Below are positions 1 to 64,000 of a DNA stretch of 64,000 nucleotides, one piece after another. Location of the stretch: contig DAOORA010000011.1 in assembly GCA_035389045.1 (NCBI GenBank), forward strand, positions 1-64,000, written 5' to 3'. Numbering within the stretch: the first letter of the stretch is position 1; every line of letters starts with the position of its first letter. A model generated the notes under the pieces. It ran no database searches and was not told the DNA's origin. It saw only the letters and a program-made list of their open reading frames with translations. Origin of the DNA: Bacteroidales bacterium. Lineage in GTDB: Bacteria; Bacteroidota; Bacteroidia; Bacteroidales; CAIWKO01. The position numbers were made by a program, and so were the translations under genes.

Positions 1-13
1 TGCTGTTATTCTT

Positions 14-301
14 TTAAGTAGTACAATCAGTCAGGAAATTTTGAGGAAACTCCAGATCACCCGGAATATTAAAATATTCGATCATTTTATGTGCTTCCAA
101 TATTCGCAACGCATTACTTGCCGAACTTTTACTGATTTTAAGCTCATCCACGATCTCCTCAAAAGTAAATTGCTCTTTATCCATAACGCTAAGTAAACCC
201 ATGATGCGGCCGGGAATCTGTCCGAATAATTGCTTTTCATACATACGCCCTATGGTCTCAACCATGTCATATTGTGCCCTGGTTCTTTCCTCGGTGTTCA
301 T
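14..301 (-). CDS. GbsR/MarR-family winged-HTH regulator, apparently truncated or chimeric at the C-terminus
   Basis: GRIMGLL...TFEEIVDELKISKSSASNALRIL...IEY...PGD pattern. The family-typical RKRYF after PGD is missing. ATG at 301 preferred because a TAATTTTG box lies at 322-329 on the - strand. Confidence 0.7.
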   Translation of the reverse strand: MNTEERTRAQYDMVETIGRMYEKQLFGQIPGRIMGLLSVMDKEQFTFEEIVDELKISKSSASNALRILEAHKMIEYFNIPGDLEFPQNFLTDCTT

Positions 302-344
302 TTTTTTATAATTTGCCGGCACAAAATTAATAATAGTTTTTTTG

Positions 345-362
345 GTTCAGCAAATACCGAAC
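345..362. promoter_or_regulatory. Imperfect palindrome GTTCAG-N6-CCGAAC, putative autoregulatory operator
   Basis: Inverted repeat just upstream of the -7 box of the MarR-like gene; function inferred. Confidence 0.4.
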
Positions 363-617
363 TTAAAAAACGGTTAATGTTTTGTTAATTAATTTTGCAC
401 AAAACCCCGAATGATGGCACAGTACTACGGCCGTCTGAATTTCCACTAACTTGTAAATTATTTCTGTTTTATCCGAAAATATGTTAAATTTGTGTTCAGG
501 TTCTTAAAGTATACGGTAACCAATAATTTAATTTATGCATTATTTGCAAGAACATTAGTAACTGAATACTATTAACAATGAAAACCCTGAATTATTGAAT
601 GATCTAATCCTTTAATA

Positions 618-2477
618 ATGAAAAAGATATTTATATATATTACCTTGCATTTTCTGTTTTTCCTGACCGTCAGCGGACAGGAACAAAAAGTAAAACCTGA
701 CGAAAGCAGAAAAGTTGGCGGCGCGACCAAATCCGGTATTATTAAAACTGAATGTCAGGGTTTTGTCAATTCTCCGGGTACCGACCTGAAGTGGAGGCCC
801 ATTCTGACCCACAAAACCACTTCCTTAAGGCCGAAAGTTCCGGATAAAGAACTTATTGAAAAGATCAAATCAGAAAAACTAAAAACCAAATACCTGAAAT
901 CCAATGCGGATACGACGGATGAAAAATCGACCATGACCATAACACCCGTGGTGGGGACCAGTTACATGGCAAATACCAGCAATGGCAGTTCTCCGCTGGA
1001 TAATTCACTTGCCATCTCCAATGGCGGGTGGATCGTGAGTGTAGCCAACAAAACCATCGAATACGACGATATGAACGGGAACACGGTATATTACAATGAT
1101 CTGATTTCTTTCATCAACGATGCCAGCATTACAGGCGTATGCGATCCCGTAGTGATTTATGATGCCGCGGCAGACCGGTTCATTTTTTTCTGTCAGACAA
1201 GTCCGATCACCAGCAATTCCAAAATCCTGCTGTTTTTCTCTAAAACCAACAACCCGAATAATGGCTGGTGGTATTATAAACTTACCGGAAATCCTTTGGA
1301 TGATGACGAAGGCTTTGATTATCCCAAACTAGCCGTGTCGACCAATGAGCTGTATGTCACCGGAAATTTGTTTTATGAACCTGCTGGCACTTTTGACCAG
1401 GCGATTCTTTACCAGATAAATAAAAATAATGGTTATTCGGGATCAACCTTACACTGGCAATACTGGTACGATATATCAGGCTCGCCTTTCACATTACTTC
1501 CCGTGTCGTATGGACAGAGCGGCAGTTATGGCCCGGGATGTTACCTGGTGTCAACCATTCACTCGGGCAGTTCAAAAATCAAGTTTTATAACCTCACAGA
1601 TGACATGTCAGGAAATCCTTCGTTAGACCATTATAATGTTTCGACGCCTTCCTATTCTTCTGCCGCAAATTCATGGCAGTTCGGCACGACATGTAAGCTG
1701 GATAACGGCGATTGCCGGGCATTAAGCGGTTTTTATCTGAATGGCATCATTCATTTTGTTTTTCATAGTGATATTGGTAATGGATGGAATGGAATAAATT
1801 ATAATTGGATCATGGTAAGTATATAGATTAATTAATTTTTAATCTTCGGATTGTTGGGCAGTTATGATTATTCATATTCGTTAGTGGTGTCATATGTCAC
1901 ATTTATCAGCGATAAATCGGTGATGATAAACTTCGGCAGGGCAAGTTCTTCTATTTATCCGCAGGTGCGTGTTGTAAACTGCGACGACGCTATGAACTGG
2001 TCGGGCTCTATCCTTGTGAAATTAGGTCTCAGTTATGTTAGTTATATAGGCGATTCGGAATGTTGGGGCGATTACACAGGTGTATTCAGAAAATATAACA
2101 GCGTTTATCCCTCCGTATGGATAAGCGGGAGTTATGGCACATCGAACCATCGGTGGAATGCGTGGAATGCCGAAATCCATGACAACACCATAGTCGGAAT
2201 CCCGGAAATAGATTAGGAAAACAAAATGAAAGTGTTTCCCAACCCGATCGTTGAAACATTTACCATTGAATTCACTTTACCCGAAAAACGCAAATTTATT
2301 ATCAATATTCTGGATATTTCAGGAAAAATCGTAAAAGAACTGTATTCTGGAAATTCATTGAAAGGAATCAATTATTTTTCATTTAATAAAGCCAGCCTGC
2401 CGGCAGGAACTTATTTTCTGGTACTCAAAGCCAACTCTGACCTTATAAAAAATGAAAAAATCATTATTGCTGATTGA
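618..2477 (+). pseudogene. Secreted T9SS (type A CTD) protein interrupted by three in-frame stops
   Basis: ORFs 618-1826, 1851-2216 and 2226-2477 share one frame. Signal peptide at the start, VFPNP...GTYFL...KIII CTD at the end. Stops TAG 1824, TAA 1833, TAG 2214 each revert to Gln by T->C. Confidence 0.85.
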
Positions 2478-2760
2478 TATTTGTTGTATTCTTCTTGTCC
2501 TTGCCTCCTGCCACAACACAACAACTCTGAACCATAAAAAAATTAATGATACAAGTCATGTAACTTCGATAGCTCCTGCTGCTTCAGACACATCAAAAAT
2601 ATCGGGGGAAACTCCGGTATTGGGTTCTGTAGGTAATGATCAGGGAAAAATCAAGGATATCCATTCAAATTAATATGATGCATATCCGCTTATTCATCAT
2701 AGCCCTGATGATGGCAAGACAGATTCTATCAAAAATTTAAAAGCAAAACTAAAAAGATAG
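2452..2760 (+). pseudogene. Small lipoprotein with a probable premature TAA (2671-2673)
   Basis: Lipobox LASC after a hydrophobic stretch. The frame continues past TAA as YDAYPLIHHSPDDGKTDSIKNLKAKLKR to TAG at 2760. Confidence 0.55.
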
Positions 2761-2908
2761 TTCTTATGCCTGTATTCGCATCGGTAAAGTGGTCAGACGG
2801 TCGTCACTATATAAAAGTATTCATGAGGACGTTTTTGCTAGCAATGGTTGTGTTGATGCCATTTTTATAAAGCCAGAGATGGTATTTTTTCCAAAAAACA
2901 GTTCAAAA

Positions 2909-4270
2909 CTAATCATTTAATATGCACCTTAATTCCGGTATGACATCCAGGGTGTTTTCATGTCTTATTTGGTCAATAGAGCTTGTGAATTTTTTAAATT
3001 TAAGCGCGCTGACTTCATCCCATGATTTTTTTAAATGCTCAAATAAGAATAAAAATTGCTGTTTGATGTCCATTTTGTATTTATTTTTATAATCTTCTAT
3101 GTATTTCTCCAGCCTGGTGTAAACATCCTGCCGGACTGCATCAGGAAGTATACTTATATGAAACATAGCGGGATTTTCAACTATATTGATTTCAAAATTC
3201 TGCCAGTTATTTTTTTTCCTGATTACTCCGATTTCAATAAGACGGTCTATTACTTCAGGTAGCTGGAAAACATTCATAGCGCTTACCGTAATTGTTGGAA
3301 TGATAACCACACCAAGTTCGCTGATTATCCTTAGATTCATCTCAATTTTTTTCCATTTTGTCCCGGAGCGTATCAATTCGGCACGTTCATCAATATCATC
3401 TATACTGGGCGACACCCTCACATATCGGCCCCATTTAGCCTAATAATCCACTATGTTTTTATTCCTGTACTTCAGTATACTTAAGTTAGAATTATAATGT
3501 AGAAGAACATGATATTTTCTGCGTTCATCCAGCATTTCCAATAATTGCCAATGTTCATCCATCAGCAGCGGTTCTTTTTTTACAAAATAAATTTCTTCTA
3601 TCTGGTCAATGTGTTTTCTCATAATATCCATGTAATTGATTCGGGATGCAGATTCATTAGTAATTGATTTTTCAGGCATGTCTTCACTGAGCCAGCCAAG
3701 TTTTTTGGCATCATGGAGCCAGTTAGTGGAGGATTCTATTCCGCAGGTACGGCACTTATAATTGCATCTGTTGCTGAAACGAAAGTTCCAATATCTTAAA
3801 TCAATTTTGTCCAGACTTCCGTCATTGTGGGTTATGACAGGAATATCTTTAAGTTTAGAACGGAAATAACGGTTATAATTCAAGCGCGGACTTGTACCCG
3901 AGCATCGTTCTTGTTCATAACATTTGGCACACATGGCCGGTTTTTTTCCGTTGATCATGTTTCTACGGAGCGATTTCATATAGTTACCGTTCCATATTTC
4001 TTCAATGGTTTGTGTGGATAAATAATCGGCACAATCCAAATAATCCGGATTCATGCAACAATGTAACACCCTGCCGTCAGGCATGATATTCAGGTGTATC
4101 CAGGGCAGCACGCACAATCCCCCGGGAACATTTCTCATTTTTCTGGCCTTAAAAGCGTTCAGCCATCCGCTTAGGAACCGGAAACGATTTGGTACATGTA
4201 TTTCCGCAAGGATATTTCTTATTCTTCCCATGGAAAACAGCATATATTTAACATTACAAAATTTATACAT
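2909..4270 (-). pseudogene. Twitch/SPASM-type radical SAM protein (copy 1), split by TAG at a Trp position; GGE motif changed to KKE
   Basis: CVLPWIHL..PDG..LHCC N-domain and CNYKCRTC motif. ORFs 3440-4270 and 2909-3421 are in frame (VDY*AKWGRYVRVSPSID). Confidence 0.85.
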
Positions 4271-4357
4271 TTGGTTTTATACAGGCATTCTTCCTGCCAA
4301 AAATGTAAATTTAAAACATAACACAATAGTAACATTTTTTATCCCCGACTCAAATAA

Positions 4358-4527
4358 GGGCACTTCTAAAAATTTCAAAATTCTTCTTTCGTCTTCGTTC
4401 TTCCAATCCTTGTGTCCGGCAGATTCAGCACTTGTATGTAAGCTCAGCACACTGCGGTTTTCAGCACTTCGATTGCTTCGGGCTTTTTTGTTTTTAAAGC
4501 GCCCGATCAGGATTATTAGAGATGCAC
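4358..4527 (+). mobile_element. ~170-bp MITE-like element, family A, copy 1 (degenerate)
   Basis: Aligns over its full length with 12104-12273 and the reverse complement of 44972-45142; ends GGGCACTTCTA...TAGAGATGCAC. Confidence 0.8.
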
Positions 4528-4617
4528 ATAAATAATTTTTTTATATTAAATAAGATTCATATCGGATTTTTTAGCAAAACAAGGCGACACTTACCGACAA
4601 CACTCAATTACAGTGAG

Positions 4618-5955
4618 TTAAGGGCCAAGTACGCATTTCAACTCAGGTATTATATCTAAAGTGTTTTCACCCCTGATCCTGTCGATGGCATTTGTAAATT
4701 CTTTAAATTTCAAACAGTTTTTTTCATTCCAGGGTTTTTCTAAATGCCATAATAGAGGTACAAAATGATCCCTTATCTCAACACAGTGTTTTCCTTCGTA
4801 ATCATTTATATAGTTTTCCAACCTTATGTGAATTTTTTTCCTTTCATTATCCGGAAGTATGCATACATGAAATTCTGCTGGTGCAGTTAATATATTTAAT
4901 TCAAAGTTTTTCCAGTTTTCATTTCCTTGTTTAATAACTCCGATTGCAATCATACGATCTATGATTTCCGGAATTCTAAATACATTCATGGCGCTTACAG
5001 TAATATAAGGACTAACATGTATACCAATTTCGTTGACCGCTATTAAATTTTGTTCAACATTCTTCCAAATAGTTCCAGATCGAATCAATTCAGCGCGTTC
5101 ATCTATTTCATCAATACTCGCTATCAAAAATATGCGACGTGCATACTTATTTCAGTAATCTAACGCATTTTTATTTTTATACTTTAATATGCTTAAATTT
5201 GTATTATAAGAAATATTTACATCGTTTCTTTGACACTTATCTAACATTTCAAGAATTTGCCAATGCTCATCCATGAGCAAAGGCTCACCACCAACAAAAT
5301 TAATTTGTACAATAGTATTTATATGTTTTTTAAAAAAATCCGCATTTCTTTTTTGGTCTATCGACTCTATTCTGGTCGGTTTGTTAGAAGTGTTTTTGCT
5401 AATCCATTCTAATTCCCTGGCATTAGGAATCCAGGAACTGGAGTAGTGCGGTCCGCAATAACGACATTTATTATTACAAATATTACTGAATCGGAAATCC
5501 CAAAATCTTAATTCTACTTTATCAACATGGCCATCGCTTTCTGTGATAACAGGAATTTCTTTTAGCTTAAATTCAAAAAGACTGTTATACAATATACGCC
5601 AGCTTGTTCCGGTTAGGCTTTCCTTTTCAAAACAACGGGAACAAACTGCGGGCTTAATCCCTTTGATCATTTTCTTTCGCAAGGACTTCATAAAATCACC
5701 ATTCCAAATCTCTCCAATGGTTTGTTTGTTAATGTCTCCTGCAACAGTACCATAATCAGCGCTCATGCAACAATGTAACACACTGCCGTCAGGCATGATA
5801 TTCAGGTGTATCCATGGCAGCACGCACAATCCCCCGGGAACATTTCTCATTTTTCTGGCCTTAAAAACATCCAGCCATCCGCTTAGGAACCGGAAACGAT
5901 TTGGTATATGTATTTCCGCAATGATATCTCTTAAACTTCCCTGGGAAAAGAACAT
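4618..5955 (-). pseudogene. Twitch/SPASM-type radical SAM protein (copy 2), split by TGA at the same Trp position
   Basis: CNNKCRYC and FVGGEP motifs. ORFs 5152-5955 and 4618-5127 are in frame (LDY*NKYARRIFLIASID). Confidence 0.85.
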
Positions 5956-6397
5956 ATATTTAACCTTTCTGAATTTTTACATTTGGTTTTATACACAGGC
6001 ATTTATACTGTCAAAAAAAATAAATTTACTACATAAAGCAAAAGTAACCATCTTTTTTTTGCCACAACCACAATTTAACGGATTCATTATTTATTATTTG
6101 AATTAAACTAACATAGCGTAAAATATTTGTAGCTCAATAAAACTATATTTGCCCACCCGGATAAAAACATTGCATTGCACTACACATTTACCCCGGGCAA
6201 ACTCCGCAATTGTCGCTTCACGAGCCCCGATACATGGTTTTCTTTGCGCTGTTACGAATTTTCCTGCAAACAATGTTGCATCGCCGGTGCAACATGAATT
6301 ATGCGAATCATCATTTGAAACGGAGTTTTATTGTTCATAAAAAAATAATGTAATACTTTTGTAGTACAAATACCATGAATATTACCTAACTACAGCA

Positions 6398-7477
6398 ATG
6401 AACGCGACAGATCAAAATGACAGTCAGAATTTAATCACCTGGAACGGGATGCGTATTGACAAGGCAAAAATGGAGGAATTTTGCAGGAACAACAATAAGA
6501 TATCCTGGTATATCAGCTACCGCTGTAATTTCAAATGCGATTATTGCGGTGAATGGGCTTATGGTCAACAAGCTGTTAAGCCGATTGATCTGGCAAAATT
6601 GTCAGGAGGCCTTGATTTCCTTCCGAAAGACTGGATATTTTACATCAGTGGCGGAGAACCTTTTCTGGATAAAAATTTCACAGAAATTTGTCACGAAATC
6701 ACAAAAAGGCACTATTTATCTTTCAGTTCCAATCTTACCACACCCAATATTTTTGAGTTTGCCGACAAAATCAATCCGGATAAATGCCTGTTTATCAATG
6801 CCTCTGTCCATCCCACCCAAAGAGAAAAAACAGATAAGGACTTCAGTTTATTTATAGAAAAAATCTTATATCTTCAAAAAAAAGGTTTTAATATTATTGT
6901 GGTTTATGTGGCACATCCAACCTTATTAGGCAGAATCATATCAGATTTTGAAAGGCTCAGATCGCATGGAATAGAAAAGGTACATGTAAAAAATTTCATT
7001 GGAGATTTCAATGGCAACAGTTATCCCTTTTCATACAGTGCCGCCCAAAAAGAATTATTGCTGAGCATGGAGTCGGATTATCCGGAATTTGAACTCATGA
7101 ACCAGACATACAATTTTCATGGGCAGTTATGTATCGCCGGTCAAAAATCTTTTGCAATGGACCGAAACGGCAACCTGATGAGGTGTTCCAGCGACAAACG
7201 TGTCTATGGCAATCTTTTCGAAAAATCCATCCGGATCGATTCTTCACCCAAACCCTGCACTCAGGACAACTATGCCTGCCTGCATGAATGTATTGAATTC
7301 AACCTGAAGACCAAAGGAAAAAAAATCGCCATCTTAAAAGCAGATTTTATTGAAAAGAAAACAAAATTTTCTTCCAGAGATTATAGAAGAAATAAATTCT
7401 GGAAACTGATCGGAGATATAGAAAAAGCCGGTATCCCGTTAGGAAAAATCAAAAAGGCTTTTGTGAAATCAAAATAA
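6398..7477 (+). CDS. Radical SAM protein with C-terminal SPASM/twitch-like Cys cluster
   Basis: CNFKCDYC, SGGEP, and C-terminal CIAG...G.LMRC...GNL...PC...C..C. Confidence 0.9.
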   Translation: MNATDQNDSQNLITWNGMRIDKAKMEEFCRNNNKISWYISYRCNFKCDYCGEWAYGQQAVKPIDLAKLSGGLDFLPKDWIFYISGGEPFLDKNFTEICHEITKRHYLSFSSNLTTPNIFEFADKINPDKCLFINASVHPTQREKTDKDFSLFIEKILYLQKKGFNIIVVYVAHPTLLGRIISDFERLRSHGIEKVHVKNFIGDFNGNSYPFSYSAAQKELLLSMESDYPEFELMNQTYNFHGQLCIAGQKSFAMDRNGNLMRCSSDKRVYGNLFEKSIRIDSSPKPCTQDNYACLHECIEFNLKTKGKKIAILKADFIEKKTKFSSRDYRRNKFWKLIGDIEKAGIPLGKIKKAFVKSK

Positions 7478-7541
7478 TGAAATCCCATACGGACTTCTCA
7501 CATTTTTTCGCAGTACCGGGCATGACCATCAAAAATAATTT

Positions 7542-8843
7542 ATGAAAGATAACATACAAGAAATCTGTGGTCTGCCTGCAAAAAAACTTTTCAAATTTGC
7601 TCAAAAGTATTTATGTGTTTTAATAAACTATTTCATGAAGTGCATTATCATCCCTTTTAATTTTTTGATAATGAAACCCTTTCATAAAATAGCACACCGG
7701 CTTCCGCCTTCGCTGCAACGACTTGAATATAAACTGGGTATTCATTACCTCAGGTACTATCCCTTCCCGCGCGAGAATCCCTTTATCCCCGAATCAGACA
7801 AAGTCATCATTTTTTTTCCCGGAATAGGCTGGGATAACATGAAACAGCGGCATCACCACCTTCCACGCGCTTTTGTAAAAGCAGGCTGGACCGCTGTTTA
7901 TTTAACCCAGGACATCGAGGGGGACAAGGTTTTCGGTATAAAAAGAATCCACGAACGATTTTTTCTCTGCACTAATATCAAATTATTAAAGAACATTAAA
8001 AATCCCTGGATTTACATGAATTACACATTTTATATGTTCTACCTTCACTATTTTAAAGAATACCGGCTGATTTATGATTACCTTGATAAACTCGAAATCC
8101 ATACGTTCTATAACAAAAAAATGGTCAGGGAGCATAGAAAGGCTCTGCAAATTGCTGATATAGTAATGGCATCGTCGACGTCACTCCGTGATGAACTGAT
8201 AAGCATCAGGAAGGATACCCTGCTGGTTCCCAATGCTGTTTTTCCTGAAGATTTTGTTTACAAAAAAGAACTGAACCCTCCTGCAGACCTGAAATATATT
8301 GTTGACCAAAGAAAGCCAGTCATCGGTTACTATGGTATCTTTTCAAAGTGGAAGATCGATTACGAATTATTACAACGGGCCGCTGCAAAACTACCTGAAT
8401 ACAATTTCGTGTTGATAGGTCCTGACTTTGATCACAGCATTCAGGATTACAACTGGGAAAATTTTTCAAATATTTACCTTCTGGGAAAAAAGAAATATGA
8501 GGAGTTGCCCGATTATGCCTTTTTTTTCGATGCAGCCATATTACCCTTGCTTGTAAATGAAATCACAAATGCCATTTCGCCTGTCAAGTTGTTTGAATAT
8601 TTCGCCATGAAGCTTCCTGTGGTATCCACCGGTATTGCAGAATGCAGGAACTTCAAATCTGTGCTGATTTCACAAGATCATGAGGATTTTATCGCTAAGG
8701 TCAGAAAAGCAATAAAACAAAAAAACGATCCCGCATACCTGGCTTTACTGCAGAATGACCTCGCCCGCAACACCTGGGATTACCGGTGCAAAACGATTTT
8801 GGAACATATGAACGGGGGACAGGAAAAACACACAAATCAGTAA
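7542..8843 (+). CDS. GT-B glycosyltransferase (TuaH-like, GT4-type), paralogue 1
   Basis: QRHHHLPRAF, YDYLD, VPNAV, IGYYG, SPVKLFEYFAMKLPVVST. The true start may be a later Met. Confidence 0.85.
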   Translation: MKDNIQEICGLPAKKLFKFAQKYLCVLINYFMKCIIIPFNFLIMKPFHKIAHRLPPSLQRLEYKLGIHYLRYYPFPRENPFIPESDKVIIFFPGIGWDNMKQRHHHLPRAFVKAGWTAVYLTQDIEGDKVFGIKRIHERFFLCTNIKLLKNIKNPWIYMNYTFYMFYLHYFKEYRLIYDYLDKLEIHTFYNKKMVREHRKALQIADIVMASSTSLRDELISIRKDTLLVPNAVFPEDFVYKKELNPPADLKYIVDQRKPVIGYYGIFSKWKIDYELLQRAAAKLPEYNFVLIGPDFDHSIQDYNWENFSNIYLLGKKKYEELPDYAFFFDAAILPLLVNEITNAISPVKLFEYFAMKLPVVSTGIAECRNFKSVLISQDHEDFIAKVRKAIKQKNDPAYLALLQNDLARNTWDYRCKTILEHMNGGQEKHTNQ

Positions 8844-9020
8844 AAACAGCGGTAAAATAACCGGCATTGCCTGGAATAACGGCTACAATATTTCTTTTCA
8901 ATCATCTTGCTGGTGGTTTGGTATAAGATTCATAAACAGCCTGCTTTTGTGTTCAATATTATATATTTTTGCAGTATTACCGTTTTTTTTAAGATCTAAT
9001 TACAAAAAAACTGTTTTCAA

Positions 9021-10241
9021 TTGATGTATTATTTTTTGAATTTACTGATAAAAGGTGTCATCATTGCCATTAATTTTTTGATAATGAAGCCCTTTCATAA
9101 GATTTCATATCGTCTGCCTGTATTTTTTCAAAGACTCGGATATAAGTTGCACTCGCACTATCTGAGATTCTATGGTTTTCCTGTTGAGAAACCTTTTATT
9201 CCCGAGTCGGAGCAAATCATTATTTTTCTTCCCCACATCGGGTGGAATTATCTGAAGCAAAGGCCGCATCACCTGGCTCGTGCGTTTTCGGAAGCAGGCT
9301 GGACCGTAATCTTTTTGACACAGGATATTGCCGGAGATAAGGTTATCGGTATGAAAAAAATCAATGAAAATTTCTACCTGTGTTCGAGAGTCCGGTTGAT
9401 AAAACATATCAACAACCCCTGGATTTACATGAACTGGACTGTTAATATGTATTATTTAAGATATTTTAAAAAATACAAACTCATTTATGACCATTTCGAC
9501 AAACTGCAAATTCACACATTTTACAGTAAAAAAATGATACGGGAACAACGAAAAGCATTGTCGGAAGCCAAAGTTGTCCTGGCATCATCAGGCTCCCTGC
9601 GTGATGATATCATTTCGTTCAGAAAAGACACCTTGCTCGTTCCCAATGCGGTATTTCCAGAAGATTTTGCAATACATGAAAATACCGCTGTTCCTGACGA
9701 TTTATCAGGCATTCTCGGACAAAAAAAACCTTTGATCGGTTATTACGGGATATTCTCAAAATGGAAGATAGACTACGAACTGATCCTGTATTGTGCCCAA
9801 AAACTGCCCCGGGTCAATTTTATCCTGATAGGACCGGCGGTTTCATTTGACCGGAGCCTTTCTGAATACGAATGGGAAAAAATATCAAACATTTACTTTC
9901 CTGGCGAAAAAAAATATCAGACACTACCTTCATATTCGCGTCATTTTGATGTCGCCATTTTGCCCCTGATCGTCAATGAAGTGACAAATGCCATTTCCCC
10001 TGTTAAGCTTTTTGAGTATTTTGCTATGGGGCTTCCTGTTGTTTCAACAAATATTGCAGAATGTCGTAAATACCAGGCTGTAAATATCGCCAAAGATCAT
10101 GAGGATTTTGTCAAACAGATACAAAAAGCCCTGCCATTGAAAAAGGATGCCGAATACCAGCGTCTGCTTCAAAAAGAACTTGCGGTCAATACCTGGGGGC
10201 ATCATTGCAAAACGATTGAAAACAAAATGAAAGCTTTTTGA
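9021..10241 (+). CDS. GT-B glycosyltransferase (TuaH-like), paralogue 2
   Basis: QRPHHLARAF, VPNAV, SPVKLFEYFAMGLPVVST. Confidence 0.85.
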   Translation: MMYYFLNLLIKGVIIAINFLIMKPFHKISYRLPVFFQRLGYKLHSHYLRFYGFPVEKPFIPESEQIIIFLPHIGWNYLKQRPHHLARAFSEAGWTVIFLTQDIAGDKVIGMKKINENFYLCSRVRLIKHINNPWIYMNWTVNMYYLRYFKKYKLIYDHFDKLQIHTFYSKKMIREQRKALSEAKVVLASSGSLRDDIISFRKDTLLVPNAVFPEDFAIHENTAVPDDLSGILGQKKPLIGYYGIFSKWKIDYELILYCAQKLPRVNFILIGPAVSFDRSLSEYEWEKISNIYFPGEKKYQTLPSYSRHFDVAILPLIVNEVTNAISPVKLFEYFAMGLPVVSTNIAECRKYQAVNIAKDHEDFVKQIQKALPLKKDAEYQRLLQKELAVNTWGHHCKTIENKMKAF

Positions 10242-10608
10242 TCAAATTTTTTTCAAGAAGCCTTTTCAGCCATTTAAGCAAGCCTGAACTCCAGTGACCA
10301 GTTAAAATAATTCATCTTTAGGTCGGGCATGGTGATATTCTGCACAGGGCATGCTTAACAGTTTTAATATCAACGCAGTAAATATCAAAATACCGCATAT
10401 TCTTTTTTTTCACTGCCGTGTGCTGCACATATATTTTGATAAGACCATCCATCAGTCAAAATAGATCAAAGCAGATATAATGGTTTTGTCAGAGACCAAT
10501 AGAAAAGAACCTTTTTTGTAGAATAAACCAATAAAACAATTTTGCTTTTATTTATCTGTTGACTATGCCTGAATTTTATTTTTTCTTTACTTTGCAAAAA
10601 TTTTATAT

Positions 10609-11364
10609 ATGAAAGCCACATCGGCAAGCACGTATTTTCATCTTATATATAAAAACATTCAGCTAAAGTATAAGCAAACCATGTTTGGTTTTTTTTGGAG
10701 TTTGCTGCAACCGGCACTTTATCTGTTTATTTTCGTTGCCATTTTTTCACATATTTTTCAGTCCATCCACAAATACCCGCTTTACATCCTCAGCGGACTG
10801 TTATTTTTCGTATATTTTTCCGAAGGAACCAATCGTCTATGCCTGGTTTTTCTAAAAAATGCCTCTATGATAAAGAGCATCGGAATTCCCAAAAGTAGTT
10901 ATGCCATAACAGAGCTTGGCAGCGAAATGGTGAATTTTATGCTCGGACTTGTACCTTTTCTGGTAATAATGTATTTTATGGGTTTAGAACTTAGTCCCAC
11001 GTTGCTATACATTATTCCAATATTATTATTGTTTACGGTATTTATATATTCAATTGGCACCATATTGGGTTCCCTTAATGTATTCTTCAGGGATATCGCT
11101 ATCCTCTGGTCAACATTGAATCCTGCATTGTTTTATCTTTCCCCTATTGCCTATTCATCGGATCTTGTTCCTGCTGATTTCCGCTATCTGGTTTATTGTA
11201 ATCCCTTATTCCATTTTCTTCAGATTATAAGGGATGTCCTTTATCTGGGGCAGCCTCCATCGTTGCATTATTCCTTAATTTGCATTGCTATGACCGCAAT
11301 CTTTTTCGTGATAGCCCTGCTGATTTACAGAGTTACAAAAAACAGTTTTATCTCTAACTTATAG
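10609..11364 (+). CDS. wzm: ABC-2 polysaccharide export permease
   Basis: KYKQTMFGFFWSLLQP, FRDI, YLSPIAY, NPL motifs; about six TM segments. Confidence 0.9.
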   Translation: MKATSASTYFHLIYKNIQLKYKQTMFGFFWSLLQPALYLFIFVAIFSHIFQSIHKYPLYILSGLLFFVYFSEGTNRLCLVFLKNASMIKSIGIPKSSYAITELGSEMVNFMLGLVPFLVIMYFMGLELSPTLLYIIPILLLFTVFIYSIGTILGSLNVFFRDIAILWSTLNPALFYLSPIAYSSDLVPADFRYLVYCNPLFHFLQIIRDVLYLGQPPSLHYSLICIAMTAIFFVIALLIYRVTKNSFISNL

Positions 11365-11369
11365 ACATT

Positions 11370-12104
11370 ATGGACTATGCAATAAAACTTGACAATGTAA
11401 CGGTAAGTTATCTGCAAAGCAGAAACGGTGTAACGTCTGTCAAGGAATTTCTTTTAAAAGCCTCTTTTATTAAAATATTCAAAAAGCATCAGGTATTACA
11501 CGATTTTAATCTTGAAATTTCAAAAGGTGAATCTATTGCGTTCCTGGGTCCGAATGGATGCGGAAAAAGCACCCTTTTGCGCACCATTGCAGGCATCGTA
11601 GTCCCCGATAAGGGAACTGTTGACGTCAGAATACCTGTATCTCCACTTCTGTCGCTGGGCGCCGGCGTTGAACTGGAACTCACCGGCTATGACAATATCC
11701 GTATAGCACTGGTTCTTTCCGGAAATTATCATAGGAAGACCCGGCGGGAGATGATCGACAGGATTGCAGAATTTGCAGAACTATCAAGAGAACAACTAAA
11801 AAAACCGGCCAAGATGTTCTCCACCGGTATGCTTGCACGACTTACCTTCAGCAGTCTTATGGTAAACCAGCCGGAGCTGCTCATGATTGATGAAGTACTT
11901 GCTGTGGGCGACTGGGGCTTTCAGATGAAATGCAAAAAACGTATTCATGAAATTATTGATAACGGCGCCACCCTGCTGTTTGTTTCTCATAATCCCAAAG
12001 AAGCCATTGAACTATGCAAACGGGGAATCTGTATCATTGAAGGAAAGAAGATCTTTGACGGAAATATTGATGAAGCAGCAGACATTTACAATAAATTGTT
12101 TTAG
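11370..12104 (+). CDS. wzt: Polysaccharide ABC transporter ATP-binding subunit without C-terminal carbohydrate-binding domain
   Basis: Walker A GPNGCGKSTLL, FSTGM signature, IDEVLAVGD, VSH. Confidence 0.92.
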   Translation: MDYAIKLDNVTVSYLQSRNGVTSVKEFLLKASFIKIFKKHQVLHDFNLEISKGESIAFLGPNGCGKSTLLRTIAGIVVPDKGTVDVRIPVSPLLSLGAGVELELTGYDNIRIALVLSGNYHRKTRREMIDRIAEFAELSREQLKKPAKMFSTGMLARLTFSSLMVNQPELLMIDEVLAVGDWGFQMKCKKRIHEIIDNGATLLFVSHNPKEAIELCKRGICIIEGKKIFDGNIDEAADIYNKLF

Positions 12105-12273
12105 GGCACCTCTATAAACTTCAAATTTCTTCGTTCGTCTTCGTTCTTCAAATCCTTGCGTCCGGCAGCCTCAGCACAGGCATGTAAGCAAAGTACACTA
12201 CGGTTTTCAGAACTTCGACTGCCTCGAACTTTTTTGTTTTAGAGGCGCCCGATCAAGGTTATTAGAGATGCCC
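12104..12273 (+). mobile_element. ~170-bp MITE-like element, family A, copy 2
   Basis: Terminal inverted repeats GGGCACCTCTA / TAGAGATGCCC; the first G is the last base of the wzt TAG stop. Confidence 0.85.
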
Positions 12274-12603
12274 TTCAGATACAATTTGCATAATATTGAC
12301 ATTTTGGCTTATTAAAGAGGGCATTGGGACCCGTCTGTACTAATTCATCCAACGAAGCATTTAGCATTATATCCACGTCAAGGCACATCAGGCGAACTCA
12401 TCGCCAAATTCCTGGTTAATAAGACTAAAAATGTCCGGAACAACCATAGAACGATTACGATTACCGACAGAACCAAGCCATCCAAAAATATTTCGTTTCA
12501 CTCAACTTATTAGCGGTATGATGTTAAAGTGCATTTGTTTCATAAAACATCACCACAAATTACCAAACCAAAACATCTCATAAAATGAATACTTGCGTAT
12601 TAA

Positions 12604-13893
12604 CTACTGCGTTTTGTTGATTTGCTTTATTATTGTTTCACAGCGGTAATCCCAGGTATTTAAGGCGAGTTCTTTTTGAACGGCAGACAAATAAGCCGGA
12701 TCGTTTTTCAACCTGAAGGCCTCACGAATATGTTGTATCAAATCATTGGGATCTCTGGCGATCAGTACGGGTTTGTATTTCCTGATCTCCGGCACATCCG
12801 TTGACACCACGGGCAGATTCATGGCAAAAAACTCAAACAATTTTACCGGCGATATTGCTTTGGTAGCATCATTGATGAGAAAAGGCAGCAGGGCAATATC
12901 AAAACAATGGGCATAAGCCGGTAATTCCGGATAATTTTTTTTACCCAAAAGATAAATATTGGGGAATTTTTTCCAATTATACTCCTGTATACTATGGTCA
13001 TAATCCATGCCTATCAGCACGAAATTATAGTCCGGAAGGTGATCTGCAGCATAATGTATCAGCGCATAGTCGATTTTCCACCTGGAAAAAATGCCATAGT
13101 AGCCCACTATGGGTTTTTTCTGTTCCGTGATACAAGCCATATCGGGTGGAATGCCTGCCCCGTTTTTCAATGTAAAGTCATCGGGAAAAACTGCATTCGG
13201 CACCAGAATGGCGTCAGGCCTTATTTTTATAATTCCGTCAAGAAGAAAATCCGAAGTGGCCGTCACTACTTTGGCGATCTTTAATGACCTGTTATGCTCT
13301 TCGTACATTTTTTTGGTAAAAAAAGTATGTATCTCCAGCTTATCCACATAATCATATATAAATCTGAATTCCTTAAAATACTTCAGATAGTACATATTGA
13401 CGGTATAATTCATATATATCCAGGGATTCTTTATCTTTCGCAGTAATCTTACCCTGGAACAAAGGTATAAGCCGGTGTCGATCTTTTTTATCCCGATGAC
13501 ATTATCGTTTTCAGCGTCCTGTGTGATAAAAACTGATGTCCATCCTGCTCTGGCGAATGCACGGGGCAGGTGATGCGGACGCTGTGTCATATTGTTGTTC
13601 CAACTCATCTGTGGAAGGAAAATGATGACATTATCCGTTTCAGGAACAAACGGCTTGCCCAGCGGGAACCCGTAAAAACGAAGATAATGCGAATGTAATT
13701 TATACCAGGCCCTTTGCGTCGGGGCCGGAAACCTGTGCGAAATCTTAAAAACCGGTTTTAATAATAAGTGTAATGGTTTTAAAAAACAGTTCAACAGAAA
13801 ATTAAGCACAACATATAAGAACTTTTTTATATATTTGACTGTATTATTATTCATGAAGTCCCGATTCCCCATTGCTTTATTATAGAATATCAA
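12604..13893 (-). CDS. GT-B glycosyltransferase (TuaH-like), paralogue 3
   Basis: QRPHHLPRAF, YDYVD, SPVKLFEFFAMNLPVVST. Confidence 0.85.
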   Translation of the reverse strand: MIFYNKAMGNRDFMNNNTVKYIKKFLYVVLNFLLNCFLKPLHLLLKPVFKISHRFPAPTQRAWYKLHSHYLRFYGFPLGKPFVPETDNVIIFLPQMSWNNNMTQRPHHLPRAFARAGWTSVFITQDAENDNVIGIKKIDTGLYLCSRVRLLRKIKNPWIYMNYTVNMYYLKYFKEFRFIYDYVDKLEIHTFFTKKMYEEHNRSLKIAKVVTATSDFLLDGIIKIRPDAILVPNAVFPDDFTLKNGAGIPPDMACITEQKKPIVGYYGIFSRWKIDYALIHYAADHLPDYNFVLIGMDYDHSIQEYNWKKFPNIYLLGKKNYPELPAYAHCFDIALLPFLINDATKAISPVKLFEFFAMNLPVVSTDVPEIRKYKPVLIARDPNDLIQHIREAFRLKNDPAYLSAVQKELALNTWDYRCETIIKQINKTQ

Positions 13894-14173
13894 CTACTGA
13901 AACAACCTTACTTATGCCGGACACCCGGCTGATTTTCACGTAATATTTACGTCTTTTTATTTATTTATAAATAGTTAATAAATATTTAGCTTTATTATCT
14001 GAAAAAATAAGAGTCCTGTACCCGAGATGTTTTGTAGCTGGAGCCGTCATGGAAGCACTCCGGAAAAGGGAGGGCAACAGCGATGAAACTAATATCACGA
14101 ATTAAAAACATCAGGTTCGTCTTGAAAAAATGCATAGCTCAAAACATATATTCAACAAAACGTGTCATAAAAA

Positions 14174-14923
14174 CTAAAAATTCTTCAGTAAAAAGTTCTT
14201 TCCGTCAAGTTCGGCATACGAAAAATGCACCAGCCAGTCGCCCAGGTTGATATAACGGGAGTTTTCGGCTATCTTCAGATCAATGGGCAGATGACGGTGG
14301 CCGAAAACAAACAAATCATAATGCTCCGTTTTTATTTTTTCTTTTGCATAGGCAATAAGCCTTTCGCCTTCCTCTCCCAGATAGATTAAATCATTATCGC
14401 CACGTGCCAGACGGCTGCGGGTGGAAAAATACAAACCCAGTCCGATGGCAAAATTGGGATGCAGCCTGGCAAACAACCACTGGCAGATTTTACTGGCAAA
14501 GATCTTTTTTATCATCTTATAACCATGATCACCCGGACCCAGACCGTCGCCATGACCTATCATCATCGTCAGTCCGTTGATCTCTTTTACAACAGGTTTG
14601 CGTGTAATATCAATACCCAGTTCTCTGGAGAAATAATCAAACATCCACATATCATGGTTGCCGGTAAACAGATGTACCTTTATCCCGCTGTCGGTGAGCT
14701 CGGCAAGTTTACCCAGAAGCCTGGTATATCCTTTGGGAATGACGTTTTTATACTCGAACCAGAAATCGAAAAGATCTCCGAGTATGTAAATCTCTGAGGC
14801 ATCGGTCTGTGCCATCGCCAGCCATTCAATAAATTTTTTTTCCCGCACCAGGCTCCTATGATGATCGGGAATTCCGAAATGACAATCGGAAACGAAATAT
14901 ATTTTATGGTTTGCTACTGTCAA
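14174..14923 (-). CDS. lpxH: UDP-2,3-diacylglucosamine diphosphatase
   Basis: Metallophosphoesterase motifs SDCHFG, GDLFDFW, GNHD, HGDG, FGHRH, NLGDW. Confidence 0.88.
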   Translation of the reverse strand: MTVANHKIYFVSDCHFGIPDHHRSLVREKKFIEWLAMAQTDASEIYILGDLFDFWFEYKNVIPKGYTRLLGKLAELTDSGIKVHLFTGNHDMWMFDYFSRELGIDITRKPVVKEINGLTMMIGHGDGLGPGDHGYKMIKKIFASKICQWLFARLHPNFAIGLGLYFSTRSRLARGDNDLIYLGEEGERLIAYAKEKIKTEHYDLFVFGHRHLPIDLKIAENSRYINLGDWLVHFSYAELDGKNFLLKNF

Positions 14924-16107
14924 GGCTTAAAGATTTTGTATAACCATTGCGGCAGCTCCTCCGTGGTGATGCCTCTTTTTAATATGCGGCCATCCCTGCC
15001 GATAAGCACAGCGTACGGGATATTGTCAATGCAGTAATCCCTCACCACGGGCGAATCCCAGCCCAGCAAGTCGCTGGCATTGATCCATCCCGGATTATGT
15101 TCACGGACGGCAAACTCCCAGTCGCGGCGGTTTTTATCGAGCGAAACCGCATAAACCTGAAAACCTTTTTCGCGGTAATTCTTGTAGGTCCATTTCAGTT
15201 GTTTCAGCACGCTGATACTCGGCGGACTCAAAGCCGCCCAAAAGAATATAAGGATTACTCTTCCTTTCAGCGATGATAAAGACTGAGGATAACCGCCAAT
15301 GTTGTTCATTTTAATATCCGGCGCCGTCATTCCGGAATCGAGCCTGGCCAGTAGCTGTAATTTTTCAGCTTTCGCCTTTTCTATATTTTCTACACGGGTA
15401 TGCAGTTCAAGAACATATTCGTTACCGGGATAGATCAGGAACAAGGTGCTGTCGAGCATTTTAAAAACGCCGAAATGATCCCGTTCGTTGAGCACTTTCT
15501 GTCTTCCAAAAACCTGATAGAGCGCCACAAGCGATGCCAGAGAAGTCCGGTTCTTCCTGATAAAATCCTGTACATAACGGCGCTGATCCTCAAAGACACA
15601 CTCATAAGCCGAATCCAGCTGCTGTTTGATCCCGGCAAAGTTGGCACTGTCGTGGTAAAGAATCTGTAGTTTATACAGAGAATCTGTTTTTGATGAGTTT
15701 TTACGTGTATAATTATTCAGTTCACAAAGCAGCGCAGAACCCTTTGACCCTGAAACGGAGTAATCGGTGGCAAGCTGGCGGGCATCACCGTTCATCTCTA
15801 TTTGTTCACCTTTGTTGGCCAACAGGGTGATGAAATTATCGCTGCCGATCTTCAACAGATAAAAACTGATAGCCGGAGGTGTGTATTTAAAGGTAAATTC
15901 CCCGTTTTCATCAATAGTCACTGAATCCAATGATTTGATGCTGTCCACTTTCAGTTGCTGAAGAATGATCTTTTCGCCAAGGGAGCTTTTCAGTTTTCCG
16001 TGAATGACAAACTCATCCGAAGGTTTGTCGCCGTTGCCGCATCGGGTTAGTAACAGACATGCAGCCACAACACCGCAAAAAACAACGAAAAATCTCCTGA
16101 AAAGCAT
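14920..16107 (-). CDS. DUF4369 + TlpA/AhpC-TSA thioredoxin-fold lipoprotein lacking CxxC
   Basis: Lipoprotein-like signal; APDI...SLSSLKGRVILIFFWAALSPPS; VSLD; IPYAVLIGRDG. Confidence 0.8.
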   Translation of the reverse strand: MLFRRFFVVFCGVVAACLLLTRCGNGDKPSDEFVIHGKLKSSLGEKIILQQLKVDSIKSLDSVTIDENGEFTFKYTPPAISFYLLKIGSDNFITLLANKGEQIEMNGDARQLATDYSVSGSKGSALLCELNNYTRKNSSKTDSLYKLQILYHDSANFAGIKQQLDSAYECVFEDQRRYVQDFIRKNRTSLASLVALYQVFGRQKVLNERDHFGVFKMLDSTLFLIYPGNEYVLELHTRVENIEKAKAEKLQLLARLDSGMTAPDIKMNNIGGYPQSLSSLKGRVILIFFWAALSPPSISVLKQLKWTYKNYREKGFQVYAVSLDKNRRDWEFAVREHNPGWINASDLLGWDSPVVRDYCIDNIPYAVLIGRDGRILKRGITTEELPQWLYKIFKP

Positions 16108-16115
16108 GGTAGCTG

Positions 16116-16733
16116 TTATTTCTTTTCTTCTGATTTAATACTGCCGGGAACAAAAACATTGGTTTTAGGCGTATAGGTTATCACCAGCGTCCCTATCCTG
16201 TTGTCGAGACCCATCACCGGACACACAGAAACCATGTCGCCGCTTTCGTCCGAGCGGGTGACCACCTCGTTGATCTGCGCCAGTTCACTTGCTATGGGGC
16301 CGGGATACACCACCCCTTCATATTTTTTGTTTGTTGAACGGACAACGATGCCCTCCGTGTTGATCACCGAAATAATGTGCATGCCTTCCATCCTGACAAG
16401 GTCTTCCATATAGGTGTTGATCTGCTCCAGGTTGCTGCGCAGCATTTCGGAGCGAACCGCCCAGGTAAATACGCGGGTGACCACTTCAATGTTCTTCCGG
16501 TTGTTTTGATCAATGGTACTGTTGGCCTGAGCGGTAATTTCTGTAATGCGGTTATCGTAATCTTTTTTCAGGTTTCTGATCTCGGCCTGTTTCCACAGAT
16601 ATATCCCCAACGGAATAACAATCATCAGTGCTATAATAATGATGATAACGATGGTTTGCGCGTTTAATCCTTTTTTCTTTGGCTGGTCAACGCCAGTATC
16701 TGGTGTTTCACTGGTTTTTACTTCCTGTTCCAT
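16116..16733 (-). CDS. Hypothetical single-pass membrane protein with coiled coil
   Basis: 205-aa ORF with one hydrophobic helix; co-oriented and closely spaced with the downstream genes. Confidence 0.75.
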   Translation of the reverse strand: MEQEVKTSETPDTGVDQPKKKGLNAQTIVIIIIIALMIVIPLGIYLWKQAEIRNLKKDYDNRITEITAQANSTIDQNNRKNIEVVTRVFTWAVRSEMLRSNLEQINTYMEDLVRMEGMHIISVINTEGIVVRSTNKKYEGVVYPGPIASELAQINEVVTRSDESGDMVSVCPVMGLDNRIGTLVITYTPKTNVFVPGSIKSEEKK

Positions 16734-16885
16734 GATTAAAAATTTTAATACAAAGCTAACCTATTTAGGTTAATTAAAAATAAATTTATGACTAAAAGAA
16801 CGGCACTAACAAACAATTCATGTGTTATTATTTATCTGATAAAGAAACAGATGCATGATATCTTATGTACTTTGGGAAATATTTT

Positions 16886-16915
16886 TTTGCTTATAAAAAA
16901 TTTTTTATATCTTTG
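16886..16915 (+). promoter_or_regulatory. Bacteroidota sigma70-type promoter of tRNA-Cys
   Basis: TTTG (16886-16889) and TATCTTTG (16908-16915) match the TTTG/TAnnTTTG consensus. Confidence 0.7.
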
Positions 16916-16927
16916 CCGTTCCTCAAA

Positions 16928-16998
16928 GGTACTATGGCCGAGTGGCTAGGCAGAGGTCTGCAAAACCTCCTACAGCGGTTCGAATCCGCTTGGTACCT
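16928..16998 (+). tRNA. tRNA-Cys(GCA)
   Basis: Acceptor GGTACTA/TGGTACC, anticodon arm GAGGT-CTGCAAA-ACCTC, T-loop GGTTCGAATCC. Confidence 0.97.
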
Positions 16999-17000
16999 CA

Positions 17001-17027
17001 AAAAAACGCCAAAGGCGTTTTTTTTTA
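17001..17027 (+). terminator. Intrinsic terminator after tRNA-Cys (possibly bidirectional)
   Basis: AAAAAACGCC-AAA-GGCGTTTTTT followed by more T. Confidence 0.8.
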
Positions 17028-17085
17028 TTTTGGCCATCCCCAATCATTATTCAACCGGCAGTGTCACCCCCCCCACGAACATCTT

Positions 17086-17871
17086 TCATCCCGAGTGTGA
17101 GCACAACACCATATATTTTTGAGTAGTATTCATCTCGGTTTTGTATTTCTCTGCATCATGAATCATCCAGCCTTGTTCAATCAGCACAAATCCGGCTTCA
17201 GTGCCAGATTGTATTATGGTGGCCTCCCGGGCATAGGCATTTATTATTGTTTCTATTAATATTCCGCCCGGGTTCAATAATTTGTAAAACGATTGGAATG
17301 TCCGGCTTATCAGTTCACAAGAGGCGCCTCTCAGGCCATTTTGGTTGAGAATGATGTCGAAGGTGCCGTGTCTTTCAGAAAGGCTGGTGTCATTCCAGTT
17401 ACACAACTCATACTCAGCTTTTCCTCCGGGCTTGTAATGCTTTTTAATCTCGCTGTTGTAATCAACAAAGATCTGTTTGTTATAATCATCCGGGTCGGTG
17501 ATAAAATAATAAAACTCGCCTTTAAAACACCCTTTCTGATATTGTTCTGCAAAGCAGAGCGCCAGGTCTTGTTCGCGTACCTCCCTCGACTTACAGGTTT
17601 TAATGGCAAGCGGCGAAACATCAACGCCTACCACCTGATGCCCAAACCGGGCGGCCAGGTCGGGTAAAAATGAATTTCCGCAACCGGCGTCGAGGATTTT
17701 CAAGGGTTCCTCACTGTTGAGTTTTTCGATGGTTTTCAACAGATAACGCGGATCCCGGTACAGAGACCATCTGTAAGAAAAATCATCTTCATCGGAATAG
17801 ATTTTGTCCCACACTACAGGACTTTCCCACTCATTGTTTTCCCAAATATATTTGGATTCTTCGTTGGTCAT
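17086..17871 (-). CDS. Class I SAM-dependent methyltransferase
   Basis: KILDAGCGNS, VVGVDVS, FDII, LLNPGGILI. Confidence 0.85.
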   Translation of the reverse strand: MTNEESKYIWENNEWESPVVWDKIYSDEDDFSYRWSLYRDPRYLLKTIEKLNSEEPLKILDAGCGNSFLPDLAARFGHQVVGVDVSPLAIKTCKSREVREQDLALCFAEQYQKGCFKGEFYYFITDPDDYNKQIFVDYNSEIKKHYKPGGKAEYELCNWNDTSLSERHGTFDIILNQNGLRGASCELISRTFQSFYKLLNPGGILIETIINAYAREATIIQSGTEAGFVLIEQGWMIHDAEKYKTEMNTTQKYMVLCSHSG

Positions 17872-17895
17872 TCCTTTCTATTTTTATTCTAATGA

Positions 17896-18390
17896 TTATT
17901 TTAAATTCTTTTTTGAACAGATTGTTTTTAAAAGGTCTTTTAATGCTGTATCATCAGTCTCGCCCAAATATCGTTTTATAGGAATTACTATTGTAAAACC
18001 TGATTTTATTTTAATTTGATCCGGTGAATCGTCAATGACTATTATTTTTTCATGCGATATCACCTTATTTATATCTTTTTCATAATATCTTTTCATGTGT
18101 GAAAAAAGTCCGGGCTGTTTTATTACTGACCTGCAATTTTTTCTTGTTTTAATAAAGCTAAACGTGGAAAGTCCGGTTAAATTTCCAAGAATATATTTGA
18201 CATATTCCGCCCGGGCTGAAGACCAAACAGCCACATCATAATTTTTAAAACACGCTTCAAGAAATTCTTTAAGATATGGCCGGAAATATATACAAATTCC
18301 CCGAAACTTCAAATCAGCCGACCTTTGTATTTCTTGATATGAAGAATGCAATAAAGTCTCGTCTATGTCTAATATTAGAAGTGTTTTCAT
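17896..18390 (-). CDS. HAD-superfamily phosphatase, NIF/FCP1-like
   Basis: LDIDETLLHS (DxDxT), RPYLKEFL, VWSSA, EKD, IDDSP. Confidence 0.88.
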   Translation of the reverse strand: MKTLLILDIDETLLHSSYQEIQRSADLKFRGICIYFRPYLKEFLEACFKNYDVAVWSSARAEYVKYILGNLTGLSTFSFIKTRKNCRSVIKQPGLFSHMKRYYEKDINKVISHEKIIVIDDSPDQIKIKSGFTIVIPIKRYLGETDDTALKDLLKTICSKKNLK

Positions 18391-18470
18391 TGGCTTTAAA
18401 TAATTATTTTGGAAAATTTATTCAGATTTTCAAGAATAATAGTTTTTCTTCGTATAGCAGTTTTTAGATC

Positions 18471-18884
18471 TTAAACTAAGATTTTCAGGCCGGTTTTTTT
18501 TATTACTTCTATTATTCCTTCAGGTAATGCCTTTCCGGTCAGATAAATACCTTCAGAACAGATTTTTTTATTGAACCGCAGAGGCGTATTTTCAAGAATA
18601 TCCTTTATTACTGCAATCATCACGGTCATATTTATGTCTGCCGCATTGGGTACTGTTTTACAGTAGATAATGCCACCACTGGCTATAACTCCAATTTCAA
18701 TAAAATTTTCTTCGAAATTTATTATCATATTTTGATCATCAAAGACATCAATGTTAAACCCCACAGCTGCCGCCATTAAAGTGTAAATAATTAATACCTG
18801 TTCCGTTTTATTATTTAATAAAGCGTTTTTTATTTCTTTTATTTCAATGTCATTCATACTGCATGGGGTAAGAAATGTTTTCAT
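18471..18884 (-). CDS. Hypothetical protein
   Basis: 137-aa ORF in a co-oriented gene run; no motif recognised. Confidence 0.6.
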   Translation of the reverse strand: MKTFLTPCSMNDIEIKEIKNALLNNKTEQVLIIYTLMAAAVGFNIDVFDDQNMIINFEENFIEIGVIASGGIIYCKTVPNAADINMTVMIAVIKDILENTPLRFNKKICSEGIYLTGKALPEGIIEVIKKTGLKILV

Positions 18885-18914
18885 ATTAAACTGTTAAAAA
18901 TTGAATAACTAACC

Positions 18915-19469
18915 CTAATGAAAAATGTCGATCTTATTATAATATACTTCGGGATACCCAAATATTAATGCACAAATAATGGGAATTGCTATTATTAGAA
19001 GTAATTGAATACCTGTGAGAACAAAATAAAGCTTTTCTTTTACTTTGGTTAAATAAAAAAATACGATACCTGGTAACATACTACCTAAAAAGGAAACAAT
19101 TAAGGCACTTTGAATTCTTATGTTAGCGTCTATATGTATCCTGCTCCTATACCACACAGCACCTAGTGACCCGTATGGATTATTATTTGCGTTTAGCCAA
19201 CCAAGTATGAAAAAAATGCAAAAAACAAGAGTTCCAAGTATGATAAAACAGTATTGATACAGTTTTTCAGAATAATCTTTTTTTGAAGTGCAGAACAATA
19301 CGAAAAAACTAAGTAACCCAAAAAAAAATCCGGCCCAGAATGAAACACTATATGGTAGCCAATAATGATAACATAAAAACGATGACAAAATCCCGGCACA
19401 AAAAAAACAACAAACCCCAGAAACTATGAAGAAAATCAATTGCCTCATTTTAAAGACTATCTTTTTCAT
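18915..19469 (-). CDS. Hypothetical multi-pass membrane protein
   Basis: About five hydrophobic segments. Confidence 0.7.
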   Translation of the reverse strand: MKKIVFKMRQLIFFIVSGVCCFFCAGILSSFLCYHYWLPYSVSFWAGFFFGLLSFFVLFCTSKKDYSEKLYQYCFIILGTLVFCIFFILGWLNANNNPYGSLGAVWYRSRIHIDANIRIQSALIVSFLGSMLPGIVFFYLTKVKEKLYFVLTGIQLLLIIAIPIICALIFGYPEVYYNKIDIFH

Positions 19470-19528
19470 TATTTGGTTTTTTTATTTTACTTGTCGTGCC
19501 ATTTTTTATATTTAACCGGTTTTATATT

Positions 19529-21562
19529 TTACTTTATGAATTTATAATTAAATACACCCTGTTTATTATGTAAACTCAGCAAATATATGCCTTTTGATAA
19601 TTTGCTCAAATCCACGTCTGTTTGAGGCTTTTCAATCGGCTCTTTTATCAAGGCCTTTCCCTGCAAGTCAAAAACAGTCAGAGCATATGGAAATGATGTC
19701 CTGGCAATAATTGTTACCTTATCGTACGTAAAAATAAAACTAAAATCATTATTGACATCCCTTGAATTCAAACCCACATAACAAGAATCGACAGTTATTT
19801 CGACAGAGTCAGATCCGGTGCAGTATATACCTGAGTATGTATAAGTGATCGTGTGATTGCCTGCACCAGCTAAAGCAGGGGTAAAAACACCGTTGCTAAC
19901 ACCATCGCCGCTGTAAATGCCACCTGCAGGGCTACCGCCTGAAAGCAGGAACGGGGGAGTGTTCAGGCAAAAATTACTGTAACTGCCAAGTGAAACTTCC
20001 GGAAATTGTCTTACAAAAACATATTTTGCCTGGCTGGCGCCGGAACATCCGTTAGTATCCGTGTAATGCACCCCCACGGAAGCATATGAGCCATATAAAA
20101 TCCATTTCACAGCGATATAATCATCATTTGCACCGCCTCCGTATACAGGTGATCCCATATAACTCACATTCCACGTGTAATTTGTATTACCCGGCTGAGT
20201 ATGGTAAAGCACGATTTCATTCTGACAAGCTGTGTCCGGTCCGCTGATTGTTGGAACGGGTTTGGGAGTTACATGTATTATAACCGGAACTTTCGCACTA
20301 TGATACCCCGAAGAATCTACAGACATCCAAACCGTGTCTGTAACGTTTGAATAGTAAGTATATGATGTTATAAAATGCACACCGGTCAGATCGTATTCTG
20401 ACTGATATAACTCATATTGAGCCCCGTTTGAAACGCCGGAAGGCGTGATAACCGGATTAATATTTGAACAAATGAAGATATCATTACATATCGGAGGTTT
20501 CACACGAGGTGTATTCCTGAATTTTAAAAGAAATACATCCGTATTGGGAGATAAATTGCAACAACCCGAACATATAAATCCGCCATCGGCTGTTTGCTCA
20601 ATGGAATATGCCGTACCGTTTATAAGCTTATGCCATAGAATTTGTCCGTTGGTATCGGTTTTTAATATCACTTTGTTTCCGCATATAATAATCCCATGAT
20701 CTGTAGTGGAAGCAATTGAATAAGCACAGTTATTATTAAAATATTTTTTTTGCCAGTTTACTGTACCATTTAATTCTGTTTTTGTAACTGATAGTCGGTT
20801 GCCTGCCGAACCACAAATTAAATAACCAGAATTTGTGGAAAGGACAGAATATCCAGAACCATGATTGTTTAACGGGTATTTTTTTAACCAGGCAGTATCC
20901 CCATTGGTATCGGTTTTCATCAAAAACATATTATAATATCCGTTAGATGCGGTATAATAACCACTGATAACATATCCTCCGGGTACCTGTTTAACACAAC
21001 GACCCGTCTGGGTAGATTCATTTCCATATGTTTTTTGCCATTGAGTATTTCCTGAAGCATCTGTTTTAATCATGTATATTTGACTATTTCCTGCACAACC
21101 TGTGATTACAAATCCGTTATCTGCCGTTTCTGCTAAAGAATATCCATAGTTCCACAGCCCGCCATAAGAAAATGATTTACTCCATTGAAGAGTTCCTGCT
21201 GAATCTAGTTTTATAAGAGCAACACGAAAAGCTGCATTATTGTTCAAATTATCCTGCCCCGCAATAACATACCCGCCATCACTACTCTGTAAAACAGAAT
21301 AACCATTGTTCCAGCCACCGCCCGGATGTTGATATGACCAGAGAATACTCCCGTTTTCATTGGTCTTAATAAAATAAATCCGGCTATTGTAATTTCCATT
21401 GTCATTGTAACCTCCAATTAAATACCCCCCATCAGTAGTTTGCTTAACACTCATTCCTGATTCGTTGCCTGATTCGTGATAGATACTGTCAAAAATGGTC
21501 TGCCCCCTTGCTTGATTAATAATGCAGAAAGTCAAAATGATTAATAAAAATTTGTTTTTCAT
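19529..21562 (-). CDS. T9SS-secreted beta-propeller-repeat / Ig-like protein
   Basis: Signal peptide; repeated SVxQTxDGGYxIxG...LxKxDxxGxxxW units; C-terminal DLSKLSKGIYLL...KFIK CTD. Confidence 0.85.
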   Translation of the reverse strand: MKNKFLLIILTFCIINQARGQTIFDSIYHESGNESGMSVKQTTDGGYLIGGYNDNGNYNSRIYFIKTNENGSILWSYQHPGGGWNNGYSVLQSSDGGYVIAGQDNLNNNAAFRVALIKLDSAGTLQWSKSFSYGGLWNYGYSLAETADNGFVITGCAGNSQIYMIKTDASGNTQWQKTYGNESTQTGRCVKQVPGGYVISGYYTASNGYYNMFLMKTDTNGDTAWLKKYPLNNHGSGYSVLSTNSGYLICGSAGNRLSVTKTELNGTVNWQKKYFNNNCAYSIASTTDHGIIICGNKVILKTDTNGQILWHKLINGTAYSIEQTADGGFICSGCCNLSPNTDVFLLKFRNTPRVKPPICNDIFICSNINPVITPSGVSNGAQYELYQSEYDLTGVHFITSYTYYSNVTDTVWMSVDSSGYHSAKVPVIIHVTPKPVPTISGPDTACQNEIVLYHTQPGNTNYTWNVSYMGSPVYGGGANDDYIAVKWILYGSYASVGVHYTDTNGCSGASQAKYVFVRQFPEVSLGSYSNFCLNTPPFLLSGGSPAGGIYSGDGVSNGVFTPALAGAGNHTITYTYSGIYCTGSDSVEITVDSCYVGLNSRDVNNDFSFIFTYDKVTIIARTSFPYALTVFDLQGKALIKEPIEKPQTDVDLSKLSKGIYLLSLHNKQGVFNYKFIK

Positions 21563-21637
21563 TTTTTATCCCTCCATTTGATTTAATTTATAATACAGTT
21601 TAATATTATTACAATAATTTTTATAGCCATCCTATGT

Positions 21638-23119
21638 CTACTTCTCATACCTTATCTCGTCAATATATATATCAACAGGCGTTGGGTTCATATTCATATT
21701 GGTAACGATACAAAAACCACCTATAATGTTAGTTAAATCGGCGTCACGGAGGTCAATGGTGTACTCCTTCCACTTCGTGGTAAGGCTCGCCAAAATCTCA
21801 ACCGGGACTTTTTGCGAATCGCCGTAAGGCTCATCAATACCCGCCACCTTAAACTCCACCTGTGTGTTTCTGTTTGCACGAGCTGCAAATGTCAATGAAT
21901 GCCAGGCGTTTAAGTCATAACCTTTATTTAAGTTCTGCTTACCCCAAAAATCTGGTGTTACAAGCCAATATATACCACTCCATTTACAGGGCTGATAAGA
22001 ACATTCATTTGGCCCCAATCCTTTACTAAGATAGGTCACTTTGATGCATGATTCTCCGTAATAAGGTTCCTGGCAAAATTGATCAAGCGCGAGATCGCCA
22101 ACATCTCCCATAAACCCGGTTGGATAGAAGTGGTTCAGAGCGCTTCCTCCGTCGTGATAGACATAGAACACATCGGCTGTCTTTTTCTGTTTTGTGTCCT
22201 TGCCTTGATTTTCTGCAATTGTCAGATACCTGTTGAGCCCTCCGCTACGCACAAACAATTTGGCAACACGGTTGGTATCAAACAACCCCCAGCTTGCTTC
22301 GTATGATAATGATGACGATTTGGCTTTGAATGGGTTATCATAGGATTCAAAATATGCGAAACAAACATTTCTATTATTAAGATTTGCATAAAAATCGCTT
22401 TGTATTTGTTCATTCATACCTCCGGAACCAGCTGTCGGCATACCAGTTTCCTTCAATAAAACGGGCAATTTCGTTTTTTTTGAAAGTTCTTCATATTTTT
22501 TTTCGACCCATTCTGCAGCGCTTTTGGGGTTCTTAATCCCATGAAAAAACGGATGTACGATCGGAAAGATAAAGTCGAAATTACCGCCGGTCAATAACTC
22601 CGTATGAGTATAATAATCTTCTATTTGTTCAGAAGTTGTCAGCGGTTTACGTGTTGCCTTTCTGTACTTGATAACTGCTTGTTGTAGTTCTTCAAAGGTG
22701 TATCTTTCATTCAAACCTTCATTTCCAAGGCATATTCCAACAACACATTCAAGGTCACTGGATTTGACGACATTGCCAAATTCTGCGCTATCGTTGATAT
22801 CCCAAACACCCATAATGAGTTTTAATCCTTTTTCCTGGCATATTCCGGGGAGTTTTTCGCCCAGGATTCCACTCGATCCATAGGTTATAATACCTGTGAA
22901 TCCGTACTTAATTAATGTGTCCAGGTCGGTGATAATATCCTCCTCACTGGCTTCAATGCCTAAATCAGGATTAGATTTTGGCGGGTTATAGCACACCCAT
23001 ACATTGTTTTTCAAATCCTCTTTCAACTTTTGATTGTCGTTATTACTGCAACTTACAAGCAGCACTGCCAGGAAGGCCAGCAACAGAACTTTTTTTGTGA
23101 TTGTTTTTTTTGTTTTCAT
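21638..23119 (-). CDS. GH17-like (beta-1,3-glucanase/transglycosylase) lipoprotein with C-terminal CBM11-like beta-sandwich domain
   Basis: Lipobox LVSC; ITYG, LGNEG (acid/base), HPFF, KETGMP (nucleophile), YFESYD, WGLF; C-terminal GFMGD...GYDL...VEFK...WKEYTIDL...IIGGF. Confidence 0.82.
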   Translation of the reverse strand: MKTKKTITKKVLLLAFLAVLLVSCSNNDNQKLKEDLKNNVWVCYNPPKSNPDLGIEASEEDIITDLDTLIKYGFTGIITYGSSGILGEKLPGICQEKGLKLIMGVWDINDSAEFGNVVKSSDLECVVGICLGNEGLNERYTFEELQQAVIKYRKATRKPLTTSEQIEDYYTHTELLTGGNFDFIFPIVHPFFHGIKNPKSAAEWVEKKYEELSKKTKLPVLLKETGMPTAGSGGMNEQIQSDFYANLNNRNVCFAYFESYDNPFKAKSSSLSYEASWGLFDTNRVAKLFVRSGGLNRYLTIAENQGKDTKQKKTADVFYVYHDGGSALNHFYPTGFMGDVGDLALDQFCQEPYYGESCIKVTYLSKGLGPNECSYQPCKWSGIYWLVTPDFWGKQNLNKGYDLNAWHSLTFAARANRNTQVEFKVAGIDEPYGDSQKVPVEILASLTTKWKEYTIDLRDADLTNIIGGFCIVTNMNMNPTPVDIYIDEIRYEK

Positions 23120-23139
23120 TTTTACACCTCCTTTTTATA

Positions 23140-23712
23140 TTAAAATATTCGAAATAATTTTAGTTTGTTTGCTTTTTTGATAAAATTTTTCTTGCGCCTT
23201 ACCAGATCCCTGATTTCAATTGCCATATTAAAATCAACTTCATCAACAATCGGGTATATGAATTTTTCCGTTTCAGACAGATATCTGATAATAAAATCCT
23301 GATTACTGAATTCTGATATATCAGTTAAATTTTGAATGCGGTCCGCACTTTTAATGATCTTGGCGTCACGGGTTCCATCTCTTTTTATTCTGGTGAGGAA
23401 AGCAGCTTTGTCCTCGCCATGTCTTCTTGTAAGTTCTGAAACCAGTAAGATTACCCTTTGGCTATCGTTGTCAATAGTGCTGAGTTCCAAGATATTTGTA
23501 TCAGGTATGTCCTCCCATAAATCATGGATTATGGCCGCTTTCAATAAATATGAATATATGTAATGATAGTCTATGAGTATTGTCATTGTTGACATCACAT
23601 GCCTGAACATATTACCTCCGATTTCTCTTGGTATCATTCGTAAAGCTGTGGCCTTAGCAATCCATGGGGCAAGGCACATATCAGCTAATTTTGAAAATTC
23701 ATCCTGTTCCAT
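23140..23712 (-). CDS. Stand-alone RelA/SpoT-type HD hydrolase (small alarmone hydrolase / Mesh1-like)
   Basis: R...GN.FRH, AAIIHDLWED, LVSELT, IKSADRIQNL; no synthetase domain. Confidence 0.8.
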   Translation of the reverse strand: MEQDEFSKLADMCLAPWIAKATALRMIPREIGGNMFRHVMSTMTILIDYHYIYSYLLKAAIIHDLWEDIPDTNILELSTIDNDSQRVILLVSELTRRHGEDKAAFLTRIKRDGTRDAKIIKSADRIQNLTDISEFSNQDFIIRYLSETEKFIYPIVDEVDFNMAIEIRDLVRRKKNFIKKANKLKLFRIF

Positions 23713-23728
23713 GTTAAATATTTTATTT

Positions 23729-23788
23729 CAAATTTATAATTAATAACGCCTGATTTTTAGATGTTTTTAAGATATTTAGAAATATCTT
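23729..23788 (-). promoter_or_regulatory. Promoter (TAAATTTG) with upstream perfect palindrome AAGATATTT-AG-AAATATCTT
   Basis: -7 box at 23729-23736 (- strand); 9-bp inverted repeat at 23769-23788. Confidence 0.65.
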
Positions 23789-23821
23789 CGTATGTCCCTT
23801 ACTATTTTAAATTAAACAATG

Positions 23822-25174
23822 TTAACTGTGTTCCGGCAATTGCAAATTATTAAAACCCGGTTTATTAAAGCCATTTTTACCTAACTGATTTCTATAATAG
23901 CTATAGTGAGCCAGACGGTTTAGTATTGAGCTGTTATTATGCTCAGCATAATATTTTTGAAACTCGTCTTCAGTTACGGGTACCTCCGGGCTGTCCAAGG
24001 ATTTTCCTTTACGATAAACATAAATTAATTCAGGGTTGTTGGTAAAGAAATCTCCGGCGGGATTATTTTCATTTGGTGGAGCAACCCACAGGAAGTCTTT
24101 GTAATTATTGTTGGCAAGTAAATAAAAACGCACAATAAGTTCCTGGCTATCGATATCAAAAAAGCAGCAACTACCATCTAATGATCCGGTAACCAGAACC
24201 TCATCCTGAAACCCGACGCAGCACAACCACAAATCACGATCGTGACCATAGTAACATTTCGTTTCATGAAAATTTTGTAAATCGAAAGCTTTAGCCGAAG
24301 CATCAAAGCTACTGGCAACAATAAGGTTTTTATTAACAAACTGAACACTGGTTATGTCGTCGGTAAAAGCGTCGTCTATAATCCCAATTAGTTTGTTGTT
24401 GTTTGAAGTATCGAATATACGGATCGCACAATCCGGTTGAGCTGTTGCTGTAGCCAATAACGAAGAATCCTGGTTTAAGGCAATATACTTTATTGGCCCC
24501 AAATGCTTTAATACTGATATTACCTCACCATTACTTAAATCGTATTCGAATACATTGAAATCATCAGAGCCACTATAAAATTTCGAATCACTCCGGCAGC
24601 AACAGATTGTTTGGTTCCCCTTCACAACCCCATGATCCATAAGCTGTTTAATAAATATACCTGTTTTTAAATCAAACACATTTATTGTATTGTGCTTGAT
24701 TAAATTTACATCTGAGGTATAATTACACACATACGTTTTTTCTTGCAATGTGTCAGCAGCAACAAAAGGGATTCTGCCCTGTTCAGGAGTAACGTACTTC
24801 TGAACAATCTTCCCTGTTTCCAGATCCCATAAAATTGCACCTCTGTCCCATGAACCACTAAGCAAAAAATTTTTGCCGACAAACTTGGTGTTCCGAACCG
24901 ATTTGCTGTGCCCACGCAAAATGTTAAGCTCTCCCTTATGTATGTTGAACACTTTGATAACCGGGTGTCTGTCCGAATCAGATGTGACAACAAAAAATTG
25001 GTTGTCAGGACTGATATTCACGTGGCGTACGCCACAAAGCATTGTCTTCTCGAAATTAACCCTGTGAAATATTTGGTCATCACCGCCACTACCGTTTTTG
25101 ATGATTTTTCCAAGTCGGCCTTCAAATTTTTTTGAAAGATATGAGTTACCATGGTATTTTTGAATGTTTTTCAT
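23822..25174 (-). CDS. Cytoplasmic WD40-repeat protein
   Basis: GHSKSV...LSGSWDRGAILWD, SGSDD..VFEYD, SSFDASAKAFD, GHDRD...TGSLDG repeats; no signal peptide. Confidence 0.9.
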   Translation of the reverse strand: MKNIQKYHGNSYLSKKFEGRLGKIIKNGSGGDDQIFHRVNFEKTMLCGVRHVNISPDNQFFVVTSDSDRHPVIKVFNIHKGELNILRGHSKSVRNTKFVGKNFLLSGSWDRGAILWDLETGKIVQKYVTPEQGRIPFVAADTLQEKTYVCNYTSDVNLIKHNTINVFDLKTGIFIKQLMDHGVVKGNQTICCCRSDSKFYSGSDDFNVFEYDLSNGEVISVLKHLGPIKYIALNQDSSLLATATAQPDCAIRIFDTSNNNKLIGIIDDAFTDDITSVQFVNKNLIVASSFDASAKAFDLQNFHETKCYYGHDRDLWLCCVGFQDEVLVTGSLDGSCCFFDIDSQELIVRFYLLANNNYKDFLWVAPPNENNPAGDFFTNNPELIYVYRKGKSLDSPEVPVTEDEFQKYYAEHNNSSILNRLAHYSYYRNQLGKNGFNKPGFNNLQLPEHS

Positions 25175-25182
25175 ATGCTTTA

Positions 25183-26676
25183 CTATTTAATGTTAAACAT
25201 TTGTTCGAATTGGATTTTCAGTTTTAGAATCTTATCTTGAAACGTTTTTTGCTCTTCAATTAAATCTTTGTGATGATTTTCAATAGATTGAGTGCTGTTC
25301 AATATCTTAAGATATGATTTAATCACCGGATTATTTATAAGATTTTGCTTTTGCAGCGTCAAATCGAGAATGTTCTTCTCTAGCACATCATTTGCCTTGA
25401 GCAGATATTGAATTTTCTCACAAACCGTATTGCCGATTATATCATCGCCTTTGCTGGTAATGCCTGCTTTTTTATATATTTGCAATATCTTCATGCGTAT
25501 GGTTTCCAGTTCTATATAATCCGGTACATCATATCCGATCGTAGATGGGTTTGTTGAAGCTGCTTTTTTTAGAGTCAAGAAGTCTGACCAAATACTCCGT
25601 AGTTCCTCTAGCATTTCCGCGCTTAATTTTTTCAAATCCTCGGCTGACAAGAGATCCGGATGCGCGAGGCGGCAAATGCATGATGCAGTTGCCTTGATTT
25701 CACTTAAATAACAGGAAACATCACCTGAAGAAAAATGCTGATTGCCAGAAATCATTACCGCAGGCATCATGCGCATTGATTGGTTGATTTTAGCTTCATA
25801 ATCAGCAATTTCTTTATGTTTACTTTGTATATAATTGTCAACAGCATTTTCCACTTCATTTACACTGAATTCAGGATGTTCGCGTTTAATTCTAATCTTA
25901 CATTCTAAAATATCAAATTCAATACATAATTCTTTTAATTTAACCAGCACTGTCCCGAAGGTTTGCATATACATGTTCGTGATGTTTTGATTATATACAT
26001 TTGACTCGATAATGTCGAAACTTAGTTTTTCGAATTGAGGCATGAGTTTACGAAATCTGGACTGGAGTTCAAGGTATTTATCTCCATCATCTTCCCCGGC
26101 GGAATTCACTAAATCAACTTCCTTGTTGAAGTTTTTGCCAAATAGTTCTTCAACCATGGTATATGAATAAAAGAATATTTGCTCTGCCATCATATTTTCA
26201 ACGGCCGTAAAAAAGAGGGATCTGTTCAAGGTTGCGGTTATTTGCCATTTATCGATCATGCTCCAAAGGGAGTCTTTATCCGGAACAAATTTTTTCGAAT
26301 GTTTATCAAGTATCTCTTTAAAGCTAAGGTGCTCGTTCAGGGGAATAAATTTATTAGTGGCAAATACAGATTTTTCAAAATCAAGCTTTAATAACAGTAT
26401 ACTGGTTTCATAAATGCTACAGCGCGCTGCTACCGTTAGACGAAGTAATTCTTCATGCTTGATAAAATTATGGTTATAACCATTATCAAAGCAACCTAGA
26501 AATTGGTCCCAGGTGTTGTCCGCCAGAACTGCACGTCCATCGCTTAATACTAATGTATTACATACCGGCTCGAAATCATAACAGAGCATTTGAGCAGTCT
26601 TGCCAGTAATCTCATTAATATGCCTGACCAGCATATTGAGATCTGTTGATAGAGGAATATAACTTTTTGTTTTCAT
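25183..26676 (-). CDS. Coiled-coil protein with internal J-domain-like HPD motif
   Basis: EIKATASCICRLAHPDLL preceded by a long heptad region (YMQTFG.VLVKLKEL..E...L..KI) and followed by a coiled coil. Confidence 0.6.
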   Translation of the reverse strand: MKTKSYIPLSTDLNMLVRHINEITGKTAQMLCYDFEPVCNTLVLSDGRAVLADNTWDQFLGCFDNGYNHNFIKHEELLRLTVAARCSIYETSILLLKLDFEKSVFATNKFIPLNEHLSFKEILDKHSKKFVPDKDSLWSMIDKWQITATLNRSLFFTAVENMMAEQIFFYSYTMVEELFGKNFNKEVDLVNSAGEDDGDKYLELQSRFRKLMPQFEKLSFDIIESNVYNQNITNMYMQTFGTVLVKLKELCIEFDILECKIRIKREHPEFSVNEVENAVDNYIQSKHKEIADYEAKINQSMRMMPAVMISGNQHFSSGDVSCYLSEIKATASCICRLAHPDLLSAEDLKKLSAEMLEELRSIWSDFLTLKKAASTNPSTIGYDVPDYIELETIRMKILQIYKKAGITSKGDDIIGNTVCEKIQYLLKANDVLEKNILDLTLQKQNLINNPVIKSYLKILNSTQSIENHHKDLIEEQKTFQDKILKLKIQFEQMFNIK

Positions 26677-26701
26677 ATTATATTTTTTTTTAAATTTGTT
26701 A

Positions 26702-26790
26702 CAAAGTTAATTCACAAAACGCCATTAAAATGCTATTATTGAGATATTTAGAAAATATCTTTCTTGTAAAAAAATATCTTTAAAATATTT
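26702..26790. promoter_or_regulatory. Divergent promoter region with AGATATTT-AGA-AAATATCT palindrome and extra half-sites
   Basis: TAACTTTG on - strand at 26702-26709; palindrome 26742-26760; AAATATCT/AAATATTT again within 26771-26790. Confidence 0.65.
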
Positions 26791-26811
26791 CATTATAAAC
26801 TTGACATTTTT

Positions 26812-29060
26812 ATGAACGAATTTTCAATCATTGATAGATATTTGAGAGATTTTGAGATTGAAGAGAATAGAGAGGAAATCCGCCTACACTTTAAAGCTTT
26901 TTTAGAAAAAAAAGGTGTTTTAATTTCTAAAACGAGTATATGGAGGTTTGTTTGTGATTTGTGCAGAAAACTAAGTAATGTTAACACTCAAAAAGAAATA
27001 AAAGATTTTCAGTTAAAAATCTTTATATTAAATAATTATTATGTAGATGGAGATAAAATAAATATTGAAGAAATTAACAATGTAGACCTAACAACAATAT
27101 TTAACAAGAATAATATTTACGATAAAATATCAGTTAAAGAAAAGGCATCTTTGTTTCAAAGTTGGATAGATTTTCTCAACGACACTGTTAAAACAAATAT
27201 TAAAATTGTTAGGTTAATAGCTATACTTTCAGACTTTGAAATTAAAGATTCCCTTACATATGAGATAACTCAACCATCATGTCAGGTTGCTTACGGAACT
27301 ATTGAGATTACAAATCCTACAGGTTCAGAATACAGTTACAAACTGGATGACAATGTCCAGCCTGATGTTATATTCAATAACGTAAAGCCCGGTAAATATC
27401 AGTTATGTGTGATTGATAAAAATGGTAATACTTCCAACCCTGTCACAATCACCATTGACCAACAACCACCCACCCCAATAAAACCTGTCATTACCATAAT
27501 ACAGCCCACATATACCGTTCCTGCCGGAAGTATCCGTATTGATACGCCCGCTGAAGATGGGTGTACTTACAGCATTGATGGAATACAATATACAAAATCA
27601 AGAGAATTTAAGGATTTGAATCCCGGGGTGTATAAAATATCTGTTAAAAATTCTCATGGATGCGTTTCTGAAGAAGTCCAGGCTGAAATTCAAAAACAGC
27701 CAGTGATAACATATAAAATAACTCAACCATTATGTCAGGTTGCTTACGGAACTATTGAGGTTAACAATCCTACAGGTTCAGAATACAGTTACAAACTGGA
27801 TGACAATGTCCAGCCTGATGNNNNNNNNNNNNNNNNNNNNNNNNNNNNNNNNNNNNNNNNNNNNNNNNNNNNNNNNNNNNNNNNNNNNNNNNNNNNNNNN
27901 NNNNNNNNNNNNNNNNNNNNATTACCATAATACAGCCCACATATACCGTTCCTGCCGGAAGTATCCGTATTGATATGCCCGCCGAAGAAGGGTATACTTA
28001 CAGTATTGATGGATTACAATATACAAAATCAAGAGAATTTAAGGGTTTGAATCCCGGGGTGTATAATATATCTGTAAGAAATTCTTATGGATGCGTTTCT
28101 GAAGAAGTCCAGGCTGAAATTAAAAACCAGCCAGTACCGGTTATTCAAACAATTCAACCAAAGTGGTGCCACATCAGAGGGGTTATTGATGTGACCCAAC
28201 CATCTGACCCACAGTACACATACAGCATCGACGATAGTAATTATCAGCAGGAACCAAAATTCAAAAAAGTAAAACCAGGCAAATATAATGTAACCGTTAA
28301 AGCTAATGGAATGAAATCACTTGCCACAGTCGCTGAAATTAAACCTTATAAGATATTGCTTTTAATTGCTTCTATTATAGCTGTATTCATTTTTATTATA
28401 GCTGTTGCACTACTTTTATTGGGGGCATTATCGAAAAAAAATCCTCAAAAGTTTGAAGTATTTAAGCATTACGTTTTTTCAGGAAAAATGGGTGACATTT
28501 CGGATATCACGGAGGTGATTCCAACAGACAGTTCGTTAACATTTACATATACAACAGCAGGCATAGGCCCTCATGAATGGGGGTACAAATACCTTGATAA
28601 CGGACAGGTAAACAAAAATCCTGCAGGCTTTGGCGGTATAGCAGGATTATACCCACAAGATAATTGGTGTAATCAGGATGGAGGACGCGATCTTCGCAAG
28701 TTCAGTAATAAAATCACCTGGCAGGCAAAATTCGAAAGCCCGGATACCAACATTCAAGAATTATTTGCTGTCTTCAAAATAGGCAATATTAAATGGCATT
28801 TTTCTAATAAAAGTAAAGTACCATGTGATGAACGATATCAAGACAGCATGGATGATTTATCGCTTGGGATGAAAGAACTCACAAGAGAATGGCAAAATTT
28901 TGAATACGATCTGAGTGCTGTTGATAAGTCTGAATTTAAAAAGGTCGTTGGAGGATTTATAACCGTGGTTCCTCTTGTTGAAAATCATATTGTACCGGAC
29001 TCAATTAATCCTAAAACATTTACAATTTATCTTAAAAATGTGTATTACTGGGGGAAATGA
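26812..29060 (+). CDS. Single membrane protein spanning the N-gap: unknown N-terminal domain, SprB-like Ig repeats, one TM helix, CBM11-like C-terminal domain
   Basis: Both gap flanks match an upstream 453-bp repeat unit. Filling the gap with the 122 nt seen in that unit joins ORFs 26812-27930 and 27975-29060 in frame. TM: ILLLIASIIAVFIFIIAVALLLLGAL. Confidence 0.8.
27258..28135 (+). repeat. Intragenic tandem repeat, 453-bp (151-aa) unit, at least two copies, broken by the assembly gap
   Basis: ...GTCCAGCCTGATG ends at 27367 and 27820; ATTACCATAATACAGCCCAC starts at 27490 and 27921. Confidence 0.9.
27821..27920. other. Scaffold gap (100 N)
   Basis: Run of N in the sequence. Confidence 1.
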
Positions 29061-29207
29061 ATTTTCACAGGAATGAATAACAATCCCTGAAAAATGGCGC
29101 TTCATTCATTTGTTAAATTCGAAAATAAGCTGACACGTCGGAAAAACGGCCATTATGTCAAAAAACTTATCAGAACCGGGAGAATAAACTATTTATCCCA
29201 TTTTCAA

Positions 29208-30926
29208 TCACCTTTGCTTACCATTTATCTTTATCCAATGAAATTCATAGGGTTCAAGGACTAAAAACCTCTGACTATTTAGATATTCGTAATTCAGTCC
29301 CTTATCAAATAAATCTTTTTCAGCAGTAATATTATCACATGCAATTTTTATCAAAGATTCAGATAAATTATTAATTACCAATATTTTATTCTTCTGATAA
29401 ATCCTGTAATACGACAAAACCCGGTTTTCGGGCAGACCGTCTGTATTTAAGAATTTTTTCCATTCCAGGCTGCCTTTGCCGAAACATTCAAAGGTGTTCC
29501 GGACGTTCAGCAATTGCTTGGTGATATTCAATATTTCATTGTCTTCGGCCGTTTTCCAGTCAATTTTTCCACGGACCAAATATCGCTTATCTTCCTGTCC
29601 TGTTTTGTTTTTCATAGCTTCGTAAAAATCCATATCATTTTTCTTCCCCAATTCATCGCCGTAATATATGACAGGCGTGCAAGGCAGCGTAAGCAATATT
29701 GAATTGGCCAGGGCAATTTTACCGGTTTTATCTTCCAGCAAATCTCTCAGCCTGGCAGCCACGCCATTCCCATTACGAAATCCCCAGAACTTATCGTGAC
29801 AAAAATTTTCATAAAGGAATGCACGGTCTTTTTCACCGACCATTTCCAGATTTAATTCATCGTGACCACGAAGGAACAAAAACCATTGATAATCAAAATC
29901 ATTGGCAATGTCTTTTGGGCTTAATGAAGAAATAACGGGCTTACTGTTTTGTGCGGCCAATGACCTGTAAATGGCCAGGATCAGGGGAAAATGATAGGCC
30001 GCATTACATTCTGAGCCATTTTCGCCAAAATATTCAACAATTTTTTCTGTCGGGAGACAAGCCTCGGCCAGCAGCAAGGTTTCAGGCCTCAGATAATCCA
30101 GAATTGTCCTGAAAAACTTAATTACCACGTGGGCCTGAGACAAATTCATGCAGTCGGTATCATCCTCTTTCCAGATGAATGGTATGGCATCTGCACGAAA
30201 ACCATCAATTCCTTTTTGAAGCCAAAAAACCAAACTCCGGCACATTTCCAACAGAAGACGGGGGTTTTTATAATTTAAATCGGGTTGATGATTAAAAAAC
30301 CGGTGAAAATAATACCATTCTTCACCGTTAATTTTTTTGGGTTGCCAATTGCTTTTTTCAAGGGGGGCGAATAAAACCGGCACGTTCTTATACTTTTCAG
30401 TATCCTGAGCCCATATATAATAATCTTTATATTTACTATCCGGTGTGTTAATACCGCGGAACCATTCATGCTGATCCGATGAGTGATTTAATGCGATATC
30501 AAATATGACTTTTATATTTTTCCCGTGTGCTGCATTTATAAATTTCTGAAAAACTTCTTCCTGTTCCCTTGTATTTAAACCTTTTCTGAATAAATCATCC
30601 CGTATCTTTTTATAATCGCTGATATCAAACCCCTGATCCTTCATGGGCGAACTGAGGATCGGCAACAACCACAGGCAGCCGGCACCAAGGTCTTGCAGAT
30701 AGTCCAGTTTTGAGATTAAACCTTCAAATGTCTCATTAAACAAGTCAACGTAAAGACAGTACACAACACATTTTTTAAACCATTGTTTTTCATTCGGTTT
30801 TAATACGTTCTTTTGGCTTACCATCTCTAATTCATCAATAAAATCCGTCAGGATTTCCCCGGGATAATCGGGGTACAATGTTTTCCAGAAACCGGATAAT
30901 TTTAGAGTCAATTCCTGTGAATTCAT
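29208..30926 (-). CDS. treS: GH13 trehalose synthase-like (TreS) alpha-glucosyltransferase
   Basis: SPMKDQGFDISDY, NHSSDQHEWF, HQPDLNY, DGFRADA, LLAEA, FLRGHDELNLEMV. Confidence 0.78.
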   Translation of the reverse strand: MNSQELTLKLSGFWKTLYPDYPGEILTDFIDELEMVSQKNVLKPNEKQWFKKCVVYCLYVDLFNETFEGLISKLDYLQDLGAGCLWLLPILSSPMKDQGFDISDYKKIRDDLFRKGLNTREQEEVFQKFINAAHGKNIKVIFDIALNHSSDQHEWFRGINTPDSKYKDYYIWAQDTEKYKNVPVLFAPLEKSNWQPKKINGEEWYYFHRFFNHQPDLNYKNPRLLLEMCRSLVFWLQKGIDGFRADAIPFIWKEDDTDCMNLSQAHVVIKFFRTILDYLRPETLLLAEACLPTEKIVEYFGENGSECNAAYHFPLILAIYRSLAAQNSKPVISSLSPKDIANDFDYQWFLFLRGHDELNLEMVGEKDRAFLYENFCHDKFWGFRNGNGVAARLRDLLEDKTGKIALANSILLTLPCTPVIYYGDELGKKNDMDFYEAMKNKTGQEDKRYLVRGKIDWKTAEDNEILNITKQLLNVRNTFECFGKGSLEWKKFLNTDGLPENRVLSYYRIYQKNKILVINNLSESLIKIACDNITAEKDLFDKGLNYEYLNSQRFLVLEPYEFHWIKINGKQR

Positions 30927-31293
30927 AAATATAAATTTTTGAAGAATTTATAAAAAATTTAATTGCGATTAATAAGATTCTTTTATAAGGGAGGTATTAG
31001 ATGCTGTTCATTTGATTATTAAAGCTCATCAACATATTGAGTGCAATAATTACGCTAAAACACATTTATAAAGATTGTTGGTTTATGGTAACACTGATAA
31101 TTCTCTTACGTGATTTGCTACCTGATATATCAATGCAATCTCTTTGCTATACAAATATAAATATTTTTAAATTATTTTTATATCCTTTCAGAAATTTTTC
31201 TTAATCATCCTTCGTCCGGGCAGCGTCAACTCATTTGACCATACTCTGCAAAAATTTTACAGACAGATCACTTACTGGATTTCACCCACCGGA

Positions 31294-34200
31294 TCAATGC
31301 ACCATCTTCAAAATCTCATAAAATGAATCATCTGAATCCGAACCGGAAAACTCCAGTTTAAACGTATAAAAACCCGCCTGCACATTGGCAGACAGGAATT
31401 CCACCGAATGTTTTCCTTTAAGCTGAACATCATTCACTAATTCAGCAAGAAGCTCTCCCCTTGCATTATATACTTTGATGGTTACCAGGCCTTTTTCAGG
31501 AAGATTATAGGTTAAGGTGGCATTACCGTCGAATGGATTGGGGTATCCCGATAAGCCGCATCCTGATTGAGCATTGTTGCCCTGAACCCGTATTTTTGGC
31601 ATGATCAGGTAAATATCCTCATTTTCTTCTCCAAACCGGTTTCCAAAAACTCCTGTTCCGGACAGTTCAAAATCAAGTTCCCCTAGCGGCAGATCTTTCA
31701 GCGGACGGAACCCCAGCCTGATCACTTCCTCGCCGGCTGCCACATCCAAATGACCGGTAGTGGCAAATACCACACGGATGATGCCGTCTTTGTCGGTTAC
31801 CAGCAGATCATCATCATCGGCTAAGATCTCCTCCGGTGCGGGATTGATTTTGACCGGGCCGTTTTTATTTACGGCTTCGGGCATCGAAACACTCACCAGA
31901 CGATAAGCCCTGTCCGGATAATTCAATTCCAGCCCCAGAGCGGACAGATCATTCATCTTGGAACTGAAATGCAATGGTATTTCAAAATAAGAAAGTTCGT
32001 TAGTAATGATATACTCATCGGAAACCGAAATAATATTTTTCGTATGTGCTTTCGCCTGGCTCCAGGTGGTCACCGAATCACGGTATCTGCTGCTTGACGC
32101 GTTATAGTCGCCGTAAGCAATGGTAGGCAAGATAATAGTTATATCGGAACCGGAAACAACAATGGCTGTGTCAAGCGCCACCCAGTTGCCTTTCGGGAAA
32201 TTTGCCGAAGGCATTGTTGGAGTGCCGATCTTGGTCTTTAGCCTGGAAATATCATTAGATGTAATATATAAGTTGTTGTCCACATTGCCGGCTTTCTTAT
32301 ACAGGGCGGAGAAATTCCGGGAAGGATCCATATTTACATCGCTGCCGATTAAGTATTTCAACAATACCACGTCAAGAACATTCACGTCATTAGCCCATTG
32401 CATGGTGTCAGGCATGCATTTATCATAATGCAATATATAGTTACCATCCGGTACGGATGTAAACTGGAAAAAGCCGGATTCGTTACTTGTATCACATGCA
32501 ATTTCGGCTCCCGATGTCTGGGATTTGAGGATGACGATAACATGGTCAATATCATAAACAGCCGGATCGTATGTGGCCGGATTATATGTTGGATTTCCGG
32601 CATAGGCTCTGCCCGCATAACGGGTTTTTCCACTGATGGAATATCTTCCGGCCACCGTTATGGTATGAGAGGCCGTATTTACACAGCCGCCTGATGTCAC
32701 GGAATAATGAATAACGGACGTTCCCGGAGCAATACCTGTCACTGTTCCCGTTTCCGGATTCACAACAGCAACCGAATCCACAGTACTTGTCCAGATGCCT
32801 CCTGCAGTGGTGCTGTTCAGGGTAATTGAATCGCCAATGAACAATGTTGCACTTCCTGTTATGGTTTGCGGATATTGGACAGTGACAGCCACGTTGGTGA
32901 TCACCGGAACAGAGGGGCATCCGCCTGAAGCTGGTATAGTATAAGTCACGGAGTACATCCCGGGGGTACTTGTGTATGGTAAAATTGCTCCTGTAACACT
33001 ATTGATGTCAAGCCCCGATGGCACTGAAGCAAAGGTTCCGCCCGAATACGACCCCGTTCCACTCAACGTCACTGCTTGTGCAGTATTTACTGTCTCGCAG
33101 AATGGTGTCCCGGAATAGGTGATAGCAGCGGTGGGAGCCATATTGACCGTAACGGCCAGCGAAGAAGAAGTGCCATCGCCGCACGTATTATGGCCTTTTA
33201 CCGTAATATTACCAGAAGCGGCCGTTGTGCCGAAGTTCACCGTGATGCTGTTCGTGGTGCTGGTCCCTGTTGCGCCAGACGGCAATGTCCAGAGGTAGGA
33301 AGATGCATTGGTTATTGGGGACACCGAGTACGTTACTGAACTCTGTCCCTGGCAGACCGTTGCCGAACCCGTGACAGTCCCGGCTGCAGCAGGCAAAGGA
33401 TTGACCGTAACGGCCAGCGAAGAAGATGTGCCATCGCCGCACGCGTTATGGCCTTTTAACGTAATATCACCCGAAACGGCTGATGTGCCGTAGTTCACCG
33501 TGATGCTGTTGGTACTGCTGCTTCCCGTGGCTCCCGAAGGCAATGTCCAGGTATAAGAAGCGGCATTGGCAATGGCCGGTATTGTATAGGTAACAGAACT
33601 TTGTCCCTGGCATACCGTTGATGCACCTGTGATCGTCCCGGCTGCAGCAGGCAAAGGATTGACCGTAACGGCAAGCGGAGAAGATGTGCCATCACCGCAT
33701 GCGTTATGTCCTTTTACCGTAATATCACCCGAAACGGCTGATGTGCCGTAGTTCACCGTGATGCTGTTCATGGTGCTCGTACCTGTTGCGCCAGATGGTA
33801 ATGTCCAGGTATAAGAAGTGGCATTGGCAATGGCCGGTATTGTATAGGTAACAGAACTTTGTCCCTGGCATACCGTTGATGCACCTGTGATCGTCCCGGC
33901 TGCAGCAGGCAAAGGATTGACCGTAACGGCCAGCGAAGAAGCGGCACCGGTAGTGCCACATGAATTAATGCCATAAACGGAAATATTGCCCGAAACAGCC
34001 AAAGAACTGTAATTAACAGTGATACTGTTTGTGGTACTGCTTCCTGTGGCTCCTGAGGGCAGTGTCCATGTATAAGAAGTGGCATTGGCAATGGCTGGTA
34101 CTGTATAGGTCACTGAGGTCTCGCCCTGGCAAACCTCTGTATCACCCGTAATTGTTCCTGCCTGCGCTGGCGTAGTGCATACCCATTTTACGGCATCAAA

Positions 34201-36330
34201 AGCTATTTTCTGGCCTTGTGTACCTGTTCCATCACCCAATCTCACGTAATGCTGATTTGCCGGATTAAAAAGAAATGTACCCAGAGAAACCCACGTGCCT
34301 TTATTTGACGATTGATTGATGATAACGGTTGAACTGCCACCGGAATAATAGATCTTATAACGTGCGGATGTACAAGTAACGTTGGTAGAATTCGGAATAT
34401 AGGCAGAAACCGTATATTTTCCTGTGCTGGCCAGGGTGGGTGTCCAGGTCACATAACAGGTATCAAGAGTTGAGGTAGGGCAGGTAATAGTGTACCAGAA
34501 ATGGTTGTTGTATCCGCCCGTTTTCATGTCACGGTAATACCTCATGAGTGCCGTACCCTGGTTATAGATATAAAATCCATGATTATAATAAATATCATCA
34601 ATGACCGTATTGCTGTATGCCGGCTGACTGCTCCTTGCATAATCAGCCCAGGCCATGGAATTGATATTGGCATACCCGTTATTATATCCGGGCCAGTCGT
34701 AATAAGCATTTTTGCCATAATAATTCATATAGCCGTCGTTTTTGTCGCCGTATGGGTCGTTGTATATCACGGTATACTGCCCGTTGACATAGCCAACAGC
34801 CAATGTCAGATGGCCGGCGGATGTGATTGAACTGCATATGGCATAGGGATAACTCTGATTAATATCATTTACCACATTCGAATAACTGGTTGAGTAAGAC
34901 TTTGCCGAACTAACACCGTGATTCGTAAAATAGGTTGCCATCCTGGTGCTTGGCCGGTAGGTGCCCGTCCACATATAGCCATACCCACCATAGGCAGTAT
35001 TTCCTGCATAATCGTCGGCGGGTTCGTTATAATAAATTTCATTGTAACGATATAAATCAGCCACATAAGCGCCATAATTGTTTGTATGCGAAGAAGGGAC
35101 ACTAATAGTAATGGGCCATCGGGGCAAACGGTTATAATATGCAAGCGCCATAATGGCTGTGGTAGGCGCACAACTCCAGTATCCGCTGTGCCAGTTGGGG
35201 GTATCATAAACCTGGTGAACATAAGGCACATCACCCGAAACCATAGTGATGGCTTTGCTCTTTTTTTGTATAAAATCATCCGGCCCCAGCGTGTCCATGG
35301 GTAAAGGATCAACAGACCTGACCAGCACTTCCGGATTTTGAATTTTTTCATAAGAAAAGTTGCCCCGTGCTTCGGCAATTTCACGCTTTTCATAAGTGCT
35401 GTATATGAACACATCGCCTGAACAAGCGGGAAACATTTCATGAGTTTCAGGAGTATTGGTCATTTGTACCTTTTGAGAACCATCGTATCGGGATTTATAT
35501 ATCTCAGACCCCAGAAACTCAAAATTATCCCTGATCACAACATTATATAAAAGAAATTGTGAATCATCCGACCAGGAAGCATTTTCGCCGGCACCTATGG
35601 TATATGTGGTATCCGTTATCTTATTCCAGACCATCAAAGTTCCGGGCAAACTTGAATAAACAACCTTATTCCCATCTGGCGACCACCTGGGATAAAAATA
35701 TCCATATGCGTTATCAGTTATCATTTTAATTTGGCCTGTCATCAGGTCGAGCACATATAACTGGTTATCTTCTTTTGTAAATATAGCATAATATCCATCC
35801 GGTGAAACCGGAGCAATGTTTGAATAAGCTTCAAGATCGTAAACCCTGGTGGTCTGATTACTGTTAACATGCAATTCATTTCCTGTTGTAAATGCAATGT
35901 CTCCATTATTACTAAAACTGACCTGCCCGCATAAATCTACCGGAGCCGACATTTCAATGATTTTCATTGCACTGAGATCAAATATTGCAGGAACCTGCAT
36001 TCCGTCTTTTTTTATTAACTTAAACCCAATGACAGACCTGTCGGGTGAAATGGTGAAATATCTGCCACAACCGGGCGCTGAAACAAGTTCTGTCAGGTTT
36101 TTATCACGGATCAGGTATAGTTTTGATGCAAAATTGTTCGACAGAACGATACCCTGCCTGGTAAATTCAGGATTCGTGAAATAACCGTCGGTTTCTGCCT
36201 GATAAGCATTGATGGCACTGGGGGTTTGCAACATTACTCCCGAAGAATCAGGAGCTATTTGCGCCTCAGCGGATGATCTGATTATAGATATAAAAAAAAC
36301 AAGTATTATAAAATACGTTAGTGTTTTCAT
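31294..36330 (-). CDS. Large T9SS protein: TolB-like propeller, C39-like peptidase, golvesin-like CBM, 4 PKD-like repeats, Ig, dockerin/cohesin-like region, CTD
   Basis: PRWSPDG repeats; VPYVHQ...SCAPT...GHL...NDPYG; GTWVSLGTF...AFDAVKW; GNVDNN..ITSND; YPNPF CTD. Confidence 0.85.
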   Translation of the reverse strand: MKTLTYFIILVFFISIIRSSAEAQIAPDSSGVMLQTPSAINAYQAETDGYFTNPEFTRQGIVLSNNFASKLYLIRDKNLTELVSAPGCGRYFTISPDRSVIGFKLIKKDGMQVPAIFDLSAMKIIEMSAPVDLCGQVSFSNNGDIAFTTGNELHVNSNQTTRVYDLEAYSNIAPVSPDGYYAIFTKEDNQLYVLDLMTGQIKMITDNAYGYFYPRWSPDGNKVVYSSLPGTLMVWNKITDTTYTIGAGENASWSDDSQFLLYNVVIRDNFEFLGSEIYKSRYDGSQKVQMTNTPETHEMFPACSGDVFIYSTYEKREIAEARGNFSYEKIQNPEVLVRSVDPLPMDTLGPDDFIQKKSKAITMVSGDVPYVHQVYDTPNWHSGYWSCAPTTAIMALAYYNRLPRWPITISVPSSHTNNYGAYVADLYRYNEIYYNEPADDYAGNTAYGGYGYMWTGTYRPSTRMATYFTNHGVSSAKSYSTSYSNVVNDINQSYPYAICSSITSAGHLTLAVGYVNGQYTVIYNDPYGDKNDGYMNYYGKNAYYDWPGYNNGYANINSMAWADYARSSQPAYSNTVIDDIYYNHGFYIYNQGTALMRYYRDMKTGGYNNHFWYTITCPTSTLDTCYVTWTPTLASTGKYTVSAYIPNSTNVTCTSARYKIYYSGGSSTVIINQSSNKGTWVSLGTFLFNPANQHYVRLGDGTGTQGQKIAFDAVKWVCTTPAQAGTITGDTEVCQGETSVTYTVPAIANATSYTWTLPSGATGSSTTNSITVNYSSLAVSGNISVYGINSCGTTGAASSLAVTVNPLPAAAGTITGASTVCQGQSSVTYTIPAIANATSYTWTLPSGATGTSTMNSITVNYGTSAVSGDITVKGHNACGDGTSSPLAVTVNPLPAAAGTITGASTVCQGQSSVTYTIPAIANAASYTWTLPSGATGSSSTNSITVNYGTSAVSGDITLKGHNACGDGTSSSLAVTVNPLPAAAGTVTGSATVCQGQSSVTYSVSPITNASSYLWTLPSGATGTSTTNSITVNFGTTAASGNITVKGHNTCGDGTSSSLAVTVNMAPTAAITYSGTPFCETVNTAQAVTLSGTGSYSGGTFASVPSGLDINSVTGAILPYTSTPGMYSVTYTIPASGGCPSVPVITNVAVTVQYPQTITGSATLFIGDSITLNSTTAGGIWTSTVDSVAVVNPETGTVTGIAPGTSVIHYSVTSGGCVNTASHTITVAGRYSISGKTRYAGRAYAGNPTYNPATYDPAVYDIDHVIVILKSQTSGAEIACDTSNESGFFQFTSVPDGNYILHYDKCMPDTMQWANDVNVLDVVLLKYLIGSDVNMDPSRNFSALYKKAGNVDNNLYITSNDISRLKTKIGTPTMPSANFPKGNWVALDTAIVVSGSDITIILPTIAYGDYNASSSRYRDSVTTWSQAKAHTKNIISVSDEYIITNELSYFEIPLHFSSKMNDLSALGLELNYPDRAYRLVSVSMPEAVNKNGPVKINPAPEEILADDDDLLVTDKDGIIRVVFATTGHLDVAAGEEVIRLGFRPLKDLPLGELDFELSGTGVFGNRFGEENEDIYLIMPKIRVQGNNAQSGCGLSGYPNPFDGNATLTYNLPEKGLVTIKVYNARGELLAELVNDVQLKGKHSVEFLSANVQAGFYTFKLEFSGSDSDDSFYEILKMVH
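33143..34170 (-). repeat. Four tandem ~258-bp (86-aa) Ser/Thr-rich PKD-like repeats
   Basis: TTGACCGTAACGGC recurs at 33143, 33401, 33659 and 33917. Confidence 0.95.
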
Positions 36331-36711
36331 CTCAATATAAATTTATTGTGGTAAAAACAAAGATAATGTTTTTCTCCAACAAATTCAACACTGAAAAAAT
36401 TCCTGACAGCACTGGTGTTTGTTGTTCCACAACATTCTTCAAGTGTATTCCAACACATCTTTAAACTCAAGCCAATACGGATCTTTGCGGGGAAAAAAAT
36501 TCACGTTGTCCGCGAGGGCGGATCATAGATTTTTACGTATTAACACTGTATCAGAAATTAAAATGTCTTGCGTTGTATATCAGGCAGGATGATTTCATTA
36601 CTGGTCTGCCCTGCCTTACAAATAGTGTCAGGTACTCGTATCTGACAGGCCGTTCCGGATAATTTAAATACCTTTGTACATCTCTTTTTGAAAAAACCAA
36701 AACCATTCCTC

Positions 36712-38451
36712 ATGACCCATAAACTTTATTTTTTGTTCATCCTGCTGATCTCTTGTGTCCCTCTTTTTTCGCAGACATACATTACCAATGTGACCATCGC
36801 CGATGTGGAACATCAAAAAATGATCCCCGATCAGACGGTTGTTATAACAGACGACGTGATTTCGGACATTCAATCTTCCGGAAAAATGAAAATCCCTGAA
36901 AAAGCGACAGTTATTGACGGCAGTGGAAAATATTTATTCCCCGGGCTCACCGATGCACACATTCACTTCTTTCAAAACGGAGGGTTATACACACGTCCCG
37001 ATGTTATTGATCTCCGTGGCCAGGTCCCTTACCGCGACGAAATTGACTATTCACATCAGCAAATGGAAGAAGTATTACGCAGATATTTGCAGAATGGCAT
37101 TACAAGCCTTATTGATGTTGGTGCAACATATAATTTCTTAAAACAACGGGAAACATTTAAAAGCAAATCTTTTGCTCCTGCCATTTTCATGTCGGGACCT
37201 TTACTCACTACCTATGAACCATCCGTTTACGAAAACCTGCAGGATGATGAACCTTTTACTTTAGTGAAATCCAGTGAAGAAGGCAAAGAAATGGTTCGTC
37301 AGCAATTGGCCTGTCATCCTGATTTTATCAAGATCTGGTATATCATAAAACGTGACACGACCAGTACGGAGGCCGGGGCAAGAAAATATCTGCCCATTGT
37401 AAAAGCAATAATTGATGAAGCCCACAGCCACCATATGAAAGTTGCCGTACACGCCACGCAGCGTATCACCGCCCAGCTGGCTGTGGAAAACGGTTGTGAT
37501 TTTTTGGTTCACTGCGTTGATGATGAATTGCTGACAGATGATTTTGTGCAGTTGTTGAAAAAAAATCATACGATCGTTTGTCCCACTCTAATCGTCCATG
37601 ACGGTTATTCTAAAACTTTCGGCCAAAAAACAGATTTGAGTGTACATGAATTATTAAAAGCGGATCCTTATCAGTTAGGAACCTTACTGGATCTGAAACA
37701 TTTGCCCGATACCGCACTGGTCAATAAATATAAAAAACGCTCGAATTCTTCAGAAGCCATGGAAAAAACTGATAAATCCAATGCTATCAGAATGAAAAAC
37801 CTAAAAACATTATCGGATGCCGGTGTCATCATTGTCAGCGGCACAGATGCCGGGAACATAGGAACCCTTCATGCTTCTTCATACCTGACCGAGCTGATAG
37901 CCATGAAAAAGAGCGGTATGAGCGCCTGGCAGATCATCAGGGCATCAACAATAAATTGTGCAAAAATCCTTGATAAGGAAAAAGAATCCGGTAGCGTTAC
38001 CAAAGGAAAAAAAGCCGATATGATCCTGCTCGATGCCAATCCTGTTGAACACATTGAAAATTTTTCAAAAATTCATCGTGTCATCAACAAAGGGGTTGTT
38101 TATGATCCTGATACATTGATAAAAGAATCGCCGGATGCTTTGGCACAGCGGCAATTAAACGCCTATAACCTGAGAAATATTGAAGCGTTTCTGGAACCTT
38201 ATGCCGACGATGTTGAAGTTTACGATTATCCCGATATCTTTCGTTTCAAAGGAAAAGAAACTATGAAAACAGCGTATTCGGATCTGTTTGAGAAGACGCC
38301 CGGCTTGCATTGTGAACTAAAAGCAAGAATCGTTCAGGGAAATGTAGTAATAGATAAAGAACGTGTTCAGTTTCGGGATAAAACAATAGAAGCAACGGCC
38401 ATCTATCATATTGAAAAGAACAAAATAAAAAAGGTCTATTTCATAAAATGA
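36712..38451 (+). CDS. Exported metal-dependent amidohydrolase fused to a C-terminal SnoaL/NTF2-like domain
   Basis: PGLTDAHIH, KVAVHA, LVH, GTDAGN, GKKADMILL; tail QRQLNAYNLRNIEAFLEPYADDVEVY. ATG 36712 gives a signal peptide. Confidence 0.85.
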   Translation: MTHKLYFLFILLISCVPLFSQTYITNVTIADVEHQKMIPDQTVVITDDVISDIQSSGKMKIPEKATVIDGSGKYLFPGLTDAHIHFFQNGGLYTRPDVIDLRGQVPYRDEIDYSHQQMEEVLRRYLQNGITSLIDVGATYNFLKQRETFKSKSFAPAIFMSGPLLTTYEPSVYENLQDDEPFTLVKSSEEGKEMVRQQLACHPDFIKIWYIIKRDTTSTEAGARKYLPIVKAIIDEAHSHHMKVAVHATQRITAQLAVENGCDFLVHCVDDELLTDDFVQLLKKNHTIVCPTLIVHDGYSKTFGQKTDLSVHELLKADPYQLGTLLDLKHLPDTALVNKYKKRSNSSEAMEKTDKSNAIRMKNLKTLSDAGVIIVSGTDAGNIGTLHASSYLTELIAMKKSGMSAWQIIRASTINCAKILDKEKESGSVTKGKKADMILLDANPVEHIENFSKIHRVINKGVVYDPDTLIKESPDALAQRQLNAYNLRNIEAFLEPYADDVEVYDYPDIFRFKGKETMKTAYSDLFEKTPGLHCELKARIVQGNVVIDKERVQFRDKTIEATAIYHIEKNKIKKVYFIK

Positions 38452-38561
38452 TTTCCAAAAGCGGAGTAATCCACCCCCATCCGGTTTAGACAAATCCAAT
38501 TGATTTTCATATTCTTTGAACCAAGTCACAGCGGTTTGTCCGGTTCGTATAAATAAAACAT

Positions 38562-40682
38562 CTATTTTCCTGCCACAGCCATTTCGGGATCTAAACTTGC
38601 GGCCCTATCATAATCGGCACGGGCGTTGTCGTATTGTCCGAGGCGCTCATAGGCATAGCCCCTGTTGTTATAAGCCCTGGCATAGGCGGGATTTAGTTCT
38701 ATTGCACTGGTATAGAAGGTTATTGACTTGTCCCATTGTTTCATTTGACTGTATGCACCGCCCAGGTTATTAAAAGCCGTGGCATTTCCGGGATCAAGTT
38801 CTACAACCTTTGAAAAATCATTTATGGCCTTATCCCATTGATCAAGATTTCCATATGTAAGCCCGCGGTTATAATAGGCATCCGTATATCCGGTATCAAG
38901 TCGGGCCGCCATTGAAAAATCTTTTAGGGCATTTTCCCATTCCTGAAGATTATACCATGCCAGCCCCCGGTTATAATAAGCCATAATATATGCCGGATCC
39001 ATTCCGATCGCTTCGGAATAATCATTTATTGCCTTGTCCCAAAGCCCCATTTTTGCATACGTATTTCCGCGGTTGGAATATGCCGGTATATATCTCGGAC
39101 TGATTTCAATAGCCCGGGAATAATCGGCTGAGGCCTTTTCCCATTGTCCGAGTTTTCCATAGACATAACCCCGGTTATATAAGGCATCCAGATAATTCGG
39201 GCTGAGCTCAATACCCCTGCTATAGTCTGCCAGAGCCTTATCCCACTGACCAAGCAGCGAATATGCCGATCCGCGGTTAATGTAGGGACGGGCTTTACCG
39301 GGGGATTTCAAAACAACATCTTCCCAAAGGGTAAGTTCATCTTTCCAAATTTTATTCCGATCATATGTCAGAGCAGAATATATTATCGTAACAACAACAC
39401 ACCCGGAAACAATAATATTTGTTTTAATATTTCGCGGCAACATAAAAAGAATTGAACTGAGGATCAGAAAAAATCCGAATGACGGCAGATAGGTGCGGTG
39501 CTCAAAAATCACATCGCTTATCGGTATGAAACCCGATTCAACCGACAAGGTCATAAAAAACCAGAAAATGCCAAATGAAAGAACTCTGTTCCGTTTGAAT
39601 AATATTACAGCCAAAACCAGCAAGGATAAAAGAAACAGAAAACAAAGCACTGTAAGGGGTTCCCAAAAACTTTCCGAAAGCGGAAAATCATAATCCACAT
39701 TTTGATTTACAGGCACAAACAGTAAAAGGATATATTTGGCAATTACCACTGGCTGAGTCAAAAAATAATTAAGCGGGGTGATGACCTGTGTACCGCCCTG
39801 CGTCAATGATGGCGGTATCGGTTTAAAAACACCCGTTGGATTCGCGAAAGGGATGATGATGAGAATACTTATCAGTGCCAGGATCATTATGATCGTCCTG
39901 AAGTTTACTAAGTAGCCTGAACGATATTTTGTCCGCATAAAAAACAACTCAAAGAGAATGATCATAAAAGGAAGCGTAAAGGCATTTTCTTTGGTAAGCA
40001 TCGCCAGTATAGCCGATAGCCATGCCCCAGCATATAACAAGCAGTTGAATTTTTTGTTTTTATCGTATATACGTGCCTTTATATATAACGTCAGTGACAA
40101 CAGATAAAACAGAGCTGCCAGGGAAGTCATCCGCTGAACAATATAGGTCACAGACTGGGTTGCAAGCGGATGGGAGACAAAAAACAATGCCGTGAACAAG
40201 GCTATGATTTTTTTGTGTTTGGCGACCGGGTTGTCTCTGACAGCCGGTGAGGAGAAAATCAGTAACGTAAGCCCCCACACCAAACCGGCATTGACCAGAT
40301 GAATAATAAGATTGACCAGGTGGTAATACCATACATCAAGTTTGAAAAAATGATAATTAAGAGCAAAGGTGAAAATGCTTACAGGGCGCGTGGGGCTGTA
40401 TGACCACCAAGAACCGAAATCATAAATATTTTGAATTTTAGTATTTTGAACTATTGTTTTAAAATCATCAAAATGAAATGTACAACGAAAAGAGTTGGAA
40501 TAGATAATGATGCCCAAAAGCACAATTATTACCAGTCCTATTAAATTGAAAAACCTGCGCTTTCCGGCTGTTTTCATTTCTTTCCGGAATGGTTTCAAAG
40601 GGGCGGTTTGGGACTTTTGGGGTTTCACTCTGTTTTTACTCAAAATATTTGTTTTTCGGACTTGTTCGTCATATTCCTTCAA
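38562..40682 (-). CDS. TMTC-like GT-C membrane glycosyltransferase with C-terminal TPRs (array gene 6)
   Basis: FHFDD, RP, HPLATQSVTYIVQR, TKE, EHRTYLPS, W.DE..LW.DV, TPR repeats. Confidence 0.85.
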   Translation of the reverse strand: MKEYDEQVRKTNILSKNRVKPQKSQTAPLKPFRKEMKTAGKRRFFNLIGLVIIVLLGIIIYSNSFRCTFHFDDFKTIVQNTKIQNIYDFGSWWSYSPTRPVSIFTFALNYHFFKLDVWYYHLVNLIIHLVNAGLVWGLTLLIFSSPAVRDNPVAKHKKIIALFTALFFVSHPLATQSVTYIVQRMTSLAALFYLLSLTLYIKARIYDKNKKFNCLLYAGAWLSAILAMLTKENAFTLPFMIILFELFFMRTKYRSGYLVNFRTIIMILALISILIIIPFANPTGVFKPIPPSLTQGGTQVITPLNYFLTQPVVIAKYILLLFVPVNQNVDYDFPLSESFWEPLTVLCFLFLLSLLVLAVILFKRNRVLSFGIFWFFMTLSVESGFIPISDVIFEHRTYLPSFGFFLILSSILFMLPRNIKTNIIVSGCVVVTIIYSALTYDRNKIWKDELTLWEDVVLKSPGKARPYINRGSAYSLLGQWDKALADYSRGIELSPNYLDALYNRGYVYGKLGQWEKASADYSRAIEISPRYIPAYSNRGNTYAKMGLWDKAINDYSEAIGMDPAYIMAYYNRGLAWYNLQEWENALKDFSMAARLDTGYTDAYYNRGLTYGNLDQWDKAINDFSKVVELDPGNATAFNNLGGAYSQMKQWDKSITFYTSAIELNPAYARAYNNRGYAYERLGQYDNARADYDRAASLDPEMAVAGK

Positions 40683-40725
40683 CTCCGGTCAGCACATTTG
40701 TTTTTTCCGGTAAAAATATGAATCA

Positions 40726-42753
40726 TTATTTATTGTTATTGAGATTCCGCATAGCTATGTCGCGGTTATTGATAGCTTCTGTATTATTCGGCTCCAGTTC
40801 AATTGCACCGGAAAAATCATTCAGTGCCTTGTCCCATTCCCCCAGTGAACTGTATGCCTTACCACGGTTTATTAAAGCCCTGACATTTTCACCTCCCGTA
40901 ATCCTGATCAGTCTGGAGTAATCATCAATAGCCTTGTCCCATTGGCCAAGAGCGCTGAAAGCTGCAGCACGGTTTTCATAGGCAAAAGCATATTCGGCAT
41001 TGATTTTTATTGCACTCGAATAATCCGCTATGGCTTTATCTAACTGTCCCTGGTTATGATAATCAGCTCCACGGTTGTTATAGGCATTCAAATGATACGG
41101 ATCAATGCAGATTACCCTGGAGTAATCGGCAATGGCTTTGTCCCTGTCCCCGATGTTGTCATAAGCTATACCGCGGTTATAATAGCCATCCTTATATCCG
41201 GTGTCGATCCTCACCAGATTGGAATAATCATCAATGGCTTTATCCCATTGTTGAAGGCTGCTGTATATATTGCCCCTGTTCCAGAAAATATAGCAACTCG
41301 GCGTAATTTCAACCGCAACGGACAAATCGGCTAATGCCTTATCTATTTGTCCCTGGCTGGCATACGCAAGGCCGCGGTTAATAAAAGGCCTGGCTTTACC
41401 GGGCGATTTTTCTGCCACATCGGTCCAGAGTGTGATATCATCTTTCCATACTTTATTTCTTTCATAGCTGAGAAAAGAATTAATGACAATGATAACAGAC
41501 AGAAGCCCAATAGCAAGATATTTACTCTTGTTCCATAATAAAATGAAGATCCCGGTGCTCAGGATCAGAAAAAAACCAAACGAGGGCAGATAGGTGCGAT
41601 GCTCATAAATAACATCGGATATCGGAATAATGCCCGACTCTACGGAAAGTGTTATGAAAAACCAAAATATGCCGAAAGAAAGTATCCTGTACTTTTTAAA
41701 AAGAATTAAGGCGAGAATGAACAATAGTAAAAGAAACAGTAAGCTCAGCCATGTTTTGATTTCGAAAAAATTATTCGAAATGGTAATATCGTGATCTAAA
41801 TTCTGGTTTACAGGTAGTATTAAAAGCTGAATATACTTCACGATAACACTGAACTGTGTGAAAAAATAATTTCTCGGGGTTATGGTATAGGTTCGCCCTT
41901 CAGATTCAAGAGGTGGTAAGGGGTCAAAAACACTGAAAGAGAAGTTAAAAAACGCAAAAACCAGTATTCCTGCAAAAGCTGCAACTAATAGTATAACGCG
42001 GTAATTCCTGAAATTGACGCTGATTTTTCTGGTTTGTACAAAGAATATCTCAAGGAGTATTATTGCAGCAGGAAGCGTGTATGCGTTTTCTTTGGATAAA
42101 ACAGCCAGGAAAGCCGAAACCACTGATGCGGCATACAACAGGTATTCATACCGGAAGGGTTTATGATGCAGGCGGGCTTTCATATATAACGTCAGTGATA
42201 GCAGATAAAACAGGGCTGCAAGAGACGACTGCCGTTGCATTATATAAGTTACAGACTGTGTTGCCAGTGGATGAGACACAAAAAGTAATGCAGTGAAAAA
42301 GGCGAGCAGTCTTTTATGTTTACTCAATGGGTGGTCTTTGAGCGCCTGAGAAGAAAAAATCTGAACAGTGAGCAACAAAACAAGACAGGCATTGATAAGA
42401 TGAATTATCAGGTTAACCAGGTGATAGTACCAGACATCTAAACGGTTAAAATGGTAATTAAGCACAAAAGTAAAAATACTGACAGGACGGGGACTGTAGC
42501 TCCACCATGTTTTGACATCAGACAGGTTTTGTATTTTGGTATTATTGACTATGTGTAAATTATCGTCAAAATGGAAAGAACATTTAAAAGAATTGCTATA
42601 AATAACAATACCCAGCAAGATGATAACTGTAATGCCGGCCAGTTTGTGAAACTTAAATCTCGCGGCCTGTTTTATGCCTTGCGGATTTTTTCCTGGATTT
42701 TCTTTTCGTTGCGTCTCTTTCTTTATTACTTTTTTTTTCATTATATTAAACAA
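40726..42753 (-). CDS. TMTC-like GT-C + TPR protein (array gene 5)
   Basis: Same motif set: FHFDD, HPLATQSVTYIMQR, SKE, EHRTYLPS, TPRs. Confidence 0.85.
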   Translation of the reverse strand: MFNIMKKKVIKKETQRKENPGKNPQGIKQAARFKFHKLAGITVIILLGIVIYSNSFKCSFHFDDNLHIVNNTKIQNLSDVKTWWSYSPRPVSIFTFVLNYHFNRLDVWYYHLVNLIIHLINACLVLLLTVQIFSSQALKDHPLSKHKRLLAFFTALLFVSHPLATQSVTYIMQRQSSLAALFYLLSLTLYMKARLHHKPFRYEYLLYAASVVSAFLAVLSKENAYTLPAAIILLEIFFVQTRKISVNFRNYRVILLVAAFAGILVFAFFNFSFSVFDPLPPLESEGRTYTITPRNYFFTQFSVIVKYIQLLILPVNQNLDHDITISNNFFEIKTWLSLLFLLLLFILALILFKKYRILSFGIFWFFITLSVESGIIPISDVIYEHRTYLPSFGFFLILSTGIFILLWNKSKYLAIGLLSVIIVINSFLSYERNKVWKDDITLWTDVAEKSPGKARPFINRGLAYASQGQIDKALADLSVAVEITPSCYIFWNRGNIYSSLQQWDKAIDDYSNLVRIDTGYKDGYYNRGIAYDNIGDRDKAIADYSRVICIDPYHLNAYNNRGADYHNQGQLDKAIADYSSAIKINAEYAFAYENRAAAFSALGQWDKAIDDYSRLIRITGGENVRALINRGKAYSSLGEWDKALNDFSGAIELEPNNTEAINNRDIAMRNLNNNK

Positions 42754-42811
42754 AGATCGGTTTATCAGCGGTTGTTGAATTCATATTCGTTATTGGCCTG
42801 ACTGAGCCTGG

Positions 42812-44845
42812 TCACTCTGTATTGTTCTTACTTGCCATTAGGCGGTATGCAACATCCCTGTTGTGATAGGAATCAGGAAACTGCGGATCGATTTCGATGG
42901 CTTTTGAGAAATCAGCTATGGCCTTGTCCCACTGTCCGAGGTTCCCATATACTATGCCACGGTTATTATAAGCCTTTACATGTTTGGGATCAAGTTCTAT
43001 GGCTCTGTTTAAATCGGCCAGCGCTTTATTCCATTGTTTTGTCTTTATATACACCCCACCACGGTTGACAAGCGGCCTCGCATTCCAGCCTTCCAGTTCG
43101 GCCATTTTTGAATAATCGGCTATGGCCTTATCCCACTGACCAAGTTTTTCATAATCTACTCCACGGTTGTTGTATGATTTGACATACGTTTTTGGATCAA
43201 TCTCTATTGCTTTGGTATAATCCTCAATGGCTTTGTCCGGCTGTCCGAGTTTATCATAGACAACGCCCCTGTTATAATACGCATCAATACACTTCCGGTC
43301 GATTTCTATGGCTTTGGTATAATCGGCCAGCGCTTTGTCCGGCTGTTGCAGTTCATCATAAGCGAGCCCGCGGTTCCAGTAAGCAAATAAAAAATCAGGG
43401 CTGATTTCTATCGCTTTCGAAAAATTGTATATCGCTTTGTTCTTATCACCAATGGTTCCGTATGCCGAACCCAAATTGACATAAGGCCTGGCTTTATCCG
43501 GAGATTTAGACACCACATCACTCCAGAGTGTGACATCATCCTTCCAAACCTTGTTTCTTTGGTAAGTAAGCACTGAATTTGATACGGCAATAATCAACAC
43601 TATGGCAATTGCCAGATATCTGGATCTGTTCCATAGCCCAATATATATGCCCGTACTAAGGATCAGAAAAAAGCCAAATGACGGAAGGTAAGTACGATGT
43701 TCAAAAATAACATCAGCCAGAGGAATAATGCTTGATTCGACCGATAAGGTCAGAAAAAACCAAAAAATTCCAAAAGAAAAAATCCTGTGTTTTTTGAAAA
43801 GGAATAGGGCGAGGGTCAGCAAAGATAAAAGCAACAAGAAACATAACAGCGTCTTCCACTCAAAAAAATTATTTGAAACAGGAAAATCATAATCTAAATT
43901 CAGGTTTATGGGCAATACCAAAAGTTGTACATATTTTACAATGACACTGAACTGAGTCAGCAGATAATTCCACGAAGTAATGTTATGTGCGTTGCTGGCG
44001 GATATGGGTAAGGGGTCGAAAATTTTTAATGAAAACTTAAATAATGTGAAAACAATAATCACAATAAAGACAATGAGTGACAGTAAGACTCTATAATCCT
44101 TTAAGATTACCGAGAGCTTTTTTTTCTGTAAAAAAAATAGTTCACTAAGTATTATCGCGGCAGGAAGTGTCAGACTGTTTTCTTTGGATAGAAACGCAAG
44201 AAATGCGGCAATCAGGGCGCCTGAAAATAAAAAGAGTTTATGTTTTATTGATTTGTCAGAAAGGCGGGCTTTTACGTATAATACCAGGGAAAGAAAATAA
44301 AACATGGCTGACATAGAGTTCATTCGCTGGACGATATATGTTACAGATTGGGTCGCAAGCGGATGAGAAACAAAAAATAATGCAACCATAAACGCCAGTA
44401 ACTTTTTATGCGTACTGATGGGATTGTTTATCATGACCGGCGTTGAAAATAACAGTACGGTAATCCTCCATACCAGGTAAGTGTTGACAAGGTGAATGAT
44501 AAGGTTGACAAGGTGATAGGAGCGGACATCAAACTGGCTGATTTGATAGTTTATGGCAAAAGAAAAAATGCTGAGCGGGCGGAGTGTGGATTTCAAAAAC
44601 CACCAATAATATTTTGTTTCAAATATCAATTTGATCCTGTCATCATTATGAACAATGCTTGAAAAATCATCCAAATGAAATGAACAATGAAATGAGTTGG
44701 AATAAATAATAACCCCCAATATCATAATCAATGACAATCCCAACAAATCAGCATATTTGTTTTTTACAAAAAAATCGTTGACATACAAATCTGCACGTCC
44801 CATTTGCTTTTGGACAGATATCTTTTTATGTGATCTCCCCTTCAA
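42812..44845 (-). CDS. TMTC-like GT-C + TPR protein (array gene 4)
   Basis: FHLDD, HPLATQSVTYIVQR, SKE, EHRTYLPS, TPRs. Confidence 0.85.
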   Translation of the reverse strand: MKGRSHKKISVQKQMGRADLYVNDFFVKNKYADLLGLSLIMILGVIIYSNSFHCSFHLDDFSSIVHNDDRIKLIFETKYYWWFLKSTLRPLSIFSFAINYQISQFDVRSYHLVNLIIHLVNTYLVWRITVLLFSTPVMINNPISTHKKLLAFMVALFFVSHPLATQSVTYIVQRMNSMSAMFYFLSLVLYVKARLSDKSIKHKLFLFSGALIAAFLAFLSKENSLTLPAAIILSELFFLQKKKLSVILKDYRVLLSLIVFIVIIVFTLFKFSLKIFDPLPISASNAHNITSWNYLLTQFSVIVKYVQLLVLPINLNLDYDFPVSNNFFEWKTLLCFLLLLSLLTLALFLFKKHRIFSFGIFWFFLTLSVESSIIPLADVIFEHRTYLPSFGFFLILSTGIYIGLWNRSRYLAIAIVLIIAVSNSVLTYQRNKVWKDDVTLWSDVVSKSPDKARPYVNLGSAYGTIGDKNKAIYNFSKAIEISPDFLFAYWNRGLAYDELQQPDKALADYTKAIEIDRKCIDAYYNRGVVYDKLGQPDKAIEDYTKAIEIDPKTYVKSYNNRGVDYEKLGQWDKAIADYSKMAELEGWNARPLVNRGGVYIKTKQWNKALADLNRAIELDPKHVKAYNNRGIVYGNLGQWDKAIADFSKAIEIDPQFPDSYHNRDVAYRLMASKNNTE

Positions 44846-44971
44846 TGTATTATGTTATTATTTATAAATCACAAATCATTAATTCAATAATCCGACGGTC
44901 ATTAATTTCCGATTCCTGTATATTAGTTCCTGAACAATTAAAATATTCCTCAGGCACATACAATAATTTAA

Positions 44972-45142
44972 GGGCATCTCTAATAACCCCGATCGGGCGT
45001 TTCTAAAAACAAAAAAGTCCGAGGCCGTCGAAGTTCTGAAAACCGCAGTGTGCTGAGCGTACATGCCTGTGCTGAGCCTGCCGAACGCAAGGATTTGAAG
45101 AACGAAGACGAATGAATAAATTTGAAGTTCTTAGAGGTGCCC
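44972..45142 (-). mobile_element. ~170-bp MITE-like element, family A, copy 3 (inverted)
   Basis: GGGCATCTCTA...TAGAGGTGCCC; reverse complement aligns with 12104-12273. Confidence 0.85.
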
Positions 45143-45208
45143 ATGAGATAATTCAACAAAATCTAATTCCATAATCAATGTTTTTTTTTCGTTCATATGC
45201 TGTTAACC

Positions 45209-47158
45209 TTAGTCCATTTTGCGCGTATCATTATTGCCGGGTAGCATTGCACTGTTCATTTTCAAGTAAGCTGCATTGCGGTTGTAATATGCCTCCTTAA
45301 AATCCGGGTTAATTTCGAGGGCGTTTGAAAAATCATCAAAAGCATTTTGCCATTGTCCCATATAATAGTAAAGAATACCCCGGTTGTAGTATGCCCTGGC
45401 ATGTCGTCTGTTATATGCTATTGCTTTGGTGTAATTATTCATGGCGCTGTCATATTGTTGTAAATTTCCATAGGCCACGCCACGATTATAGAAAGGATCG
45501 TACTCATATTGATTTATCTCAATGATACGGGAATAATCAGCAATCGCTTTCTCCCATTGCTGAAGATTACTGTAGGTTATACCCCTGTTCCATACAGCAA
45601 AAGAGTTGTTGGGTTCAAGTTCCAATGCTCTTGAAAAATCTCTGATGGCGTTATCGAACTGCCCCCGGCTTCCATAGATCAAACCACGGTTAGTATAAGC
45701 CATGGCATAGCAGGGTTCAATCTGAATCGCCTTGCTAAAATCGGCCAGTGCTTTGTCTGACTGCCCCAGGTCATCGTAAATAACACCCCTGTTTCCATAT
45801 GGCCTGGCCTTACCAGGCGATTTAGACACCACATCAGTCCACAGCGTCAGTTCATCTTTCCATATTTTATTTCGCTGAAAAGTCAAAACTGAATTAATAA
45901 GTGCTATGATCACAAATAATGCAATGGCAAGGTATTTATTTTTTTTCCAGAGCAAAACAAATATAACGGTGGTTAATATCAGAAAAAATCCGAAAGAAGG
46001 AAGATAGGTACGATGTTCATATATCACATCATTAATCGGAATAATGCCGGACTCGACCGATAAGGTCAGAAAAAACCAGAAAATACCAAAAGAAACAATT
46101 CTGTGTTTTTTGAAAAGGAATATGGCAAGTACCAGCAACGATATAAGCAATAAGAAACTCGACAGTGTCCTCAGCTCAAAAAAACTATTCGAGACAGGAA
46201 AATCATAATCCAAATTCTGGTTTATCGGCAAAATCAAGAGCTGAATATATTTTACTATGACACTGAACTGTGTGAGCAGATAGTTGGTTGAGGTTATTAT
46301 TTCGGAGCTGCCCAGAGATTGTAACGGGTGAATCGGCCTAAAGATGTTTGCTGAAAATTTCAAGGATAGGACAATAATAATGCTGAGAAAAGCCAGAATT
46401 AACAATATGACACGCCAATCTTTAAAATTTATATGACGCTTTTTTGCCCGTAAAAAGAATAACTCAAAAAGCACAATGGCACCGGGTAGCGTATAGGCAT
46501 TTTCTTTTGAAAAAAAAGCAAGAAAAGCAGAAATAACGCATCCCGTAAAAAAAAGATATTTATTTTTTTGTGAGCTGTCGGTCATACGGGCTTTAGCATA
46601 CAACGCCAGAGAAAGCAAATAAAACATGGCGGCCATGGAGGTCTGCCGCTGAACAATATAGGTCACCGACTGCGTTGCCAGAGGATGTGAAACAAAAAGC
46701 AGTGCTGTGAAAAATGCAATTATTTTTTTGTTTTTACTGGCAGGGCTGTCCTTTATAGCGGGTGAATTAAAAATCAGCAGGGTAATCCACCAGACAAGAC
46801 AGGCATTGATCAAATGAATCATAAGATTGACCAGATGATAACTCCAGACATTAAGCTGGCTGAAATGATAATTAAGCACAAAAGTAAAAATACTGACAAT
46901 CCTGGCAGGGCTGAAACTCCACCAGGCCTTTACATCGGACAGATTGTGAATCCGGTAATTGCCTGTGATGTTGGTTAAATCGTCAAAGTGGAAGGAACAT
47001 TTAAAGGAATTTGAATAAATGATTATCCCCAACAATATGAGAATTGCCAGCCCAAAGGCATCCTTATGCCGGTAACTCTTTGTCCAGTTGTCCATCGGCC
47101 ACAAATACCTGGATTTTAAATTCTTGATCGTCCCCTTCTTGGTTGGTTTTTCCTTCAA
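45209..47158 (-). CDS. TMTC-like GT-C + TPR protein (array gene 3)
   Basis: Same motifs; closest paralogue of 47344-49266. Confidence 0.85.
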   Translation of the reverse strand: MKEKPTKKGTIKNLKSRYLWPMDNWTKSYRHKDAFGLAILILLGIIIYSNSFKCSFHFDDLTNITGNYRIHNLSDVKAWWSFSPARIVSIFTFVLNYHFSQLNVWSYHLVNLMIHLINACLVWWITLLIFNSPAIKDSPASKNKKIIAFFTALLFVSHPLATQSVTYIVQRQTSMAAMFYLLSLALYAKARMTDSSQKNKYLFFTGCVISAFLAFFSKENAYTLPGAIVLFELFFLRAKKRHINFKDWRVILLILAFLSIIIVLSLKFSANIFRPIHPLQSLGSSEIITSTNYLLTQFSVIVKYIQLLILPINQNLDYDFPVSNSFFELRTLSSFLLLISLLVLAIFLFKKHRIVSFGIFWFFLTLSVESGIIPINDVIYEHRTYLPSFGFFLILTTVIFVLLWKKNKYLAIALFVIIALINSVLTFQRNKIWKDELTLWTDVVSKSPGKARPYGNRGVIYDDLGQSDKALADFSKAIQIEPCYAMAYTNRGLIYGSRGQFDNAIRDFSRALELEPNNSFAVWNRGITYSNLQQWEKAIADYSRIIEINQYEYDPFYNRGVAYGNLQQYDSAMNNYTKAIAYNRRHARAYYNRGILYYYMGQWQNAFDDFSNALEINPDFKEAYYNRNAAYLKMNSAMLPGNNDTRKMD

Positions 47159-47343
47159 ACTTTGTTATTTTAAATGTGATTGATCTGTATTATTATCATA
47201 GATTTTTCAATAATTCATTTGCTCTTTTTTACAAACCGCCCAACTCCCGTATTCAGTGATAAACAAAGTAAACAAATTTTCATAACCTCCGAATAATTGA
47301 TCTTTACCCCTTTTAAAACTGTTTTTTCCATAGGCCATTAAGA

Positions 47344-49266
47344 TTACCGGGTGTGCTCACTGTTCAGTTTGAAATAAGCTGCATTGCGGTTGTCATATGC
47401 CTCCTTAAAATCAGGGTAAATCTCCAGGGCTTTTGAATAATCATCAATCGCTTTTTGCCATTGTCCCATATAAAAATAAAGAATACCCCGGTTGTTGTAC
47501 GCTTTGGCATGTCTGCTGTTAAATGCTATGGCTTTGGTGTAATTATTTATAGCGCTGTCATATTGCTGTAAATTTCCATAGGCCACGCCGCGATTAAAAA
47601 AAGGATCGTATGCGTATGGGTTTAAAGCTATACATTGGGTATAATCCGCTATTGCTTTGTCCCATTGCTGCATAATACTGTAAGTTATAGCCCTGTTCCA
47701 TACTGCAAAAGTATTGCTGGGCTCAATTTCCATAGATTTTGAAAAATCCCTGATAGCTTTGTCGTATAGTCCCCTGGTTCCATAAATCATACCACGGTTA
47801 GAATAGGCCATGGCATAGTTGGGTTCAATCTGTATCGCTTTGTTAAAATCGGCCAGCGCTTTGTCTGATTGCCCGAGTTGATCGTAAATAGTTCCCCTGT
47901 TTCCATATGGCCTGGCCTTATTGGGCGATTTAGACACCACATCATTCCACAGCGTCAGTTCATCTTTCCATATTTTGTTTCGCTGAAAAGTAAGAACTGA
48001 ATTTATAAGTGTTATGATCAACAATAATGCGATGGCAAGGTTTTTATTTTTTTTCCAGAGCAAAGCAAATATAACGATAGTCAATATCAGAAAAAATCCA
48101 AAAGAAGGAAGATAGGTGCGATGTTCATATATCACATCATTAATGGGAATAATACTTGATTCGACCGATAAGGTCAGAAAAAACCAGAAAATACCAAAAG
48201 AAACAATTCTGTGTTTTTTGAAAAGAACTATGGCAAGGATCAGCATCGAAATAAGCAATAAGAAACTCAAAAGTGTCCTCAACTCAAAAAAATTATTCGA
48301 GACGGGAAAATCATAATCCAAATTCTGGTTTATCGGCAAAATCAAGAGCTGTATATATTTTACAATAACACTGAACTGTGTGAGCAGATAGTTGGTTGAG
48401 GTTATTATTTCGGAACTGCCTTGGGATTGTGCCGGCAGGATCGGATTAAAGATGTTTGCCGAAAATTTCAAAAGAACGATAATAAAAATGATGAGATAAG
48501 CCAAAATTAACGATAAGACACGCCAATCTTTAAAATTTATATGACGCTTTTTTGCCCGTAAAAAGAATAACTCAAAAAGCACAATGGCACCGGGTAGCGT
48601 ATAGGCATTTTCTTTTGAAAAAAAAGCAAGAAAAGCAGAAATAACGCATCCCGTAAAAAAAAGATATTTATTTTTTTGTGAGTTGTCGGTCATACGGGCT
48701 TTGGCATACAGCGCCAGAGAAAGCAAATAAAACATGGTTGCCATGGAGGTCTGCCGCTGAACAATATAGGTCACCGACTGCGTTGCCAGCGGATGTGAAA
48801 CGAAAAGCAGTGCTGTGAAAAATGCAATTATTTTTTTGTTTTTACTGGAAGGGCTGTCCTTTATAACGGGTGAATTAAAAATCAGCAGAGTAAGCCACCA
48901 GACAAAACAGGCATTGATCAAATGAATGATAAGATTGACCAGATGATAACTCCAGACATTAAGATAGCCGAAATGATAATTAAGCACAAAAGTAAAAATA
49001 CTGACAATTCTGGTAGGACTAAAACCCGACCACGTCTTTACATCGGAAAGATTATAAATCCGGTAATTTTCGGAAATGCTGGTTATATCGTCAAAATGGA
49101 AGGAACATTTAAAGGAATTGGAATAAACAATTATCCCCAGCACGATGATAATTGCCAGTCCGGAGATATCCAGATACCTGTTCCTTTTTGTTCTGATCTC
49201 CACCCGCCCGGAATGCCCGGATTTTACATTCTTTACCGTTTCCTTTTTTGTTGATTTTTTTTTCAA
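47344..49266 (-). CDS. TMTC-like GT-C + TPR protein (array gene 2)
   Basis: Same motifs. Confidence 0.85.
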   Translation of the reverse strand: MKKKSTKKETVKNVKSGHSGRVEIRTKRNRYLDISGLAIIIVLGIIVYSNSFKCSFHFDDITSISENYRIYNLSDVKTWSGFSPTRIVSIFTFVLNYHFGYLNVWSYHLVNLIIHLINACFVWWLTLLIFNSPVIKDSPSSKNKKIIAFFTALLFVSHPLATQSVTYIVQRQTSMATMFYLLSLALYAKARMTDNSQKNKYLFFTGCVISAFLAFFSKENAYTLPGAIVLFELFFLRAKKRHINFKDWRVLSLILAYLIIFIIVLLKFSANIFNPILPAQSQGSSEIITSTNYLLTQFSVIVKYIQLLILPINQNLDYDFPVSNNFFELRTLLSFLLLISMLILAIVLFKKHRIVSFGIFWFFLTLSVESSIIPINDVIYEHRTYLPSFGFFLILTIVIFALLWKKNKNLAIALLLIITLINSVLTFQRNKIWKDELTLWNDVVSKSPNKARPYGNRGTIYDQLGQSDKALADFNKAIQIEPNYAMAYSNRGMIYGTRGLYDKAIRDFSKSMEIEPSNTFAVWNRAITYSIMQQWDKAIADYTQCIALNPYAYDPFFNRGVAYGNLQQYDSAINNYTKAIAFNSRHAKAYNNRGILYFYMGQWQKAIDDYSKALEIYPDFKEAYDNRNAAYFKLNSEHTR

Positions 49267-49440
49267 ATTTTGGTATTTTAAATATTATTTATCAATATTG
49301 TCATGTCCTTTTTTCTATTTGCTTTTCTTTACAGCTCAACCGTTTCCCTGCAATCAGCAATAAACAAAGCAAATAAGTTTCATAATATCCGTATAATTGA
49401 TCTTTCTCCATTTAAAATTTTTTTTCATAAGAATTGATGT

Positions 49441-51462
49441 TTACTGAGGTCGCTCACTGTTCATGTTCCTGTAAACAAATTCCCTGTTGTTGTATGCATC
49501 AATATTATTCGGGTCAATCTCTAATGCTTTATTATAATCAGCCAACGCCTTTTCCCATTGCCCGAGGTGCACATAGGCATTACCCCGGTTGTTATATGTT
49601 GCTGCAAAGCCGGGCTCATTAATAATAGACCAGGTATAATCCTCTATGGCCTTGTCCCATTGCTTTAGGTTAGCCCAGGCCACCCCTCGGTTGGCCCAGG
49701 CTTTTGCGTTTTTCCATTCTGCAATGGAAACCGACGAAAAATCAGCTATCGCTTTAGGCCACTGTCCAAGAGCCATATAGGTCACACCACGGTTATAATA
49801 TGATTTTGCATCAATATATTTCTGGCTCTCAATCGCTTTTGTAAAATCGGAAAGCGCCTGCTCCAGGTTTCCACGGTTACCATAAATGAGTCCGCGGTTG
49901 TAATATGCATTATCATATTTAGGATCAAATTTTATGGCCGTAGTGTAATCCGCAATGGCATTATCCAGCAAACCAAGTTTTTCATAAGCCACAGCCCGGT
50001 TATAATAGGTGATTGCCCATCCGGGAAAAATCTCAATCGCTTTTGAAAAATCAGAAACAGCCTTATCCCATTGTTCCCTCTGCAAATAAATAAACCCCCG
50101 GTTGTTAATGGCACGGGCCTTACCCGGCGCTTTTGCAACCACATCATTCCATAGTGTGAATTCATCCTTCCAGATTTTATTTCTTTGAAAAGCCAATACA
50201 GAATTTATTAGGATAAGGACACCTAATATAGAAAAGACAATGTACTTATTTTTTTTCCAGAATAACATATATATTCCTGTAACCAGAATAAGAAAAAAAC
50301 CAAATGAAGGCATATACGTTCGATGCTCATATATTACATCGTTGATAGGCATAAAACTTGACTCTATCGATAAAGTCAGAAAAAACCAGAATATTCCGAA
50401 AGAAAATATCCTGTGTTTTTTGAAAAGAAACAAGGCAAGTATAAACAATGAAAAAAGAAACAGAAAACTCAGAAATGTCCTGATATTAAAAAAACTTTCC
50501 GAAATAGGGAAATCATAATCCAGATTCTGGTTTACTGGCAAAATCAACAGCTGAATATACTTTACAATAACACTAAATTGTGTCAGAAGATAATTCGTGG
50601 AGGTAACTGTATAATTATTTCCCAGACTCGGAGGAAGGGGATCAAAAATACTGAGTGAAAATTTCAAGGGAATAATAATTACTATGCTCAACAATCCTGC
50701 AAGCATAAGTAAAACACGGTAATCCTTTAGATTTACCGAAAACTTATTCGCCTTTAAAAAGAATATTTCAAAAAGCGCTATGGCAAAAGGAAGCGTAAAA
50801 GCATTCTCCTTTGAAAAAACAGCAAGAAAAGCTGAAACCAGGGCTCCGGCAAAAAGCGGGTACCTGAATTTAGGATGCATACCTGCCGAAAACCGTGCTT
50901 TAACATACATGCCAAGAGAAAGAAAATAAAACAAAAATGCAAGGGCGTTTTGCCTTTGAACAATATAAGTCACAGACTGAGTCGCCAGAGGATGTGAAAC
51001 AAATAATAATGCGGTGAAAAATGCGATTGCTTTTGTATGTTTGCTTAGCGGGTTATCTTTAAGAACGGGTGTGGAAAATATCAGTATTGTAAGCCACCAG
51101 ATCAGGTAACTATTGATCAGGTGAATGACAATATTAACAAAATGATACCCCCATACATCAAGTTGATGAAAATGATAATTGACCGCAAAAGTAAAAATAC
51201 TGACGTGACGAAAACTGAAATTCCACCATGCTTTTATATCCGACAAATTACGGATAGTGTTATTGTTGACAATGCTGTTCAGGTCGTCAAACGTAAAAGT
51301 ACATTTAAATGAATTGGAGTAAATGATAATACCAAACAAAAAGATAATGCCCAATAAAGGAAGGTCTGTGTATTTTTTCCTTTCCTGCTTTTTGTTTGCA
51401 GGCTGATGCTGACTTCGGGCATCCTTTTTGGGCGGGACCTTTTTCTTTGATTCTTGCTTCAT
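49441..51462 (-). CDS. TMTC-like GT-C + TPR protein (array gene 1)
   Basis: FTFDD, HPLATQSVTYIVQR, SKE, EHRTYMPS, TPRs. Confidence 0.85.
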   Translation of the reverse strand: MKQESKKKVPPKKDARSQHQPANKKQERKKYTDLPLLGIIFLFGIIIYSNSFKCTFTFDDLNSIVNNNTIRNLSDIKAWWNFSFRHVSIFTFAVNYHFHQLDVWGYHFVNIVIHLINSYLIWWLTILIFSTPVLKDNPLSKHTKAIAFFTALLFVSHPLATQSVTYIVQRQNALAFLFYFLSLGMYVKARFSAGMHPKFRYPLFAGALVSAFLAVFSKENAFTLPFAIALFEIFFLKANKFSVNLKDYRVLLMLAGLLSIVIIIPLKFSLSIFDPLPPSLGNNYTVTSTNYLLTQFSVIVKYIQLLILPVNQNLDYDFPISESFFNIRTFLSFLFLFSLFILALFLFKKHRIFSFGIFWFFLTLSIESSFMPINDVIYEHRTYMPSFGFFLILVTGIYMLFWKKNKYIVFSILGVLILINSVLAFQRNKIWKDEFTLWNDVVAKAPGKARAINNRGFIYLQREQWDKAVSDFSKAIEIFPGWAITYYNRAVAYEKLGLLDNAIADYTTAIKFDPKYDNAYYNRGLIYGNRGNLEQALSDFTKAIESQKYIDAKSYYNRGVTYMALGQWPKAIADFSSVSIAEWKNAKAWANRGVAWANLKQWDKAIEDYTWSIINEPGFAATYNNRGNAYVHLGQWEKALADYNKALEIDPNNIDAYNNREFVYRNMNSERPQ

Positions 51463-51999
51463 TATTAATCAGGTCGTTAAATTTGTATTTATTCTCGTAT
51501 TAATGTTTTCAACACATGACCATTCTGCTTATACTTTTAATACACTAAAATTCACATATCTGTGATTCACCATCCATGTGATTTTTTTCATCACGTGGCC
51601 ATTATTTTCAGCAAATATATTACAAACTTTTCGGTCTTTACCGACTACGGGTTAAAAAAAGAGCTTAAAACAAAAACCTGTATGACTGTTCTTCTTCAGA
51701 AAACAATTTACGTTATGCCAGATACATGCGACAAAAAAACAATTTTATATAATCTCCAGTATTATTATAAACTTTTCTGCCAGGGATTTTATGGATGACA
51801 ATAAAACATCTTGCTTCTGACGGTGCATTACAATGAGTCCGTAATAAAAAGCTGTTCTTTCTGGTTCGCATATCTGTCTTTAGTGCTACTTATAAAATAT
51901 TTGATTATGAAGGTGTTCCGCCATTCCGAAAATAACCAACTTATTTTTTTCTAATAATTTTTATTTTGTAAAAAATTAGTATATTTGCAGCCGCAAAAT

Positions 52000-52075
<76 letters not shown>

Positions 52076-52081
52076 AAAAGG

Positions 52082-52109
52082 TCCTCTCGTCGCAGAGAGG
52101 ATTTTTTTT
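52082..52109 (+). terminator. Hairpin plus T-tract between tRNA-Gly and tRNA-Leu
   Basis: TCCTCTC-GTCGCA-GAGAGGA-TTTTTTTT. Confidence 0.6.
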
Positions 52110-52130
52110 AGAGTATAAACGTTCTTTGTT

Positions 52131-52215
52131 GCCCTGGTGGTGGAACTGGTAGACACGCAGGACTTAAAATCCTGTGACCATTGCGGTCGTGCGGGTTCAA
52201 GTCCCGCCCGGGGTA
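52131..52215 (+). tRNA. tRNA-Leu(TAA)
   Basis: CAGGA-CTTAAAA-TCCTG anticodon arm, long variable arm, GGTTCAAGTCC T-loop. Confidence 0.96.
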
Positions 52216-52224
52216 CACATATTT

Positions 52225-52267
52225 TAAAAACCCGGCTGTAAATCAATGATTTGCGGTCGGGTTTTTT
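52225..52267 (+). terminator. Hairpin/terminator after tRNA-Leu
   Basis: AAAAACCCGGCTGTAAATC...GATTTGCGGTCGGGTTTTTT imperfect inverted repeat. Confidence 0.65.
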
Positions 52268-52559
52268 GTTTGGGGGACGAATGTAAAGTATTAAAAAAAT
52301 AATACTACTTGCTTTTGTATAATCTTCAGTTTTGATTGTTGAATTGCCATACCTTGATCTTTTTTTTGTCTCATTGTATTACCCGGCAATTGATTGAGAA
52401 AAAAAGATAAATTTGCATTATCAATATCCAGATGTTCGTCATAATTCTTCGGTATAACAGTACCTTTGACTGCTTGAGGTGCATCCACAGGAGTGTAATA
52501 AAGCCGGAAAAAATAAATTAATGCAGTTTCCACAGATACAACAGTCGTAAAAATCAAAA

Positions 52560-53600
52560 ATGCAACCCAAAAGAAATCTTCTCGTTACTTTAGCCGACAG
52601 CAGGTACATAGAACAGGCTAAACAGTTATTTTCGAGCGTATACTGGAATGCCGGTTGGAAAGGCGACTATATGCTTCTGACACACGATGTTTCCGAAGAT
52701 GATTTGTGTTGGTTCAGGGATAAAGGGATAATTATACGAAAATGTGAATTGCTTTTAGAACAACGATGGGGCAAAGACAAAGGACTTTCCCCTTTGATAG
52801 CTGATAAATATTATTTGTTCACCGAAGAATTTAAAATATGGAAAAACATTATTTACCTTGATTCAGACATTATTGTAAAAGCCCCACTCGAAAGTCTTAC
52901 TAAAATTGAATACCTGGGAGCGGCACAGGATATTTATTTTAACAAATTAAATTCTCAGCTGTACGATAAATCCAAAAACCGATTCAATAATAAAACATAT
53001 AACTTAAAAACAGCTGTGTTTAATGCCGGCGTTTTATCATTCAATACGGATATCATCACCCCAGGTCTCTTTGACGAATTAAACGACCTGCTGAAAAACC
53101 ATGTATCGGAATTCATCTATGGCGAACAAACGGCATTAAACCTCTGTTACTATAAAAAATGGAAAAGAATTCCCGCTGTATATAATGTTTTTGTCAATTA
53201 CCATCGTCTCGGACTAAAAAAAAAGATAAATGGTATCATTTTGCATTTTGCAGGGCTTGCCTTCAATGCTCCACCACCAATTTGGAATACTGAAAGTCCC
53301 TTTTATGCCGAGTGGAAATCTAACCGTGAAAAAGCAGAATTGATTGATCTGGGTAAGGTACAGAAAATCAAAAAATGGAATGTATTTAAAATAATTTTCT
53401 ATTCTTTAGTTTTAAAAGCAGATTATTTATTTATAATATTTAAATTCAGGCTATTGTCATCTCCTTTTTATAAAATAGTAACCTTTTTTCGTTATATCCG
53501 GAATTTGCCGGAAAGAATACTGGGAATATCTGGTATGTGTATAAAAAAATTTAATCCTGCGCTTTACCAGAAACTGAAAAAAGTGAAAAATGGAAAATAA
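52560..53600 (+). CDS. GT8-family glycosyltransferase, paralogue 1
   Basis: YLDSDIIV, FNAGV, EQTALN, YN, ILHF. Confidence 0.85.
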   Translation: MQPKRNLLVTLADSRYIEQAKQLFSSVYWNAGWKGDYMLLTHDVSEDDLCWFRDKGIIIRKCELLLEQRWGKDKGLSPLIADKYYLFTEEFKIWKNIIYLDSDIIVKAPLESLTKIEYLGAAQDIYFNKLNSQLYDKSKNRFNNKTYNLKTAVFNAGVLSFNTDIITPGLFDELNDLLKNHVSEFIYGEQTALNLCYYKKWKRIPAVYNVFVNYHRLGLKKKINGIILHFAGLAFNAPPPIWNTESPFYAEWKSNREKAELIDLGKVQKIKKWNVFKIIFYSLVLKADYLFIIFKFRLLSSPFYKIVTFFRYIRNLPERILGISGMCIKKFNPALYQKLKKVKNGK

Positions 53601-54639
53601 GAAAAAACTGCTTGTGACTTTAGCAAACAGCAGTTACATAACACAAGCCAGACAGTTATTTTCCTGCGTTTACTGGAATGCGGGATGGGATGGGGATTAT
53701 ATGCTGTTAGCTTGTGAAATAGCAGAGCATGAGCTGGTATGGTTCAGGGATAAAGGAATATTAATAAAAACATGCACTCCTTTATTTGATGGTTCTTTGG
53801 GACATCGTAATTATTCCACTACGGTAACAGCAAAATTTTATCTCTTTACCGAAGAATTTAAAAAATGGGAACATATCATTTTTTTGGATGCAGATATTAT
53901 TGTCAGAGCAACCTTAGACGGGTTAATAAGGACAGAAGGGTTTTCCAGCCCAAAAACCTGCAAAAACTATTTCAAACATTACTTCACGGCAAATGAAAGT
54001 AATGACCTGGCGCTCCTGAAAAAAGATTATAATTTTAACCGACCGGCTTTCAACTCAGGTGTAATTTCTTTTAATACCAGCCTGATTGAACCTGATACTT
54101 TTGAAAAAATATGCGGTATTTTTTATAAATACGCAGATATTTCTAACGGTGATGATTCTATATTGAATTTGTTTTTTTATAAACAGTGGAACATTGTACC
54201 TATTGTGTATAATGTACTGGTTCATAACTTTGGATTAAAAAAGTACAATAAGGCTATTGTACTTCACTTCAATAAACCGGCAAACTTTCGTGAAAAGAAC
54301 CTGAGGCCATGGGAAGAAGGAAATCCCTTTTACCACGAATGGAAGGCCAACCTCGACAAAGCAGAATATATCGATTTGCAAAATGTACAGCCCGGGAAAA
54401 AATGGAACTTTTTTGAAATAAAAATCCATTCTTTTCTAATAAACTCATGGATATATATAAACATAGTGTATAATAGTTTGAAATTTTTTTTTGGTAACAC
54501 CTTGAAATACCATGTGCTTTATAAATTGGGATACTATTTAATTTATATTAAAAACTCTCCGGAAAGGCTTATAGGAAGGGTTGGAGCAATGCTGAAAAAA
54601 TACCGGCCTGACTTATACAATAAATTAAAAAATAAATAA
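53590..54639 (+). CDS. GT8-family glycosyltransferase, paralogue 2
   Basis: FLDADIIV, FNSGV, DDSILN, VLHF..PW. Confidence 0.85.
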   Translation: MENKKKLLVTLANSSYITQARQLFSCVYWNAGWDGDYMLLACEIAEHELVWFRDKGILIKTCTPLFDGSLGHRNYSTTVTAKFYLFTEEFKKWEHIIFLDADIIVRATLDGLIRTEGFSSPKTCKNYFKHYFTANESNDLALLKKDYNFNRPAFNSGVISFNTSLIEPDTFEKICGIFYKYADISNGDDSILNLFFYKQWNIVPIVYNVLVHNFGLKKYNKAIVLHFNKPANFREKNLRPWEEGNPFYHEWKANLDKAEYIDLQNVQPGKKWNFFEIKIHSFLINSWIYINIVYNSLKFFFGNTLKYHVLYKLGYYLIYIKNSPERLIGRVGAMLKKYRPDLYNKLKNK

Positions 54640-54726
54640 AAAGTGGTTTTCATATTGATTAATTTTATATGCGCATTCAGGGTTGAAATAAAAGTAACTA
54701 TTCATCCCATTGAAGCACCTGAAAAC

Positions 54727-54884
54727 AAAAAGATTCCTCATTTCGCTTCGCTCATTCGGAATGATATTAGGGTTTGTTATTGGGGAGGGAGGAAAGCAGC
54801 GGGGCGCTTTTGCCCCGCTGCTTTCCTCCCTCCTATACCCTCCAAAATTGAATTGTCATTCCGAACATCGTGAGGAATCTTTTT
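54727..54884. repeat. REPIN-like nested inverted repeat with a perfect 22-bp central stem
   Basis: AAAAAGATTCCTCA/TGAGGAATCTTTTT outer arms, TTCGGAATGA/TCATTCCGAA inner arms, stem 54784-54805 with 54812-54833. Confidence 0.85.
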
Positions 54885-55082
54885 TAATTCGTGAGACAAA
54901 ATGAAACATTCTGAATAACAAGCATATAACAACCGTATAGAATTTCCTTATGATATTTACTATGAAGTAAATAGTTACAAATAATAAAAAATGTATTGTT
55001 GTTGAAAAATTGATTTTTAGTATGTTTTAAAAAAACAGATTTAACTCTTGATTCATATTATAAACGAATTAGGAAAATAAAA

Positions 55083-56102
55083 GTGGAAAACAAAAAGAAC
55101 TTACTGGTAACCCTTGCCGATAAAAAATTCCTTCCTCAGGCAAAACAACTTTTTTCAAGCGTTTATTGGAACGCCGGATGGGACGGCGACTACATGCTTC
55201 TCGGCGCTGAAATTCCTGAAGAAGAACTCTGGTGGTTTTACGATAAAAAAATCCTGGTAAAAAAATGCAAAACCTTATATGATAAAAACATTGGCGCAGA
55301 CAAATTTCCACCCTTAGTACTGGATTTGTTCTATTTATTTACACCGGAATTCCGAAAATGGAAAAACATTGTTTTTCTGGATGCCGACATTATTGTAAGG
55401 GCTTCACTGGAATCATTAACAAAAGTAAAAGGGTTTGCCAGCCCTAATATACTAGGAGACAAACTTTTTCTTTTTTTCTGCAAAGACGCAGATATTCAGC
55501 AATATAAGATGTTAGAAGCAAACTATGATTTAAATGTGACGCCTTTTAACTCTGGTGTCATCGCCTTTTCCACAGATATTATTAAAGATGACACGTTTGA
55601 TCAGCTCATGAATTTATTCTACACTTACGAAAATATCAATTCCGGAAATGACCCGATATTAAATCTTTTGTTTTATAAGAAATGGAAAAAACTACCCATT
55701 GTCTATGATATCACACCTAAAACAATTTCAAAATATACTGGATTAAATGCGGATAAACTCCAAGGCATTATAATGCACCTGAAGGACGATGAATTATCTG
55801 ATGAAAAATATGCTTTTTATAAAGAATGGAAACTTAATCTTGAAAAGGCAGAAAACATTGATTTAAAAAAGACTCCAAAGGCAAAAAAATGGTCTGCGTT
55901 TAGAATTACATATTATTCAGGGGTAATTAAAACAAGATACTTCTTATACCTGTTTAAAATCAGCACATTTCCGAAAATCAGGATTAAACTTAAATCTGGC
56001 ATACTATATATTATTTATTTGCCGGATCGTTGTGCCGGAAAGGCCGGATCGTTATTAAAAAAACATTATCCTGCATTATATAAAAAACTCAAAAAAAACT
56101 GA
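55083..56102 (+). CDS. GT8-family glycosyltransferase, paralogue 3
   Basis: FLDADIIV, FNSGV, NDPILN; same N-terminus (LLVTLAD...AKQLFSSVYWNAGW) as the other two. Confidence 0.85.
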   Translation: MENKKNLLVTLADKKFLPQAKQLFSSVYWNAGWDGDYMLLGAEIPEEELWWFYDKKILVKKCKTLYDKNIGADKFPPLVLDLFYLFTPEFRKWKNIVFLDADIIVRASLESLTKVKGFASPNILGDKLFLFFCKDADIQQYKMLEANYDLNVTPFNSGVIAFSTDIIKDDTFDQLMNLFYTYENINSGNDPILNLLFYKKWKKLPIVYDITPKTISKYTGLNADKLQGIIMHLKDDELSDEKYAFYKEWKLNLEKAENIDLKKTPKAKKWSAFRITYYSGVIKTRYFLYLFKISTFPKIRIKLKSGILYIIYLPDRCAGKAGSLLKKHYPALYKKLKKN

Positions 56103-56210
56103 AGACATAAACCTATAGAAAATCCTTCAAATCAATCCCGAAGGCACCTAAAAAATTTTCACTACTGTCCGGGAAATTAAACAAAATGCTTTTTGCTCTG
56201 CCAATTTTTT

Positions 56211-57617
56211 TTACAGGCCTAATCTATCAATAATCTTGAACAGAGGCCTTATTATTTTGTGGTAAAAAGACACATACATTATCGCAAAGGGAAAAGCCCG
56301 CTGATAGGAGGAAAATTTTATAGTTCCGACCGCCTCCAGCTCTTTTATCTCAATGGGAATTCCGCAATATTCATCATGATCTGTTCTGAAATGTATTCCA
56401 AATTTATCAGGGTTTCTCTGAAAAGGGGCTCCAAATCCGGGAAGTTTCATCAGCGATGAAGAGTGAGTGATATTTAAAATGCTTAAACATAAAAAATAGG
56501 GTTTTAACTTAAACGAATACTTGATGAGATTGGCCAAAAAAAGCCGGGGACTTTCTTTCGGGAGCCCCATCAATAAAAAAATAAATGAATTCATCCCGAT
56601 TTTTCTGAATACCTTTATCGCTTCAGTGAGCTGTGAAATGGTATAATCTTTTCGTATGGCATCCAGTGTTTCCTGGTTGAACGACTCAACACCGAGTCCC
56701 GCTTGTTCGCAACCAGACTCCTGCATGGTTCTTAAGATGGTTTCATCACAATCCACCACATGTATCAGACAACGCCATTTAATATCCGGAAAGTTTGTCC
56801 GGATGGCGTCACAAAGCTTCAATATATGATCTTTGGGCGGCATAAAATAATCATCGCCGAAATAAAATCTCCTGTACCCGTAATTATAAAGTATCCGCAT
56901 CTCTTCAATGGTTTTCTCAACGCTCTGGATACGGTAATTATGCTGGGTTTTTTTACAGAAACCACAACGGCCTTTGCGCGGGCAGCCCCGTGAAGCAATC
57001 AGATTGACTATCGGGTTAGATTCCCTGTATTTTTCAATATTCACCAATTCCCTGTTGGGTATAGGCAGCGTTTCAAGATCACAATAATTGGTTCGCCGGT
57101 TGATAATAATACCTTCCGGACCTTTGTACGCAATTCCCTTAACATCCTTCCAGTCTTCATTGTTTTCAATTCTGCTTAAAAGCTCCAATATCGTTAATTC
57201 TCCTTCCCCTAAAACAATTATGTCAATCAGCTCCTTATCAAGCAATTCGGAATAATGAAACGTTGCATCAAATCCACCCGCAATCAACAGCTTGCCATTT
57301 GATTTATAGGCATGAAGCCTGTCAAGAAATTGTCCATCTATTTTGCCATCAAAAGAAACTCCGATTACACCCTTGATATCACTGCTGAAATCCTGAAAAT
57401 TAAGGTCAATTACTTCTACTTCATGACCATTTGCCTGTAAGAATGATGCGATATATAAAACGCCCATGGGATACCACAGATCAAGAGGCTTTTCGACCGG
57501 GTTCTTTTTAATCAGGCGGCGTAATGATTTCCTCATTTTCAGTGCAACAGCGGGATATAGATATTCTTCTGCCTGGTTAACAATGATCTGGGGAGGTTTA
57601 ATGAGTGTTATTAGCAT
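56211..57617 (-). CDS. B12-binding radical SAM protein (class B methyltransferase-like)
   Basis: PMGVLYIASFL, IAGGFDAT, GEGE, ASRGCPRKGRCGFC, GVESFNQETL, GLPKES. Confidence 0.88.
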   Translation of the reverse strand: MLITLIKPPQIIVNQAEEYLYPAVALKMRKSLRRLIKKNPVEKPLDLWYPMGVLYIASFLQANGHEVEVIDLNFQDFSSDIKGVIGVSFDGKIDGQFLDRLHAYKSNGKLLIAGGFDATFHYSELLDKELIDIIVLGEGELTILELLSRIENNEDWKDVKGIAYKGPEGIIINRRTNYCDLETLPIPNRELVNIEKYRESNPIVNLIASRGCPRKGRCGFCKKTQHNYRIQSVEKTIEEMRILYNYGYRRFYFGDDYFMPPKDHILKLCDAIRTNFPDIKWRCLIHVVDCDETILRTMQESGCEQAGLGVESFNQETLDAIRKDYTISQLTEAIKVFRKIGMNSFIFLLMGLPKESPRLFLANLIKYSFKLKPYFLCLSILNITHSSSLMKLPGFGAPFQRNPDKFGIHFRTDHDEYCGIPIEIKELEAVGTIKFSSYQRAFPFAIMYVSFYHKIIRPLFKIIDRLGL

Positions 57618-57942
57618 GGAATTAAATATTTATTGAATTCCCAATTTTACAGCAGCGGCTGGTTTCTAATACCCTGAATCATATTGTGTAGCAAAAATAT
57701 TATTAATTGCTATGTTTTTTTTATGAAAATATAGTATTGTCCGTTGGGAAAAAAACACTTTTTTTAGATAAATTATCTGCAAAGTTAACAAAAAAGCATA
57801 ATAATATTTACCCCGTCGAAGAACCTGTTCCGTGCGCGCTACAAGTGCAGGCAACAAAAATCCATATAAAATAAGATCAGATGTCTAAATCCGGGCAACT
57901 GTTATCTGCGGACTATTAACGTCAACTGGTTTATTATCAGCC

Positions 57943-59226
57943 CTACAGATCTGTTTTTTCCATTTGCTGTATGATCATCTTACAACGAAAATCCCAGGTA
58001 TTCATGGCAAGTTCTTTATTCATCACAGCCTTGTACCCCGGGTCGTTTTTCAGCAAAAGCGCTTTTTTGATTTGCTGAACAAATTCCCCGCTGTTTCCGG
58101 CGATAATTACAGATTCAAAATTACGGCACTCTGCAATGTTGGTGCTGACTACAGGGATGTTCATCGCCAGAAATTCAAACAGTTTTACCGGTGAAATAGA
58201 ATTGGTGATATCATTGATCAGAAGCGGCAGCATGGCAACATTAAAATATCGGGCATAAAGTGGTAACTCACTGTAATTTTTTCCGCCAAGAAAATAAACA
58301 TTCGGACAGTCATCCCATTTGAATTCATGCAGGCAGTGATCATAGTCGGGGCCTATAATTACAATATTCACCCCGGGCAATTCCCGTGCTGTAAACCGTA
58401 TCAATTCGTAATCCATTTTCCATTTGGCTAATATTCCGTAATAGCCGATGACGGGTTTTTTCTGTATAAGTATCTCCGTCAGGTCGGGAGGCGGAGACAT
58501 CTGTTCCTTCCCCATAAAATCATCAGGAAAGACCGCGTTGGGGATGAGCAAGGTGTCTTTTCTTATATTCAGAATTTCATCCCTGAGTGCATCCGAAGTC
58601 GCCATGACAACTTTTGCCAGATTCAGGGCAAGCCGCTGTTCCTTAAGCATTTTTTTGTTATACAAAGGCATAATTTCCAGTTTGTCTACGTGGTCATATA
58701 TTAATTTATATTCCTTGAAATACTTCAGATAAAACATATTGACCGTATATTGGGAATATATCCACGGGTGGCTGATTTTTTTTAACAACCGCACTCTGGA
58801 ACAAATATAAAGCCGCTCTGCAATTTTTTTTATACCAATGATTTTATCCCTCCCGATGTCCGTTGTCATGAAGACAGCCGTCCAGCCAGCCCTGGCAAAG
58901 GCACGCGGCAGATGGTGAGGCCTTTGCATCAAATCATTCCATGCCATCTGGGGTAGAAATATAATAACCTTATCCGATCCGGGATTAAAAGGTTTGGGCC
59001 AGGGAAGCCAGTAATAGCGCAAGAAATGCGTATGTATTTTGAGCCAGATTCTTTGCCAGGAAACAGGCAGCCGGGGCGAAATTTTATGTATCGGGTTAAC
59101 CAAATATCTGAATGGTAATAAAAAAAAATCTACCGTAAGATTAACCGCAACGTAAAAATATCGTTTAAAAAACAAAAAGAATCTTTTTAAAAAAAAATGA
59201 AGGGAATGGTTATTATGTTCTTTCAT
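57943..59226 (-). CDS. GT-B glycosyltransferase (TuaH-like), paralogue 4
   Basis: QRPHHLPRAF, YDHVD, SPVKLFEFLAMNIPVVST. Confidence 0.85.
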   Translation of the reverse strand: MKEHNNHSLHFFLKRFFLFFKRYFYVAVNLTVDFFLLPFRYLVNPIHKISPRLPVSWQRIWLKIHTHFLRYYWLPWPKPFNPGSDKVIIFLPQMAWNDLMQRPHHLPRAFARAGWTAVFMTTDIGRDKIIGIKKIAERLYICSRVRLLKKISHPWIYSQYTVNMFYLKYFKEYKLIYDHVDKLEIMPLYNKKMLKEQRLALNLAKVVMATSDALRDEILNIRKDTLLIPNAVFPDDFMGKEQMSPPPDLTEILIQKKPVIGYYGILAKWKMDYELIRFTARELPGVNIVIIGPDYDHCLHEFKWDDCPNVYFLGGKNYSELPLYARYFNVAMLPLLINDITNSISPVKLFEFLAMNIPVVSTNIAECRNFESVIIAGNSGEFVQQIKKALLLKNDPGYKAVMNKELAMNTWDFRCKMIIQQMEKTDL

Positions 59227-59350
59227 AAAAGTTCAGAAATAAATTTGGAAATCTGCATCTGGGATAGGTTAAATATCTTTTTTTGTGACTTATATTTAAT
59301 TAGATCAATAATATACCGGCAATAAACGCATCAACAAAAATACATGTTTA

Positions 59351-59509
59351 GAAACTGTTTTGATTTTATGTTACATAAGATTTATGATGGATTTTTTAGC
59401 GAAACGAGGCAGATTTTGCAGACATAGTTTATCCTATGTCGAAAAATCTAACGAAGTTGCAGCAAAAAAGACGCATAAAGATATGAAAAGATAAAATCAT
59501 AACAATTTC
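59351..59509. mobile_element. 159-bp MITE-like element, family B
   Basis: TTA-GAAACTGTTTTGATTTTAT ... ATAAAATCATAACAATTTC-TAA imperfect terminal repeats; internal AGATTTT..GACATAG/CTATGTC..AAAATCT hairpin. Confidence 0.7.
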
Positions 59510-59593
59510 TAATAAAAGAAAATAATAACTATTTTACCGGTCAGTCTGCCCTTCAGCCTGATACTTATAAAAGGGAGTGTTCGGCCATTCACA

Positions 59594-61324
59594 TCAATGG
59601 TCTTTGCAGATGATTTTTGATATCTCCCGGATATAATAAGAGTTCATCTTTTCTGTGGGATGATGATCTTCTTTGTGAAGCTCATATTGAGATATGTTAA
59701 TTCTATAATCAGAAGGACTGGCAACGGGTATTATTTTTATTTTTTTGTTTAAAAATGGTACCCAGGCCGTATCCTTAACCCAACCCGGAAACAAACCCAC
59801 GTAAAATGCCCCGTAAGGTTTGAGTTTCCAATATTTATCAGCCATATAGTTAATTGATCCGGCAAACCTTCTGTAAAAGTTCTCGTTTTTCGGATAAGAA
59901 AAAACTATATTATTATAAATTGCAGTTTCCGAATTATTCAATATCCACGCAATCTGCCTTTTAATAAACGAATGGTTTTTAAATACCAACCTGTCATTTT
60001 CAATAAAAAAAGCAGGCGAGACATCCCATGACAGAACCTGGCTATCGCCATACACCCTGCCCAAATGATCATCTATATATGTATAAAGACAAAAACCGCT
60101 GTCTTCCGGAACAGAACTGTTATTCAAGGTATTGACACCCTCATCAAATAACAAACAGCATTGCTTGGGGCACCAGCCAATAAATCCATAATTATATGAT
60201 ATAAAACCGGGATTTTCTTTATGAAATATTTCCGGAAATGTAGAACGGAAAGTCAAGCCCTGACCAAAAGTAAACGAACAACCCAAAAAAACAGCATGTT
60301 TTTTATGGAGCAGACCGTGCTCTTTTTCTGACTCATTCTTATCTTCATCTTCAGATATCCTTCTGCTATACCGATCCGATGAATAATATAAATCATAAAT
60401 CGTATCATTACCAGCCAGTTTGTAAAATCTTTTCCTTACACTATTGGGCTGAAACATTCCGCCTATTCTCCACTCGTACAAATATAAATTTTTTTCTTTA
60501 ATTTCTTTAATATCCACCCCGGAATTAAAAAAACCAAATAAAAACTCGAAAAATATCAATATGATCAATAATGATTTTATCAGAAATAGTGCATAACTCT
60601 TTTTAATTTGCAATAAAACTTGTAATGCAACCGCAAGAAACAAAAACACGAAAAGGAAATATTTTACATGGATATGATCCGGCCAAAGCACAGGCCATAA
60701 TATAAGAAGGATAAAAACGATGAAAAGCAGAAAATATTGGACTTTTTTTTGATGCAACAGCATTCTGAGCTTGTGCTTGTACTTTTGCGGAATTGTCCGG
60801 GCAATGAACACAGTTAAATACAATATGCCCAGCATGCAAAATATGATAAATATCATTATCGTCACTACCTTAACAAATGGATTTGTAAACGGAAATGATG
60901 AAGAAATCTTATCACACAATGTTCCGTTGCTTTTCAGTACAGAAGGGAATTCATAGGTGTGTGAAACACCTGATGATGAAACCGGATGCAGTTCTTTGAT
61001 ACGAAACGTGTATGTTTTATTACTTAATACAGTTCGAATGAACAATATTTTTGCAGCAAGGGTATCCGGAACAGTAATCTCAATGGATCTGAAAGAGCCG
61101 GAAATATTAGAAATTCCTGATGACGTAACATCGATTTTTTTGTTGACAGGGGTGACGCCTGAAATAACGATTAATCCGGTTTCATCAGGAGAAATACCCG
61201 TAAACTCTACACGGACTAAGTCATAAATGGCAATTTTCCTGAAATAGAGGAAATAATATGCAAAACATATAATCAGACCAAATATAAATAGCGAACTGAA
61301 AATTATTAATAGTTTCTTTTTCAT
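59594..61324 (-). CDS. Multi-pass membrane protein with C-terminal SGNH-like domain
   Basis: Several TM helices; FLGCSFTFGQG block-I-like motif and D.HP near the C-terminus. Confidence 0.65.
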   Translation of the reverse strand: MKKKLLIIFSSLFIFGLIICFAYYFLYFRKIAIYDLVRVEFTGISPDETGLIVISGVTPVNKKIDVTSSGISNISGSFRSIEITVPDTLAAKILFIRTVLSNKTYTFRIKELHPVSSSGVSHTYEFPSVLKSNGTLCDKISSSFPFTNPFVKVVTIMIFIIFCMLGILYLTVFIARTIPQKYKHKLRMLLHQKKVQYFLLFIVFILLILWPVLWPDHIHVKYFLFVFLFLAVALQVLLQIKKSYALFLIKSLLIILIFFEFLFGFFNSGVDIKEIKEKNLYLYEWRIGGMFQPNSVRKRFYKLAGNDTIYDLYYSSDRYSRRISEDEDKNESEKEHGLLHKKHAVFLGCSFTFGQGLTFRSTFPEIFHKENPGFISYNYGFIGWCPKQCCLLFDEGVNTLNNSSVPEDSGFCLYTYIDDHLGRVYGDSQVLSWDVSPAFFIENDRLVFKNHSFIKRQIAWILNNSETAIYNNIVFSYPKNENFYRRFAGSINYMADKYWKLKPYGAFYVGLFPGWVKDTAWVPFLNKKIKIIPVASPSDYRINISQYELHKEDHHPTEKMNSYYIREISKIICKDH

Positions 61325-61470
61325 TTGATATCGGTTTTATCGGATCTGCAAAAAGAAAGGCATACAAAATTACGAATAATATGATTTGACGGTCTTTCGT
61401 ATTAGCGGATTTTGAATGATCAAAAAAACAACTAAGAAATCGAATTACTTCCGCCAGATGATTTGAATTT

Positions 61471-62562
61471 TTACCTCAGGCATTTTTTTACGGCATCAAA
61501 GACATCTTCAACGGTGATTGGGCCCATATACCCATCTCTGTTTACATTTTTAAAGATCCCCTTATCGTTTTGAATGGCCGGCTCAAGAGGCGTCTTATAA
61601 ATAGAAATATTCCCAGAACCATAAGGGCCCCATAATACCGGAGTATTCGGGCCAAAAAGCCCTATCGTCCTGCACCCCTGTGCAGCCGCAATATGCATTG
61701 GCCCCGTATCATTGCTGATATAAACATCGCATTTCGAGATGAGATAAAATGTTTCTTTTAATGAAAATAATCCTTGAGTATTTAAAGGTTGTTGGTTCAT
61801 CAGTAAAATAATTCTGGTCACCGTATCGGCATTTGCCTGACTGTCAATAAAAACAACTTCCGCATCCAGTTCTCGGATGAGCCTGTCTGAAAGTTCTGCA
61901 AACCTTTCTTCAAACCACATCCTGTTCTTTGATGATTCGGCAACCCCCGGTGTAATGCCAATAATTGTTTTACCGGTAAGATTCCTTGAGACATATTCAT
62001 CAACGCTAATCCGTTCCTGTGGGCCGGCAGTTAATTTTTCAAGTGATCGTGTATCATACTGTTTTCCTAAAACCCTCAGCATGTCGAGATAATTCTGAAC
62101 CATATGCTGATCTTTTCTGAACCTGACTGTTTGGTTATATAAACAAGACCGCAGCTGCCTGGAAAAACCTATTCTCTTTTTTCCCAACAAAAAAGAAAGC
62201 GCGGCGCTCAGGTTGAAATATGGTTCACAGTCGAAAACGACATCATACTTGCGCATCTTCTTCAGAATGTTTATAAACCCCGAAGATGAGTCAAGATTAT
62301 ATATGTGATCCGCTAAAGGGAACGACTCATAAACATCCTTCACCCGTGTACGCATCAGCACATCAACCATAGAACCATTATAGGTCTCTTTTATTCCTCT
62401 GATCAGCGAAAGCGTGAGCACCGAATCGCCCAAGGCCCATAGCTTGATGATCAGAAATTTTTTGTCATTCCTGCCATTCCTGTCAAATATCCTGAATAAA
62501 TACAAGAAAAGAACAATGACATATCCTAAATATTTATCAATAAATCTCTGAAAGCTGACCAT
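61471..62562 (-). CDS. GT9-family glycosyltransferase (heptosyltransferase-like)
   Basis: IKLWALGDSVL, ISNDTGPMHIAAA, GLFGP.T....WGP. Confidence 0.9.
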   Translation of the reverse strand: MVSFQRFIDKYLGYVIVLFLYLFRIFDRNGRNDKKFLIIKLWALGDSVLTLSLIRGIKETYNGSMVDVLMRTRVKDVYESFPLADHIYNLDSSSGFINILKKMRKYDVVFDCEPYFNLSAALSFLLGKKRIGFSRQLRSCLYNQTVRFRKDQHMVQNYLDMLRVLGKQYDTRSLEKLTAGPQERISVDEYVSRNLTGKTIIGITPGVAESSKNRMWFEERFAELSDRLIRELDAEVVFIDSQANADTVTRIILLMNQQPLNTQGLFSLKETFYLISKCDVYISNDTGPMHIAAAQGCRTIGLFGPNTPVLWGPYGSGNISIYKTPLEPAIQNDKGIFKNVNRDGYMGPITVEDVFDAVKKCLR

Positions 62563-62572
62563 CAGGTAATCT

Positions 62573-63457
62573 TTAATTTATCCTGTTTCTGCTGATAAGC
62601 GAAAGCTGTTCTGCAATCAGTCCCAGCAGGAAAAAAATAATTCCGGCAACGATTCCCAGCAGGCAACCGGTAGAAATACCCCGCCCGGAAAGGATGCCGG
62701 GCAAACCAAAACCGATACCCATCAACAGCGAAATTAAAGATAAAGGTATAAAGACCTTAGCCGGGTTGAACAAGATCACAATGTTGATGATTTCCATAAC
62801 GGTATTAAATGCTGTTTCAATACTGATCGTGCTTTTCCCGGTTAATCTTTTGGTAATCACTATGGGTTCCTCAAGAACAAGGTGGCGGTTATTTATGAAA
62901 ATCAGTGTTATAATATCACTGTACGACATAGTGTTTGGGGCAAGACAAAGATATTTCCGTGCCAGTTCAGTACGGTAAATTTTCATGCCGGAGTTAATAT
63001 CATAAACAGGAACATTCATCAATAATTTGGCAATGGTACGGATAAGCGTTTTTCCAACACTTCGCGACAATGATGCCGATTTCAGTCCTTTGCGGGAGCC
63101 CACTATCATATCGGCATCTTTTTCTGTAATACATCTGAACAATTTTTCAATATCCTCCATACGGTGTTGTCCGTCGGCATCGATAGTTATAACATATTCG
63201 GAATCCGCATGTATAATACCACTTTTAATAGCCCCACCGTAACCCCTGTTAATTTTATGATGGATCACGGTAAAATATTCATTTTGCTGAAATTCATCCA
63301 GTATTTCTTTGGTTTTATCATGAGAGCCATCATTAACCAATATTATTTTCCAATGGTTTTGTGTGCAGAGTTCAATAAGTGGCGGAAGCAATGTTTTTAA
63401 ATTGTCCGCTTCGTTAAATGCAGGAATGATAATCGACAATGTATTTGATGATCCCAT
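62573..63457 (-). CDS. GT2 polyprenyl-phosphate glycosyltransferase (DPM1/GtrB-like) with two C-terminal TM helices
   Basis: IIPAFNE, VNDGSHD, NRGYGGA, IDADGQH, VGSR, DINSG. Confidence 0.85.
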   Translation of the reverse strand: MGSSNTLSIIIPAFNEADNLKTLLPPLIELCTQNHWKIILVNDGSHDKTKEILDEFQQNEYFTVIHHKINRGYGGAIKSGIIHADSEYVITIDADGQHRMEDIEKLFRCITEKDADMIVGSRKGLKSASLSRSVGKTLIRTIAKLLMNVPVYDINSGMKIYRTELARKYLCLAPNTMSYSDIITLIFINNRHLVLEEPIVITKRLTGKSTISIETAFNTVMEIINIVILFNPAKVFIPLSLISLLMGIGFGLPGILSGRGISTGCLLGIVAGIIFFLLGLIAEQLSLISRNRIN

Positions 63458-63564
63458 ATCGGACTATTAAGTTTGAATATAACAAAGATAATTTTATTTC
63501 ACGGATTAATGCTCCCTGCTATTTATAAAAATTACTGTAATAATTCCGGACCATCTTTGATCAC

Positions 63565-64000
63565 TTAATAAGCGCCCGCCGGCGATGTTTGTGTGAGCTG
63601 TAATAAGGTTTTGTTCATGTTTATTTTTTTATAAGCAACATCACGATTTTGTTTGGCCTGCAAACAATTGGGATCCACTTCAAGAGCTTTATTGAAATCT
63701 TCTATTGCTTTTTTCACTTTTCCTCGTTGCATATAAATTTCTCCACGGTAATTATATGCCAGTCCATAATTAGGGTCTAATTCTATGATTTTAGTAAAAT
63801 CATCAAATGCTTTGTCGGCCTGCCCGATATTCATATATGCCACCCCGCGGTTATAATAGGCAACAGCGTATGCAGGGTCTAATTCGATGGATTTGGACAA
63901 ATCGGCTATGGCTTTATCCCATTGTCCGACCATTCTGTAAGTATAACCCCTGTTGTAATAAGCTACGGCGAAATGAGGATTAATCTCTATCACTTTGGAA
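63565..64000 (-). CDS. TPR-containing C-terminus of a gene running off the window (probably a seventh TMTC-like gene)
   Basis: AYYNRG...GQWDKAIAD.SK.IELDP repeats and an NRDVAY ending like the array genes; the membrane domain is not visible. Confidence 0.7.
   Translation of the reverse strand, partial: SKVIEINPHFAVAYYNRGYTYRMVGQWDKAIADLSKSIELDPAYAVAYYNRGVAYMNIGQADKAFDDFTKIIELDPNYGLAYNYRGEIYMQRGKVKKAIEDFNKALEVDPNCLQAKQNRDVAYKKINMNKTLLQLTQTSPAGAY

Follow-up and report, generated by a model that had tools for sequence, protein, structure and literature searches.

The locus described here raises the question of how four consecutive genes, lying on both strands, came to be disabled by in-frame stop codons, and by what process. 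The window, by which we mean the whole stretch of 64,000 nucleotides that was analysed (positions 1-64,000 of the + strand of contig DAOORA010000011.1, assembly GCA_035389045.1, from a wastewater Bacteroidota lineage), provides all coordinates used below. The original prediction was that one DNA strand had suffered C>T change over about 4 kb and that this had disabled the four genes. Both statements agree with our results: the genes carry in-frame stops and zero frameshifts, every homologue examined is intact, and the spectrum of differences from close strains and outgroups is strongly skewed to + strand C>T. The tract extends from about 1781 to 5424 (about 3.6 kb; 3,644 nt) and touches the following features.

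618..2477, + strand: gene 1, 619 codons, for a secreted protein bearing a T9SS C-terminal sorting domain; now a pseudogene with three stops (1824, 1833, 2214)
2452..2760, + strand: gene 2, small and lipoprotein-like, 102 codons, with stop TAA 2671; syntenic in relatives
2909..4270, - strand: rSAM-A, a radical-SAM/SPASM paralogue; pseudogene with Trp>TAG at 3440-3442, GGEP>KKEP and WDFRFSN>WNFRFSN
4355..4540, + strand: a MITE-like repeat copy inside the tract, with 22 differences from the family consensus, seven of them C>T
4618..5955, - strand: rSAM-B, a radical-SAM/SPASM paralogue; pseudogene with Trp>TGA at 5152-5154 and G>E at 5408

The C-terminus of gene 1 matches Por_Secre_tail (E=2.4e-12), and the matches listed include at least 120 database relatives, the best at 65% identity; most are 611-647 amino acids long, six are shorter and two longer. 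The seven homologues that we aligned (58-65% amino acid identity) are all open, and the read-through of gene 1 aligns with them end to end. A blastn search of the genome found no second copy of this gene. For gene 2, tblastn against the loci of the seven relatives reads through the position of the stop. The read-throughs of rSAM-A and rSAM-B, which are 68% identical to each other, also align end to end with intact homologues, and their two Trp stops fall on the same homologous codon, which encodes W in 13 of 13 homologues. The predicted damage to conserved motifs is present when compared with homologues, namely D>N in WDFRFSN, GG>KK in GGEP, and G>E at 5408, and the expectation that an altered RWGDY motif had changed from R to C is borne out by R in 7 of 7 homologues.

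All six predicted stops are present (TAG 1824, TAA 1833 and TAG 2214 in gene 1, TAA 2671 in gene 2, and the two in the rSAM genes), but the argument that had been built on them, that every one reverts by a + strand T>C, survives only in part. The Trp stops at 3440 and 5152 are proven C>T changes, whereas the four stops in + strand genes carry no weight, because a T>C change of the first base will undo any stop codon of a + strand gene. The proposal that these four arose from Gln codons fared unevenly. At TAG 1824 the homologues have K in six of seven cases and L in one, and TAG 2214 lies in a variable linker where no homologue has Q; at TAA 1833 they have E in three, Q in two, and V and T in one each, and at TAA 2671 Q is found in one homologue by our own reading of the tblastn alignment. 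Stop-codon recoding or an alternative genetic code was considered separately and rejected: all three stop codons are involved in the gene damage, the long open reading frames in the window end in TAA (14), TGA (11) or TAG (9), and gene 1, gene 2, rSAM-A and rSAM-B themselves terminate in TGA, TAG, TAG and TAA, respectively.

Within the 3,644 nt we place 49 C>T sites, a lower bound, of which at least 18 come from public contigs and 38 from outgroup alignments, with seven common to both. The tract begins somewhere in 1733-1781 and ends somewhere in 5424-5877. The converted sites are concentrated in four patches.

1781..1906, + strand: dense patch 1, 12 of 21 original C converted
2011..2104, + strand: dense patch 2, 11 of 23 original C converted
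2295..2348, + strand: dense patch 3, 6 of 12 C converted
3576..3601, + strand: dense patch 4, 5 of 8 C converted, turning GGEP of rSAM-A into KKEP

Conversion reaches 48-62% of C within these patches of 26-126 nt and 2-3% between them. Patch 3 lies within a 206-nt stretch (2246-2451) in which the close strain also has 11 differences that are not T>C. Two further observations of the original prediction are real but say little. The run without any C at 1765-1810 exists, but the genome has 178 C-free and 190 G-free runs of at least 46 nt. The seven C>T changes of the MITE copy are present relative to a consensus of 22 copies, but another copy also has seven, and the remaining differences of the copy within the tract comprise three G>A, one T>C, two A>G and nine transversions.

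The direction and strand of the changes can be read from homologues and from public data. At gene 1 sites that are invariant in the seven homologues, C>T has occurred at 7 of 20 C sites in 1818-2117 versus 1 of 86 elsewhere (Fisher p=2e-5), and G>A at 0 of 32 sites within the same interval (p=6e-4). The comparison with public runs was made at contig level, using Logan contigs of four runs (X1-X4), with 40 of the 98 differences listed site by site. In the four runs, window-T/other-C differences account for 27 of 32, 36 of 51, 5 of 5 and 30 of 35 transitions; T>C outnumbers each other transition class 5- to 30-fold, A>G differences number 1, 5, 0 and 1, and no indels between the window and the close-strain contigs were reported. 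Six sites of patch 2 are read directly as C in contigs of X1, as the minor allele, and of X2; an X2 contig has C at 3441, which leaves TGG intact in its rSAM-A, and X4 has C at 5313 in rSAM-B. The outgroups also carry C, at 2023 and 2295 (7/7 each), 2011 and 2047 (5/7 each), 3157 (12/13), 3264 (10/13), 3441 (13/13) and 5313 (12/13). C is ancestral, and T is derived in the lineage of the window.

The rSAM genes give a more graded picture. Compared with two paralogues from the same genome, rSAM-A has 85 and 84 window-T/other-C differences versus 50 and 48 window-C/other-T differences (p=0.003 and 0.002), with A/G and G/A differences balanced at 51 to 47; the conserved sites of rSAM-A taken alone lack strand asymmetry (coding-strand G>A 11/106 versus C>T 2/39, p=0.51). 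Compared with an 81% identical orthologue over 4888-5421, rSAM-B has 24 window-T/other-C versus 6 window-C/other-T differences (p=0.001), with A/G also above G/A (17 versus 9). The asymmetry signal in rSAM-B is local and modest.

One could assume that these genes lost their function earlier and then decayed as ordinary pseudogenes under AT-biased drift, the strand bias arising by chance or from replication asymmetry. The genome is AT-rich, conserved sites of the window also bear a few derived changes that are not C>T (2289 A>C, 2319 A>T and 2355 G>T), rSAM-B has A/G above G/A as well, and the MITE copy is simply old and diverged. However, four genes without indels or frameshifts, the contrast between C>T and G>A within one interval of gene 1, and the excess of T>C over every other transition class relative to close strains are not what decay would leave behind. 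The damage is patchy, in genes that are otherwise conserved; in gene 1 it begins upstream of the first stop, and the remainder of the gene is conserved. The flanks of the tract are identical to the close strain (26-1732 and 5877-8000 in X1, 1387-1537 in X4, and X2 contigs beyond 5965), and little time can therefore have elapsed. The X1 contig and X2 contigs at 5965-6425, 7133-7475 and 7457-7830, all with zero differences, also bear out the earlier impression that no damage extends beyond about 6 kb. Ordinary decay is very improbable and close to refuted; with no frameshifts, with second-codon-position changes at conserved residues, and with the rest of gene 1 conserved, the sequence reads as the record of a burst.

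The original prediction had left room for an artefact, a library derived from one damaged molecule, and had called for allele depths and for a spectrum against intact homologues. The spectrum is unbalanced toward + strand C>T, and at contig level the tract sites show full depth and two linked haplotypes. A damaged or amplified template, or an assembly chimera, might be suspected from a tract that lies less than 6 kb from the contig end and was inspected in contigs, not in reads. Against this, the window allele has a word depth of about 35-42x in the run that holds it best, equal to that of its flanks, and in one sample it stands at about 40x versus 12-18x for the C allele. C and T states occur on separate contigs as linked haplotypes, with the six sites in 2011-2047 together at 12.3 of 52.8 depth. 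The independent Logan assembly of the best-holding run reproduces the window exactly over seven segments (26-1732, 1703-1943, 2246-2451, 2422-3571, 3623-4100, 4165-5812 and 5877-8000), and a run from another study has contigs with zero differences over 2515-2678, 3731-3918 and 5068-5375 (the last in X3), which cover TAA 2671 and the stop at 5152; the two runs with the window allele, X1 and X3, share year and habitat label and may represent one campaign. The truncated ORF product is also recorded on two further contigs besides the 91,770-nt contig, the longest of 35,114 nt. Judged from the contigs, there is no sign of the low depth, the C/T states random per read, or the confinement to a single data set that mark library or ancient-DNA damage. 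Because the window allele has flank-equal depth, identical contigs occur in the second study and the close strain keeps C, we reject the artefact, which we regard as hardly credible; close strains in other samples retain the original C, and the tract is therefore a real, inherited scar, of a kind seldom observed in wild bacteria.

We consider it probable that the tract records an inherited burst of C>T change through deamination of a single-stranded + strand over about 1781-5424. The C>T changes are real, strand-specific, clustered and derived in this lineage; the deamination chemistry, the single-stranded state and the agent are what we infer from them. The + strand would have been single-stranded over kilobases, its cytosines deaminated to uracil, and the uracils copied as T, which would give patches with about half of their C gone and lightly changed stretches between them; the six nonsense codons and several changes in catalytic motifs would then have inactivated the four genes. 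A bounded run of C>T confined to a nascent strand could also be expected if the + strand had been synthesised by an error-prone polymerase or under dCTP starvation, for instance during a dCTP-deaminase defence, with T placed opposite G, and defences that deplete nucleotides exist according to excerpts of a preprint (10.1101/2021.04.26.441389). However, the loss of about half of the C in the patches, set against the few percent between them, would be hard to achieve by mispairing and is above what polymerase error plausibly gives, and no excess of A>G relative to close strains accompanies it. Such misincorporation is a very unlikely source of the tract.

If deamination is accepted, the sequence context bears on the agent. 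As had been predicted, contexts vary: the base at -1 of the 49 sites is A in 20, T in 14, G in 8 and C in 7. T precedes 14 of the 49 converted sites versus 267 of 698 remaining C, A follows 16 of 49 versus 273 of 698, and the 49 inferred sites show no preference for TC, CC or CpG. DddA acts on dsDNA at 5'-TC, on both strands and genome-wide. The tract resembles its action in that a deaminase toxin can leave heritable C:G>T:A changes in surviving target cells, as described in excerpts of PMC7901873, and differs in that only one strand is changed and T precedes the converted sites less often than the remaining C. Given the varied -1 base, the TC-specific signature of a DddA-type (BaDTF1) enzyme is absent. 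To our knowledge, no bacterial enzyme class described so far other than SsdA/BaDTF2 fits a context-free, one-strand pattern. According to excerpts of PMC7901873 and PMC12494967, SsdA/BaDTF2 acts on ssDNA, tolerates any base before C and yields C>T, and C>T after any preceding base is what the tract displays; those excerpts describe no tracts of clustered changes in the chromosomes of target cells, neither such a gene in the genome nor a donor organism was found, and the class is not assignable from the mutation pattern. Among possible agents of the deamination, an ssDNA cytosine deaminase that ignores sequence context, whether of the SsdA/BaDTF2 kind or hitherto unknown, comes close to an even chance, and non-enzymatic or chemical deamination of long-lived ssDNA is unlikely.

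Outside bacteria, the closest likeness is kataegis, the strand-coordinated C>T clusters that AID/APOBEC enzymes leave on long ssDNA in yeast and cancer genomes (excerpts of PMC3542020 and PMC6786661). There, too, many one-strand C>T changes fall within a few kb, patchily and at spacings far below 1 kb, and damage to ssDNA is the best explanation; against the kataegis definition of at least six consecutive substitutions spaced by no more than 1 kb, the tract has 12 in 126 nt and 11 in 94 nt, of a single change type on a single strand by the gene 1 counts and the close-strain spectra. It differs in that its host is a bacterium without APOBEC, that the TC (or WRC) preference is absent, including the TpC context expected of APOBEC, that there is no C>G component and no rearrangement, and that it is fixed in a wild lineage, whereas kataegis is seen in a tumour or laboratory clone. 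APOBEC3G acting on retroviral minus-strand cDNA produces one-strand C>T runs, read as G>A, that turn Trp into stop codons and kill genes, and fungal RIP kills genes through similar C>T runs and Trp>stop changes, striking duplicated DNA with a CpA preference. The tract shares with both the one-strand runs, the Trp>stop codons and the dead genes, but lacks a CC or CpA preference. A RIP-like process was rejected: gene 1, the densest target, is single copy by blastn, A is not enriched at +1, and the rSAM copies are as divergent as noted above. The differences that diversity-generating retroelements create between template and variable repeat are specific to adenine; this candidate was rejected as well, the changes being at C, with A>G differences from close strains few, and the gene 1 region being single copy.

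The original prediction had suggested a search for deaminase and repair genes. The genome (96.3% complete) yielded no toxin-type deaminase gene; a DddA-like model had no match there, and none in control genomes either; and the ORFs with a CDA fold are of housekeeping size only (159-356 amino acids). A UDG-family gene, whose product is expected to remove uracil, is present. As for how the strand came to be single, we prefer an intermediate of recombination or repair to exposure at a fork or during transcription; it would be a resected end, or a donor strand that came in and was integrated through homologous recombination. A damaged fragment can be fixed without damage to the whole genome. Over the window, the cumulative GC skew drops to -2.53; the + strand, which is the one struck, is C-rich, and of the 44 ORFs 31 are on the - strand; given the falling skew and these ORFs, the + strand is probably the leading-strand template. 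Excerpts of PMC7672425 describe fork-associated deaminases as favouring the lagging-strand template.

A special case of this route is import, in which a few-kb fragment of a related strain, already deaminated, replaced the resident allele by homologous recombination; the fragment would have entered single-stranded through transformation or conjugation, or have lain damaged outside cells, with the uracils on the strand that was integrated. The tract is single, bounded and of the size of a recombination tract, the cell survived a local loss of about 50% of C, and in 2246-2451 the close strain has 11 of 17 differences that are not T>C versus 0 in about 1,160 nt of the right flank. The tract also adjoins glycosyltransferase and ABC-2 exporter genes, a neighbourhood that probably represents a surface-glycan locus with the four dead genes at its edge. 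Surface-glycan loci recombine often. However, the extra divergence is limited to 206 nt, X2 contigs at 3667-3947 and 4493-4852 inside the tract show zero differences (these may be the window strain itself), the genome has the UDG-family gene, and positions 1-36 kb show neither an integrase nor transfer genes. Import is rather unlikely, and deamination of a single-stranded + strand in the broader sense remains our preferred reading.

Full-text literature searches turned up no description of a strand-coordinated C>T cluster that has become fixed in the chromosome of a wild bacterium, though this does not prove that none exists. In laboratory work, cells that survive deaminase toxins are known to be mutagenised. 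A tentative reading is that an ssDNA cytosine deaminase left this footprint on bacterial DNA in nature, either as an interbacterial toxin that the cell survived or in an APOBEC-like attack on incoming DNA that was nonetheless recombined into the chromosome. If the process was enzymatic, a single episode can silence several adjacent genes, here those of a secreted surface protein and of enzymes next to a glycan locus, and the damaged product can become the major strain, as the allele depths in one sample illustrate. From the matched mutated and unmutated haplotypes in public data one can read the spectrum and boundaries directly, and likewise whether the route was import of a strand or exposure within the cell, and clusters of nonsense codons without frameshifts suggest themselves as a search pattern for metagenomes. 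If the footprint of an ssDNA deaminase is true, the tract would be a bacterial counterpart of kataegis or retroviral hypermutation, caught beside its unmutated sister strain in one community and risen to dominance there.

The C>T changes considered here cluster on the + strand between about 1781 and 5424 and run through four adjacent genes (618-5955), none of which contains a frameshift. The source genome comprises 4.46 Mb in 135 contigs and is 96.3% complete; the contig of the window has 91,770 nt. The four genes are:

618-2477, + strand: gene 1, 619 codons, the last 83 of them a T9SS C-terminal sorting domain (Por_Secre_tail, E=2.4e-12)
2452-2760, + strand: gene 2, 102 codons, lipoprotein-like, found downstream of gene 1 in relatives as well
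2909-4270, - strand: rSAM-A, paralogue of rSAM-B, with an N-terminal SPASM-type cluster domain and a radical-SAM core
4618-5955, - strand: rSAM-B, paralogue of rSAM-A, with an N-terminal SPASM-type cluster domain and a radical-SAM core

Past these genes lie a further radical-SAM gene, three glycosyltransferases and an ABC-2 exporter pair, and we read the neighbourhood as a surface-glycan locus. Neither integrase nor transfer genes were seen within 1-36 kb of the window. A DNA search over 41 genomes matched 14, the window's own included. It provided seven homologues of gene 1 from the same genus (six full-length, one without the first 54 residues; 58-65% protein identity) and 13 of the rSAM genes (two paralogues from the window's own genome, on C108, one rSAM-B orthologue with 81% nucleotide identity, and ten copies from one relative), all of them open. 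One row merging two tandem genes, one partial gene 1 homologue and one duplicate locus were excluded from these counts. In the protein database, the closest full-length relative of the C-terminal half of gene 1 was 65% identical among the 120 matches listed of 361, and for the shorter proteins (21 matches) the near-identical entries were only the window's own truncated ORFs. Metagenome contigs scanned with the 402 aa of gene 1 that remain intact gave 596 pattern matches and no relatives.

The radical-SAM/SPASM gene is much expanded: one genome of the same genus has at least 10 copies, most of them arranged in tandem, two to four per array (L014, L015, L016, L017 and L018), and the window's genome carries two further copies in tandem (locus L013 on C108). 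rSAM-A and rSAM-B are almost the same at their 5' ends and over some 100 nt upstream of them (4051-4290 versus 5766-6010), whereas the remainder of the genes is 68% identical, and the N-terminal extension common to both is missing in the 81% orthologue of rSAM-B. The pattern suggests a recent gene conversion or a duplication of a promoter-plus-start block; the differences inside the block have no C>T bias.

The six in-frame stops listed in the original prediction are all present in the sequence. That each of them reverts by a single T>C change is also true, but for four of the six it is trivial, as the stop of any + strand gene does so at its first base. Position 1824 aligns with K in six of the seven homologues and 1833 with E, Q, V or T; at 2214 none has Q, and at 2671 a single homologue does. 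The stops in rSAM-A (TAG, 3440-3442) and rSAM-B (TGA, 5152-5154) fall in the same homologous Trp codon, with two different G struck, and all 13 rSAM homologues encode Trp there. With about 12-13 Trp codons per rSAM gene, this coincidence has a chance of about 1 in 12, assuming one random Trp hit in each gene. Recoding of stop codons is excluded, since TAA, TAG and TGA all terminate normal genes in the window.

The comparison with intact homologues, which serve as outgroups, reveals an unbalanced substitution spectrum. Among the nucleotide columns of gene 1 that are invariant across all seven homologues, eight changed from C to T; seven of the 20 C in 1818-2117 were affected versus one of 86 elsewhere (Fisher p=2e-5), and G>A changes in the same interval amount to 0/32 (p=6e-4 against C>T). 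Under a majority rule, the C>T changes of gene 1 are dense in 1781-1906 and 2011-2104, chiefly at the second positions of codons for conserved residues (T>I/M, S>F/L, P>S, A>V, R>C and H>Y), and conservation looks normal in the initial 1,160 nt of the gene and in its final 250 nt. Compared on the + strand with the two paralogues from the same genome, rSAM-A has T opposite C at 85 and 84 places and the reverse at 50 and 48 (p=0.003 and 0.002), while A/G versus G/A is even at 51 to 47. For rSAM-B against its orthologue the excess is confined to 4888-5421 (24 versus 6, p=0.001). The conserved-site test on rSAM-A alone shows no strand asymmetry (coding strand, 11/106 G versus 2/39 C, p=0.51) because conserved C sites are few. 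The outgroups have C at 2023 and 2295 (7/7 each), 2011 and 2047 (5/7 each), 3157 (12/13), 3264 (10/13), 3441 (13/13) and 5313 (12/13), and T is therefore the derived state in the lineage of the window. Ordinary pseudogene decay is a very unlikely explanation of these genes.

Between 1781 and 5424 we count 49 C>T sites, a lower bound, of which 18 are based on contigs from public runs and 38 on outgroups, with seven common to both. The changes are concentrated in four dense patches:

1781-1906, + strand: 12 of 21 C converted
2011-2104, + strand: 11 of 23 C converted
2295-2348, + strand: 6 of 12 C converted
3576-3601, + strand: 5 of 8 C converted, the site of the GGEP>KKEP change

Between the patches 2-3% of C are converted, and the density drops from left to right. 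The left edge of the tract lies in 1733-1781 and the right edge in 5424-5877, where a close strain from public runs, which keeps C at places where the window has T, is identical again; its 0 differences over about 1,160 nt of right flank agree with the earlier impression that no damage extends past about 6 kb. The base before a converted C is A in 20, T in 14, G in eight and C in seven cases, as compared to T267, A152, C143 and G136 before the remaining C (chi-square p=0.015); the slight excess of A may be due to ascertainment at Thr codons. No TC, CC, CpA or CpG rule was found among the 49 sites. With all four preceding bases present and 14 of the 49 sites after T, the contexts indeed vary, unlike those of the TC-specific DddA.

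Parts of 1500-5600 are present in seven public runs of seven studies (activated sludge, anaerobic digester and wastewater; 2016-2025), one of which has 97% of the sampled words. The runs, four of which we call X1 to X4, were compared through their Logan contigs, and differences were counted for contigs at least 90% alike. In X1, where the window allele is best covered, contigs that match the window exactly extend over 26-1732, 1703-1943, 2246-2451, 2422-3571, 3623-4100, 4165-5812 and 5877-8000; the word depth of most is 35-42, the same in the tract as in its flanks, and that of the 1703-1943 contig is 24.2. Where contigs differ, the window has T and the other sequence C at 27/40 places in X1, 36/69 in X2, 5/6 in X3 and 30/38 in X4, and A>G places number one, five, zero and one, respectively, with no indels reported; T>C makes up 21 of the 40 difference rows listed, out of 98 in all. 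Six C sites in 2011-2047 are linked on one contig, which has 12.3 of the 52.8 depth in X1 and is the sole allele in X2. X2 also has C at 3157, 3184, 3264 and 3441, the last of which means that its rSAM-A Trp is intact, and X4 (2021) has C at 2039, 2047, 3264 and 5313. Contigs of X3, a run from another study, match the window with 0 differences over 2515-2678 (including TAA 2671), 3731-3918 (D>N site 3787) and 5068-5375 (the stop at 5152, with 5144 and 5313). In the database, the truncated 120-aa ORF product occurs on two contigs besides the 91,770-nt one, the longest of 35,114 nt.

The original prediction had left two possibilities, a real scar or an artefact of one damaged molecule. The artefact is rejected by the equal depth inside and outside the tract in X1, the C state on linked contigs and the identical contigs in X3; with the window allele at full depth in one study and recovered in another, the event is biological. 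X2 has C at 3157-3441 and is window-identical at 3667-3947, but we do not claim from this an intermediate strain with part of the mutations, because the run, at about 3x depth, may contain both strains. A loose contig end of X1 at 3575 was ruled out as an unmutated GGEP allele: 15 of 30 letters match past the join, and it is therefore a paralogue. Within window positions 1-60, contigs of two other runs part from the window at 55/56, as loose ends in both directions, which indicates a structural variant or repeat at the contig start.

Base composition was dropped as evidence, since the 300-nt segment at 1751 ranks no higher than the top 0.5% of the genome for |log(G/A)-log(C/T)|, and the C-free run at 1765-1810, although present, is one of 178 such runs of at least 46 nt in the genome. 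The MITE copy beside the rSAM genes does show seven C>T differences, but 15 of its 22 differences are of other kinds and we rejected it as a clean witness. This MITE-like repeat, about 180 nt long and with inverted termini (4355-4540, 12103-12271 and 44962-45142), also occurs in genomes of the same genus and has 22 copies of at least 140 nt in this one (blastn); six of these have lost the same internal stretch of about 24 nt and hardly differ from the consensus, which suggests that they spread recently. A 47-nt element adjoining the MITE (4539-4585) recurs with 83-89% identity on six other contigs of the genome and in several relatives.

A genome scan for in-frame stops flanked by coding-looking frames gave 176 candidates, mostly TAA ends of adjacent genes in the same frame. 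A crude scan for chains of stops gave 29, of which four were inspected and 25 judged by listing. Three of those inspected (C12 at about 36.6-37.9 kb, C65 at about 0.9-1.8 kb and C4 at about 74.7-75.8 kb) are long Val/Ala/Gly/Thr/Pro-rich frames with evenly spaced TAG, and look like antisense shadows of tandem-repeat surface-protein genes, not broken genes. The fourth, on C3, is the ordinary end of a gene with a single, unclustered TAG after it (C3:23416), in a penicillin-binding-protein-like ORF, which may be another nonsense pseudogene. The genome has one UDG-family gene, and its deaminase-fold ORFs are of housekeeping size only; a DddA-like model had no matches in it and was likewise silent in every control genome.

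The tract is thus a recent, clustered, heritable and strand-specific burst of C>T changes, which works like kataegis and retroviral hypermutation; our literature search turned up no account of a comparable tract from the chromosome of a wild bacterium. We infer that the + strand cytosines were deaminated while the DNA was single-stranded, because half of the C were lost over stretches of 26-126 nt, no A>G changes or indels accompany them, and the opposite strand is untouched. In its missing context preference the tract resembles the activity of the ssDNA toxin SsdA, which is reported to have no such preference (PMC7901873; PMC12494967), and it lacks the context features of DddA and APOBEC.

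As to how the strand became exposed, the changes hit the C-rich strand (cumulative skew -2.53, with 31 of the 44 ORFs encoded opposite), and from the skew of this one contig that strand is probably the leading-strand template; exposure at a replication fork is therefore disfavoured. Exposure by transcription from an internal promoter on the + strand, shortly before the tract, with an AID-like profile, would fit gene 1, but barring read-through it does not fit the two antisense rSAM genes. The Bacteroidota -7 motif has no + strand match in 486-4265, a scan for sigma-70-type promoters found nothing just upstream of the tract, and we reject this explanation. There is a hint that a donor strand was imported: in 2246-2451 (206 nt) the close strain shows 17 differences, 11 of which are of kinds other than T>C, with derived states in both lineages, in contrast to the unchanged right flank. 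The hint is weak because this segment is a small part of the tract. The most economical route would be a recombination or repair intermediate, either an incoming donor strand or a resected end, as this would explain both a single bounded tract and the survival of the cell.
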